NCBI RefSeq assembly: GCF_001194135.2 | Contig: NC_069008.1 | Location: forward strand, 210,799 to 262,141 | DNA: 51,343 nt | Direction of reading: 5' to 3' | DNA from: Octopus bimaculoides | Taxonomy: Eukaryota | Part shown: positions 1 through 51,343 of the stretch, piece after piece | Position numbering within the stretch: position 1 is the stretch's first letter | How the letters are laid out: each line of letters starts with the position of its first letter | Notes under the pieces: model-generated | Told to the model about the DNA's origin: nothing | The model's database searches: none | What the model saw: only the letters and a program-made list of their open reading frames with translations | Made by a program: the position numbers and the translations under genes

Positions 1-394
1 TATATATATATTTATGTATGTATGTATGCATGCATGTATGTATGCCTCACCACTGTCTAACAACCGGTGTTGGTTTGTTCATGTCCCTGTAACTTAGAGG
101 ATCAGCGAAAGCAACTGATAGAATAAGCACCAGGTTGAACGGGGTTCAATTCATTCAATTGAAAATTCGTGGTGGTGCCCCAGCATGGCCACAGTCTAAT
201 GACTGAAACAAGTACACACACACACAAACACTTTATGTTCTTACTAGTCGCAGTCATTTGACTGGGGCACTGCTTTGAAGAAATTTTCAGTTGAACTAAT
301 TGACCCATTACTTCTAGGTGTTGAGGATGTAAACATACCAACACCAGTTGTCAAGTGGTGGTGGTGGCTTCTTACTACACTACCATAACTGTGC

Positions 395-430
<36 letters not shown>

Positions 431-454
431 CCAACTGACTTTTTTACCACTGCA

Positions 455-1078
455 GATATAAAAGCAGAGGCAATGATGATTGATTACATCAATATAAAGG
501 AAGACGATGTAATAAGGGCTATAGATGAAATGAACCCAAACTCAGCTACTGGCCGTGATGGATTCCCAGCTATCCTTCTAAAAGTATGTAAGCAAGTCCT
601 AGCAAGACCACTGCAGTCTCTCTTTCAGAGCTTCCTTGCAGCTGGCAAACTCCCAAGAAAACTGAAGGAGGGTAAAATATGCCCTGTTCATAAAGGAGGT
701 AGCAGAGCAGAGGCCAAGAACTACAGACCTATCTCTCTGATGTCGCACATCAGCAAGGTCATGGAACGAATAGTCAGAAAAAAAACTAATCGCCTTCCTT
801 GAAGAAAATGACTTGCTGCCTGACACCCAACATGGTTTCCGACTCAGCTCTTACAACACTATGACTGGGTGTTGAAACAGCTGCTCAACCACTCAAATGT
901 GGAAGTGATATATCCCGACTTTGCAAAGGCCTTTGATAAAGTCGATCATGGAATGATATGTCACAAACTGCATGATCTTAGCACACTTGGAAAATTAGGA
1001 GACTGGCTTCATGACTTTCTGAAGGATAGAAGTCAGGTGGTAGTAGCCAATGGGGCCACCTCCAATGACACACAAATA
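455..1078 (+). mobile_element. Decayed CR1/L2-type LINE reverse transcriptase fragment
   Basis: ORFs 473-802 and 869-1078 read NYRPISLMSHISKVMERIV ... TQHGF ... IYPDFAKAFDKVDH, which are RT motifs. The reading frame is broken by a frameshift and the sequence ends in (GT)n. Confidence 0.85.
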
Positions 1079-1080
1079 GT

Positions 1081-1119
<39 letters not shown>

Positions 1120-1730
1120 CGATGGGCTTCTTTCAGTTTCTGTGTACCAAAATCCACTGACAGGGCTTTGGTTGGCCCGAATGTATAATAGAAGATATTT
1201 GCCCAAGGGACCACACAATGGGACTGAACCCAAAGCCCTGTGGTTGGGAAGCAAGCTTCTTACCCAACAGCCATACCTCTGCCTCTCTATATTTTTACTT
1301 TCATCTATTTTCAGTTAAAATCTTCAGGGAAAACTTCAAAAACAAAAGGTAAATGATGTTGTTATTATTGTTCTTATTATTAATAGCTGGACACGCAAAA
1401 ATATTCAGAGATAATTTAAATATCGTTAAATGAATAGTTATTATTTAATCAGAATTGTTTAATTTGTGCTATTTTGGTTAATGAAAAACTCTTATTGTTT
1501 ATGTTACATTTATTAATGTGGAGGTGCAATAGCCCAGTGGTTAGGGCAGTGGACTTGCGGTCGTAAAACAACCAAACTTGAATGTCGAGCCTGACAGAGG
1601 CAAAGTGGCTGAGAACCCTTCGAGTGTTGGCCGTGCTGTCGAAACCTCGTTCAACCAATGAAATATTTATTGCAATCACATCGCACCCTCCGTCTTCTGT
1701 ATTAGCGTCGTCATCATCCTTATTATTGAA

Positions 1731-1945
1731 GTGGCAAGTTGGCTGAATTGTTAGGACATTGGATGAAATGCTTCACAGGATTTTATCGGTCGTTCTGTTC
1801 TAAGTTCAAATTTTGAAGACGACCACTTTGTCTTTCATCCTTTCGGGGTTGATGAATTAAGTACCAGTTGAATACTGGGGTCGATGTAATCGACTATCCT
1901 CCTCCCCCAAATCTGAGGCTTAATGCCAATAATAGAAGGGATTAT
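1731..1945 (+). mobile_element. tRNA-derived SINE, family A
   Basis: B-box-like AAGTTCAAAT, body GCCTTTCATCCTTTCGGGGTCGAT..AAGTACCAGT..CTGGGGTCGATGTAATCGAC and an (ATT)n tail. The same sequence recurs more than 10 times in the window. Confidence 0.75.
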
Positions 1946-1987
1946 TATTATTATTATTATTATATTATTATTATTATTATCCAACAG

Positions 1988-2223
1988 ATAAGGACCACAC
2001 TAATACTCCTTCGGCACAGCAGACCAGCAGAGGGAGTGGTGCCAGCAAAGAGAAGAGCGAGGGCAAAGCAAGCAAGAGCCAATCAAAACAGAGCAAGGTC
2101 GTCAAGGCAACAGCAGCAGCTTCATCGTCATCAGCAGCTGTGTCTGTTGTCACGGAGATGGTCTTCGACCAATCAGTGTTGGAGAGCCTGGACACATTTG
2201 ACCTTTCGGATAACGAGGCCTGG
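1988..2223 (+). CDS. FAM186-like coiled-coil gene, visible exon 1 (DKDHTNTPSAQQ...SLDTFDLSDNEAW)
   Basis: caacag acceptor and gtgagt donor; open reading, phase 1 to 0. Confidence 0.75.
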
Positions 2224-2409
2224 GTGAGTTTGGACAGAAGGAACGGTCGGTGGTGGGGTGTGGGTGTGTTTGTGGATAGATGAGTGCATGTGTGTGTGTA
2301 TGTGTGCATGTGTGTGTGTCTGTGTAGTTGTGTGTGTAGGTAGTATTACATAAAGCGTCATCATCATCATCATCACAATACACACTCCCTCACACCACCA
2401 CCACCACTA

Positions 2410-2448
<39 letters not shown>

Positions 2449-2639
2449 ACCCAGGGACGTCTCCCTGTCGACCAGATGCCACAGAGATTCTCACAGTACC
2501 GTTGGCTGGTAAGTACAACTGGAAATTTCTTCTCCTCTAACACCCTCTGCCCCTCCCTCACTAGCAGAATGCAATGTCTTCTCTTCTTGTTTCTTTATTG
2601 CCCTCAAGGGGCTACACACAGAGGGGACAAACAAGGACA

Positions 2640-2815
2640 GACAAAGGGACTAAGTCGACTACATCGACCCCAGTGCGTAACTGGTACTTAATTTATCGAT
2701 CCCGAAAGGATGAAAGGCAAAGTCGACCTCAGCGGAATTTGAACTGAGAACGTAACGGCAGACGGAATACCACTAAGCATTTCGCCCAGCGTGCTAACGA
2801 TTCCGCCAGCTCGCC
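2640..2815 (-). mobile_element. SINE family A, reverse orientation
   Basis: Reverse complement of the family A body (GTCGACTACATCGACCCCAG...GGAATTTGAACT). Confidence 0.75.
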
Positions 2816-2833
2816 ACAATGTCTTCTCTTCTG

Positions 2834-2865
<32 letters not shown>

Positions 2866-3991
2866 CATTCCTATATTCTTTTACTTGTTTCAGTCAGTTG
2901 ACTATGGCCATGCCGGAGCACTGCCTTTTAATAAAAAAAATCGACCCTAGAACTTATTCTTTGTAAGCCACTTAGTCTATCGGTCTCTTTTGTCGAACCA
3001 CTAGGTTACGGGGGACATAAATTCACCAACATCTGTTGTCAAGTGATGATGGCAGGGATAAACACAAACACAAACACATATATATATATATACTTTTTTT
3101 TTATCTGGATGAATTTATTCTCATCCTATAAAAGGAATTATTTCCAAAGATGTCTAATGATTTTTTCGTCATACTTTATTTAGTGAGTTTTTTAAGTAAA
3201 TGTTTCAGAAGATAAAAATATATTCAATAGTGAGGAAGCCAAACATTTAAATTTTGGATATGCAACCAACCAAGTCACTCAATGTTTTTTGTCCTGATTT
3301 AAATAATTGTGAGTGGAACAATGAATATACAAATACCTAAAAAAAATTCTGTGTGTATTTTAAATGTCTTTTTGTTTATTTTTCATTTAACTTAAATCTC
3401 ACCCACTGAAGAGGACAAATTCGACCTATATGTTGTTCGATTTATGAAAATCTTGGGGTTTTTTTTTTTTTGTTCTAAACTGTTGTTTGGGAATATGAAA
3501 ATAATGAAATAAAAACTTAATCCATTTTAACATCCAATCCGATTCATTTATTTTATTTGACGTAATTAATTAAACTTTGGTTTAATAAAATAAGTCAAAT
3601 ATTAATTGGCTGCACCAGTCTCCAATCTGATCTGGCAGAGTTTCTACAGCTGGATACCCTTCCTAACACCAAGATTTTGGTCAGCTCAAGGCTATAGTAG
3701 AAGACACTTGCCCAATTAATGTAGACTTACCTTGTATTCAATATTTCGGGGTTAAAACCCCATTTTCAAGAAACTGACGATTGTTGCCAATGTGCATGTG
3801 TGTGAGCATGTCTGCATTAATTCACATATTTGTTTTCTTGTGATTAACTTTGCATTGTTCTGGCCTTGCCCACGATCCTTTATACAATATACTCTACACA
3901 ATGCTTCATAGCAATTATTCCATTATTTATATATACACACCTCCAGCCACACACACATATATACATCAGCAATTCTTATTTTTGCTTGAAG

Positions 3992-4108
3992 ACAATGAAA
4001 AAGCTGAAAGAACTGGATGAGCATTTGAAGTTGACAACCCTACGGACACAGCGTAAAGTGGAATCCTTGAAATCACAATTCCAGGAGCACAGGTTCAAGT
4101 GGGATGAG
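3992..4108 (+). CDS. FAM186-like gene exon 2 (TMKKLKELDEHLK...RFKWDE)
   Basis: ttgaag acceptor, gtgagt donor; 39 codons, phase 0 to 0; coiled-coil composition. Confidence 0.8.
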
Positions 4109-4357
4109 GTGAGTTGGTCTGGGGCCATTTTGGAGCACTGGGATAAATTCAATTATATCGATCTGGTACATGATAGAGGAAGACTTTGTCAATCTCAAAA
4201 TGAAGAAACTGCTATATTGTGTGTGTATAATAACTACAATAATCTTAAGATATATTGATTATTTAAATTCCACTATTATTTCTATTTTGACAATTTTCTC
4301 TTTCCTCTGTTTATACTTTGCCTAATAAGAATAATAATTGATTCCTTTGTATACATA

Positions 4358-4396
<39 letters not shown>

Positions 4397-5156
4397 NNNN
4401 NNNNNNNNNNNNNNNNNNNNNNNNNNNNNNNNNNNNNNNNNNNNNNNNNNNNNNNNNNNNNNNNNNNNNNNNNNNNNNNNNNNNNNNNNNNNNNNNNNNN
4501 NNNNNNNNNNNNNNNNNNNNNNNNNNNNNNNNNNNNNNNNNNNNNNNNNNNNNNNNNNNNNNNNNNNNNNNNNNNNNNNNNNNNNNNNNNNNNNNNNNNN
4601 NNNNNNNNNNNNNNNNNNNNNNNNNNNNNNNNNNNNNNNNNNNNNNNNNNNNNNNNNNNNNNNNNNNNNNNNNNNNNNNNNNNNNNNNNNNNNNNNNNNN
4701 NNNNNNNNNNNNNNNNNNNNNNNNNNNNNNNNNNNNNNNNNNNNNNNNNNNNNNNNNNNNNNNNNNNNNNNNNNNNNNNNNNNNNNNNNNNNNNNNNNNN
4801 NNNNNNNNNNNNNNNNNNNNNNNNNNNNNNNNNNNNNNNNNNNNNNNNNNNNNNNNNNNNNNNNNNNNNNNNNNNNNNNNNNNNNNNNNNNNNNNNNNNN
4901 NNNNNNNNNNNNNNNNNNNNNNNNNNNNNNNNNNNNNNNNNNNNNNNNNNNNNNNNNNNNNNNNNNNNNNNNNNNNNNNNNNNNNNNNNNNNNNNNNNNN
5001 NNNNNNNNNNNNNNNNNNNNNNNNNNNNNNNNNNNNNNNNNNNNNNNNNNNNNNNNNNNNNNNNNNNNNNNNNNNNNNNNNNNNNNNNNNNNNNNNNNNN
5101 NNNNNNTCTTACTTCAACGTCGAGATGGTATAATTTCCTGGGAGAGAGATAATTTT

Positions 5157-5260
5157 GCGGCTGAGGATAGCTTTACATTGTAGATTATGCACATATTATA
5201 TTATGTTATATTATATTATATTATATTATACACATGTAGAGCTTGAAACACGTGTACCAC
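5157..5260 (+). ncRNA. Minimal type I hammerhead ribozyme motif (Penelope-like)
   Basis: GG-CTGAGGA-T-AGCTTTACAT...ATGTAGAGCT-T-GAAA-CACGTG-TA-CC: intact core, 10-bp stem II, palindromic stem III, GUA triplet. Confidence 0.6.
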
Positions 5261-5306
5261 GGAATCCTTTGTAGTTTTGTTGTTATCTTTTTGTTTTGGA
5301 TTTACA

Positions 5307-5346
<40 letters not shown>

Positions 5347-5431
5347 GTATGGATATGTATTTATGTATATTCATGTATAAGTTAGGTATATATGTATGTA
5401 TTTATAACTTGACTTTATGAACTTTCTAAAC

Positions 5432-5553
5432 TCTCTGATGAGGCCCAGAGACATACCCAGGTATCTTAATTTTATCTACCAATTACTTCAGTTCACTGAA
5501 GGGATGGAAGTAGAGTGGGGTACTATGACCGCTTGGCTGAAACAGCTGTAAGA
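5432..5553 (+). ncRNA. Minimal type I hammerhead ribozyme motif (Penelope-like)
   Basis: TCT-CTGATGA-GGCC...GGCT-GAAA-CAGCTG-TA-AGA: intact core, palindromic CAGCTG, 3-bp stem I. Confidence 0.6.
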
Positions 5554-5689
5554 TACTATTCTACTTTCTATGCTCTACGTTATATATTTTAATATTTAAT
5601 GGTGTTTTTATATATGTAAAGCATAATATGTTATACATGTATGTATATTATTATAATTGCTTTTTTTAAAAAATAGACANNNNNNNNNN

Positions 5690-5731
<42 letters not shown>

Positions 5732-5836
5732 GGGATATATGAGAGCCCCTAAAAAATAACCCCAACAATAATGTGTGTGAGAGAGAGAGAGAGTCTCAAT
5801 ATATGGACCTTCTCAAGTGCATATTTTATTTTACAG

Positions 5837-5956
5837 GAACGAGAACTGTTACATGAACAGGTGAAACAACTGCGCCACCTGCAGGTGACAGCTGAAAAAG
5901 AGGCTGACAATGTGATGTCACAGTTGGAAGACTTCATTAGTGAACAGGAGAAGATG
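5837..5956 (+). CDS. FAM186-like gene exon 3 (ERELLHEQVKQLRHLQ...SEQEKM)
   Basis: ttttacag acceptor, gtaagc donor; 40 codons, phase 0 to 0. Confidence 0.85.
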
Positions 5957-6323
5957 GTAAGCGGAGAGGAGTGGTTAAAAGAGGGAGGGGCCGAAGAGGG
6001 AGGTGAACAAGAGGGAGTGATGGTGTCAGAAGGACACAGTGGGGATGGTGGCGGTGGTGGTGGCAGTGGTGGAGCGGATGTAGAAAAGGCGATGGTGCAG
6101 AGTTTGGGTGAGGGTGGCAGTGGCAGTGGTCAGTTGGGAGTGACCGACCAGGAGAAGCAACGTTAATGAGAGAGGATGTGTATGTTTTATTGTAAGCATG
6201 GATGTGTGAGTGTGCATGTGTGTGTGTGTATGCTTGGTAGAACAGCACACTATCCAATAGTACATATCTATATATATTTATACATATATATGTATGCCTA
6301 GTTAACTATAAATATATATATAT

Positions 6324-6383
<60 letters not shown>

Positions 6384-7177
6384 GACTCTCCCATTGTTAA
6401 ATGATATATGAAGGTTCGACAATTTCTTATTGAACAACCACACAGATGATTTGTTTATAGCAAACAAATGTTTGTGTACAAACAAGCTCACTCCCTCCAT
6501 CAGATTGATATTACCTGTACAGGTGCAATGGATGCCACATGCTAAATGTCGAAATGATACATACATACATTTATATATAGATATATATTTGTGTGTGTGT
6601 CTGCATGTGCATACAAATGCATATAAATGCTTGTTTACATATACACACATATAGATATGTATATATGTTTATAAAGAATATACACACACACACACACACA
6701 TATATACATATATATAATGTATATATATATATCATGTATATAGTGTATATATTTATATATATATGTATAGAGATTAAAAGAATGGGAGCTCTCAGTGACA
6801 GTGTGACACACACACACACACACGCACCCTTTGTGACCCTTTAGTATTTGGGTCCCTAATTACGCCATAGTAAAACCCTTTACATTCTACCTTTTTAACT
6901 TCTCTCCTTTTTATTTATTTTTTAAATTCACTTTTGTTTTCTTTCTTTATTCCCTTTTTTATCTTTTCCTTTTATTTTATTTCCTTTTTATTTTATATTT
7001 TATGTGAATCAAAAGACAAACTTTTTATAAATGATTTCATGACAGATTATTTCATTTCATTTTAGTTTTCCATTGTGTGGTGTTCATCCTCATGTTTTAA
7101 GTCTCTATTTTTTGTTTTCCTTAAGACATTCCAAATACAGTTGTCCTAGTATTTGTAAAGTGAGCAATCTTACCAAA

Positions 7178-8061
7178 TACAAAATGGTATCAACAAGTTC
7201 CCGGATTAGTCCTGTAGCACGCTAACAGGTGGCAGCACATGGTTGCATGCACAATGGTAGTTGGCAGTGACCATCATGAGATAATGTACTGAGTGACATT
7301 GCTCTGTTTACTTTGCAAATCATGAAATTTATTTTTGTGATCATGTGTGTCTGCTGTAGTCTGTGATTTTGTCGTGGAGAGGAACAAAGAACCAATGTGA
7401 AACTTTGTGCTAAACTTGGGAAGTCTGCTACAGAGACATTGAGCATTCTTTGGCAAGCTTATGGTGACAAGGCAATGGGTTGTACACAATATTTCAAGTG
7501 GCATGGGTGCTTCAAAAGTGGAAGAACATCCCTGGAAAACAACGAGCAATCTAGAAGACCTACCATGGGTGCCACCCCAAGAAATGTGGAGAAAATTCAT
7601 CAGCTTGCGCATGAGAATCATTGGTGGACAATCAATGCCATTGCTGATATCATTGGTCTATGATATGGGTCCATGCAGACAATCCTAATGTTTGGATAAT
7701 TCATGATGGCCATCCGTCCTCTCACTAAACTCCTTTTATTTATGAGTTTCTTATGTTATCGCTTCTGCACCAACCCTGTTCACTAGATTTAACACTTACA
7801 CACTTCCATCTCTTCCCCAAGAAGAAAATGTAGCTCAAAGGTCACTGTTTTAACATCGAGATCCTGAGACAATCACAGAAGGTTCTTGACTTGCTTACGG
7901 AAAAGAACTTTGAGATTAGATTCCAAAAGTAGTAGAAATAGTGGGACCTGTGTGTGTTGATGCACAACTATTTTGAATGAGATGATGTTAAAACTTAGGT
8001 GAATGAGGTATTTTTTTTATTAAACATAACTAAACCAGGAACTTTTTGACACTGCCTTGTA
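7178..8061 (+). mobile_element. Internally deleted mariner-family DNA transposon
   Basis: Decayed transposase N-terminus (VKLCAKLGKSATETLSILWQAYGDKAM...FKSGRTSLE). Similar termini tacaaaatggtatcaacaagttcccgga and ccaggaactttttgacactgccttgta, with TA ends. Confidence 0.8.
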
Positions 8062-8344
8062 CATATTGAGTGCACTATTATAAAATCAGAAAACCTTGCA
8101 AAGTTTAGCAGAATTTGATGGTCCTGATGAGTATTATGTCCATTACGTTACAGCACAACTGTATTTATACACAAGCATCAATATGTAGATAAGTATATGT
8201 GTTCGTTGGATGTTTCAAAGTCATTGATGTAACTGTTTACAAGAAAAACAGCCACCTCTAAAAGGAATGTAAACATCCTAGTTTCACTGTATGTTCAATA
8301 CAGTTGAAAACATTTTCCACAATATAAAAGGGTAAATACACAAT

Positions 8345-8930
8345 ATACAAATTAATAAAATGAAAATGGAGAATTCAAACTGACATATTATAATTTATTA
8401 ACCTAATAATTAATATAATATATAAAATATCAAATGCATACAATTGTTTCGATTTAAACTCAAAAATCCAAAACAAATTTATATTTTATGTCATGGAAAC
8501 ACTCTGGCTAAAAATTTCAGTGAAGAGCAGAACGAAAAAGGTGAAATATTAGACACATACTTAGATTAATATTCTTGAATATACACACACATATTAGATA
8601 TACATACTTATAACCATTATATTTATACTATTTGTTTAAATTTTTCAAAAGAATCTATATGGACACTCATACCCACATTAATAATAAATATGACAATTTC
8701 AGTCTGTTTTAAGAATCGTAAACTAATATTTCACCTTTTTCGTTCTGCTCTACACTGATGAAATTTTTAGCCAGAGTGTTTCCATAACATAAAATATAAA
8801 TTTGTTTGGGTTTTTGGGGTTCAAATCGAAACAGTTGTATGCATTTGATATTTTTTATATTATGTTATTTATTACGTTAATAAATTATATGTCAGTTTGA
8901 ATTCTCCATTTACATTTCATCAATTTGTAT
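8345..8930. repeat. Inverted repeat with ~205-bp arms (8345-8552 / 8723-8930), probable Penelope-like pLTR pair
   Basis: The arms are reverse complements along their length, and the right arm carries a hammerhead core. Confidence 0.8.
8751..8843 (+). ncRNA. Minimal hammerhead ribozyme motif, weakened
   Basis: TACA-CTGATGA-AATTT...AAATC-GAAA-CAGTTG-TA-TGCA. Core intact, but stem II is weak and has an A.C mismatch at its base. Confidence 0.45.
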
Positions 8931-9172
8931 GTGTGTGTGTGTGTGTATGTGTGTGTGTACATGCATGACTGGGTGATAAGAAGTTTGTTTCTGAACCACA
9001 TGGTTCCAGGTTCAGTCCTACTATGTGGCACCTTGGGCAAGTGTCTTCTACTTTAGCCTCGGGTCAACCAATGCCTTGTGAGTGGATTTGGTAAATGGAA
9101 ACTGAAAGAAGCCTGTTGCATATATATAGTTTTCGGTATATGTATATGTGTGTGTGAGTATATATATATATA

Positions 9173-10391
9173 GTAATAATATTAGGGAATAAAAATTTAT
9201 TCCAACCTTACAGGCAAAAATCAAAATAATATTACACCGTGTTTCCTAATATATATGTATATAACTAATTTAGAGACGAACCACCACTCTACAACTCAGA
9301 ACCCATCCAAATCCATGTTGTGAGGCATATACCATCTTAATATTTATCTAAGATTTTAATCTAAAATTTAAATTAAATAATATATCACATAAATATATCA
9401 CATAAAGAAACATTCATCATAAAAATATTAATTAAAAAAAATTTTTTAATCAAATTTATAAATTGGATAGTATAAATTAATACGATGATATAAAGTATGG
9501 AATTATAAATGTATAAAAGTTAGTGCTGGTACATAGACTACATGCGTTTCATGGTTGAAATAGGACTATATAAAATCATAAGCAAATTCTATCCGAGTTC
9601 ATTAGAACGGGGAAATGATTTTTCTCCCAAATCAGTCACTGGTCAGTTCAAATCCCTAAGAAAATACCTAAAATCATTCAAGGAATAAACATAAACATGA
9701 AAAATAAAAATATATATAAAGAGACAAAATCTGTAAACTAATCCCTACATTAACGGTATTAATATAATTATTAAGAGTTACAATCTAAAAATATTAAAAG
9801 AGTATTATAGTAAACAAGGTTAAAACATTATGGAAGAAGTAGATAATAGTAAAAAAATGTGTTAGTGTACAAAGTTACTAAAAGATGGATGTCAATATTG
9901 TTTATAAAATTAAAATCAGAAAACAGGTAAGTCATGTTTTCTGATTTTAATTTTATAAACAATATTGACATCCATCTGTTAGTAACACTAACACATTTTT
10001 TTACTATTATCTACTTATTCCATAAGTACCAGCACTAACTTTTATACATTTATGCATCCATACTTTAGATCATCGTATTAATTTTTACTGTCCAATTTAT
10101 AAATTTGATTTTAAAATTTTTTTTAATTAATATTTTTATGATGAATGTTTCTTTATGTGATTTATTTATGTGATATATTATTTAATTTAATTTTAGATTA
10201 CAATCCTAGATAAATATTAAGATGGTATATGCCTCACAACATGGATTTGGACGGGTTCTGAGTTGTAGAGTGGTGGTTCGTCTCTAAATTAGTTATATAC
10301 ATATATATTATATATTAGGAAACACGGTGTAATATTATACCGATTTTTGCCTGTAAGGTTGGAATGAAGTTTTATTCCCTAATATTATTAC
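9173..10391. repeat. 1.2-kb fold-back element: outer arms 9173-9532 / 10026-10391, inner arms 9828-9925 / 9935-10025
   Basis: Arm complementarity read directly from the sequence; 9-nt terminal loop; about 295 nt unpaired on the left side. Confidence 0.85.
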
Positions 10392-10529
10392 GATATATAT
10401 AGAGAGGTGAGATGAGGAAAGGATGTTTTGTGTTGTGTTTGTTGAATCCTGAAATAAGAATGAAAGAAAGAAGGTGACGAAGAGGTTACATTGTATTATT
10501 TGTCTTTGAAGTTCTTTTAAAATTGTTAA

Positions 10530-11051
10530 AACATAAAATAAAGATGGATGAAACAAGAATGGCATTTCAATTATTATTATTTTCATTATCATTTGAAATT
10601 CTGCCGACAGAGGTCGACTTTAATTTTCATCTTTTCAGTGTTGATAAAACAAGCTCTGATGAGTAGTGTGAGGAAGGGGGTGGTCTTTCCAATCGATTTA
10701 ATCACCCATCCCACTTCCCACGTACACTTCCCTGAAAAGGCTGGCTTTGCACCAAAATTCGAAACCATTATTTTCCTTATCCTCATTATTAGTGTTACCA
10801 CCACCACTGCTACGACTAGTATTAGTAGCAGGAGTAGTTAGGCTGTGAACTGGCAGACTGGAGAAAAACACTTAATGGCATTTCGTTTGTCTTTACGCTC
10901 TGTGTTCAAATTCCACCATGGTCGACTTTGCCTTTCATCCTTTCAGGGTCAATAAATTAAGGACCAGTGAAACGCTGGGGCCAATGTAATCAACTAGTTC
11001 CCTCTCGCAAAATTCCAAGGCTCTGTGTCTTCAGTAGAAAGGAGGAGGAGG

Positions 11052-11132
<81 letters not shown>

Positions 11133-11147
11133 ATTATTATGATTATG

Positions 11148-11182
<35 letters not shown>

Positions 11183-11467
11183 GAAGAAGAAGAAGAAGAA
11201 GGCGGTGAGCTGGTGGAATCATTAGGATGCTGGATGAAATGCTTAGTGGTAGTTCACCCGTTACTACGTTCTGAGTTCAAATTCTGCCGAAGTCAACTTT
11301 GACTTTTATCCTTTAGCGATCGATAAAATAAGTACCAGTCGGACACTGGGGTCGATGTAATCAACTAGTCCCCATGTCCCCAAGCTGCCTTTGTGGCAAA
11401 AGTTTGAAATAATAATTATTATTACTATCATTATTATTATTAGTAGTAGTAGTAGTAATTGAAGAAA

Positions 11468-11515
<48 letters not shown>

Positions 11516-12000
11516 TAGTAGTAGTGGTAGTAGTAGTAGTAAAGCAACAAGCTGGCAGAATCATTGGTGGGCAAAAGGCTTCACATCATTTCATCATTTT
11601 TTGTTTGGAGTTCAAATCCTGCTGAGGTTGACTTTGCCTGTCATCCTTTTGGGGGAAACAAAATAAGTACCAGTTAAGAACTGGGATCGATGTAATCGAC
11701 TAGCCCCCTCCCCCCTCCCCCCACTCCCATTAAATTGCTAACTTTGCATCAAGAAATGAAGCCATTATTATTATTATTGAAGGTGGAGTGCTAGTAGAAT
11801 TATTAGCATGTCAGGCAAAATGCTTAGTGGTATTTTGCGAGTCACTAAGTTCTGAGTTCAAATTCTACCAAGGTTGACTTTACCTTTCATCCTTTTGGGG
11901 TCAATAAATTAAGTACCAGTGAAATACTGGGGTTGATGTAATCGACTCATCCCCCTCCCCCCAAATTTCTGGCCTTGTGCCTTTATCAAAAAGAGTTATT
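10530..12000. mobile_element. Cluster of about 5-6 family A SINEs separated by (GAT)n, (ATT)n and (TAG)n tracts
   Basis: Repeated family A bodies starting near 10841, 11201, 11550 and 11780, plus a partial reverse copy near 10550-10640. Confidence 0.75.
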
Positions 12001-13109
12001 AGTAATAGTAGTCTACGAAATCTACTGACAAGGCTATGGAGGCAAACATTTGCGTAAGGTGCCACACTGTGGGACTGATCCTGAAACCATGTGGTTGGGA
12101 AGGAAGCTTGTTACCGCCCAGCTATGTCGGTTGGATTAAGCTTTCCATCAGATGGACAGATTTGTTTTCCTTTAAAAGTTTTCCGTATGGGTTTGGTTGA
12201 TGGTGGGAACTGGATCAATGGAAGAGGGCATGGGTGGAAAGGGAAGGAATCTGCTAAATAGTTTGATGCTATGAAGGGGCGGTGGGGGAGCAGCATTGAT
12301 GTTGACATCCAACATGTTGGTGTAATCTAATCACCATCCAGACGACAACAACAGCAACAACAACACTTGCCTTTCCTCCTTTGCTGGTCAGCATATCAAC
12401 AACATAAGCACTACTTTTCACAACCTCCAGCCTTGCCACGTTGACCACCACCATGGACATTGCCACTAGCACATTTGCTTTGGCTTCTAGAAACACCACA
12501 ACCATCAGCAACAGCAACAACAACTCTTTTATAGGACCTGGTTTCCTTAGAAGAAAACCAAAGAAACATGATCAGTGGAGAAAAGCTCTTCAACAGAGGA
12601 GAGAGAAAAAGACTCAGCTTGCTCTTCCTTCAGAAAGGATGTAAAGAACTGCCAAAAGAAAATCAATTTTACAATGGAATGATTCTGAATGCATCACACA
12701 TCCAAGGAACGGTTATGGATATTGTCTTTATAACCCAAGGCAGTCTGGTTCAGTAGAAGTGAGCTTGTTCACAGAAGCCTTGGCACAGAAACATCCATTG
12801 GTTTAGCGCACACAGGTGGACCTACTTTCCCTTTCATAGTTTGGCCAACATGTGGTAAAAATTGCTGCCTCAAGTAAAAAAAAGAATGAAAAAAGAAAAT
12901 AAAACAGCTTAGAGAAACTGGTACCAAACCATTAAACCAATCAGATGTCAACGGTTATCTTGAACTTACAATAAAATATCTTGCAGACGTTGAGGGAGAT
13001 GAATCAATTAGTTTCCTCAAAGACCAAGGTTGGTAACCCCACCCCATGGGCTGTACTTAGAGTTTTGTATATAAATGTGCAGAGTCAGGAGTCAGCTTGG
13101 AAATAAAGC

Positions 13110-13930
13110 TCTTTGTTCAATTACCTCAGGTCACTAGACTTAGATGTGGTCGCCATCAGCAAGACCAAGATCTTTGGAGTGCATTCACTCATGTCCATTT
13201 CCAGTGACTCTGAGATACTCTCATCTTGTGGTTTGGCAGGATTGGATAATGAGGTGGCTGTATTATTTCAGTAACCTTTGAATTTCAAGGTATGGGTAAT
13301 CTTCTTGGGCCAGAGGGTAAATTAATGGTCTTGGATGTGAACAGTAGTGAAAATGGTGCCTTTAGACTAGTAACTGGAAAGTCAAATTTCTTCAAAGACC
13401 TAGAGGCATTTCTGGGGAGGAGCTGATTACTGTTACTAGTCAAGGATTAGAACTGTATTTTAGATGCACAGAAAGACTGTGTGTGACTAGCACCTAGGAA
13501 GATGGAGTACAAAAGCCTTGGAAACCTGCTCAGAAGTTTCCAGTTACAAGTGACAAATGGATTTTGTCTGATGTGTGGGTTTAGCCATGGAGCAACCACA
13601 GTAGGTCATCCTGATCATATCTAAGGTAGAATATTTATTAGGTCAGTGGTAAGGAACAGCTTAAGACATCCTTGATTCAAACTGGTTGGCTACACAAACC
13701 ATAAATTTATGACTGGCTCAGTCAATTTATAAAGGACCCAGTTATTGGAGGCTGGATGCTACCTTACTGGCACAAAAACTATAAGGCTTAGTTAAGTGAA
13801 TTAGTTAAGGACCAGTTGATGGGTGCCCTGGAAAAGGGAATTAGAATAGAATCAGTAGATTTTAGTGAAGAGCTAGCAGCAGAAAAAACTAGATTAGGGG
13901 GCCAACTAGGATTAGTGGGAGAACAATTTA
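13110..13930 (+). mobile_element. Decayed L1/Tx1-clade LINE, apurinic endonuclease region
   Basis: Frame-broken translation LFNYLRSLDLDVVAISKTK...FFKDLEAFLG...NCILDAQKD...YWRLDA, typical of the Tx1 endonuclease region. Confidence 0.65.
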
Positions 13931-14079
13931 GCAATCTAAAAGGCATCAATATTTCTTTCATTCAACAGGGAGAAATTAAAAATCTTGGATGCGAGAAGCA
14001 GCTGTCATTTCTGACACTGACATCATCATCATCAGCAGCAGCAACCTGCCGGGGTTTCTGTGTCACTAATTTCACCATA

Positions 14080-14460
14080 GGCACAAGCGTGGCTGTGTGG
14101 TAAGTAGCTTGCTTACCAGCCATATGGTTCCAGGTTCAGTCACACTGTGGCACCTTGGGCAAGTGTCTTCTACTATAGCCTCAAGCCAACCAGAGCCTTG
14201 TAAGTGGATTTGGTAGATGGAAATTGAAAGAAGCCCGTTGTATATGTATATATATTTGTGTGTCTGTGTTTGCCTCCCCCACCACCATTGCTTGACAACC
14301 AGCATTGATGTGTTTACATTCCTGTAATTTAGCGGTTCAGCAAAAGAGAATGATAGAATAAGTACTAGGCTCACAAATAATAAGTCCTGGGAAGCAGTTT
14401 GCTCGACTAAAAGGTTGTGCTCCAGCATGGCCACAGTCAAATAATTGAAACAAGTAATAA
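14080..14460 (+). mobile_element. Full-length tRNA-derived CORE-like SINE, family B (resembles octopus OR-type SINEs)
   Basis: tRNA-like head GGCTGTGTGGTAAG...GGTTCAGTC, CORE-like CACCTTGGGCAAGTGTCTT, tail CCAGCATGGCCACAGTCAAAT..GAAACAAGTA. Many copies in the window. Confidence 0.75.
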
Positions 14461-14739
14461 AGATATAAGAAAAAAAGAATGACAATCTGTAAACCAGAGA
14501 AACCAATGTAAAAGAAGATGGCAGACCCCTACCATTCCGTGTCAACAGGTTTCATCTTTTTCTCTCTTTCCATTTACCCCCTCCCATCATCCTTCATATA
14601 ATAAGGGGCAGCCATGTATCTCCCCTGTACCAAGGCAATTATGTGTCGCCAACAATTTAACCACACAAAACTTGGCACAAGCATTGCAAGATGCAGCAGC
14701 GTTGCGAGATGCAGCAGCGTTGCAGCTGTTGCTAGGAGA

Positions 14740-14951
14740 AGGTATTTACTTTGAGATGTTCTGTGTTTCTTTCAATTAATTTTAAATATAACAAAGAATT
14801 AAGTAAAATAACTTTGTTGTCATTAAGCTAGTGTTAGGAACATAAATTGTGACTAAGGTTTGGTGGAAGATTTTAATTCAAAACTTACGAAAACAAGACA
14901 TTTGTTCTACAGAGCCGGAGGTGGGTTTAGCTGGGTCAGTATCAAGGTTAA
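14740..14951. mobile_element. Possible piggyBac-type non-autonomous element remnant
   Basis: AT-rich repeat-like segment ending in ...atcaaggTTAA. The opposite terminus is not clear. Confidence 0.3.
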
Positions 14952-15576
14952 CAGAAGGAATGGTCACAACTGGAATGTCCCAGATCAGATCTGTTTAATC
15001 AGATTTGATCTGGAGTTAAAGAACAACTCAAAGCCTAGTTTTTTTTTTTTGTTGGGTGGGGGTATGTCCAGTTTCCTTTTCTTTGCCTCTCAAAGGTATT
15101 CATTNNNNNNNNNNNNNNNNNNNNNNNNNNNNNNNNNNNACGTAACTCTTCTGATTTCAATCACACATTTCCTCCCATGATTTTCGCCCAAAGCACCACC
15201 AGGCTGCAGGTTTCTGGAAATTGGGGTAGTAAACTGACAGAGACTTTAGAAAGTTGGATAAAATGCCTTGCACTGGGAGTTCAAACCCTGCCTTGATCAA
15301 CTTTGCTTTCCCAGAGTGGATCCTTGCATTGCAAGTTCAACTCCTATCTTGATCAACTTTAATTTTCATCCTATCATCTTTTTTTTTTTAGATTTGCTTC
15401 AGTCATTTGACTGTGGCCATGCTGGGGCAGCACTGCCTTGAAGAATTTTTAGTCAAATGAATCGACACTTGTACTTATGTTTCATTAAGCCTGTCACTTC
15501 TATCAGTCTCGCTGCCTTCCTGCACTTAATAATAATAATAATGATAATAATAATAATATTTAACTCCTCCAGAAAG

Positions 15577-15801
15577 TAAAGAAACAATAAAGAAGAGTGT
15601 GACTGTTATCGAATGAACAATATTTCAACATCTCGTGTGTCTTCTACAAGTTCAAAATAAACATCTCGGTCTACTTCAGTTTGGTTAATATTACCCAAAT
15701 GAAGTAGAGTGAGATGTTTATTTTGAACTTGTAGAAGACATACGAGATGTCGAAATATTGTTCATTCGATAACAGTCACACTCTTCTTTATTGTTTCTTT
15801 A
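15577..15801. repeat. Near-perfect hairpin, ~110-bp arms and 7-nt loop (TAATATT)
   Basis: aaagaaacaataaagaagagtgtgactgttatcgaatgaacaatattt... is mirrored by ...aaatattgttcattcgataacagtcacactcttctttattgtttcttt. Confidence 0.85.
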
Positions 15802-15901
15802 ATAATAATAATAATAATAATGATAAATATTTCTCCTGTTTGGCTATTTTTATTTTCCAAGGGATAAACGTATTATTTGTTTGAAATCTTTAATTTTCCA
15901 G

Positions 15902-16022
15902 GAAAGTGAGGACGTGACAAACGAGAAGAACAACATTCTCCAAGAATCCAAAACTTTCATGAAAGATTTCCAAAGAATATCAGAAGGAAACCTAATGTCC
16001 GGCACTGTGCCAGATATCAGAG
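15902..16022 (+). CDS. FAM186-like gene exon 4 (ESEDVTNEKNNILQESK...VPDIR); may extend to 16075
   Basis: ttttccag acceptor. The donor at 16023 (gtgatg, phase 1) fits the next visible exon; an alternative phase-0 donor lies at 16076. Confidence 0.7.
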
Positions 16023-17807
16023 GTGATGCTGTGGAGAGCATGCCTCACATACAGGAAGGATACTCTGCAGATGAGGTTGGGAAAGTTAAATTCTTATTGT
16101 CACTGTTGTTGTTGGTGGTGTTAACGTGTTCATGTTACAGTTGACCCATAAATGTGTGTGTGCGTATGCTTGCTTCCCAACCACATGGTTCTGGGTTCAG
16201 TCTCACTGCATGGCACCTTGGGCAAGTTTCTTCTGCGATAGCTTTAGGCTAACCAAAACCATGTGAGTGGATTTGGTAGAGGGAAACTGAAAGAAGCCCA
16301 TTGTATATATTTATGTGTGTGTGTGTGTTTGCCTCACCTCATCACTTGACAACTGATGTTGGTGTGTTTATGGTGACTGAGCGGTTCAGCAAAAGAGTCC
16401 AATAGAATAAGTACTAGGCTTACAAAGAATAAATCCTGGGGCCAATTTGTTCGACTAAAAGCGGTGCCCCAGCGTGGCCACAGACACGCAGGCAAGCAGA
16501 CAGGTAGACAGGCAAGCAGACAGGTAGACAGGCAAGCAGACAGAGACAGACAGATGGGCAGACAGGCAGAAAAACAGACAGGCAGACAGATAGATAAGTA
16601 GACATAGAGGCACCTGATAGAAACATTAACCCCTCCCCCCCACCACCATAGATGTGTTGTGGTGACCTTCATTCATAATGTGGAAAGCATGTCTTGGTCA
16701 AAGGGAAATATTAAGAAGGGGTGGGGGATGGTGATGATGATGATAAGGACCGTGTTGGTGTCNNNNNNNNNNNNNNNNNNNNNNNNNNNNNNNNNNNNNN
16801 NNNNNNNNNNNNNNNNNNNNNNNNNNNNNNNNNNNNNNNNNNNNNNNNNNNNNNNNNNNNNNNNNNNNNNNNNNNNNNNNNNNNNNNNNNNNNNNNNNNN
16901 NNNNNNNNNNNNNNNNNNNNNNNNNNNNNNNNNNNNNNNNNNNNNNNNNNNNNNNNNNNNNNNNNNNNNNNNNNNNNNNNNNNNNNNNNNNNNNNNNNNN
17001 NNNNNNNNNNNNNNNNNNNNNNNNNNNNNNNNNNNNNNNNNNNNNNNNNNNNNNNNNNNNNNNNNNNNNNNNNNNNNNNNNNNNNNNNNNNNNNNNNNNN
17101 NNNNNNNNNNNNNNNNNNNNNNNNNNNNNNNNNNNNNNNNNNNNNNNNNNNNNNNNNNNNNNNNNNNNNNNNNNNNNNNNNNNNNNNNNNNNNNNNNNNN
17201 NNNNNNNNNNNNNNNNNNNNNNNNNNNNNNNNNNNNNNNNNNNNNNNNNNNNNNNNNNNNNNNNNNNNNNNNNNNNNNNNNNNNNNNNNNNNNNNNNNNN
17301 NNNNNNNNNNNNNNNNNNNNNNNNNAGGGTAAAATTAAAATGAGATGTTTGAGGGGCCCACCTGGGCCGTGATCTTGGATTGAAAAGGAGAAGCACCTGT
17401 AGCAAATTCTTCACCTTTGAAATGGACAATGGACTAATCCTTGCTTGAATCCCCTGAATTCTTTATTTCGATTTACTCTTTTTTACTTGTTTCAGTCATT
17501 TGACTGCGGCCATGCTGGAGCACCGCCTTTAGTCGAGAAAATCGACCCCAGGACTTATTCTTTGTAAGCCTAGTACTTATTCTATTGGTCTCTTTTTGCC
17601 GAACCACTAAGTTACGGGAACGTAAACACACCGGCATCGGTTGTCAAGTGATTGTGGGGGGACAAACACACACACACATATATATATATATATATGTATA
17701 TATATACATACATATACACACACACACACACACACGTGTGTGTAATTGAATGCATGTATATATATGTTTATATAGTCTGTTTATGCAATCTGATTTTTGC
17801 TTTGAAG

Positions 17808-17937
17808 CTGATCAAAGACAGGAGAATCTTACAAATGGACAGCGTCCAGTTGGGGAGATGAGAATGGTTGTTGACCAGGGTGTTTCATGTAAGCTGGAAG
17901 CAGAGATCTCTGAGTTCAATTCTGTTGAGGAAGTCAG
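17808..17937 (+). CDS. FAM186-like gene exon 5 (DQRQENLTNG...NSVEEVR)
   Basis: tttgaag acceptor, gtatga donor; phase 1 to 2. Confidence 0.7.
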
Positions 17938-17984
17938 GTATGAGAGTCTCCTTTTTTGCTGTTGTTTTTGTTGTTTAATGTCAG

Positions 17985-18305
17985 GTCAGTCCTGAAACTG
18001 TAGACCGGTGACCATGGTGTTCCAACTATGATCATCCTGTGATTTATTCACACCTAAGTGTATCTAGGACTACATTATCTAAAATGTCTTTCTTTGTTGT
18101 TGTTGCTTGACCCCAGGTCATTATTGAACCAGTAACCTCATGGTCAAAGGTGTTCCAACTGTGACCATCATGTGATTCATTCAGTTCTATGTCTATCTAG
18201 GACTACATTATCTAATTTTGATCATAGGTCTGCTGGATCAGAACTGACCTGGGGTTAAACGACAGCAAGTTAAAGACACTTTAGGTAATTGTAGTCCTAG
18301 ATAGA
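17985..18305. repeat. ~125-bp family D repeat: two reverse units followed by a forward permuted unit
   Basis: Matches GGATAATGTAGTCCTAGATACAC...GGATGGTCACA..TGGAACA...GACTGACCTGGGGCTAAACAAC, also seen at 18690, 24963 and 50800. Confidence 0.7.
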
Positions 18306-18341
18306 CTAATGCTAATTTTGTAATCTTCCTGCTTTCACTAG

Positions 18342-18457
18342 AAACACCTCCAGCTTGCCAGACGTAAGAGATGCAGGAGTCCCAATATGGCTGACCAAGA
18401 TGGTGGGAATTCTGACGAATTACAAGAAGAAGATGGAGACATTCTTGAAGTTACAAG
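18342..18457 (+). CDS. FAM186-like gene exon 6 (NTSSLPDVRDAGVPIWLTKMVGILTNYKKKMETFLKLQ)
   Basis: ttcactag acceptor, gtagga donor; phase 2 to 1. Confidence 0.85.
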
Positions 18458-18803
18458 GTAGGACATAATGCACCATTTTTCACACATACATACAACACCC
18501 ACCAATCCACATGACCACCACCCTCCAGTCACAACTTCACCCTCATCCCCATTGACACGCTCCAGCATCCACCCTTCCTCTTACGAGGTCATTCAAGCAG
18601 CTAGAAATAGCAGCCAAACATCGTTCACATCACTACTATTATTAGAAAATAGAGTCCGTCGTCTACAGAATGTCTGGATGGTCACAAACAGAACCGTTTT
18701 GATCATGGTTCTGTTGGGTCAGGATTGACCTTGGGCTAAACGACAGCAACAAGTAAGGACACATTGGATAACGTAGTCCTTGATACTTACCTCTGACCCT
18801 CAA

Positions 18804-18837
<34 letters not shown>

Positions 18838-18900
18838 CAATTCTTTATTTAACCGTTACTGATATCTTGTGTCTACTCATATATCCTATCACCCCTCTAG

Positions 18901-19017
18901 ATATAGACTCTGCCAATGACCTGCTCTCAGATCTTGACCCCAAGGTTAGTGACCAGAAAGCTGTAACACAGAAATTGGCTGAAGACATGACCCTTACAGT
19001 TGAAAAGTTCCTATCTG
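18901..19017 (+). CDS. FAM186-like gene exon 7 (DIDSANDLLSDLDPK...VEKFLS)
   Basis: ccctctag acceptor, gtaaga donor; phase 1 to 1. Confidence 0.85.
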
Positions 19018-19361
19018 GTAAGATCTTCACATAATCTGTCTGTGTGTCTCTCTATTTTATCTTTCTAGTTATAACATCAATCATAATTTTCTTCATTTAT
19101 TGTTTATTTCATTTTCAAACAACAATTAATCACTCCCCACCTCCTCTTAAGAAAACAAGTCTTGACCACTCAATTTCTAAAAACATTTATAGTGGTGATT
19201 TGTGGTCACAGTTGGCCGAACTTGTCATGCTACCAGAACTAAAGGATATTATCATATGTTTCTTGCAGGAAAAAGGAAAATAAACTATGAATGTTAATCT
19301 TAATTTTAATTTAATTTTTTTAATAGTTCTTTTCTCCTTACAAATTCCATTTTCGTACATA

Positions 19362-19593
19362 TTTTTGAACCAGTTGAAGACACACGAGATGTCGAAATAT
19401 CGTTCACCAGATAACAAATGGCACTCTTCTTTTAATTTTGACTCTATATCTTCAGGAGGAGTTACCTCAATCCTTTCTAAATTAACCAAAATGAAGTAGA
19501 TTGACAAATTTATTTTTTGAACCAGTTGAAGACACACGAGATGTCGAAATATCGTTCACCAGATAACAAATGGCACTCTTCTTTTAATTTTGA
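19362..19593. repeat. Exact 80-bp direct repeat (19362-19441 / 19514-19593), same family as the 15577 hairpin
   Basis: Identical copies offset by 152 bp; they share gaagacacacgagatgtcgaaatat with the hairpin arms. Confidence 0.8.
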
Positions 19594-19606
19594 TTTAATA
19601 ATAATA

Positions 19607-19637
<31 letters not shown>

Positions 19638-20374
19638 TGATAATAATAATTATGATGATGATAATTGTCTATTATTCACAGTTTACCTTCTCTCTCTCTC
19701 TCGTCACCNNNNNNNNNNNNNNNNNNNNNNNNNNNNNNNNNNNNNNNNNNNNNNNNNNNNNNNNNNNNNNNNNNNNNNNNNNNNNNNNNNNNNNNNNNNN
19801 NNNNNNNNNNNNNNNNNNNNNNNNNNNNNNNNNNNNNNNNNNNNNNNNNNNNNNNNNNNNNNNNNNNNNNNNNNNNNNNNNNNNNNNNNNNNNNNNNNNN
19901 NNNNNNNNNNNNNNNNNNNNNNNNNNNNNNNNNNNNNNNNNNNNNNNNNNNNNNNNNNNNNNNNNNNNNNNNNNNNNNNNNNNNNNNNNNNNNNNNNNNN
20001 NNNNNNNNNNNNNNNNNNNNNNNNNNNNNNNNNNNNNNNNNNNNNNNNNNNNNNNNNNNNNNNNNNNNNNNNNNNNNNNNNNNNNNNNNNNNNNNNNNNN
20101 NNNNNNNNNNNNNNNNNNNNNNNNNNNNNNNNNNNNNNNNNNNNNNNNNNNNNNNNNNNNNNNNNNNNNNNNNNNNNNNNNNNNNNNNNNNNNNNNNNNN
20201 NNNNNNNNNNNNNNNNNNNNNNNNNNNNNNNNNNNNNNNNNNNNNNNNNNNNNNNNNNNNNNNNNNNNNNNNNNNNNNNNNNNNNNNNATATATATATAT
20301 ATATATATAAGCATTATTGTTCCTAAATCTCTCAAGGAGAGACATTCAGTAACAGTACTTTAAACTAATGTAGC

Positions 20375-20540
20375 AATCCTGGTTGGGACAAATGTTACTA
20401 TTTAACCCCAGGAAACATCGTCTCCAGCTGGCTATATGACACACTATATGTGTCCTTATATTTTTGAACAGGGCAGTTTGGTACCCCCACCCAGCAAGAA
20501 ACGATGGGGCTAAACAAAAGTAACATTCATCCCAACTGGG
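20375..20540. mobile_element. Short MITE-like element
   Basis: Imperfect terminal inverted repeats ggttgggacaaatgttactatttaacccca / tggggctaaacaaaagtaacattcatcccaact. Confidence 0.45.
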
Positions 20541-20707
20541 GCTGCCACACTAGGTTGGCAAATAATCTTTACTGTATATATACATATATGTGTGTGTATG
20601 TATAATGTATACATGCGTAACCTATATTTTGCAGTCAATGTCAGTTCATTGAAGAATCCAAGAAACATGAAGAAAAAGACAGGTTTGTAGTTGCTGTTGT
20701 TCTTGCT

Positions 20708-20750
<43 letters not shown>

Positions 20751-21294
20751 CAATATATATCCTCACCAAAATCAACATCATTGAACGTCCCTCTTCCATG
20801 CTGTCATTGGTTGGACGGTTCAAGAGGAGGTGGTCAGCTAGAGAGCTGTCATCTGTCTTGGCCTGGTTTTTACAGCTGGACGCCCTTCCAAATGCCAACC
20901 ACTTTACAACAGAGTGCACTGGGTGCTTTTTACATGACACCAGCACCGAAGGGGTCACCCAGTATCTTGCAGCACAAAAGCCCCTCAACTGGGAGGCCGA
21001 AGGTGTCCTGAGGGTGTGTGGTTTTGGGCCAATTGAGAGATTTAAGGTATAGAATGGATAGACAAGACATAGGTCTCTTACTGAAGAGTAGACACATGAA
21101 TACCCCAGTTTGAAAACAAAGGGGTGTGAGTTCGATCTAAGGTGTAGGTACAAAAGATGGTCAAACTCTGCTTACATACATACATGTATGTATGTATCTG
21201 TGTGTATGTATGTATGTATGTACATGCAGATTTGAATGTTTTTTGTATGTATTCTTATGCATATAGTTACATATCTAGACATGCTCATATATAT

Positions 21295-21630
21295 TTAAAT
21301 GATAAACTTTTGTAAAGTTTTACAGACTTTTACACTTCCAGTGATAGATTGGATCTGTAGTCTTCGAATAAGCTTTCTCCTTTCTAGTTTTGAGAAGCCT
21401 AATTTCTCAAGATTGCTATTTAAGCTGTGTGTTACATATCCCAGGGCCCCAATAATTACAGGTATAAACCTGAACTTGTAATCTGGATAGAGTAACTGCA
21501 GATTTCTCAATAGTTCAGCATAGATCTTCCCTTTTTCACTGATCTTCAGCTTTATGTTAACATCCGCTGGGCAGCTAATTTCCACAACTCTGCACAGTTT
21601 CTCTTCTCTATCCCAAATCATTATATCCAT
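21295..21630 (-). mobile_element. 3' end of an RLE-type non-LTR retrotransposon (R4/Dong-like), restriction-like endonuclease domain
   Basis: WDREEKLCRVVEISCPAD...KYxxL...FIPVIIGALG...KVCKTLQKFII* pattern. Confidence 0.8.
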
Positions 21631-21717
21631 TCTATCTATCTGTCTGTATGTATGTATACACATATATACACATACACACACACATATAATTTTTTTTTTT
21701 CTGTAATATTTTGCCAG

Positions 21718-21814
21718 ATATAATCACTCCATCATAGAAGATCTCCAACAAACTATCAACTTGCTGCAGCAACAAATCTCAGACCCTATCAATCCCTCTC
21801 TACTTCTCAAGGAG
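21718..21814 (+). CDS. FAM186-like gene exon 8 (YNHSIIEDLQQTINLLQQQISDPINPSLLLKE)
   Basis: ttgccag acceptor, gtaggt donor; phase 2 to 0. Confidence 0.8.
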
Positions 21815-22254
21815 GTAGGTTCATATTCACATGTATGAGGGGCTGCTGAAAAATTCCAGCCTCTCGGGTAAGTCAGATTCACACCCTTATTTGCAGCAGT
21901 CCTCTGTGTGTGCCTGAATAACCAATTGTCCAGTCATGCCTAACCATCTCCTCCCTGCTGTCCCTTTTACAATATCCACTGATCACAGTCTTTTGTCCCC
22001 TCCTCTCCCTCGTGCAATCTCTCTCTCTCTCTCTCTCCCACCCACTCCCTTCTCTCCCTCTCCCTTAGTCTGTAGAGTCTCTCCATCAGCTTCTCTCCTC
22101 CATATGTCTTCCCTATACAATGTCTCCCTCTCTCCTAATACATTCTCTCTTGTCCAAAATCTCTTCTGCATTGTCCCCTATCCTCTGGCCCCTTTCTCTA
22201 ATATAACCCTTTATTCAAACATGTAACATATGGCTGTCTGTCTTTTGTCCCCAG

Positions 22255-22365
22255 AATACACTGTCCGGCCCATCGGTCATGTTCACTCGCTTCGACATGG
22301 AACGGAACAGGAAGGCTATGAGGAAGGGACTCGCTACTCACACCGTTGACCCTCAGAAATACCAG
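22255..22365 (+). CDS. FAM186-like gene exon 9 (NTLSGPSVMFTRFDMERNRKAMRKGLATHTVDPQKYQ)
   Basis: gtccccag acceptor, gtcaga donor; 37 codons. Confidence 0.85.
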
Positions 22366-23458
22366 GTCAGAGTCACACCACCTCGTTTCTTACACACATA
22401 CTTTAGCTTTAGGTCCTCCTACACAACTCAACCCGGGGATGGGGGGGTAAACCCCCCCCCCGTCAGCTTCTATCAGTTGCTTCTCTTCTATGCCCATTGC
22501 AACCTTCACTGGCTCCAGTTCCCTTGGCCAATCCCTTTCACACTTGTTCTTACAAGATACCCAAGTCACGGTGGAAATGTGTGGCTTAATGGTTAAGGTG
22601 TTGGGTTCATGATTCTAGGATTGTGGTTTCAATTCCTGGACTGGGCAAAGCATTGTGTTCTTGAGCAAAACACTTCAATTCATATTTGGCAAATATGAGC
22701 TAACCTTGTGAGGGACTAGTGTCCTCTCCAGGTGGGGAATATATACGCCATGGAAACCAGGAAATCAAGCCTCATAAGCCTTGGAATGACTCAGGAAGGA
22801 AACTTTACTTTTGCCTTTACCTGTCCAAAGTCCTGGCAGTTTTCAAGGGCTGCCATTCATCGCTTACACAAAGAAATATGGCCACCCACGCAAAATCATT
22901 CATCAGTTACTATCTCTTGCAATGATCTCACAAGTCATATTGTTCTTACAGATATATACATACATACATGTATGTATACCTATCTACATACATGTATACA
23001 TACATACATGTATACATACATACATGTATGCATGTACACATATATACATGTAGGCATGAATACATACATGCATATATACATTCATGCATACACACACACA
23101 CAGATGTATTTTGTATTTTAAAAAGAGTGAAGGTGTATGGCCCAGTGGTTAGAGAGTGAGGCTCACAATCATGAGGTGGTGAGTTCGATTCCCAGGCTGG
23201 GCTTTGCACTGTGTGCTTGAGCAAGGCCCTTTATTTCATGTTGCTTCAGTTCACTCAGCTGTGGAAATGAGTTGGGACAACACTGGTGCCAAGCTGCATT
23301 GGCCCCTTTGCCTTTCCCTTGGATAACATCAATGGTGTGGTGTGGGGATGCTTGTGGGCACGGGCAACTGCTGGTCTTCCGTAAAAAACCTTGCCTGGAC
23401 TTGTACCTCGGAGGGGAACTTTCTAGGTTCAATCCCATGGCCAGTCATGACCGAAGGG

Positions 23459-23566
<108 letters not shown>

Positions 23567-23604
23567 TACAATATATGCTCTCAAACTTTCATGTATGCCT
23601 GCAG

Positions 23605-23707
23605 AACATTGTGAAACAGATGACAGAATATGTCTCCCTCCCAGAGCGATATTTCCGCCAGGTCGTTTACAGTTACCTGTGGCACTGTAACTTAAAGACA
23701 GTCTATG
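23605..23707 (+). CDS. FAM186-like gene exon 10 (NIVKQMTEYVSLPERYFRQVVYSYLWHCNLKTVY)
   Basis: cctgcag acceptor, gtatgt donor; phase 0 to 1. Confidence 0.85.
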
Positions 23708-23929
23708 GTATGTATTGGTTATGGTTGTTTTACTTCTGTTTTTCACTGCCTGTATGAGTTAGATGAATTACATATTATTGTTTTATGCCTTTCTATTACA
23801 AATATCTTCACCTTGTTTCCAAATGGGGGATATTGCATATAACTGTGGAGGGAACCTGTGGTAGTGGCAAACCCAGGAAGACATAGGACAAAGTGGTGAA
23901 GCATGATCTTTGAACCTTTAGCCTTGCAG

Positions 23930-24304
23930 ATGCAGTGATCAGTAACAAGGACCTCTGGCAATATGCTGTGCTTGGGAAGATCCGTCAAGCCAAGTGAAAT
24001 CATAGTCATGTGTGATGTTGGTGTCACATAACTGGTATGTCAAAGGCACTGTTCGAGCATTGGGCCCCATGAAAGCAAATTGGCTGAATTCTTTTGGGGT
24101 GTTGGGCCTCATAGAGGCAATAACCAAGACCTTTGGCATTATGCTATGCTTGAGAAGAAGACCCATCAAGTCGAGCAGTCATTGCCGATACCAGTGTCAT
24201 GCAAATGGCACCCGTGTCAGTGGCATGGAAAAGCATCCATTACACTATCGGAGTGGTTGGCATTAGGAAGGGCATCCAGCCGTAGAAAACCATGCCAAAT
24301 CAGC

Positions 24305-24305
<1 letters not shown>
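23930..24305 (+). mobile_element. SINE-like repeat, family C (AGGAAGGGCATCCAGCCGTAGAAA motif)
   Basis: Shared with 46080-46680 (+) and with 20790-21010 and 48000-48400 (-). Related copies end in ...GTTAAATGATGATG tails. Confidence 0.55.
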
Positions 24306-24338
<33 letters not shown>

Positions 24339-24447
24339 GTGCACGCACACACACATGTACATAGACATACATATGCACACACATGCATACGCACATGCAT
24401 GTATACAGCCCTACAACTGCATAATTCGATTGTCCCTTCATTGCTAG

Positions 24448-24542
24448 CCTATCTGACCCCTAAACCAACAGACCAGACAGGGTTGCTGAATGAAAGCCAC
24501 TACGCAACATCTTTGGCTAAGCTGGCAGCTTTACACAGAAAC
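24448..24542 (+). CDS. FAM186-like gene exon 11 (AYLTPKPTDQ...LAKLAALHRN)
   Basis: ttgctag acceptor, gtaagt donor; phase 1 to 0. Confidence 0.85.
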
Positions 24543-24741
24543 GTAAGTAGCAACAAAATCTCACCCTCTCACTCCTCCCCCAGCCTCTCTTTTCCAAATC
24601 CCTCCCTCTCTCTCACTCCCCTCTGTCTTTCCTGATCCCTCTCTCTCTCTCTCTCTATCTTTTTCTGCATGCTTATCTTTCTCTCTCCCTCCCTCTGTCT
24701 GTATCAATCTCTTTTTCTGTTTCTCTCTCTCTTTGTATCTC

Positions 24742-24776
<35 letters not shown>

Positions 24777-24781
24777 AACAG

Positions 24782-24924
24782 AAGCTGACCCAATGGTCCA
24801 CACACCAGGCATCACTCAGTAAATATCGACGAAACATTGCCATGACCCTCACTTCGAATCTGGAGAGTCTGGAAACAGATACAGGACTCTTGCTCATCAA
24901 ACCTGTTTATTGGCACAACAACAA
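24782..24924 (+). CDS. FAM186-like gene exon 12 (KLTQWSTHQASLSKYRRNIAMTLTSNLESLETDTGLLLIKPVYWHN)
   Basis: (CT)n-ctaacag acceptor, gtaggt donor; phase 0 to 2. Confidence 0.85.
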
Positions 24925-25427
24925 GTAGGTACCACTATATTGTCCGTCTGTCTGTTCATGCAAGACACATTGGATAATGTAGTCTTAGATACACCATGCC
25001 TGAATAAAAGACAGGATGGTCACAGCTGGAACATCTTTGATCATAGGTCTGCCTGGATCAGGACTGACCTGGGGCTAAACAACAAAAACAGCTGTGATTT
25101 ATTGTTATTTAAAAATCCTGCCCTTGTGGCAAATCTGAAACCATTATTATTATTGCATATGAAGGCAGCCGGCTGGCAGAATTGCTAGCACACCGGGCAA
25201 AATGCTTAGCGCTATCTTGTCAAGTACAACGTTCTGAGTTTAAATGCTGTCAAAGTTGACTTTGCACTTCATCTTTCAGGGTCGATAAATTAAGTACCAG
25301 TTGAACACTGGGGTCGATGTAATCGACACATCCTCTCCCCCAAAATGGCTACCCTTGTTGTAAAATTTAAAACCATTATTATTATTATTGTTGTTGTTTC
25401 TTGCCTACCAATTGCCATTGAACAAAG

Positions 25428-25563
25428 AACAAACTGTAAACTGAAAGAAGTGGTCCCAAACAGAACTGCAGAGGACAGGGGACAACATCTGATGAATGAG
25501 GCCAGTGAAGAGAGTGGCTTTAACGAATATTCAATGAAGAAGTTAACGAGGAACTCATCTTTG
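25428..25563 (+). CDS. FAM186-like gene exon 13 (TNCKLKEVVPNRTAEDRG...LTRNSSL); start may be 25464
   Basis: gtaatt donor in phase 0. Two in-phase acceptors (aag at 25425-27, cag at 25461-63) both fit a phase 2 entry. Confidence 0.6.
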
Positions 25564-26097
25564 GTAATTATAACTAATTCCTCTCTATTTTTACTATGTT
25601 CCTGCACAAGCTTCCCACATGTCTGCTTTTAATTTTTTATATATATATATTTTTCATTTTTTTGTCCCTTTTTAACCGTGTGAATGTGTATGAGCATATG
25701 TATATGTATGTGTGCGTGTGTATATATATGTATGCGTATATGAGTGTAAGACTGTGCCTAGTGCGACTTCCATGCACACGTCCCCATCATTCATATGGAC
25801 ATGCATATGTTTGTATATGTGTGTGGGTGTGAATGTATGCCTGTATATCTATAAGTGTCTAAATATATGTATTGTGTTACATGCATGCAAACACTTGTGT
25901 GTACACATATACATGNNNNNNNNNNNNNNNNNNNNNNNNNNNNNNNNNNNNNNNNNNNNNNNNNNNNNNNNNNNNNNNNNNNNNNNNNNNNNNNNNNNNN
26001 NNNNNNNNNNNNNNNNNNNNNNNNNNNNNNNNNNNNNNNNNNNNNNNNNNNNNNNNNNNNNNNNNNNNNNNNNNNNNNNNNNNNNNNNNNNNNNNNN

Positions 26098-26134
<37 letters not shown>

Positions 26135-26236
26135 GTTTTAGGGAAAAGAACCAAGGTTCATGAACTCATCGATGAAAATCTACTGTCACATATAATTGAG
26201 TTTTTACCTGCAAATTTGGATTTTTATCCCTAATAT

Positions 26237-26284
<48 letters not shown>

Positions 26285-26353
26285 TGTTTGTATGTATGTC
26301 TGAATATGCCAATGCATATGGCTAAGTACCAGGTGCTCTTACATGTTTTCCAG

Positions 26354-26491
26354 ACCAACCCTGACCTACCCACAGTAGAAGATATACCAACTCTCAACTC
26401 ACACTTCTATAAGATAACCGGTCAAGAAGGCCACTTGATGGCCACCACCTCAGACATGGAACTCAACACCAACTCTGTAGCTATGTGGACA
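26354..26491 (+). CDS. FAM186-like gene exon 14 (TNPDLPTVEDIPTL...NSVAMWT)
   Basis: ttttccag acceptor, gtaagt donor; 46 codons. Confidence 0.8.
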
Positions 26492-26884
26492 GTAAGTTAT
26501 TTGCTGTTGTTGTTGTTATTGTCCACCACCACCACCGTCACATCTGTTATGGAGGGTTTTTGCATTAGGGGTTGGAAGTGGTGTTGCGGGAGATTACACA
26601 TCTTACAGACCCAGCAAGCCTGCATGTACCATTGGACAAGTTAACCAAGGTGTGCTTAGACATATAAATAACTCGAGAACAGTTTTTCTGTTCGTTTGTT
26701 TCAGCCATGCTGGAGCACCACCTTAAAGTGTGTCAATCAAAGAAATCGACCCCAGGACTTATTCTTTGTAAGCCTAGTACTTACTCTATTGGTCTCTTTT
26801 GCCAAACCACTAAGTTATGGGGGAATAAACACACTAACACCAGTTGTCAAGCGATGGCAGGGGGACAAACACACAAATATATAC

Positions 26885-26921
<37 letters not shown>

Positions 26922-27191
26922 CGTGTTGGTGGGGGGCCAAAGTGTATGAGGTTCCTTTGGTGTTGGTGGGGGGTCCAAAGTGTGTAAGGTTCCTTTGGTC
27001 ACTCCTCGGTGGAACTCCCCCCTATTGGGGAAGTACATTGTTGGTGTAATCCCCTTGGTAATTGGGGTTGTTTTTTTTTTGTTATTTACACGTCCCTCTG
27101 TCCCTCGTTTGTTTATCGTCTTTTATGTTTTGCGTTCAGACCTTGGGGCCAATAAAAGAAATTATTATTATTATTATTATTAATTGTCTAG

Positions 27192-27400
27192 ATGCTGTCT
27201 TTCCAGCCTAGCAACCCACGGAAGCAGTCACCGTCACTCCACCGACCCAATACTCCTATCACTGCCAACGACAACAACAACAACAACACCAGTACGTTGC
27301 AGCACCAGCAACCTGTCTCTGTCTCTTGTAGTGGACCCTTGGCCTCAAAAATTCAGGAGTTGGACATCAACACCATGTTGGTTTGCCGCAATAATGTCTT
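27192..27400 (+). CDS. FAM186-like gene exon 15 (MLSFQPSNPRK...SKIQELDINTMLVCRNNV)
   Basis: gtctag acceptor, gtgagt donor; phase 0 to 2. Confidence 0.8.
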
Positions 27401-27647
27401 GTGAGTAATCTTCAATCCTTGCTATCAGCGTCATTGTTGGAGTCGTCATCACCACCACCATCATCATCATTAACACATCATAAGCATCATCATCCCCGAA
27501 TTTTTAGCGGAGGGTGAAAGTGTTAACAAGAACAGGACAGTGAAAACAAAGAATAAGGGCTGTTAGGCCCCAGGACGATAGAAGAATGATTGTTTTTTTT
27601 GAACGCTAGTAGACGTGAATGAGAGAAGATACAGAAAAATCAGGTCT

Positions 27648-27873
27648 TCTTTATAGGAAGCCAGCGGATAGAAGGAAAGAATCCCTTTTGTTATGTGTCA
27701 GTGATGAAAGGGTCAAGGAGGAAGAGTGAGAGAGAGGGAGAGAAGAATAGAGAAAGGGTGGGAGAGAAAAACAGAAAGGATGAACAAGAGAGGGTGAGAG
27801 ATAGACAAGGAAGTAATAGTAATAGAGTGACGAAAGGGATTCTTTCTTTCTATCCGCTGGCTTCCTATAAAGA
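27648..27873. mobile_element. 226-bp MITE with ~45-bp terminal inverted repeats
   Basis: tctttataggaagccagcggatagaaggaaagaatccctttt versus gaaagggattctttctttctatccgctggcttcctataaaga. Confidence 0.65.
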
Positions 27874-28356
27874 CGGGATTCCTCCGTCTCTTCTCTCATT
27901 CATATCTACTAGTAATCGAGTAGTCCCCTCCTCCAAATTCCAGGCCTTGTGCCTATAATAGAAAGGATTACTATTATTATTATTGTTATTATTATTATTA
28001 TGTTATTATTATTATAATTATTGTTATTATTATTATTATCATAATTATTGTTATTATTATTATTATTATTATAATTATTGTTATTATTGTTCTTACTAAA
28101 GCAGTGAGCTGGCAGAATTGGCAGCGTGCGGAATGAAGTGCTTAGCAACATTTTGTCTGCCATTGCGTTCCGAGTTCAAATTTTGCCAAGCTCGACTTTG
28201 CCTTTCATCCTTTTGGGGGTTGATAAATTAAGTACCAGTTATGTACTGGGACCAATGTAACTGACAATCCCCTGCCCCCAAATTTCAGACGTTGTGCCTA
28301 TAACAGAAAAGATTATTATTGTTGTCACTGTTACTGTTGTTTTCCTGTGATTCTAG

Positions 28357-28481
28357 CACTGACCTCCAGTCCAAAGATGACCATCAAGGATCAAAACTCT
28401 ACTCCTACTACACAGTGCGTCGTCCAACCATGCCCCTCCTGAATGACTTGATTCAGGAAACCTCCTCGATTCAACCACAGG
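28357..28481 (+). CDS. FAM186-like gene exon 16 (TDLQSKDDHQGSKLYSYYTVRRPTMPLL...IQPQ)
   Basis: attctag acceptor, gtgaga donor; phase 2 to 1. Confidence 0.8.
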
Positions 28482-28784
28482 GTGAGAATGCTACAGACAT
28501 AAAATTGTTGTTGTTTTTAACCCCAAGCAGGGACATATGTGGTTTACAAGTATATCCTGTGACACTGAACTGACAGACAATAACAGAACAGAAATTATAC
28601 ACCCCTACCCTGCTGCCTGCCCCCTGCAAAACGCATTAGGAAACTGTTGGGTGCTGATAAAAAAATGGGGAAAATTTCAAATTGTTTCCTTGTAGTGTGT
28701 GTGTGTGATTAGAGGTATATGTCAAAGCGAAGGCAACGAGTATCTCAAATCATTTAAATTCAATTAGGGTAAGGTGAATTTCAA

Positions 28785-28860
28785 GTCTTACAGGCGTTTC
28801 TGGGATAACCCAAGTGGTAGGTTAGCCTGTCCACGCACTGGCTATTCCATCATCAGAGAC
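28785..28860 (-). ncRNA. Minimal type I hammerhead ribozyme motif (Penelope-like)
   Basis: Minus strand GTCT-CTGATGA-TGGAATAGCC...GGTTATCCCA-GAAA-CGCCTG-TA-AGAC: complete core, 4-bp stem I, 9 of 10 pairs in stem II. Confidence 0.7.
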
Positions 28861-29699
28861 AAGGTATGAATATTTTAGTTATAAGGAATAAAACAAAAGA
28901 ATAAATAGTAAAAGTAGTTAGAATATTCTTTTCTACTCTAGGCACAAGGCCTGAAAATTTTTTGGGGGGGCAGTCGATTAGATAGACCCTAGTACAGAAC
29001 GGGTACTAAATTTATCGACCTTCAAAGGATTACATCAAGAATTTCCATGAAGGTGCTACAGGCAGGACAGAGTCATCTCCCCTTCATCAGCCCCGACAGG
29101 ACAGAACTGACGTAAAGCAAGCTGACCCCATCAACGGATGTCCCTTTAATTTCGTTTAAAGATGTCTAATAAATATATATTCGAACGAAAATATACGCTT
29201 GCTCTACTCTGATGTATCTGCCATGTATTTCTAACCCAAAGCATTTCGTTCATGACATTATTATTCCTGTTTCCTATCATTAACTATCACACACACACAC
29301 ACACATTTATATACATGTGCATGTGTTTGTCCCCTCCCCATCCCCCACCACTTGACATCTGGTGTTGGTGTGTTTATGTCCCTCTAACTTAGCAGTTTGG
29401 CAAATAGGGCCTGATACAATAAATACCATGTTTTGAAAAATTAAGGAATGGGGTCGATATATGTCAACTAAAAATTCTTGAAGTTGGTGCCCCAGCATGG
29501 CCATAGCCTAATGATTGAGACAAGTAAAAGACGATAGATGCATGTGCACACACACTCAAACAAACTATGCATACATATCTATCTATACATAGATAGATAT
29601 ATATATATAGTCCCTGCTGCTCCTTCTAGCATGTAAGGCTGCCTGTTAAGGGTTGCTTCTTTTGTGTTTAAATGTACACTAATTTTATATATCTATCTA

Positions 29700-29737
<38 letters not shown>

Positions 29738-29763
29738 AATGTTTTTGTTCTGTATATTTGTAG

Positions 29764-29948
29764 GGCTGCAGAGGGTTGCTTTCCCCTCACCCCTCTCAAG
29801 ACCACATTCCTTGTCCATGTCTTCCAACCAGAATCTCTTCAGCGCCGATTCCTTGGTACCAAAGCCAGGCTTGAGCAAGTCTTCCCTTCCACCAATTTCC
29901 TCCTTGAATAACCAGCAAAGCTACCACAACATGCAAATGTCTGACTGA
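29764..29948 (+). CDS. FAM186-like gene terminal coding exon (GLQRVAFPSP...SSLPPISS...MQMSD*)
   Basis: ttgtag acceptor in phase 1; open to TGA. Confidence 0.8.
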
Positions 29949-31070
29949 CATATATGCATATGTATACATATGTTTTCTTTATTTGTGAATTAAGTCTACC
30001 ATTGATTTCATGTTAAGAAAAGTAAGAAAATATCCTAGTGTCTTAACAATTTTTTAAGCCAATCACATGGAGAAAGGCATTCACTTCCATTTTGGGAAGC
30101 ATTCTTGCTTCATTCATGGGATTTCTAGTAAATTTGCATGGATGAAACAAACCTCAAAACGAGGAAGCCTAGAACATGGACATAGGTTCCAAACATTCAC
30201 CAGCACTAATTAAACAACTAGTTAACAACATAAGCAGGTCTCCATTTTATCCATCAACAAAGACACTTGAAAAAGCTACTCTGTATTATGATGCTACTTT
30301 AGGAAGGTCCAATTTAAAGAATAGAATACGCTAAATTGAACCAAATAGAAATAGACCAAGAAGATGCAGACAGAGGAAAATCTTATGATACAGCCTACCT
30401 TGAGAGGTCAATAGAATAAGTACTAGGCTTACAAAACATAAGTCCCGGGGTCGATTTGCTCAACTAAAGGTGGTGCTCCAGCATGGCCACAGTCAACTGA
30501 CTGAAACAAGTAAAGGAATAACTAAATGACTATCAAACCCTTTTTTTGTTCTTTATATTATTTCCTGTTTATATTCTGCGAGACACAAACTCGGGTTTTA
30601 TGCCAAATGATGTGAATACAATAACAAGATTGGCAAGACACATGCAATCCTAAGTTCTGGTTCTTTGTCATGCCATTGTTGTCTGTAAAAGGAAACACCT
30701 GGACATGAATCATGTGATTGCCAATTAAAAACAAAATCATATATATTTCAAAAGTCTCCATTAACAATTCATCTATTTCGATTTGCAATTGGCTGTTTTT
30801 CTCCCTAAATTCTTGGTTCAAAACATTCCACTTCAACAAATCTTTTTTTTTTCTCGCTCTGCAAACATAGAAATGTCTTTTATTTTTGGTTATTTCCACT
30901 ACTTTGTGTTTTTTGTTTCTTTTCAAATACGCCTGTTTTATTTTTTTTACATCACAAATAATTAGTAAAAAGTCCTTGTAATTTTCTACATATATACACA
31001 CATACAATTATGTACATATGAACAAACACATAAATATATATACACACACACACACCTGCATGCATATATA

Positions 31071-31122
<52 letters not shown>

Positions 31123-33953
31123 TATGCTTAGGTAAATATATACAAATATAAGTCTATATATATATATATATATATANNNNNNNNNNNNNNNNNNNNNNNN
31201 NNNNNNNNNNNNNNNNNNNNNNNNNNNNNNNNNNNNNNNNNNNNNNNNNNNNNNNNNNNNNNNNNNNNNNNNNNNNNNNNNNNNNNNNNNNNNNNNNNNN
31301 NNNNNNNNNNNNNNNNNNNNNNNNNNNNNNNNNNNNNNNNNNNNNNNNNNNNNNNNNNNNNNNNNNNNNNNNNNNNNNNNNNNNNNNNNNNNNNNNNNNN
31401 NNNNNNNNNNNNNNNNNNNNNNNNNNNNNNNNNNNNNNNNNNNNNNNNNNNNNNNNNNNNNNNNNNNNNNNNNNNNNNNNNNNNNNNNNNNNNNNNNNNN
31501 NNNNNNNNNNNNNNNNNNNNNNNNNNNNNNNNNNNNNNNNNNNNNNNNNNNNNNNNNNNNNNNNNNNNNNNNNNNNNNNNNNNNNNNNNNNNNNNNNNNN
31601 NNNNNNNNNNNNNNNNNNNNNNNNNNNNNNNNNNNNNNNNNNNNNNNNNNNNNNNNNNNNNNNNNNNNNNNNNNNNNNNNNNNNNNNNNNNNNNNNNNNN
31701 NNNNNNNNNNNNNNNNNNNNNNNNNNNNNNNNNNNNNNNNNNNNNNNNNNNNNNNNNNNNNNNNNNNNNNNNNNNNNNNNNNNNNNNNNNNNNNNNNNNN
31801 NNNNNNNNNNNNNNNNNNNNNNNNNNNNNNNNNNNNNNNNNNNNNNNNNNNNNNNNNNNNNNNNNNNNNNNNNNNNNNNNNNNNNNNNNNNNNNNNNNNN
31901 NNNNNNNNNNNNNNNNNNNNNNNNNNNNNNNNNNNNNNNNNNNNNNNNNNNNNNNNNNNNNNNNNNNNNNNNNNNNNNNNNNNNNNNNNNNNNNNNNNNN
32001 NNNNNNNNNNNNNNNNNNNCATATACATATATATACATATACATATATATACATATACATATATATACATATACATATATATACATATATATACATATAC
32101 ATATATATACATATACATATATATACATATACATATATATACATATACATATATATACATATACATATATATACATATACATATATATACATATACATAT
32201 ATATATATATAAAAATATATAGGCACAGTCATGGCGGTGTGGAAAGAAGCTTGATTCCAAACCACATGGTTCGGGTTTCAGTCCCACTGCATGGCACCTT
32301 AGGCAAGTCATCACTTGACAACTGATGTTGGTATGTTTACGTCCCCATTATCTAGCTGTTTGGCAAAAGAGACTGATAGAGTAAGTTCCAGGCTTACAAA
32401 GAATAAATCCAGGGATCAATATCTTCGTGATTAAGGGGAGGTGAGTAGCACCGGTAATTCAGTGGTTCAATGAAAACTATTTGGGAATGAAATTGGGCCT
32501 AACTTTCATATACATCGAATTGTAGTAATAATTAGGTATATACAGGTATGCAAGAAAAATTCATTTTATAGATGCTTTACAATGCACAAATAAAATGGCC
32601 CTTACAATTAAGTGGATAATATTTAAGGCCAAGACACATGATGAAATATATATATATATATATATACAAGAAATAATATTTGTCTCTTCTAAGAGAAACA
32701 AAAAGGGTTTTATAGGACTTCAAAAGAATTGCTCAAATATAAATGAGACAGAGATGAAGAAGTATTGGTTGTGGAACAAACATTAAATCTGGGTCAATGA
32801 CTTTACATACAACCCCACCCCTCAAACATCTAATCATATATAAAAAAAAAATCACCATGGTTCCTAAACACATAAAAAAAAAATTATATTTACACATAAA
32901 ATCACAGAAGGTAAAAAGTATATAATTGAATAAAATACAAATAGAACGGCAAATCAAAAATGTTAAATATAAAGGGCTAAAAATTCAAAAACTATCAAAA
33001 AAACCTAATAGACAAATATAAAATAAGTAAAGGTAAAAATGAAAATAAAATAAATATCCACAGCTTAAAAAAGTTTTATCAGACAATTAAAATGTTTTTT
33101 TTTAATGTTTTTTTTTTATTTTTTTAAAATGGTTTTTTTTTTTGATTTTTTTAAAAAATATTTTTTGAAAGTTTTTTACTTCCCTCATACAAGTATGTCC
33201 TAAGTTCATAAATAAACAGACTTCCACAGGTCAAATTCAACATTCACATGTATCCATGGCCATTTCAGGAGCTCACCACCACCACAGTGTATTTTCACTG
33301 AAATGCNNNNNNNNNNNNNNNNNNNNNNNNNNNNNNNNNNNNNNNNNNNNNNNNNNNNNNNNNNNNNNNNNNNNNNNNNNNNNNNNNNNNNNNNNNNNNN
33401 NNNNNNNNNNNNNNNNNNNNNNNNNNNNNNNNNNNNNNNNNNNNNNNNNNNNNNNNNNNNNNNNNNNNNNNNNNNNNNNNNNNNNNNNNNNNNNNNNNNN
33501 NNNNNNNNNNNNNNNNNNNNNNNNNNNNNNNNNNNNNNNNNNNNNNNNNNNNNNNNNNNNNNNNNNNNNNNNNNNNNNNNNNNNNNNNNNNNNNNNNNNN
33601 NNNNNNNNNNNNNNNNNNNNNNNNNNNNNNNNNNNNNNNNNNNNNNNNNNNNNNNNNNNNNNNNNNNNNNNNNNNNNNNNNNNNNNNNNNNNNNNNNNNN
33701 NNNNNNNNNNNNNNNNNNNNNNNNNNNNNNNNNNNNNNNNNNNNNNNNNNNNNNNNNNNNNNNNNNNNNNNNNNNNNNNNNNNNNNNNNNNNNNNNNNNN
33801 NNNNNNNNNNNNNNNNNNNNNNNNNNNNNNNNNNNNNNNNNNNNNNNNNNNNNNNNNNNNNNNNNNNNNNNNNNNNNNNNNNNNNNNNNNNNNNNNNNNN
33901 NNNNNNNNNNNNNNNNNNNNNNNNNNNNNNNNNNNNNNNNNNNNNNNNNNNNN

Positions 33954-33999
<46 letters not shown>

Positions 34000-35790
34000 C
34001 ATACATATATGTATGTATATATAGATAAATGCACACACAAACACATATAAATATGTGTGTATATATCTATGTGGATATGAATGTATTTTGTACTTGTTTC
34101 AGTCATTAAACTGTGGCCATGCTGGGACTCAACCTTGAAATATTTTAGTTGACCATCCTGAAAACCACAACTTCTTCCATCAGCCTTTTAGGCTGAGTTG
34201 CTAAGTAATGAGGACCTAAACACACCAACACCAGTTATCAAGCATTGATGGGGGAACAAACACATAACAAACAAAGAGTGTTTCACACTTTCCATATGAA
34301 AATTAGGGACTCCTTCAAAGAGTAACTGCTGCATTTGTTGAGTATATAAACAGTTTGGCTGCTTGTCTCTTTGGAGATTGTCAGAATGATGGGGACGCCT
34401 CTGATGAGAAACCAATAAAGTTTGTAAATCGATTAAGCTTGTCCATCGTTTTTTTTTCAGTCTGCAGAGAAATACTTAAAATTTGCCCTGTTTATAATCA
34501 TACCATATGTTACATATTTATATATGCCTATATACACACACACACACAATAGGCTTCCTTCAGTTTCCATCTACCAAATCCACTCACAAGGCTAACCCAA
34601 GGTATCATGCGGTGGAATTGAACCTGGAACCATGTGGTTGGGAAGCAAATTCCTACCACAGCTGGGCCTCTGTGTGTGAGTGTGTGTGCATGTGTATATT
34701 ATATATATATTTGTATATGTATACATACATTTATATATACACACGCATGCATATATAAAGAATCCTACAAACCAGATACAAAAATGACATATATATATAT
34801 ATATATCCATATGTGTGTGTGAAGGGTCAACACACACACATACTCTGGTTCAATTCCAACTCATCTATTGTTTAATTTATATATGAGTGTATATGGATTC
34901 GTTAATTTTTCGTTAAATATTTCAGCTTGTTTTTAATTTAATCCGAAGCCAATGAAATGTTCCGAGGCCATTGTATGGTTTGTGTTGTAGTATCACGTGG
35001 GTAGTAGTCTGTTGTGTAAGAATTTGACTGATTTCAGGAGGGTTCCAGTGAGCAGGTAGTTTGACCCCTTTCCAAGTAAATGGGTCTGGCTTTCCAATCT
35101 TGACTGTATGCTCCAGGAGGGGCTTCCTTTCTTATTGGATGCTATTTTTCAGGCTGTCCAACATGTGAAATGTCTCTGGTTGGTCCAAATTAGCTGCTCC
35201 ATTCCCTTCCATTTGAATCGTTTCATTGGATTCAAGGAGAGTGGGAGCAGGGATATAATTAAGGTCCTTATTGCTGTAAAAAAAAAAAAGCAACAAAAAA
35301 CAAAAACAAAAAAAAAACAAGAAATATAATACCTTTTTATAATACAAGGATTCAACCATGTAGTGTCCTGCAGGTCTCATGCTTGTGCCAATGTCATCAT
35401 CATCATCATCATCATCAGCTTCATAATAATAATAATAATGATTTTTTTTTTTTTTTTTTTAATTATTGGACAATACGAAGAGCATGATGCGATTTCAATG
35501 AACAATATTTTGACAGTTTGCCTGTGTTTGTCAAGTTCAGAATGAAAAGTGATAAATAGAAAGTATAGAAGTTCAAATTTAAAAGTGGGAACACAGGATT
35601 TCCTCAGTCAAACTTTTGAATTTCTGTAATTTCTATTTATCAATTTTTATTGGCAAGCCATTAAAATATTGTCCAAACTAATAAAATATCTACTGAAATC
35701 ACATCACACTCTGTATTTTCTGTTTGTTTTCGTGAAGAGTACGTCAAACCTTTTATATTATTATTATCATTATTATTATTATTATTATCA

Positions 35791-35830
<40 letters not shown>

Positions 35831-36343
35831 GGTGGAAGAATCGTCTGCACTCTGGGCAAAATGCTTAGCGACATTTCATCTGTCTTTACGTTCTGAGTTC
35901 AAATTCAATCAAGGTCGACTTTGCCTTTCATCCTTTCATGGTTAATGAAATAAGTACCAGTTATGCAATGGGGTCAATATAATCAACTAGCCCCTCCCCA
36001 CCAAAAACTTTCAGGCCTTGTGACTTTAGTAGAAAGGATTATTATTATTATTGTTGTTGTTGAATGAGGGAACAGCATATGCCCTCAAAGTGACACTAGT
36101 GTACAAATATGTGAAGCCCAATATACCCATCATGACCCCCACCCCGTCTGATAAGGGTACACCAGGCCACATGCATCACAACCATATGTGTGCAACATGG
36201 TGATCAAGGTAAACAGTACATGACTTTTCAGGTGGAACCAAGTTCAAACTTTCTTCAGGTTGAGTAGCCCAACCTACACAAAAACCCAACCTACTCAATA
36301 AGGGTTATTTCAGGATGATGAACAAGACACCTATTATTATTAC

Positions 36344-36380
<37 letters not shown>

Positions 36381-36613
36381 GCTATTATCATCATCATTAT
36401 TATTAAGGATGGTGAGCTGGCAAAACTGTTACCCTGCCAGTCAAAATGTTTAGTGGTATTTTTCCCATCCAAGTTCAAATACCGCCGAGGCCAACTTTGC
36501 CTTTCATCCTTTTAGGGGTCGATTAAATAAGTACCAGTTACACACTGGGGTCGATGTAATTGACTTAATCCCTCCCCAACAAATTTGAGGCCTTGTGCTT
36601 CCAGTAGAAAGGA

Positions 36614-36648
<35 letters not shown>

Positions 36649-36982
36649 GTTATTAAAGGTATCCAACATTCATTCCAGAAGTGTTTCATTACTGAAATAT
36701 CTTTTTCTGAGCATGGACTTTTGTAACACAAGCCTTATTTTCCCCTGTTGCTTCCATGTTTTCTAACCTGGAAGAAGTCAGTTATAAGAAAAGGGGTGAC
36801 AGGAATGGGACACTTTGGCAAAACAGATGCAGATGTTTGGATTCCATATATTGTTTTTTAATTATTCATGTTATTAATAGTCTTGTTCTTCTCCCAAAGG
36901 TTCTCTCCATTTTTTTTTCTTTCCTCATATCAAAAAAAAAAACAAACAACTTAAAATCTCATGTGGCCATCCCATCATAAAG

Positions 36983-37734
36983 CTACCAACAGGCACAATC
37001 TAAGGCTATCATGTTCTGTAGAGTGCCAATAAGGACTTCTTTTAGCTTGCTCTCATAAATAATTGGCAGGGGTGAGTATACAGAGGGGACACAATAAGAG
37101 TAGGGTATGTGTACATGGTTGTAGCCAGTTGACAGATGGTACTTGTTGCGCAAAAAAGCATGGTTGCTCACCCTCGAGTCTATGAGACTCAGACAATGGC
37201 CTGAGCAGTAACTTGCATTATAAACTTTTGGACGTAGGATCCAATTGAGGCGAATGTCAGAAAACCGAATCTGCCAAGGTTTCAAGCTGCAGTTGGTTGT
37301 ATTATGTCTCTTGAAGTTCCTGTTAAAAAGTTGGTCGGGTGAAGACGATGTGTTTTGCAATGACCGCCGCCTCCGCTTGTCCTCCTCCAGTGATGGCGCT
37401 TTTACTGTCGTCGGTATGTTTGGTGTTGTCTTGGTCGGGAAGTCCTGCATCGGCAAACCCCTTTCTGGTTCCTCACCTGAACTATTTGCTGTTTCAGCCG
37501 AAGTCTTGAATAACCTTTTGGACTTCCTGTTGTTCTGCTGCGACCTCTTGATGTCTGCTATGAACATGTCACTGTACATGATGAGCAGGGCATTGGGGTT
37601 CAGCCTGCAAGACTGGTGCTGTCCCCTGCGGCGGTGGATGACCTTGAAGGTGAGTTGCTCTGACCTCTCCGCAGTGGCTCGCTTGACGATGGCCGTCACG
37701 TTTATCACGAGGTTCTTCTTTGTCATAAACATCT
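36983..37734 (-). CDS. TGF-beta superfamily ligand, last exon: end of prodomain, KRRRR|S furin site and six-Cys mature domain
   Basis: C-x(27)-CSGHC ... YCVP ... NM...CAC cystine-knot pattern; NHA motif; pyrimidine tract plus ttgcag acceptor in phase 1. Confidence 0.95.
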
Positions 37735-37777
37735 CTGCAATGGAGGAAACAACAATAACAACAACAGCAATAATGAC

Positions 37778-37809
<32 letters not shown>

Positions 37810-38275
37810 CTGAGGAATGAGCAAGTGTCTCTGCTGTGCTGCACCTGCAATAGAGTGGACGAACCCATTGCCTGTATTACAAACGAATGTCCTAGACCCA
37901 CCCCTACAAGTTGTGGTGACACGATCAGGTAGTGAAACTGCTACATTGCAAACTGTGCCAAAAGTGGAGGTTAGAGAGAGGCAAAACATGGTCTGAGCAC
38001 AAACTGCAGAGTTGGAAACTAACAAAATCCCCTGGGATTTCCAAATCCAAACAGATCAGGTGCTAGGGCATAACAGACCGGACCTAGTGGTGGTGGACAA
38101 GATGCACCACATATGCTATATAGTTGATGTTGCATGCCCTGTTGACTCATGAATGGTCAAGAAGGAAGGCAAAAAGATAGACAGATACAACCCTATCAAG
38201 TACGAAATAGCCCGGCTATGGAAAATGAAGAAGGTGAAGATAGTGCCAATTATTGTTGGGTCCTTGAGAATGTCT
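37810..38275 (+). mobile_element. R4/Dong-like RLE retrotransposon C-terminal fragment
   Basis: KIPWDFQIQTDQVLGHNRPDLVVVDK...VDVACPVD...KIDRY...EIARLW...IVPIIVGSL. Confidence 0.85.
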
Positions 38276-38629
38276 CCCCCTTGTAAACATAAGGACATAA
38301 GAAATGTGTCAAGGCCGACAAGAAGCAGTGCAGTTTCCTAGGGCTAACCAACAGTAGTATTATTCCCTTCAGGGGACTGTCACATTAAGTTGACAGCATA
38401 CAACTACTTCATCGTGCTACTACTGCATAAATCTCTCTGAGAGATTTAGAAATGTATTATTTCCAAGTATCAGATAGTTGAAAAGAACAGATAGAATGGT
38501 AACACAGGCTACAGGCAGCAAGCCTGTTACACATGAAAGACTCCAACAAAACCTGCGATAAAAAGAAATAAGAATGATAATTATGCTTACTTATCGACCC
38601 ATCATGCTTGAATAATTCCAAGAAGGTGA

Positions 38630-38960
38630 AGAAAGAGGAAGAAGACCAAAATGAATACAATCCCTTACAAATTTGAAATAGGAAGAATTTGAAGCATGAG
38701 AAGAGTAAAGGTCATGTCTATAACAATTGGTGCTTTGGGAAGAGTAAGCGAAGATATAGAGAAATGGCTGAAGGGGATTGGAATAGAATGACCAGTAGAT
38801 CCCCTGCAGAAAGTTTGTCTCTTAGGGGCAGCAAGGATTATGAGGAGGGCTCTAAGCACTTGAAAGACTGCTGAAAACTTGTGGACACCTAAGGTTATAG
38901 GTAGTAACCCGCTACCCACATAAATCCTACCAAAAGTAAGACTGAACCTCAACCAAACCA
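38630..38960 (+). mobile_element. R4/Dong-like 3' end fragment
   Basis: Alternate frame reads VKVMSITIGALGRVSEDIEKWLKGIGIE...LQKVCLLGAARIMRRAL, followed by (AAT)n. Confidence 0.7.
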
Positions 38961-39269
38961 AAATAATAATAATAATAATAATAATAATCCTTTCTACTAT
39001 AAGCAAATGGCCTGAAATTTTACAGGAGGGGGATGAATCAATTACATCAACCCAAGTGCATAACTGGTACTTATTTTATCAACATCAAAAGGATGTAAAA
39101 CAAAATCAGCAGAATTTGTTTAATAATAATAATAATAATAATAATAAAGGTTTCAAATTTTGCCACAAGGGCAGCAATTTTGGTGCTTATTTCATCGACC
39201 CCGAAATGATGAAAAGCAAAATCGACCTTGGTGAAATTTGAACTTAGAATGTAGCAGTAGACAAATTCC

Positions 39270-39480
39270 CACTGAAAATGTATCCCTGTAATTATAGGAT
39301 CATTGGGAACTACCTCTAAAGATTTTGAACAAATGAATAGAGACATCAGCATTAAAGCATAAGACCATTTCTGGAGCTTTTGTTTTCTGTAGCTGCAGAA
39401 AACAGTGTTCTTAGTGACAGCCAGGTTGCTTTGTGAGATTCTTGGCATTTAAGGTTATTTGCTGTTGTCCGATGGTAGGA
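39270..39480 (+). mobile_element. R4/Dong-like 3' end fragment
   Basis: IPVIIGSLGT ... LQKTVFLVTARLLCEILGI*. Confidence 0.65.
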
Positions 39481-39509
39481 ATTTTCCTAACAGTCTAATT
39501 TGTCATACA

Positions 39510-39690
39510 GGCTCAGGAATGGCTGTGTGTTCAGATGCTTGCTTCCCAGCCACATGATTCCAGGTTCAGTGCCACTGCATGACACCTTGGGCAAGTATCT
39601 TCTACTATAGCCTAAGGCTGACCGAAGCCTTGTGAGTGGATTTGGTAGGCGGAAACTGAAAGAAGCTTGTCATATGTGTATATATATATG

Positions 39691-39723
<33 letters not shown>

Positions 39724-39925
39724 CTTCCCCCTACCCCACCATTGCTTGACAACTGGTGCTGGTGTGTTTATATCCCCAAAACTTAGAGGTTCGGCAAAAG
39801 AGACCAATAGAATAAGTACTAAGCTTACAAAGAATTAGTCCTGGGGTCGATTTCTTCAACTAAAACCCTTTAAGGCAGTGCTCCAGCATGGCCACAGTCA
39901 AATGACTGAAACATATAAAAGAATA
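39510..39925 (+). mobile_element. Full-length SINE family B
   Basis: Same head, CORE-like segment and tail as 14080-14460. Confidence 0.75.
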
Positions 39926-40033
39926 AGGAAGAGTAACAACAACAGCAAAAATAATAATAAAAGTAATTAACCCTAATGTTTAATTAATTCAAATAAAATA
40001 CTTAATATGAACAAAACTGAAAAAAGAACTTAC

Positions 40034-40201
40034 TGGGTCGAACTATTGCATGTGTGGTTCGGACCCTTATATCAGGATAATGACAAACCCTTCGGGGTCG
40101 CTGTTTTATATTTAGAACCAGTTCAGAGCTGGATGTGACCGACAGGAATGATGTGTTCTGATTGGTGAATGTGAACTCCAAGAGCTTCCAATGGTGAAAA
40201 T
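40034..40201 (-). CDS. TGF-beta ligand middle exon, prodomain (FHHWKLLEFTF...HAIVRP)
   Basis: Minus-strand ttcctttgccag acceptor and gtaagt donor; 168 nt, phase 1 to 1; joins the flanking exons without stops. Confidence 0.8.
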
Positions 40202-40309
40202 CTGGCAAAGGAATGGAAAAATGGAAATTTGGTTTAAACAGGAAGAAGGACAAATGTGGTTGGGAAAATAATTTCTTGTTTCATTTCTCTGTCTACCCAT
40301 CTATCTACC

Positions 40310-41050
40310 CATCTTGACTCTCAAGCCACTACTGTGGAAGCTGGTGACGCTGAGGGGCATCACGCAAGAACTGGGATGTGGGACGAGCGTGTCTGCATAC
40401 GCTGACAATGTCACCATTGTAGTGTCTAGCCAGAAGGACATGGAGCTGGTTGGCGAAACACTGCAAGACTACAAAGCAGCAACAGGAGTGAAAATCAACT
40501 TGGAAAAGTCGGTGGGTTTGCGGCTCTGCACCTGGAGAAGCAAGCCCATGCTTGTGGGTCACTGGACCAACAGACCGGTTAAACTGCTCAGGGTCTGGTT
40601 CAGTCCAGACCTCCAAATGGAGAAGAACTGGGACGAGTTAACGGGTAGGGTGGCCACCCTAACCCTAACCCTAACCCTAACCCTAACCCAGCAATGGGCC
40701 AAGAGAAAGCTATTTCTAAAAGGTCGGGTTGAGGTAGTGAATGTGTACATTGTATCCGTCATCTGCTACTGTCTGACCGTCAGGCCTTGTCCCGACCCTA
40801 CCATCACAAAACTGGAATGCATACTCTTCTGCCTTTTGTAGAAGTGAAGCATTCCGGTGGTCAGGCGATCCATTTGCTGCTAACATTCGCTAAATGGAGG
40901 GCTGGGCATGCACTGAGACTGCAACAACTCCAGCATTCCATAGACGATAGTGAACAGGTGTGGTTGCCATTTGTTGAGCTGGCTGTGACCAGTGAGTTTC
41001 TGGGATGGATGATAATGACTACACCACATCCCAAAAATCTAGCACAGGTG
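40310..41050 (+). mobile_element. Decayed L1/Tx1-clade LINE reverse transcriptase fragment
   Basis: SAYADNV (YADD-like), KINLEKS, KLFLKGRVEVVN, GGLGM motifs. Confidence 0.85.
40657..40689. repeat. Interstitial telomere-type repeat (CCCTAA)5
   Basis: Five perfect CCCTAA units plus CCC inside the RT coding remnant. Confidence 0.9.
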
Positions 41051-41117
41051 TAAAAATGCATCGAAACAATTGTAGAGATTTAAAATAAAAAATATTATTC
41101 AATATATATTCTATCAG

Positions 41118-41161
<44 letters not shown>

Positions 41162-42096
41162 ATACTTGGGTGTCTGTGTTTGTCTCCCCACCATCATTTG
41201 AGAACCAATGTAGGTGTGTTGACTAAGTGGTTCAGAAAAAGAGACCAACAAAATAAGAACAAGGCTTACAAAGATGGCTTCAGTCAAATGACTGAAACAA
41301 ATAAAAGAATAAAACAATAAAATAATATATATATATATTTACTTTTATTCTTTTTCTTGTTTCAGTCATTTGACTGTGGCCATGCTGGAGCACCACCTCA
41401 AAGGATTTTAGTTGAAGAAATTAACCCCAGGACTTATTCTTTGTAAAGCTAGTACTTACTCTATCGGTGGCTTTGACTGAACTGCTAAGTCACAGAGATA
41501 TATATATATATATGCTTGGCGAAAAGCTGAACAACTTGCATAAGTAATAGGTTTATACGGATCGAATGTTCCTGCCACATATTAGCTCCTTCCCTCCATC
41601 AAATTGATGTCACCTGAACGGGTGTGCACGGTGTGCCATGCCTCAGGTGTTGAAGCGACTGCAGTGCAATGTGAGATGAAGTGTTTTGCTCAAGAACACA
41701 ACGCACCACCTGGTCTAAGAATTGAAACCATGACCTTGTGATCATTAGTGCAACACACACACGCACACATATGCACATGTATAAAAGAACTCACATGCAA
41801 CTTTGCGCGTGTGTGTGTTTCTTCTGTGATGGAAATATGTATGTCAACTAAAGAATAATATTTGTGTCCCACCCCACCTCGCACCGTTCCCACCCTCCTC
41901 CCCGCTGTTTTCATCATGTGATCACGGTGACAACTAATCAACACTACAGAGAAGGGGGTGGGGGAACTTGTTTTCCTGTACTCTGTTGAGGGTGTCAGGG
42001 GTGGTGAGAGTGGTGGCAAACCAGCCTGGCCTGCTCTTTGCAACATGAATGTGACAGTTCATGTCTAAAATTATATATACATAGATCTACAGATAG

Positions 42097-42146
<50 letters not shown>

Positions 42147-42812
42147 NNNNNNNNNNNNNNNNNNNNNNNNNNNNNNNNNNNNNNNNNNNNNNNNNNNNNN
42201 NNNNNNNNNNNNNNNNNNNNNNNNNNNNNNNNNNNNNNNNNNNNNNNNNNNNNNNNNNNNNNNNNNNNNNNNNNNNNNNNNNNNNNNNNNNNNNNNNNNN
42301 NNNNNNNNNNNNNNNNNNNNNNNNNNNNNNNNNNNNNNNNNNNNNNNNNNNNNNNNNNNNNNNNNNNNNNNNNNNNNNNNNNNNNNNNNNNNNNNNNNNN
42401 NNNNNNNNNNNNNNNNNNNNNNNNNNNNNNNNNNNNNNNNNNNNNNNNNNNNNNNNNNNNNNNNNNNNNNNNNNNNNNNNNNNNNNNNNNNNNNNNNNNN
42501 NNNNNNNNNNNNNNNNNNNNNNNNNNNNNNNNNNNNNNNNNNNNNNNNNNNNNNNNNNNNNNNNNNNNNNNNNNNNNNNNNNNNNNNNNNNNNNNNNNNN
42601 NNNNNNNNNNNNNNNNNNNNNNNNNNNNNNNNNNNNNNNNNNNNNNNNNNNNNNNNNNNNNNNNNNNNNNNNNNNNNNNNNNNNNNNNNNNNNNNNNNNN
42701 NNNNNNNNNNNNNNNNNNNNNNNNNNNNNNNNNNNNNNNNNNNNNNNNNNNNNNNNNNNNNNNNNNNNNNNNNNNNNNNNNNNNNNNNNNNNNNNNNNNN
42801 NNNNNNNNNNNN

Positions 42813-44222
42813 CGGGTGATGTGGGTTATGGTCTTGTCACCCACATCGAAAATCAGGTGGTTCATGAAGGAGTCCTACCCAATGACTGGTGTAACAGCAC
42901 CATAGTCAACTGCTACAAAGGTAAAGGTGATGCCTTAGATAGAAATAATTACAGAGGTATCAAATTGTTGGATCAGGTGATGGATCAGTTAGGGAGAGGG
43001 TTATAACCCGACTAATTAGGGAGAGAGTTAGACTAGATGAGATGCAGTTTGGTTTGTACCAGGGAGAAGCACCACTGATGCTATATTTCTGGTAAGACAG
43101 CTGCAGGAGAAATACATAGCCAAAGATAAACTTCTGTACCTGGCTTTTGTTGACTTGGAGAAAGCCTTGGACAGGGTCCCCCAATCCCTTATTTGATGGT
43201 CAATGTGGAAACTGGGGATTGACAAATGGTTGGTGAAAGCTGTACAAGCCATGTACAGGAATGCTGTCAGTAAGGTGAGGGTTGGCAGTGAGTAAAGTGA
43301 AGAATTCCAGGTAGAAGTAGGGGTTCCCCAAGGATCAGTGCTCAGCTCCCGCTTGTTCCTCATAGTCCTCCAGGCAATAACAAAGGAATTCAAGACAGGC
43401 TGCCCCTGGGAGCTCCTTTATGCTGATGACCTTGGTCTTATAGCTGAATCACTTTCTGGACCAGAGACGTTCCAGGTATGGAAGCAAGGTCTAGAATCAA
43501 AGGACCTTAGAGTTAAACTAGCAAAAGTCTTAGTTAGCAGGAAGGCAGACAAATCGCAGATGTCTTCAGGTAGATGGCCCTCCTTGACCTGTAAAAAAAT
43601 ATCGTAGGCAGAAACTTCACAAGACACACTCAGCGTAAGCTTTGAACACACAAAAAGTGCAGCAATATCAGAGGAAGGCTAATAGGGAAAATGGTTTTCG
43701 TATGTGGAAGATGCACATGTATAATAAACACTGAAATGTACAGAAAATAGACTCCATCAACTGCCAGAGGGGCAAGCGAGAGGGAGTAGACAACTTCGTT
43801 TATCTAGGTGACCAGGTGAGTAGTGGAGGTGGATGCCCTGAGAGCAAAGCTGTTAGAATACGAATAGGCTGGCAACAAAGGACCTCTCTCTCAGAGTGAA
43901 AGGCAGATTGTAGGATGCATGTGTGTGAACAGTCGTGTTATACAGCAGTGGCACATGGGCTGTGACAGCTGAGGACATACAGAGGCTTGAAAGAAATGAA
44001 GCCAGTATGCTTCGCTGGTTGTGCAGTGTCAGTGTGCATGTTCGACAGAGTGTAAGCATCTTGAGAGAAAGGTTGAAGATGAGAGGCATCAGATGTGGTG
44101 TGCAAGGGAGACGACTGTGCTGGTATGGTCATGTGATGCGTATGGACGAGGACTGATGTGTAAAGAAGTGCCGATCTCTAACTGTGGAGGGGACCAGTGG
44201 TAGAGGTAGACCCTGGAAGACT
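42813..44222 (+). mobile_element. RTE-clade LINE, RT domain to C-terminus, decayed
   Basis: NYRGIKLL, MQFGF.PGRSTTDAIF, AFVDLEKALDRV, VGVPQGSVLS, LLYADDL, R.RRL.WYGHV.R, GRGRP. Confidence 0.9.
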
Positions 44223-44329
44223 TTTACTAGAAGAGGATTTATTGCGCTGTTTTTGTCTACGTAACCATTTAATTTAAACAGAGAAAATAATTAATGAGAG
44301 TCATCACATTCATTAAGATACTAATTACA

Positions 44330-44740
44330 AAATGTTTGTCATCTATCACGATTATGTTCATTATGCTTTTGCAATAAGCAGGGCCCCCAATTACTTGAAT
44401 TTCTGTTTTCATAATCCTCATAATGTCCGGTTCACTTGATGCCTTCCTTTGTGACTTTCTTGGACTCTTGGATAAGGAGTCTCTTACATTTTGGATATTT
44501 TCGTGGTTTCTCATAGCTTTTGGTCTTTCTTGTCATGGAGTGTCCCTCACTAATTCTGCTGCATGAAATTTTTGGGTCAGTCCTTAAATTTCTCAACAAC
44601 TTAGTGGAATCGCATCAGGAAATTCTTCTTGAAATTTTGTTTTTACTTCATCCTTGTTCTTACCGATCCCAAACCAGTTTCCGTCATAATAAAAATTCTT
44701 TGTTCCAAAGTAATCATTGATTAGCAGCCGCCATGTCTGG
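44330..44740 (-). mobile_element. Tc1/mariner-superfamily transposase remnant (DUF4817-type N-terminus)
   Basis: VKTKFQEEFPDAIP...KF....V.D...RP...RNHENIQNVRDSLSKSPRKSQRKASSE. Confidence 0.7.
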
Positions 44741-45114
44741 AATGGAAATAAATTCGTAATGTTTGGGTAAGGTAAGTTTTGAGACCCAATTGTTAATATA
44801 TATGTGTGTGTATATGTGTATGTGTATAGTGAAGGCACATGGCCTGGTGGTTAGGTCATGAGTTCAATTCCCAGCGACATGCTTTGTCCTTCAGCAAGAC
44901 ACTTCATTTCCTGTTGCCCCAATCCATTCAGCTGTCAAAGATGTGTAGCATTTATATTTCAAAAGGGGAAACCTTGTCACACTGTGTCATGCCGAATCTC
45001 CCTAAGAACAACGTTAAGGGTACACCTATCTGTGGAGTGCTCAGCCACTTGCGCATTAATTTCACGAGCAGGCTGTTCTGTTGATTGGATCTTGCAGGAT
45101 GAGACTCGTCTTTT

Positions 45115-45350
45115 AGGCTGTAGTTTCCAGCTCAGAATTTCTGGGATCATTGTTGGCACCGGCCTATGCTTAATGTCCGATCCCCATATATTCTGCATTG
45201 ATATTCTTCACACTTTCTGTTGCATTGTTGCCTTCATTAAAGTCATAAAGCAAAATGTGCCGAATATGCTTCTTTGTCACTTCCATTATAGCTTTGAAAA
45301 GATAACTGTTAAAATCAAACTGCACTCTTCAAAACTTGCACTACGAATAA
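45115..45350 (-). mobile_element. mariner transposase N-terminal (HTH) remnant
   Basis: MEVTKKHIRHILLYDFNEGNNATESVKNIN...DRTLS...KF.AGNYSLKDE across a frameshift. Confidence 0.8.
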
Positions 45351-45581
45351 GGACAAGGTAAAATTATTACCTGCTTTTATAACAAGTTGATGCAGGTAGT
45401 TTATCCTGTCTCCCTCTGAGTTTTAGTTCATGCAATTGAAAATCCCACATTAGTATCTATGGGATGACCCAATAGGTATATATATATATATATATATATA
45501 TATGCCACCCATGCTAGCATGGAACACGGACATTAAATGATGATGATGATGATGAGAGATATGTAGATGCATATATATATA

Positions 45582-45623
<42 letters not shown>

Positions 45624-45776
45624 CATACATACATACATACATACATACATACATACATACACACACATATATATATATATATGCATATGGGTGTGTGTGT
45701 GTGTATCTGTGGAGAGTGTATGTTTATGCATGTATATTTATACATATATACATGCTCACATATTCACACATACACC

Positions 45777-45808
<32 letters not shown>

Positions 45809-46716
45809 TAAATGACAGGTGAGAGGAGAGTTCTGCAACTTCTTGCTGAACGAGCTGCACAAATGATTTATTTATAGGGTTCAAATATTTGTGCTTTACA
45901 TCAGCCTACTTCCTCCATCAAATTGACATTACCTGTTCAGGTGTTCAGGTGTAGCATATACTTGGTGTCAAAATGCTCCTGAAGCAACATGAAATGAAGT
46001 ATTGTATTATGAAGAAGAGTGCAATGCCCCATCGAGGGAGTGAATTGAAAGCACAATTGTTGTTATTTATGTGTGGACAATTCTGGACTTGTGAAGCCCT
46101 GTCGAACCAAGTGAAATTGTAGTCATGGTCAACGCCAGTGCCGTCTGACTGGCACCCATGCCAGTGCCATGTAAAAAGCACTGTTCATGCACTGTGGGCC
46201 TCATGGAGGTAGTGACATCAAGCAAAGTGAGATTGTAGTTGCAACCAATGCCAGTTTCACATAACCGGCCCATTAAAAGTACCCTTCAATTGTTGGGTGA
46301 TCTGCTGTGCTTGTGAAGACCTGACAAACCAAGTGAAATTGTGGCTGATGCCAGTGCTAGCTGACTGGTACCTGCGCCAGTGGCATGTAAAAAAACACCA
46401 TTTGAAAATTGGGCTTCACGGTGGCAGTGACAGGTAAACAAGACCCTTGGTGATATACCATACTTGTGTGGACCTGTCCAGCTGAGACCATAGTGGTGGC
46501 TGGTGCCAGTGGCACGTAAAAGGCACCCACTACACTCTCACAGTGGCTGGCATAAGAAAGGGCATCCAGCCATTGAAACCTTACCAAATCAGATCAGAAC
46601 CTGGTGCAGCCCCTGACCCCAGCTCACCAGTTTTCGGTCAAATTGTCCAACCCATGCCATGTTAAATGATGATGACTATGATTCTGGAAGGTTTTGTAAC
46701 AAATTTCAGCATTAAG

Positions 46717-46761
<45 letters not shown>

Positions 46762-46929
46762 TAATAATCATTATCCTTTCTACTAGAAGCACAAGGCCTC
46801 AAATTTGGGAGAAGGGAGTAAGTCAATAACATCGACCCCAGTGCATAACTGGTACTTATTCAATTGGCCCCGAAAAGATGAAAGGCAAAGTCGACCTCAG
46901 CGGAATTTGAACTCAGAACATAAAGACAA

Positions 46930-47095
46930 AGTATCAGAGCACCGAATGCCAGATATAGTAACCTTTAGGTGCGACAAACAAAAGGGCCTAATAATTGATG
47001 GGAGCAGTACCAGGAGATCAACAGATCATCATGAAAGAAAAAGTTGATAAATTTGGAGACCTGAGAATTGGGACTGCTAAGATATGGAAGCTATG
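46930..47095 (+). mobile_element. R4/Dong-like endonuclease fragment
   Basis: EHRMPDIV...GLIID.AVPGD...KF.DLRI..AKIWK. Confidence 0.6.
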
Positions 47096-49950
47096 AGTGT
47101 GTGTGTGTGTGTGTGTGTATGTAAGTATGTAGGTAGATAGGTCGGTATGCATGTATGCATCTGTGTGTCAATGTATGTGTGTATAAATTTGTATGTATGT
47201 ATGTGTGTGTATGTATGTGTGCATGTGTGTGTACATGTATGCATGCAGGAATGTGTGTGTGTGTGTGTGCCAAATGAAGACCTATAGTGCTGATGCAAAG
47301 GTTCACACACTGCATTTCCCGCCATTTTCATCATGTGATCACAATGACAAGCAGTCAACACTCCAGAGAAGGGGTCGGGGAGGTATTGGCATGTTCCATT
47401 GATGGTGTTAGGGGGTATTAGGAAGGCAGGTTGGCTTACTGCTTGCTACATCTATGTGAGTGTTAATATATGTACGTTCACACCAACATACACACACACA
47501 TGCATATAAGTATATAAATACTTACTGTATAGTTAGATGGATGCATACGCACACACACACACACACACAGTGTGTGGACAGTATTCGTTCATTAATTTTA
47601 CACCATATTTCTTTTTTTGACTTTCGTTGTCGGACATAGTGGGACTGTACCAGTCATTACAGATGGAATCTTGTTTACTAAACATAATGCTTTGGTGGGA
47701 ATTACATAGAGATGAGGCATTCTTTTATTCTTATATTCTTTTATTTGTTTCAGTTATGTGACTGCTGCCATGCTGGAGCACTGCCTTTAGTTGAACAAAT
47801 CGATCCCAGGACTTATTCTTTCTAAGCCTAGTATTTATTCTATTGGTGTCTTTTGCCGAACCACTAAGTTACGGGGAGATGAAGACACATTAACATACAA
47901 ACATTGGTTGTCAAGCGATGGTGGTGGTGGGGAGACAAATACAGACACACACACACACACACATATCTAAATATATACACACCAATATCATCATCATCAT
48001 TTAACATCTATTTCCTATGCTGGCATAGGTTGAACTGTTTGGCGTGATCCGACAAGTTATGGGGCCAGTGTCAGGTTCAAGTCTCACCTTGAGCAAGGTT
48101 TCTACAACTGGATGTCCTTTATTATGGCAAACATCTTACAGTGTGGACCAGGAGCCTTTTCTCGTGACACCAAGAACCATGATGTCACCAAGTAGCTTGC
48201 GAGACAAAGAAAGGGGACAGAAAATGGAAAAAAGCTCCTTCACAATGAATGGGGTTGTTTTCTGAGAAAGGGAAGTGGTTTCATGTGAGGTATTGAATGC
48301 TGAAATATGAGAGAAGGATAAGCAAAGGGGTCTTGTTGTAAAGGGACACATGGTTACCTTGCATTAAATGAAGGCGGGTGAGAATAACAGAAAGGTAAAG
48401 AAAGGTGGTTATGATGGGCTGAACACACGGGGCAGGTGTTAGAATAACAATCTGAGTCATACCTCAATTAAAGGTGAAGATAATTGGCTTAGATTAAAAT
48501 AATAATTAGCATGCAATTATGTGTCAGGTAAGAATTGCTTTTCAGTCATTTCTCGTTCTTTAGATTTCTTTTGATCTCTAGACAATTGAAGATTTCTGTG
48601 AGAAAGAACATTATACTAATGGTTTTGTTTGTGGGAATGAACCTGTCAAAGAATTAGGGAAGACGTCCGTTACAAAAGCCTGGGATCACAAAGTCGTAAG
48701 GTAAACATAACAAAGAAAGAAACTTAACGAGTTAGATGAGAGAAAACCCAGAAAAGGTAAAAGAGCAGAGTTTGGATGTCATCTTGTGTGCATCTGTTGT
48801 AAAGGTGGACGAGGATCCACCAGAAAGGAAACTGAAAGAGGAAGAAGTTTGTCATGGCTGCACAACAATGGTTAACAGTAAAAACATTTAAGAAGTAAAT
48901 TTTTGTTAATTCTCTCGGTAAGACAGAGCATCTCGTATCCATGTTGTCTTATTACTAGAATACGATGGCACCAAAGAAGATGGAAGACAGAGTAAGAAAG
49001 AACAAAATGGAAATGGTTCAGGGCTTCGTTAATTTTGCTTGCTGAAAAAAAGGCTTCGTTAAGAATAGATTGTTGATGTTTGCGGACACAGTCTAAAGTT
49101 GCTTTGGAACAAAACTAGAGAATTCAGTGAGGAGATGGTGTGGAGGTGGCAAAAGAATTGAGACAAGATTCCATAGCAATGTGTAAGGTTTGTGTGAATG
49201 AGGGATGGAGTGTGAAAGAAGATGAGAGAAAAACTGAGAGGAAGGGGATCTGTGTGTGTGTGTGTGTGAGAGAGAAGATTGATTCCCAAATGGCTTTTCT
49301 CGGACACAAGTGGATGGCCATCATGTATGTATGTATCCATCCATCAATACATCTATCTATCACCGTCTGCCTGTGTATTTCTGTCTGTCTGTATGTCTGT
49401 CTATCTGTAGCCATGTAATCAATGTATGTTTGTATGCATGAATGTACATATGTGTGTGTGTAGCTTTGTGTCTCTACTTACCCCCCCCCTACACACACAC
49501 ACACACACGTGTGCCATGACCACCACTTGACAACTGGTGTTGGTTTGGTTGTGAACCTGAATTTCGTGTTTGCTGATGGTGCCACACAGTGGGACTGAAC
49601 CTGGAACCATGTGGTTGGGACTTAATCACACAGCCATAGCTACACATGTTCGTTAAAAATCGGTTGTTAGAACAATCCTGCAAAACTATTTCTGTAAATA
49701 TTTTCGTTAAATCAGGTACAACTGCACTTGGCTGCTTCCACTGAATAACCTGTAAGTTCTTTGCACACAGACACACACGCACGCGCGCACACACACACAC
49801 ACACATATACACACACGCACATACACATGTGCATGCGTGTGTGAGTGTGTGTGCACATATAAATCTATTTCTATATATAATTTTGTATCGAGAGGTCTGT
49901 GTGTATATTTGTATACATGCATATAGACTATCTGTGTCTATGGTAGGTAT

Positions 49951-50037
<87 letters not shown>

Positions 50038-50262
50038 TAATATATGTATGCATATACATATATAAATATATATATAGAGATATATATATACATATATATA
50101 GATATATATACATAATATATATACATATACATATATATATACACATATATATAGATATATATATATATATATACATACATACATACATACATATATATAC
50201 ATATATATAAGTATATACACATATCAATATGTAAATACATATATATACATCTATATATACAT

Positions 50263-50374
<112 letters not shown>

Positions 50375-50689
50375 TAGCAGTTGTCAATGGAGGGAGATGT
50401 TGGCTGATGTTGACAAGCAGTTGCAATGTTTATACAACTCTATGACACAATGCTAAATGAACGCAGGGCCTCCCGTGTGAAAAACTGTCTTCAATGAACG
50501 AGACCAACAAAAAGCTGGCAGTTTATGCATCCTCCTGTACTTCCCCAAGCCACATGTTGTTCCTTTCATTGAGTCAACCCCCAACTGTTGTCAAACAAAC
50601 AGAATTAGGGGCTTCCTTTAGTCACTGAATCAGAAAAAAAGGGCTGGTGCACCATTCAATAGTGTCTGGTAAATGTAGGAAAGACACTT

Positions 50690-51057
50690 TAGAATGTGTA
50701 GTTCTAGATAAACTTAGGTCTGAAGAGCAGTAAGGATGGTCATAGATAGAGCGTCTTTGAATGTTAGTTAATTAGATCAGAATTAATTAGATAAGGGATG
50801 AACATATTGGATAATGCGGTCCTAGATACACTATGCCGGAATAAAAGACAGGATGGTCATGGCTGGAACATCTTTAATCTGTCTGGACTGGGACTGACCT
50901 GGGGCTGAACAACAACAGACAAGGATGTATGAGATAATGTAGTCCTAGATACACTATGACTTAATAAAAGACAGGATGGTCACAACTGGAACATCTTTGA
51001 TCATAGGTTGGCTGGATCAGGACTGACTTGGGGCTAAAACAACAACAACAACAAACA
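50690..51057 (+). repeat. Head-to-tail family D repeats (two clear units plus one degenerate unit)
   Basis: GATAATG..GTCCTAGATACACTATG...GACTGAC.TGGGGCT.AACAACAAC occurs twice, with ~125-bp periodicity. Confidence 0.75.
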
Positions 51058-51146
51058 TCACAGGTAAATCATTTCCTGCTGGAGCAACTAATGAAGTTTT
51101 CCAATTAATTTCTCACCTGAAAACTTTAAAATGAAAAATGACTTAC

Positions 51147-51343
51147 GGCTTTTTGATAATAATCCTTTAATTAGTGGTCGGACAGTTTCCGTGGTAACAG
51201 TAGCAGTGGCGGCGGCGGCGCCAAGGCTAGCCAAGGGATCGTACTCCTCGACTAGGGTCTCCTCAATCTGTTTCACATACTCAAACAGGTCCAATATGTA
51301 CTGAGGGATCTTCTCCTTTTCGTCCTCCCGACTCCTTTGTGCC
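51147..51343 (-). CDS. TGF-beta ligand upstream prodomain exon, 5'-partial (…EKIPQYILDLFEYVKQ…TETVRPLIKGLLSKS)
   Basis: IPQYILDLF matches the TGF-beta propeptide PxYMLDLY motif, and TETVRP matches the xNTVRSF motif. gtaagt donor in phase 1. Confidence 0.85.

What the first reader, a model, noticed from the sequence alone, without database searches (positions are those of the whole stretch)
37094..37096. TGF-beta ligand whose dimerisation cysteine is one A-to-I edit away (TAT, Tyr)
Seen: the mature domain reads YSYCVP where the family has CCVP. The position of the inter-chain Cys is codon TAT on the minus strand, and the six knot cysteines are intact. Established: this Cys forms the covalent dimer and is naturally absent in GDF9, BMP15, GDF3 and Lefty. 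Coleoid cephalopods recode mRNA extensively by A-to-I editing, and UAU read as UIU gives Cys. Inference: ADAR could switch this ligand between a non-covalent form and a disulfide-linked homo- or heterodimer. The simpler alternative is a fixed loss of the Cys.
Basis: partly seen in the sequence, partly recalled or inferred. Interest (0 to 1): 0.8.

Follow-up and report, generated by a model that had tools for sequence, protein, structure and literature searches.

The report
Octopus BMP-like ligand lacking dimer cysteine
An octopus growth-factor gene of the TGF-beta family has replaced the cysteine that normally links its two subunits with a tyrosine, as many related ligands have, and nothing testable here suggests that RNA editing restores the cysteine.

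Summary
Minus-strand codon 37096..37094 is TAT (Tyr213). It aligns with the inter-chain (4th of 7) cysteine of BMP2 and activin, inside a full-length TGF_beta domain. The six knot cysteines and an RRRR furin site are intact.

The ORF is the last of at least three exons of a divergent BMP-like ligand. Exon 1 runs off the window end.

Octopus sinensis carries the same TAT. Cuttlefish orthologues carry TGT (Cys). So the octopus lineage made a single G-to-A change. The gene is under purifying selection (dN/dS 0.08 in the mature domain).

Loss of this cysteine is common. About 45 of the 150 closest representative proteins lack it, and five have Tyr. Every Tyr codon is one A-to-G change from Cys, so "one edit away" carries no information.

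Indirect tests for an ADAR site are negative:
- RNA folding is no better than shuffled sequence.
- No complementary partner stands out.
- The site has no extra flanking conservation.
- The cuttlefish mRNA contig matches its genome exactly.

Published tables suggest about 4-5% of TAT codons are detectably edited in neural transcripts, and far fewer elsewhere.

No octopus RNA was available, so editing is unsupported but not refuted. The best reading is a fixed loss giving a non-covalent ligand.

The parts
36983..37734 (-). Last exon (exon 3) of the ligand gene. It holds the C-terminal part of the prodomain, the furin site, the mature domain and the stop codon TAG (36985..36983).
   Evidence: ORF. 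Acceptor ttgcag|AG at 37735/37734. Same exon boundary in the cuttlefish genomic contigs L002 and L003. Pfam TGF_beta.
40034..40201 (-). Exon 2 (middle of the prodomain: ...FHHWKLLEFTFTNQNTSFLSVTSSSELVLNIKQRPRRVCHYPDIRVRTTHAIVRP...)
   Evidence: tblastn with the cuttlefish full-length protein P0154. AG acceptor and GTAAGT donor, in frame with exons 1 and 3. Collinear alignment to P0154. Lies in a block 92.7% identical to O. sinensis.
51147..51343 (-). 3' part of exon 1 (prodomain N-terminal helix region, ...KIPQYILDLFEYVKQ...). The start codon and signal peptide lie beyond the window end.
   Evidence: tblastn hit to P0154 residues 79-131. GTAAGT donor after 51147, and the splice to exon 2 is in frame.
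37364..37375 (-). Furin-type cleavage site RRRR (aa 120-123), followed by S124, the first residue of the mature ligand
   Evidence: Codons. Aligned with RHRR|S of the cuttlefish orthologues.
36986..37363 (-). Mature ligand domain, 126 aa, ending in CACW
37094..37096 (-). Codon TAT = Tyr213, at the position of the inter-chain disulfide Cys. TAT in O. sinensis, TGT in cuttlefish orthologues.
37091..37093 (-). Codon TGT = Cys214, the retained knot Cys of the 'CC' pair (TGC in O. sinensis)

Best explanation
The window holds most of a three-exon gene for a divergent BMP/activin-like ligand of the TGF-beta superfamily. The source is an Octopus species other than O. sinensis, probably O. bimaculoides.

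In the octopus lineage the codon for the inter-chain cysteine changed from TGT to TAT by one G-to-A transition, and the change became fixed. The translated protein therefore carries Tyr at that position. It keeps the six-cysteine knot and is cut from its prodomain at RRRR|S. I infer that it acts as a non-covalently associated homodimer or heterodimer, as the vertebrate Cys-less ligands GDF9, BMP15, GDF3 and Lefty do.

Shown here: the gene model, the domain, the codon in two octopus species and in cuttlefish-type orthologues, purifying selection, and frequent independent loss of this Cys among relatives. Inferred: non-covalent dimerisation, secretion and signalling. RNA editing is not needed to explain the codon, and no indirect sign of it was found.
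For: 1. Domain and cysteine pattern.

2. Gene model. GT-AG junctions join three exons in frame. The product is collinear with a 395-aa cuttlefish protein, P0154, taken from an mRNA contig.

3. Orthologue codons. The O. sinensis orthologue XP_036354387.1 is 90% identical and has TAT at the same codon on a syntenic contig. Cuttlefish orthologues have TGT. Run ERR12945500 is identified as Acanthosepion esculentum in bioRxiv 10.1101/2025.04.22.649952.

4. Selection. Between the window and O. sinensis, dN/dS is 0.14 overall and 0.08 in the mature domain: 15 synonymous against 5 non-synonymous differences. The Tyr-bearing gene is therefore maintained.

5. Relatives. Of the 150 best representatives, 101 have Cys and about 45 lack it: S 18, Y 5, H 5, T about 4, F 3, Q 3, R 2, N 2, L 1, K 1. 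These include the gastropod proteins Haliotis rufescens XP_046374713.1 and Gigantopelta aegis XP_041359991.1.

6. No sign of an ADAR substrate:
- The 301 nt around the site fold with z = 0.06, and the 885-nt exon plus UTR with z = 0.5.
- The best duplex partner within 2.8 kb falls at the 28th percentile of all exon segments.
- Divergence within 50-100 nt of the site is 4.0-4.5%, against 5.3% for the whole mature domain.

7. The cuttlefish mRNA contig L004 is identical to genomic contigs L005-L013 over exon 3 and the 3' UTR.
Against: No octopus RNA data could be examined. Sub-stoichiometric or tissue-specific editing at 37095 therefore cannot be excluded.

The ancestral base was G, and the 5' neighbour of the A is U, which ADARs tolerate (my knowledge). 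Sites where editing restores an ancestral residue are reported to be edited more often than other sites (PMC8382921).

Synonymous divergence is somewhat lower in the mature domain (dS 0.21) than in the prodomain part (dS 0.385). The numbers are small and I did not test the difference for significance. It could hint at an RNA-level constraint.

Non-covalent dimerisation is inferred by analogy and not shown. The structure prediction failed (pLDDT 33).
Confidence: 0.85

Rival explanations
1. Regulated or restorative A-to-I editing. ADAR converts UAU to UIU in a meaningful fraction of transcripts. The ancestral Cys is re-created, and the ligand toggles between a non-covalent and a disulfide-linked dimer.
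For: The ancestral codon was TGT, so the edit would be restorative, a class reported as enriched among edited sites (PMC8382921). TAT is kept in two octopus species. Y-to-C recoding does occur in O. bimaculoides: 976 TAT sites are listed in table ST6 of PMC8382921.
Against: Local and exon-wide folding is no better than shuffled sequence. No complementary partner stands out. Flanking conservation is not elevated, and the adjacent codon differs between the two octopus species (TGT against TGC).

The base rate is about 4.5% of TAT codons with any detectable editing in neural transcripts (976 of 21,569; ST6 and ST7 may use different denominators). In squid, 91% of robust recoding is neural, and 94% of recoding sites in non-neural samples are edited below 1% (PMC9068888).

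The same Cys has been lost repeatedly in relatives, including gastropods. The cuttlefish mRNA of the orthologue shows no consensus-level A-to-G change.
Confidence: 0.03
2. Incidental low-level editing. The A at 37095 is deaminated in a few per cent of transcripts as part of the general coleoid editing background, with no functional consequence.
For: The background rate of detectable editing at TAT codons in neural transcriptomes is a few per cent. Most recoding sites are edited at below 1-10%.
Against: It has the same lack of dsRNA signal as the regulated-editing rival. Expression in neural tissue is unknown. No octopus transcript of this gene was found in the protein collection, where the cluster holds only two genome-derived members.
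Confidence: 0.08
3. Decaying gene. Loss of the inter-chain Cys marks a ligand that is no longer functional in octopuses.
For: Public models in both octopus species are truncated to the last exon and lack a signal peptide. No octopus transcript was found in the collection.
Against: The reading frame is intact across three exons with canonical splice sites. The furin site and all six knot cysteines are intact in two species. dN/dS is 0.08 in the mature domain. The truncation is an annotation artefact: exons 1 and 2 exist.
Confidence: 0.03

Closest known systems
Vertebrate Cys-less TGF-beta ligands (GDF9, BMP15, GDF3, Lefty1/2)
   Same: They have a TGF_beta cystine-knot domain with six cysteines. 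The fourth of the canonical seven, the inter-chain disulfide Cys, is replaced. GDF9- and BMP15-like proteins ('SCVPY...CTCR') appear among the hits with Ser at this position. By analogy the dimer is non-covalent (my knowledge of these families).
   Different: They are not orthologous to the octopus gene. The vertebrate proteins score far below the cephalopod and other mollusc relatives, so the loss is independent. The replacement here is Tyr, not Ser. The C-terminus is CACW rather than CxCR/S/H.
Cuttlefish orthologue (Acanthosepion esculentum and related Sepia; proteins P0002, P0152, P0154, P0155) and P0171 from an unidentified ENA assembly
   Same: The last-exon boundary and phase are the same. 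The furin site context matches (R-x-R-R|S-x-x-N-x-SSS). The motif SNHAFLRNKYH and the unusual terminal CxCW are shared. Identity is 44-54%, including the prodomain.
   Different: These proteins keep Cys (TGT) at the inter-chain position. They lack a roughly 40-aa Ser/Thr/Pro/Glu-rich insertion that octopus has upstream of the furin site.
BMP2/4, BMP5-8 and activin beta-A mature domains (solved structures 1ES7, 2R52, 1NYS, 4MID)
   Same: They give the best matches among solved structures (E 1e-16 to 1e-18 with the profile). The alignment is full-length with all knot cysteines in register.
   Different: No single subfamily stands out: BMP6, activin A, BMP2 and BMP3 all score alike. The automatic name 'BMP8B-like' is a nearest-hit label, not orthology. 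The first Trp of the W-x-x-W receptor-epitope motif is replaced (RLNW), and the inter-chain Cys is absent.
Coleoid A-to-I recoding sites (for example Y-to-C sites catalogued in PMC8382921)
   Same: A genomic A at the second position of a TAT codon in a coleoid coding exon. The edit would restore an ancestral residue.
   Different: There is no RNA evidence and no dsRNA or conservation signature. The gene is a secreted ligand, not shown to be expressed in neural tissue.

Membership tests
TGF-beta superfamily ligand | C-terminal TGF_beta domain (Pfam PF00019) above the curated threshold | tested here: met
   68.9 bits against a cut-off of 27; profile positions 1-104 of 104.
TGF-beta superfamily ligand | Six cystine-knot cysteines in the pattern C...CxGxC...C...CxC | tested here: met
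   C148, C176-S-G-H-C180, C214, C246-A-C248, in register with BMP2 and activin.
TGF-beta superfamily ligand | Prodomain followed by a dibasic/furin R-x-x-R cleavage site | tested here: met
   RRRR|S at aa 120-124. The prodomain spans exons 1-3 and is collinear with the cuttlefish full-length protein. Pfam's propeptide model gave no hit.
TGF-beta superfamily ligand | N-terminal signal peptide | not testable with these tools
   Exon 1 runs off the window end at 51343. The cuttlefish orthologue P0154 starts with a hydrophobic N-terminus, MYKNKVTTVIICVCISLLFSFTLTKA.
TGF-beta superfamily ligand | Seventh cysteine forming the inter-chain disulfide (canonical members) | tested here: not met
   Tyr213 (TAT) occupies the position. 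This feature is known to be dispensable in GDF9, BMP15, GDF3 and Lefty (my knowledge). It is absent from about 45 of the 150 nearest representatives.
Cys-less, non-covalent TGF-beta ligands (a functional class, not a clade) | Inter-chain Cys replaced while the knot stays intact and the gene stays under selection | tested here: met
   (dN/dS 0.08 in the mature domain).
Cys-less, non-covalent TGF-beta ligands (a functional class, not a clade) | The dimer is held without a disulfide (monomer on non-reducing SDS-PAGE) | not testable with these tools
   Needs expressed protein. The AlphaFold model was unusable (pLDDT 33).
GDF9/BMP15, GDF3 or Lefty orthogroups | Closest similarity to that orthogroup | tested here: not met
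   The nearest relatives are cephalopod and then other mollusc proteins. GDF9- and BMP15-like proteins rank below position 55 with E around 1e-9.
A-to-I (ADAR) recoding site | Genomic A read as G in cDNA of the same individual | not testable with these tools
   No octopus transcript of this gene is in the collections. The protein cluster has only two genome-derived members. Published site lists (tables S4 and S5 of PMC8382921) are not held.
A-to-I (ADAR) recoding site | The site is embedded in double-stranded RNA | tested here: not met
   Fold z-scores are 0.06 (301 nt) and 0.5 (885 nt). The best duplex partner is unexceptional, at the 28th percentile. Thermodynamic prediction is an imperfect proxy for real substrates.
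A-to-I (ADAR) recoding site | Raised sequence conservation flanking a conserved recoding site | tested here: not met
   Divergence is 4.0-4.5% within 50-100 nt, against 5.3% for the mature domain. The adjacent codon differs between the two octopus species.
A-to-I (ADAR) recoding site | Expression in tissue with high recoding activity (nervous system) | not testable with these tools
   No expression data were available here. Robust recoding outside neural tissue is rare (PMC9068888).

The most novel reading that the evidence does not exclude
In octopus the G-to-A loss of the inter-chain cysteine codon is compensated, or exploited, by A-to-I editing at 37095. A tissue- or stage-dependent fraction of the ligand then regains the disulfide. 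RNA editing would set the covalent state, and with it the stability, range or partner choice, of a secreted morphogen.
Probability: 0.03. Interest if true: 0.75.

Novelty: new member of a known kind. Interest (0 to 1): 0.2.

Why it matters
As it stands, this is one more independent case of a TGF-beta family ligand giving up its inter-chain disulfide. This time it is in the octopus branch of a cephalopod-specific, BMP-like orphan ligand whose cuttlefish orthologue keeps the cysteine. The pair forms a natural Cys/Tyr comparison for asking what the disulfide contributes to ligand stability and heterodimer choice.

It also corrects the public gene models, which are truncated to the last exon.

If the editing idea were true, it would be the first case of RNA editing controlling a structural disulfide in a secreted signalling protein. 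Nothing found here raises that above the low background expectation.

Tried and rejected
- Structure prediction. The mature domain was modelled with the only alignment the tool would accept (4 sequences). The result was pLDDT 33 and unusable, so no fold search was run.

- Protein search with P0002. One search timed out. It was repeated with an alignment.

- Octopus transcripts or other octopod orthologues. Two word-indexed searches and one exhaustive HMMER search found only the O. sinensis and window proteins in that cluster. An RNA-DNA comparison at the site was therefore impossible.

- Published editing-site lists. The per-site tables of PMC8382921 are not held. The O. bimaculoides temperature-editing paper was not found in the library.

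- Species of the orthologue runs. A direct search for ERR3431203, ERZ21867824 and SRR8281686 found nothing. The neighbouring accession ERR3431204 is Mytilus coruscus. I rejected it as evidence for the source species, because run ERR12945500, which carries the same protein cluster, is named as Acanthosepion esculentum. The species behind P0171 stays unknown.

- Exon 1 boundary. The tblastn extension 'FILKFS' was rejected as the end of exon 1. The GTAAGT donor after 51147 gives the in-frame splice and matches the cuttlefish exon end.

- A weak tblastn match at 28578..28706 (E = 1.8) was treated as noise.

- Subfamily assignment by a profile search of solved structures gave no clear winner.

- A literature search for a cephalopod TGF-beta ligand inventory found nothing useful.

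Full report
**1. Observation**

The minus strand of 36983..37732 is an open frame of 249 codons. Pfam's TGF_beta model (PF00019) matches residues 147-248 across the entire profile at 68.9 bits, against a cut-off of 27.

Alignments to solved BMP2, BMP2/6, activin A and other chains place the octopus 'Y-S-Y-C-V-P' under the family's 'x-x-C-C-V-P'. Tyr213 falls under the first Cys of the pair, the inter-chain disulfide residue.

Codon 213 is TAT at 37096..37094. Its middle A is 37095, a T on the + strand. The mature domain has exactly six cysteines (148, 176, 180, 214, 246, 248), and RRRR|S lies at residues 120-124.

**2. What the gene is**

The ORF is not a whole gene. It starts just after a polypyrimidine tract and a ttgcag|AG acceptor at 37735/37734.

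An exhaustive HMMER search of 1.84 billion representatives found one close relative besides O. sinensis. This is P0002, at E 1.9e-44 and 46% identity. Its 90% cluster contains a 395-aa full-length protein, P0154, from an RNA-derived contig of run SRR8281686.

Using P0154 in tblastn, I located two further exons:
- Exon 2 at 40201..40034.
- The 3' part of exon 1 at 51343..51147.

With GTAAGT donors and AG acceptors, the three pieces join in frame into a 371-aa partial protein. It is collinear with P0154 from the 'LPKYMLDLYE' prodomain helix to the C-terminus. The start codon and signal peptide lie beyond the window.

The public models, XP_036354387.1 'bone morphogenetic protein 8B-like' in O. 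sinensis and the window's own 249-aa protein P0151, are truncated to the last exon.

A profile of the octopus and cuttlefish proteins matches BMP6, activin A, BMP2, BMP3 and BMP7 about equally well, at E 1e-16 to 1e-18. The nearest named relatives are mollusc orphans auto-labelled 'dbl-1-like' or 'BMP4-like'. I therefore call it a divergent BMP/activin-like orphan ligand. Its orthogroup is marked by the terminal CxCW, seen in only two of the 150 best hits, P0001 and P0002.

**3. The codon in relatives**

The O. sinensis contig is syntenic with the window at about 88-93% nucleotide identity. It has TAT at the same codon, and the next codon differs synonymously (TGT in the window, TGC in O. sinensis).

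The cuttlefish-type orthologues have TGT-TGT, read from genomic contigs L002 and L003. Contigs carrying P0152 come from run ERR12945500, which a Sepia officinalis genome preprint identifies as Acanthosepion esculentum short reads. The species of P0171 (79% identical to P0002) is unknown.

More distant relatives mostly have Cys. The ancestral state was therefore Cys (TGT), and the octopus lineage made one G-to-A transition.

**4. Is the Tyr-bearing gene functional?**

Between the window and O. sinensis, dS is 0.29 and dN is 0.041, giving dN/dS of 0.14. In the mature domain there are 15 synonymous and 5 non-synonymous differences, giving dN/dS of 0.08. The frame, the furin site and the knot cysteines are intact in both species. 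A pseudogene is unlikely.

**5. How unusual is the loss?**

Among the 150 best representatives, 101 have Cys at this position and about 45 do not. The replacements are Ser 18, Tyr 5, His 5, Thr about 4, Phe 3, Gln 3, Arg 2, Asn 2, Leu 1 and Lys 1.

These include vertebrate GDF9- and BMP15-like sequences. They also include gastropod proteins with Ser: Haliotis rufescens XP_046374713.1 and Gigantopelta aegis XP_041359991.1.

Ser, Tyr, Phe and Arg are the single-nucleotide neighbours of Cys codons. Tyr is thus an ordinary outcome of mutating this codon. Any Cys-to-Tyr change necessarily leaves a codon 'one A-to-G away' from Cys, so that property carries no evidential weight.

**6. Indirect tests for an ADAR site**

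- Structure. The 301 nt centred on the site fold at -71.2 kcal/mol, against -71.5 +/- 4.4 for shuffles (z = 0.06). The 885-nt exon plus proximal UTR gives z = 0.5.
- Partner sequence. I scanned 2.8 kb of pre-mRNA for the best duplex partner of the 41-nt segment around the site. It scored -31.1 kcal/mol, within the distribution for all exon segments (mean -29.6, sd 4.0; 28% do as well or better).
- Long complementarity. The only long complementarity nearby is between (AUU)n in intron 2 and (AAU)n downstream of the stop codon. Both lie more than 400 nt from the site.
- Flanking conservation. Divergence from O. sinensis is 4.0% within 50 nt and 4.5% within 100 nt, against 5.3% for the mature domain. 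The constraint reported around conserved recoding sites is absent.
- The orthologous transcript. The cuttlefish mRNA contig L004 is identical to nine genomic contigs over exon 3 and the 3' UTR. The only two mismatches sit at the exon boundary, where the alignment runs into intron. This excludes majority-level editing of that transcript in that sample, but not low-level editing.

**7. Base rates from the literature**

In Shoshan et al. 2021 (PMC8382921), table ST6 lists 976 edited TAT (Y-to-C) sites for O. bimaculoides. Table ST7 lists 21,569 TAT codons in the aligned ORF set. That is roughly 4.5%, with the caveat that the two tables may not share a denominator. The same paper reports a higher incidence at 'restorative' sites.

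Albertin et al. 2022 (PMC9068888) report for squid:
- 54% of recoding sites in neural samples are edited below 1%.
- 94% of recoding sites in non-neural samples are edited below 1%.

For a secreted developmental-type ligand with unknown and probably low neural expression, my estimates are as follows. They are judgement, not computation:
- About 3% for functionally relevant editing.
- About 8% for incidental low-level editing.

**8. What could not be done**

No octopus RNA-derived sequence of this gene exists in the searchable collections. Per-site editing tables are not held. The direct test is therefore left for RNA-seq mapping. The AlphaFold run with the permitted four-sequence alignment failed (pLDDT 33), so no structural statement is made beyond sequence alignment to solved structures.

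**9. Verdict**

The feature is real. It is best explained as a fixed, lineage-specific loss of the inter-chain cysteine in an otherwise well-conserved orphan BMP-like ligand. By analogy with GDF9, BMP15, GDF3 and Lefty, the ligand would dimerise non-covalently.

The RNA-editing switch remains a legitimate and cheap-to-test idea, because the ancestral base was G. But it has no positive support, and several indirect indicators are negative.

The finding is a new member of a known kind, and its interest is low to moderate.

Noticed in passing
window 36983-37734, 40034-40201, 51147-51343 (minus strand); L001 7706-8452: The public protein models for this gene are truncated to the last exon. They start at an internal Met with no signal peptide (XP_036354387.1 in O. 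sinensis, and the window's own 249-aa protein). Two upstream exons exist, about 2.3 kb and 11 kb further up, and exon 1 continues beyond the window end.
   Followed up: yes
window 37748-37808 versus 36332-36401 and 36613-36655: Trinucleotide microsatellites of opposite polarity bracket the last exon: (AUU)n in intron 2 and (AAU)n downstream of the stop, read on the mRNA strand. The arms are 38-61 nt and 82-97% complementary. In pre-mRNA they could form a long A-U duplex of the kind edited ubiquitously in UTRs and introns. They lie more than 400 nt from codon 213.
   Followed up: partly
window 37378-37510 (minus strand; aa 75-119 of the ORF): Octopus has a roughly 40-residue Ser/Thr/Pro/Glu-rich insertion just upstream of the furin site that the cuttlefish orthologues lack. 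It is also the most divergent stretch between the window and O. sinensis.
   Followed up: partly
window 36986-36988 (Trp249) and the cuttlefish proteins P0002, P0152 and P0171: The ligand ends in CxCW. A terminal Trp after the last knot Cys occurs in only two of the 150 best hits (P0001 and P0002). It looks like a signature of this cephalopod orthogroup. The first Trp of the usual W-x-x-W motif is also replaced (RLNW, or QMTW in cuttlefish).
   Followed up: partly
window 40314-40841 (+), 869-1318 (+), 43338-44156 (+): Reverse-transcriptase fragments lie in intron 1 and elsewhere. The RVT_1 matches are weak, at E 1e-5 and 5e-3, below Pfam's cut-off. Many short interspersed repeats are shared with the O. 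sinensis contig.
   Followed up: partly
window 4397-5106, 5680-5689, 15105-15139, 16763-17325, 19709-20288, 25916-26097, 31177-32019, 33307-33953, 42147-42812: There are nine runs of N (assembly gaps, 4,236 bases in all), mostly flanked by dinucleotide and trinucleotide microsatellites. One gap lies in intron 1 of the ligand gene.
   Followed up: no
L004 1-1606 (cuttlefish mRNA contig, run SRR8281686): The cuttlefish transcript contig carries about 1.6 kb upstream of the start codon. This is an unusually long 5' leader, or retained or unspliced sequence. It was not examined.
   Followed up: no
window exon 3, mature domain against prodomain part (comparison with L001): Synonymous divergence from O. 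sinensis is lower in the mature domain (dS 0.21) than in the prodomain part of the same exon (dS 0.385). The counts are small (15 against 25 synonymous differences). I did not test the difference for significance, and it is unexplained.
   Followed up: partly
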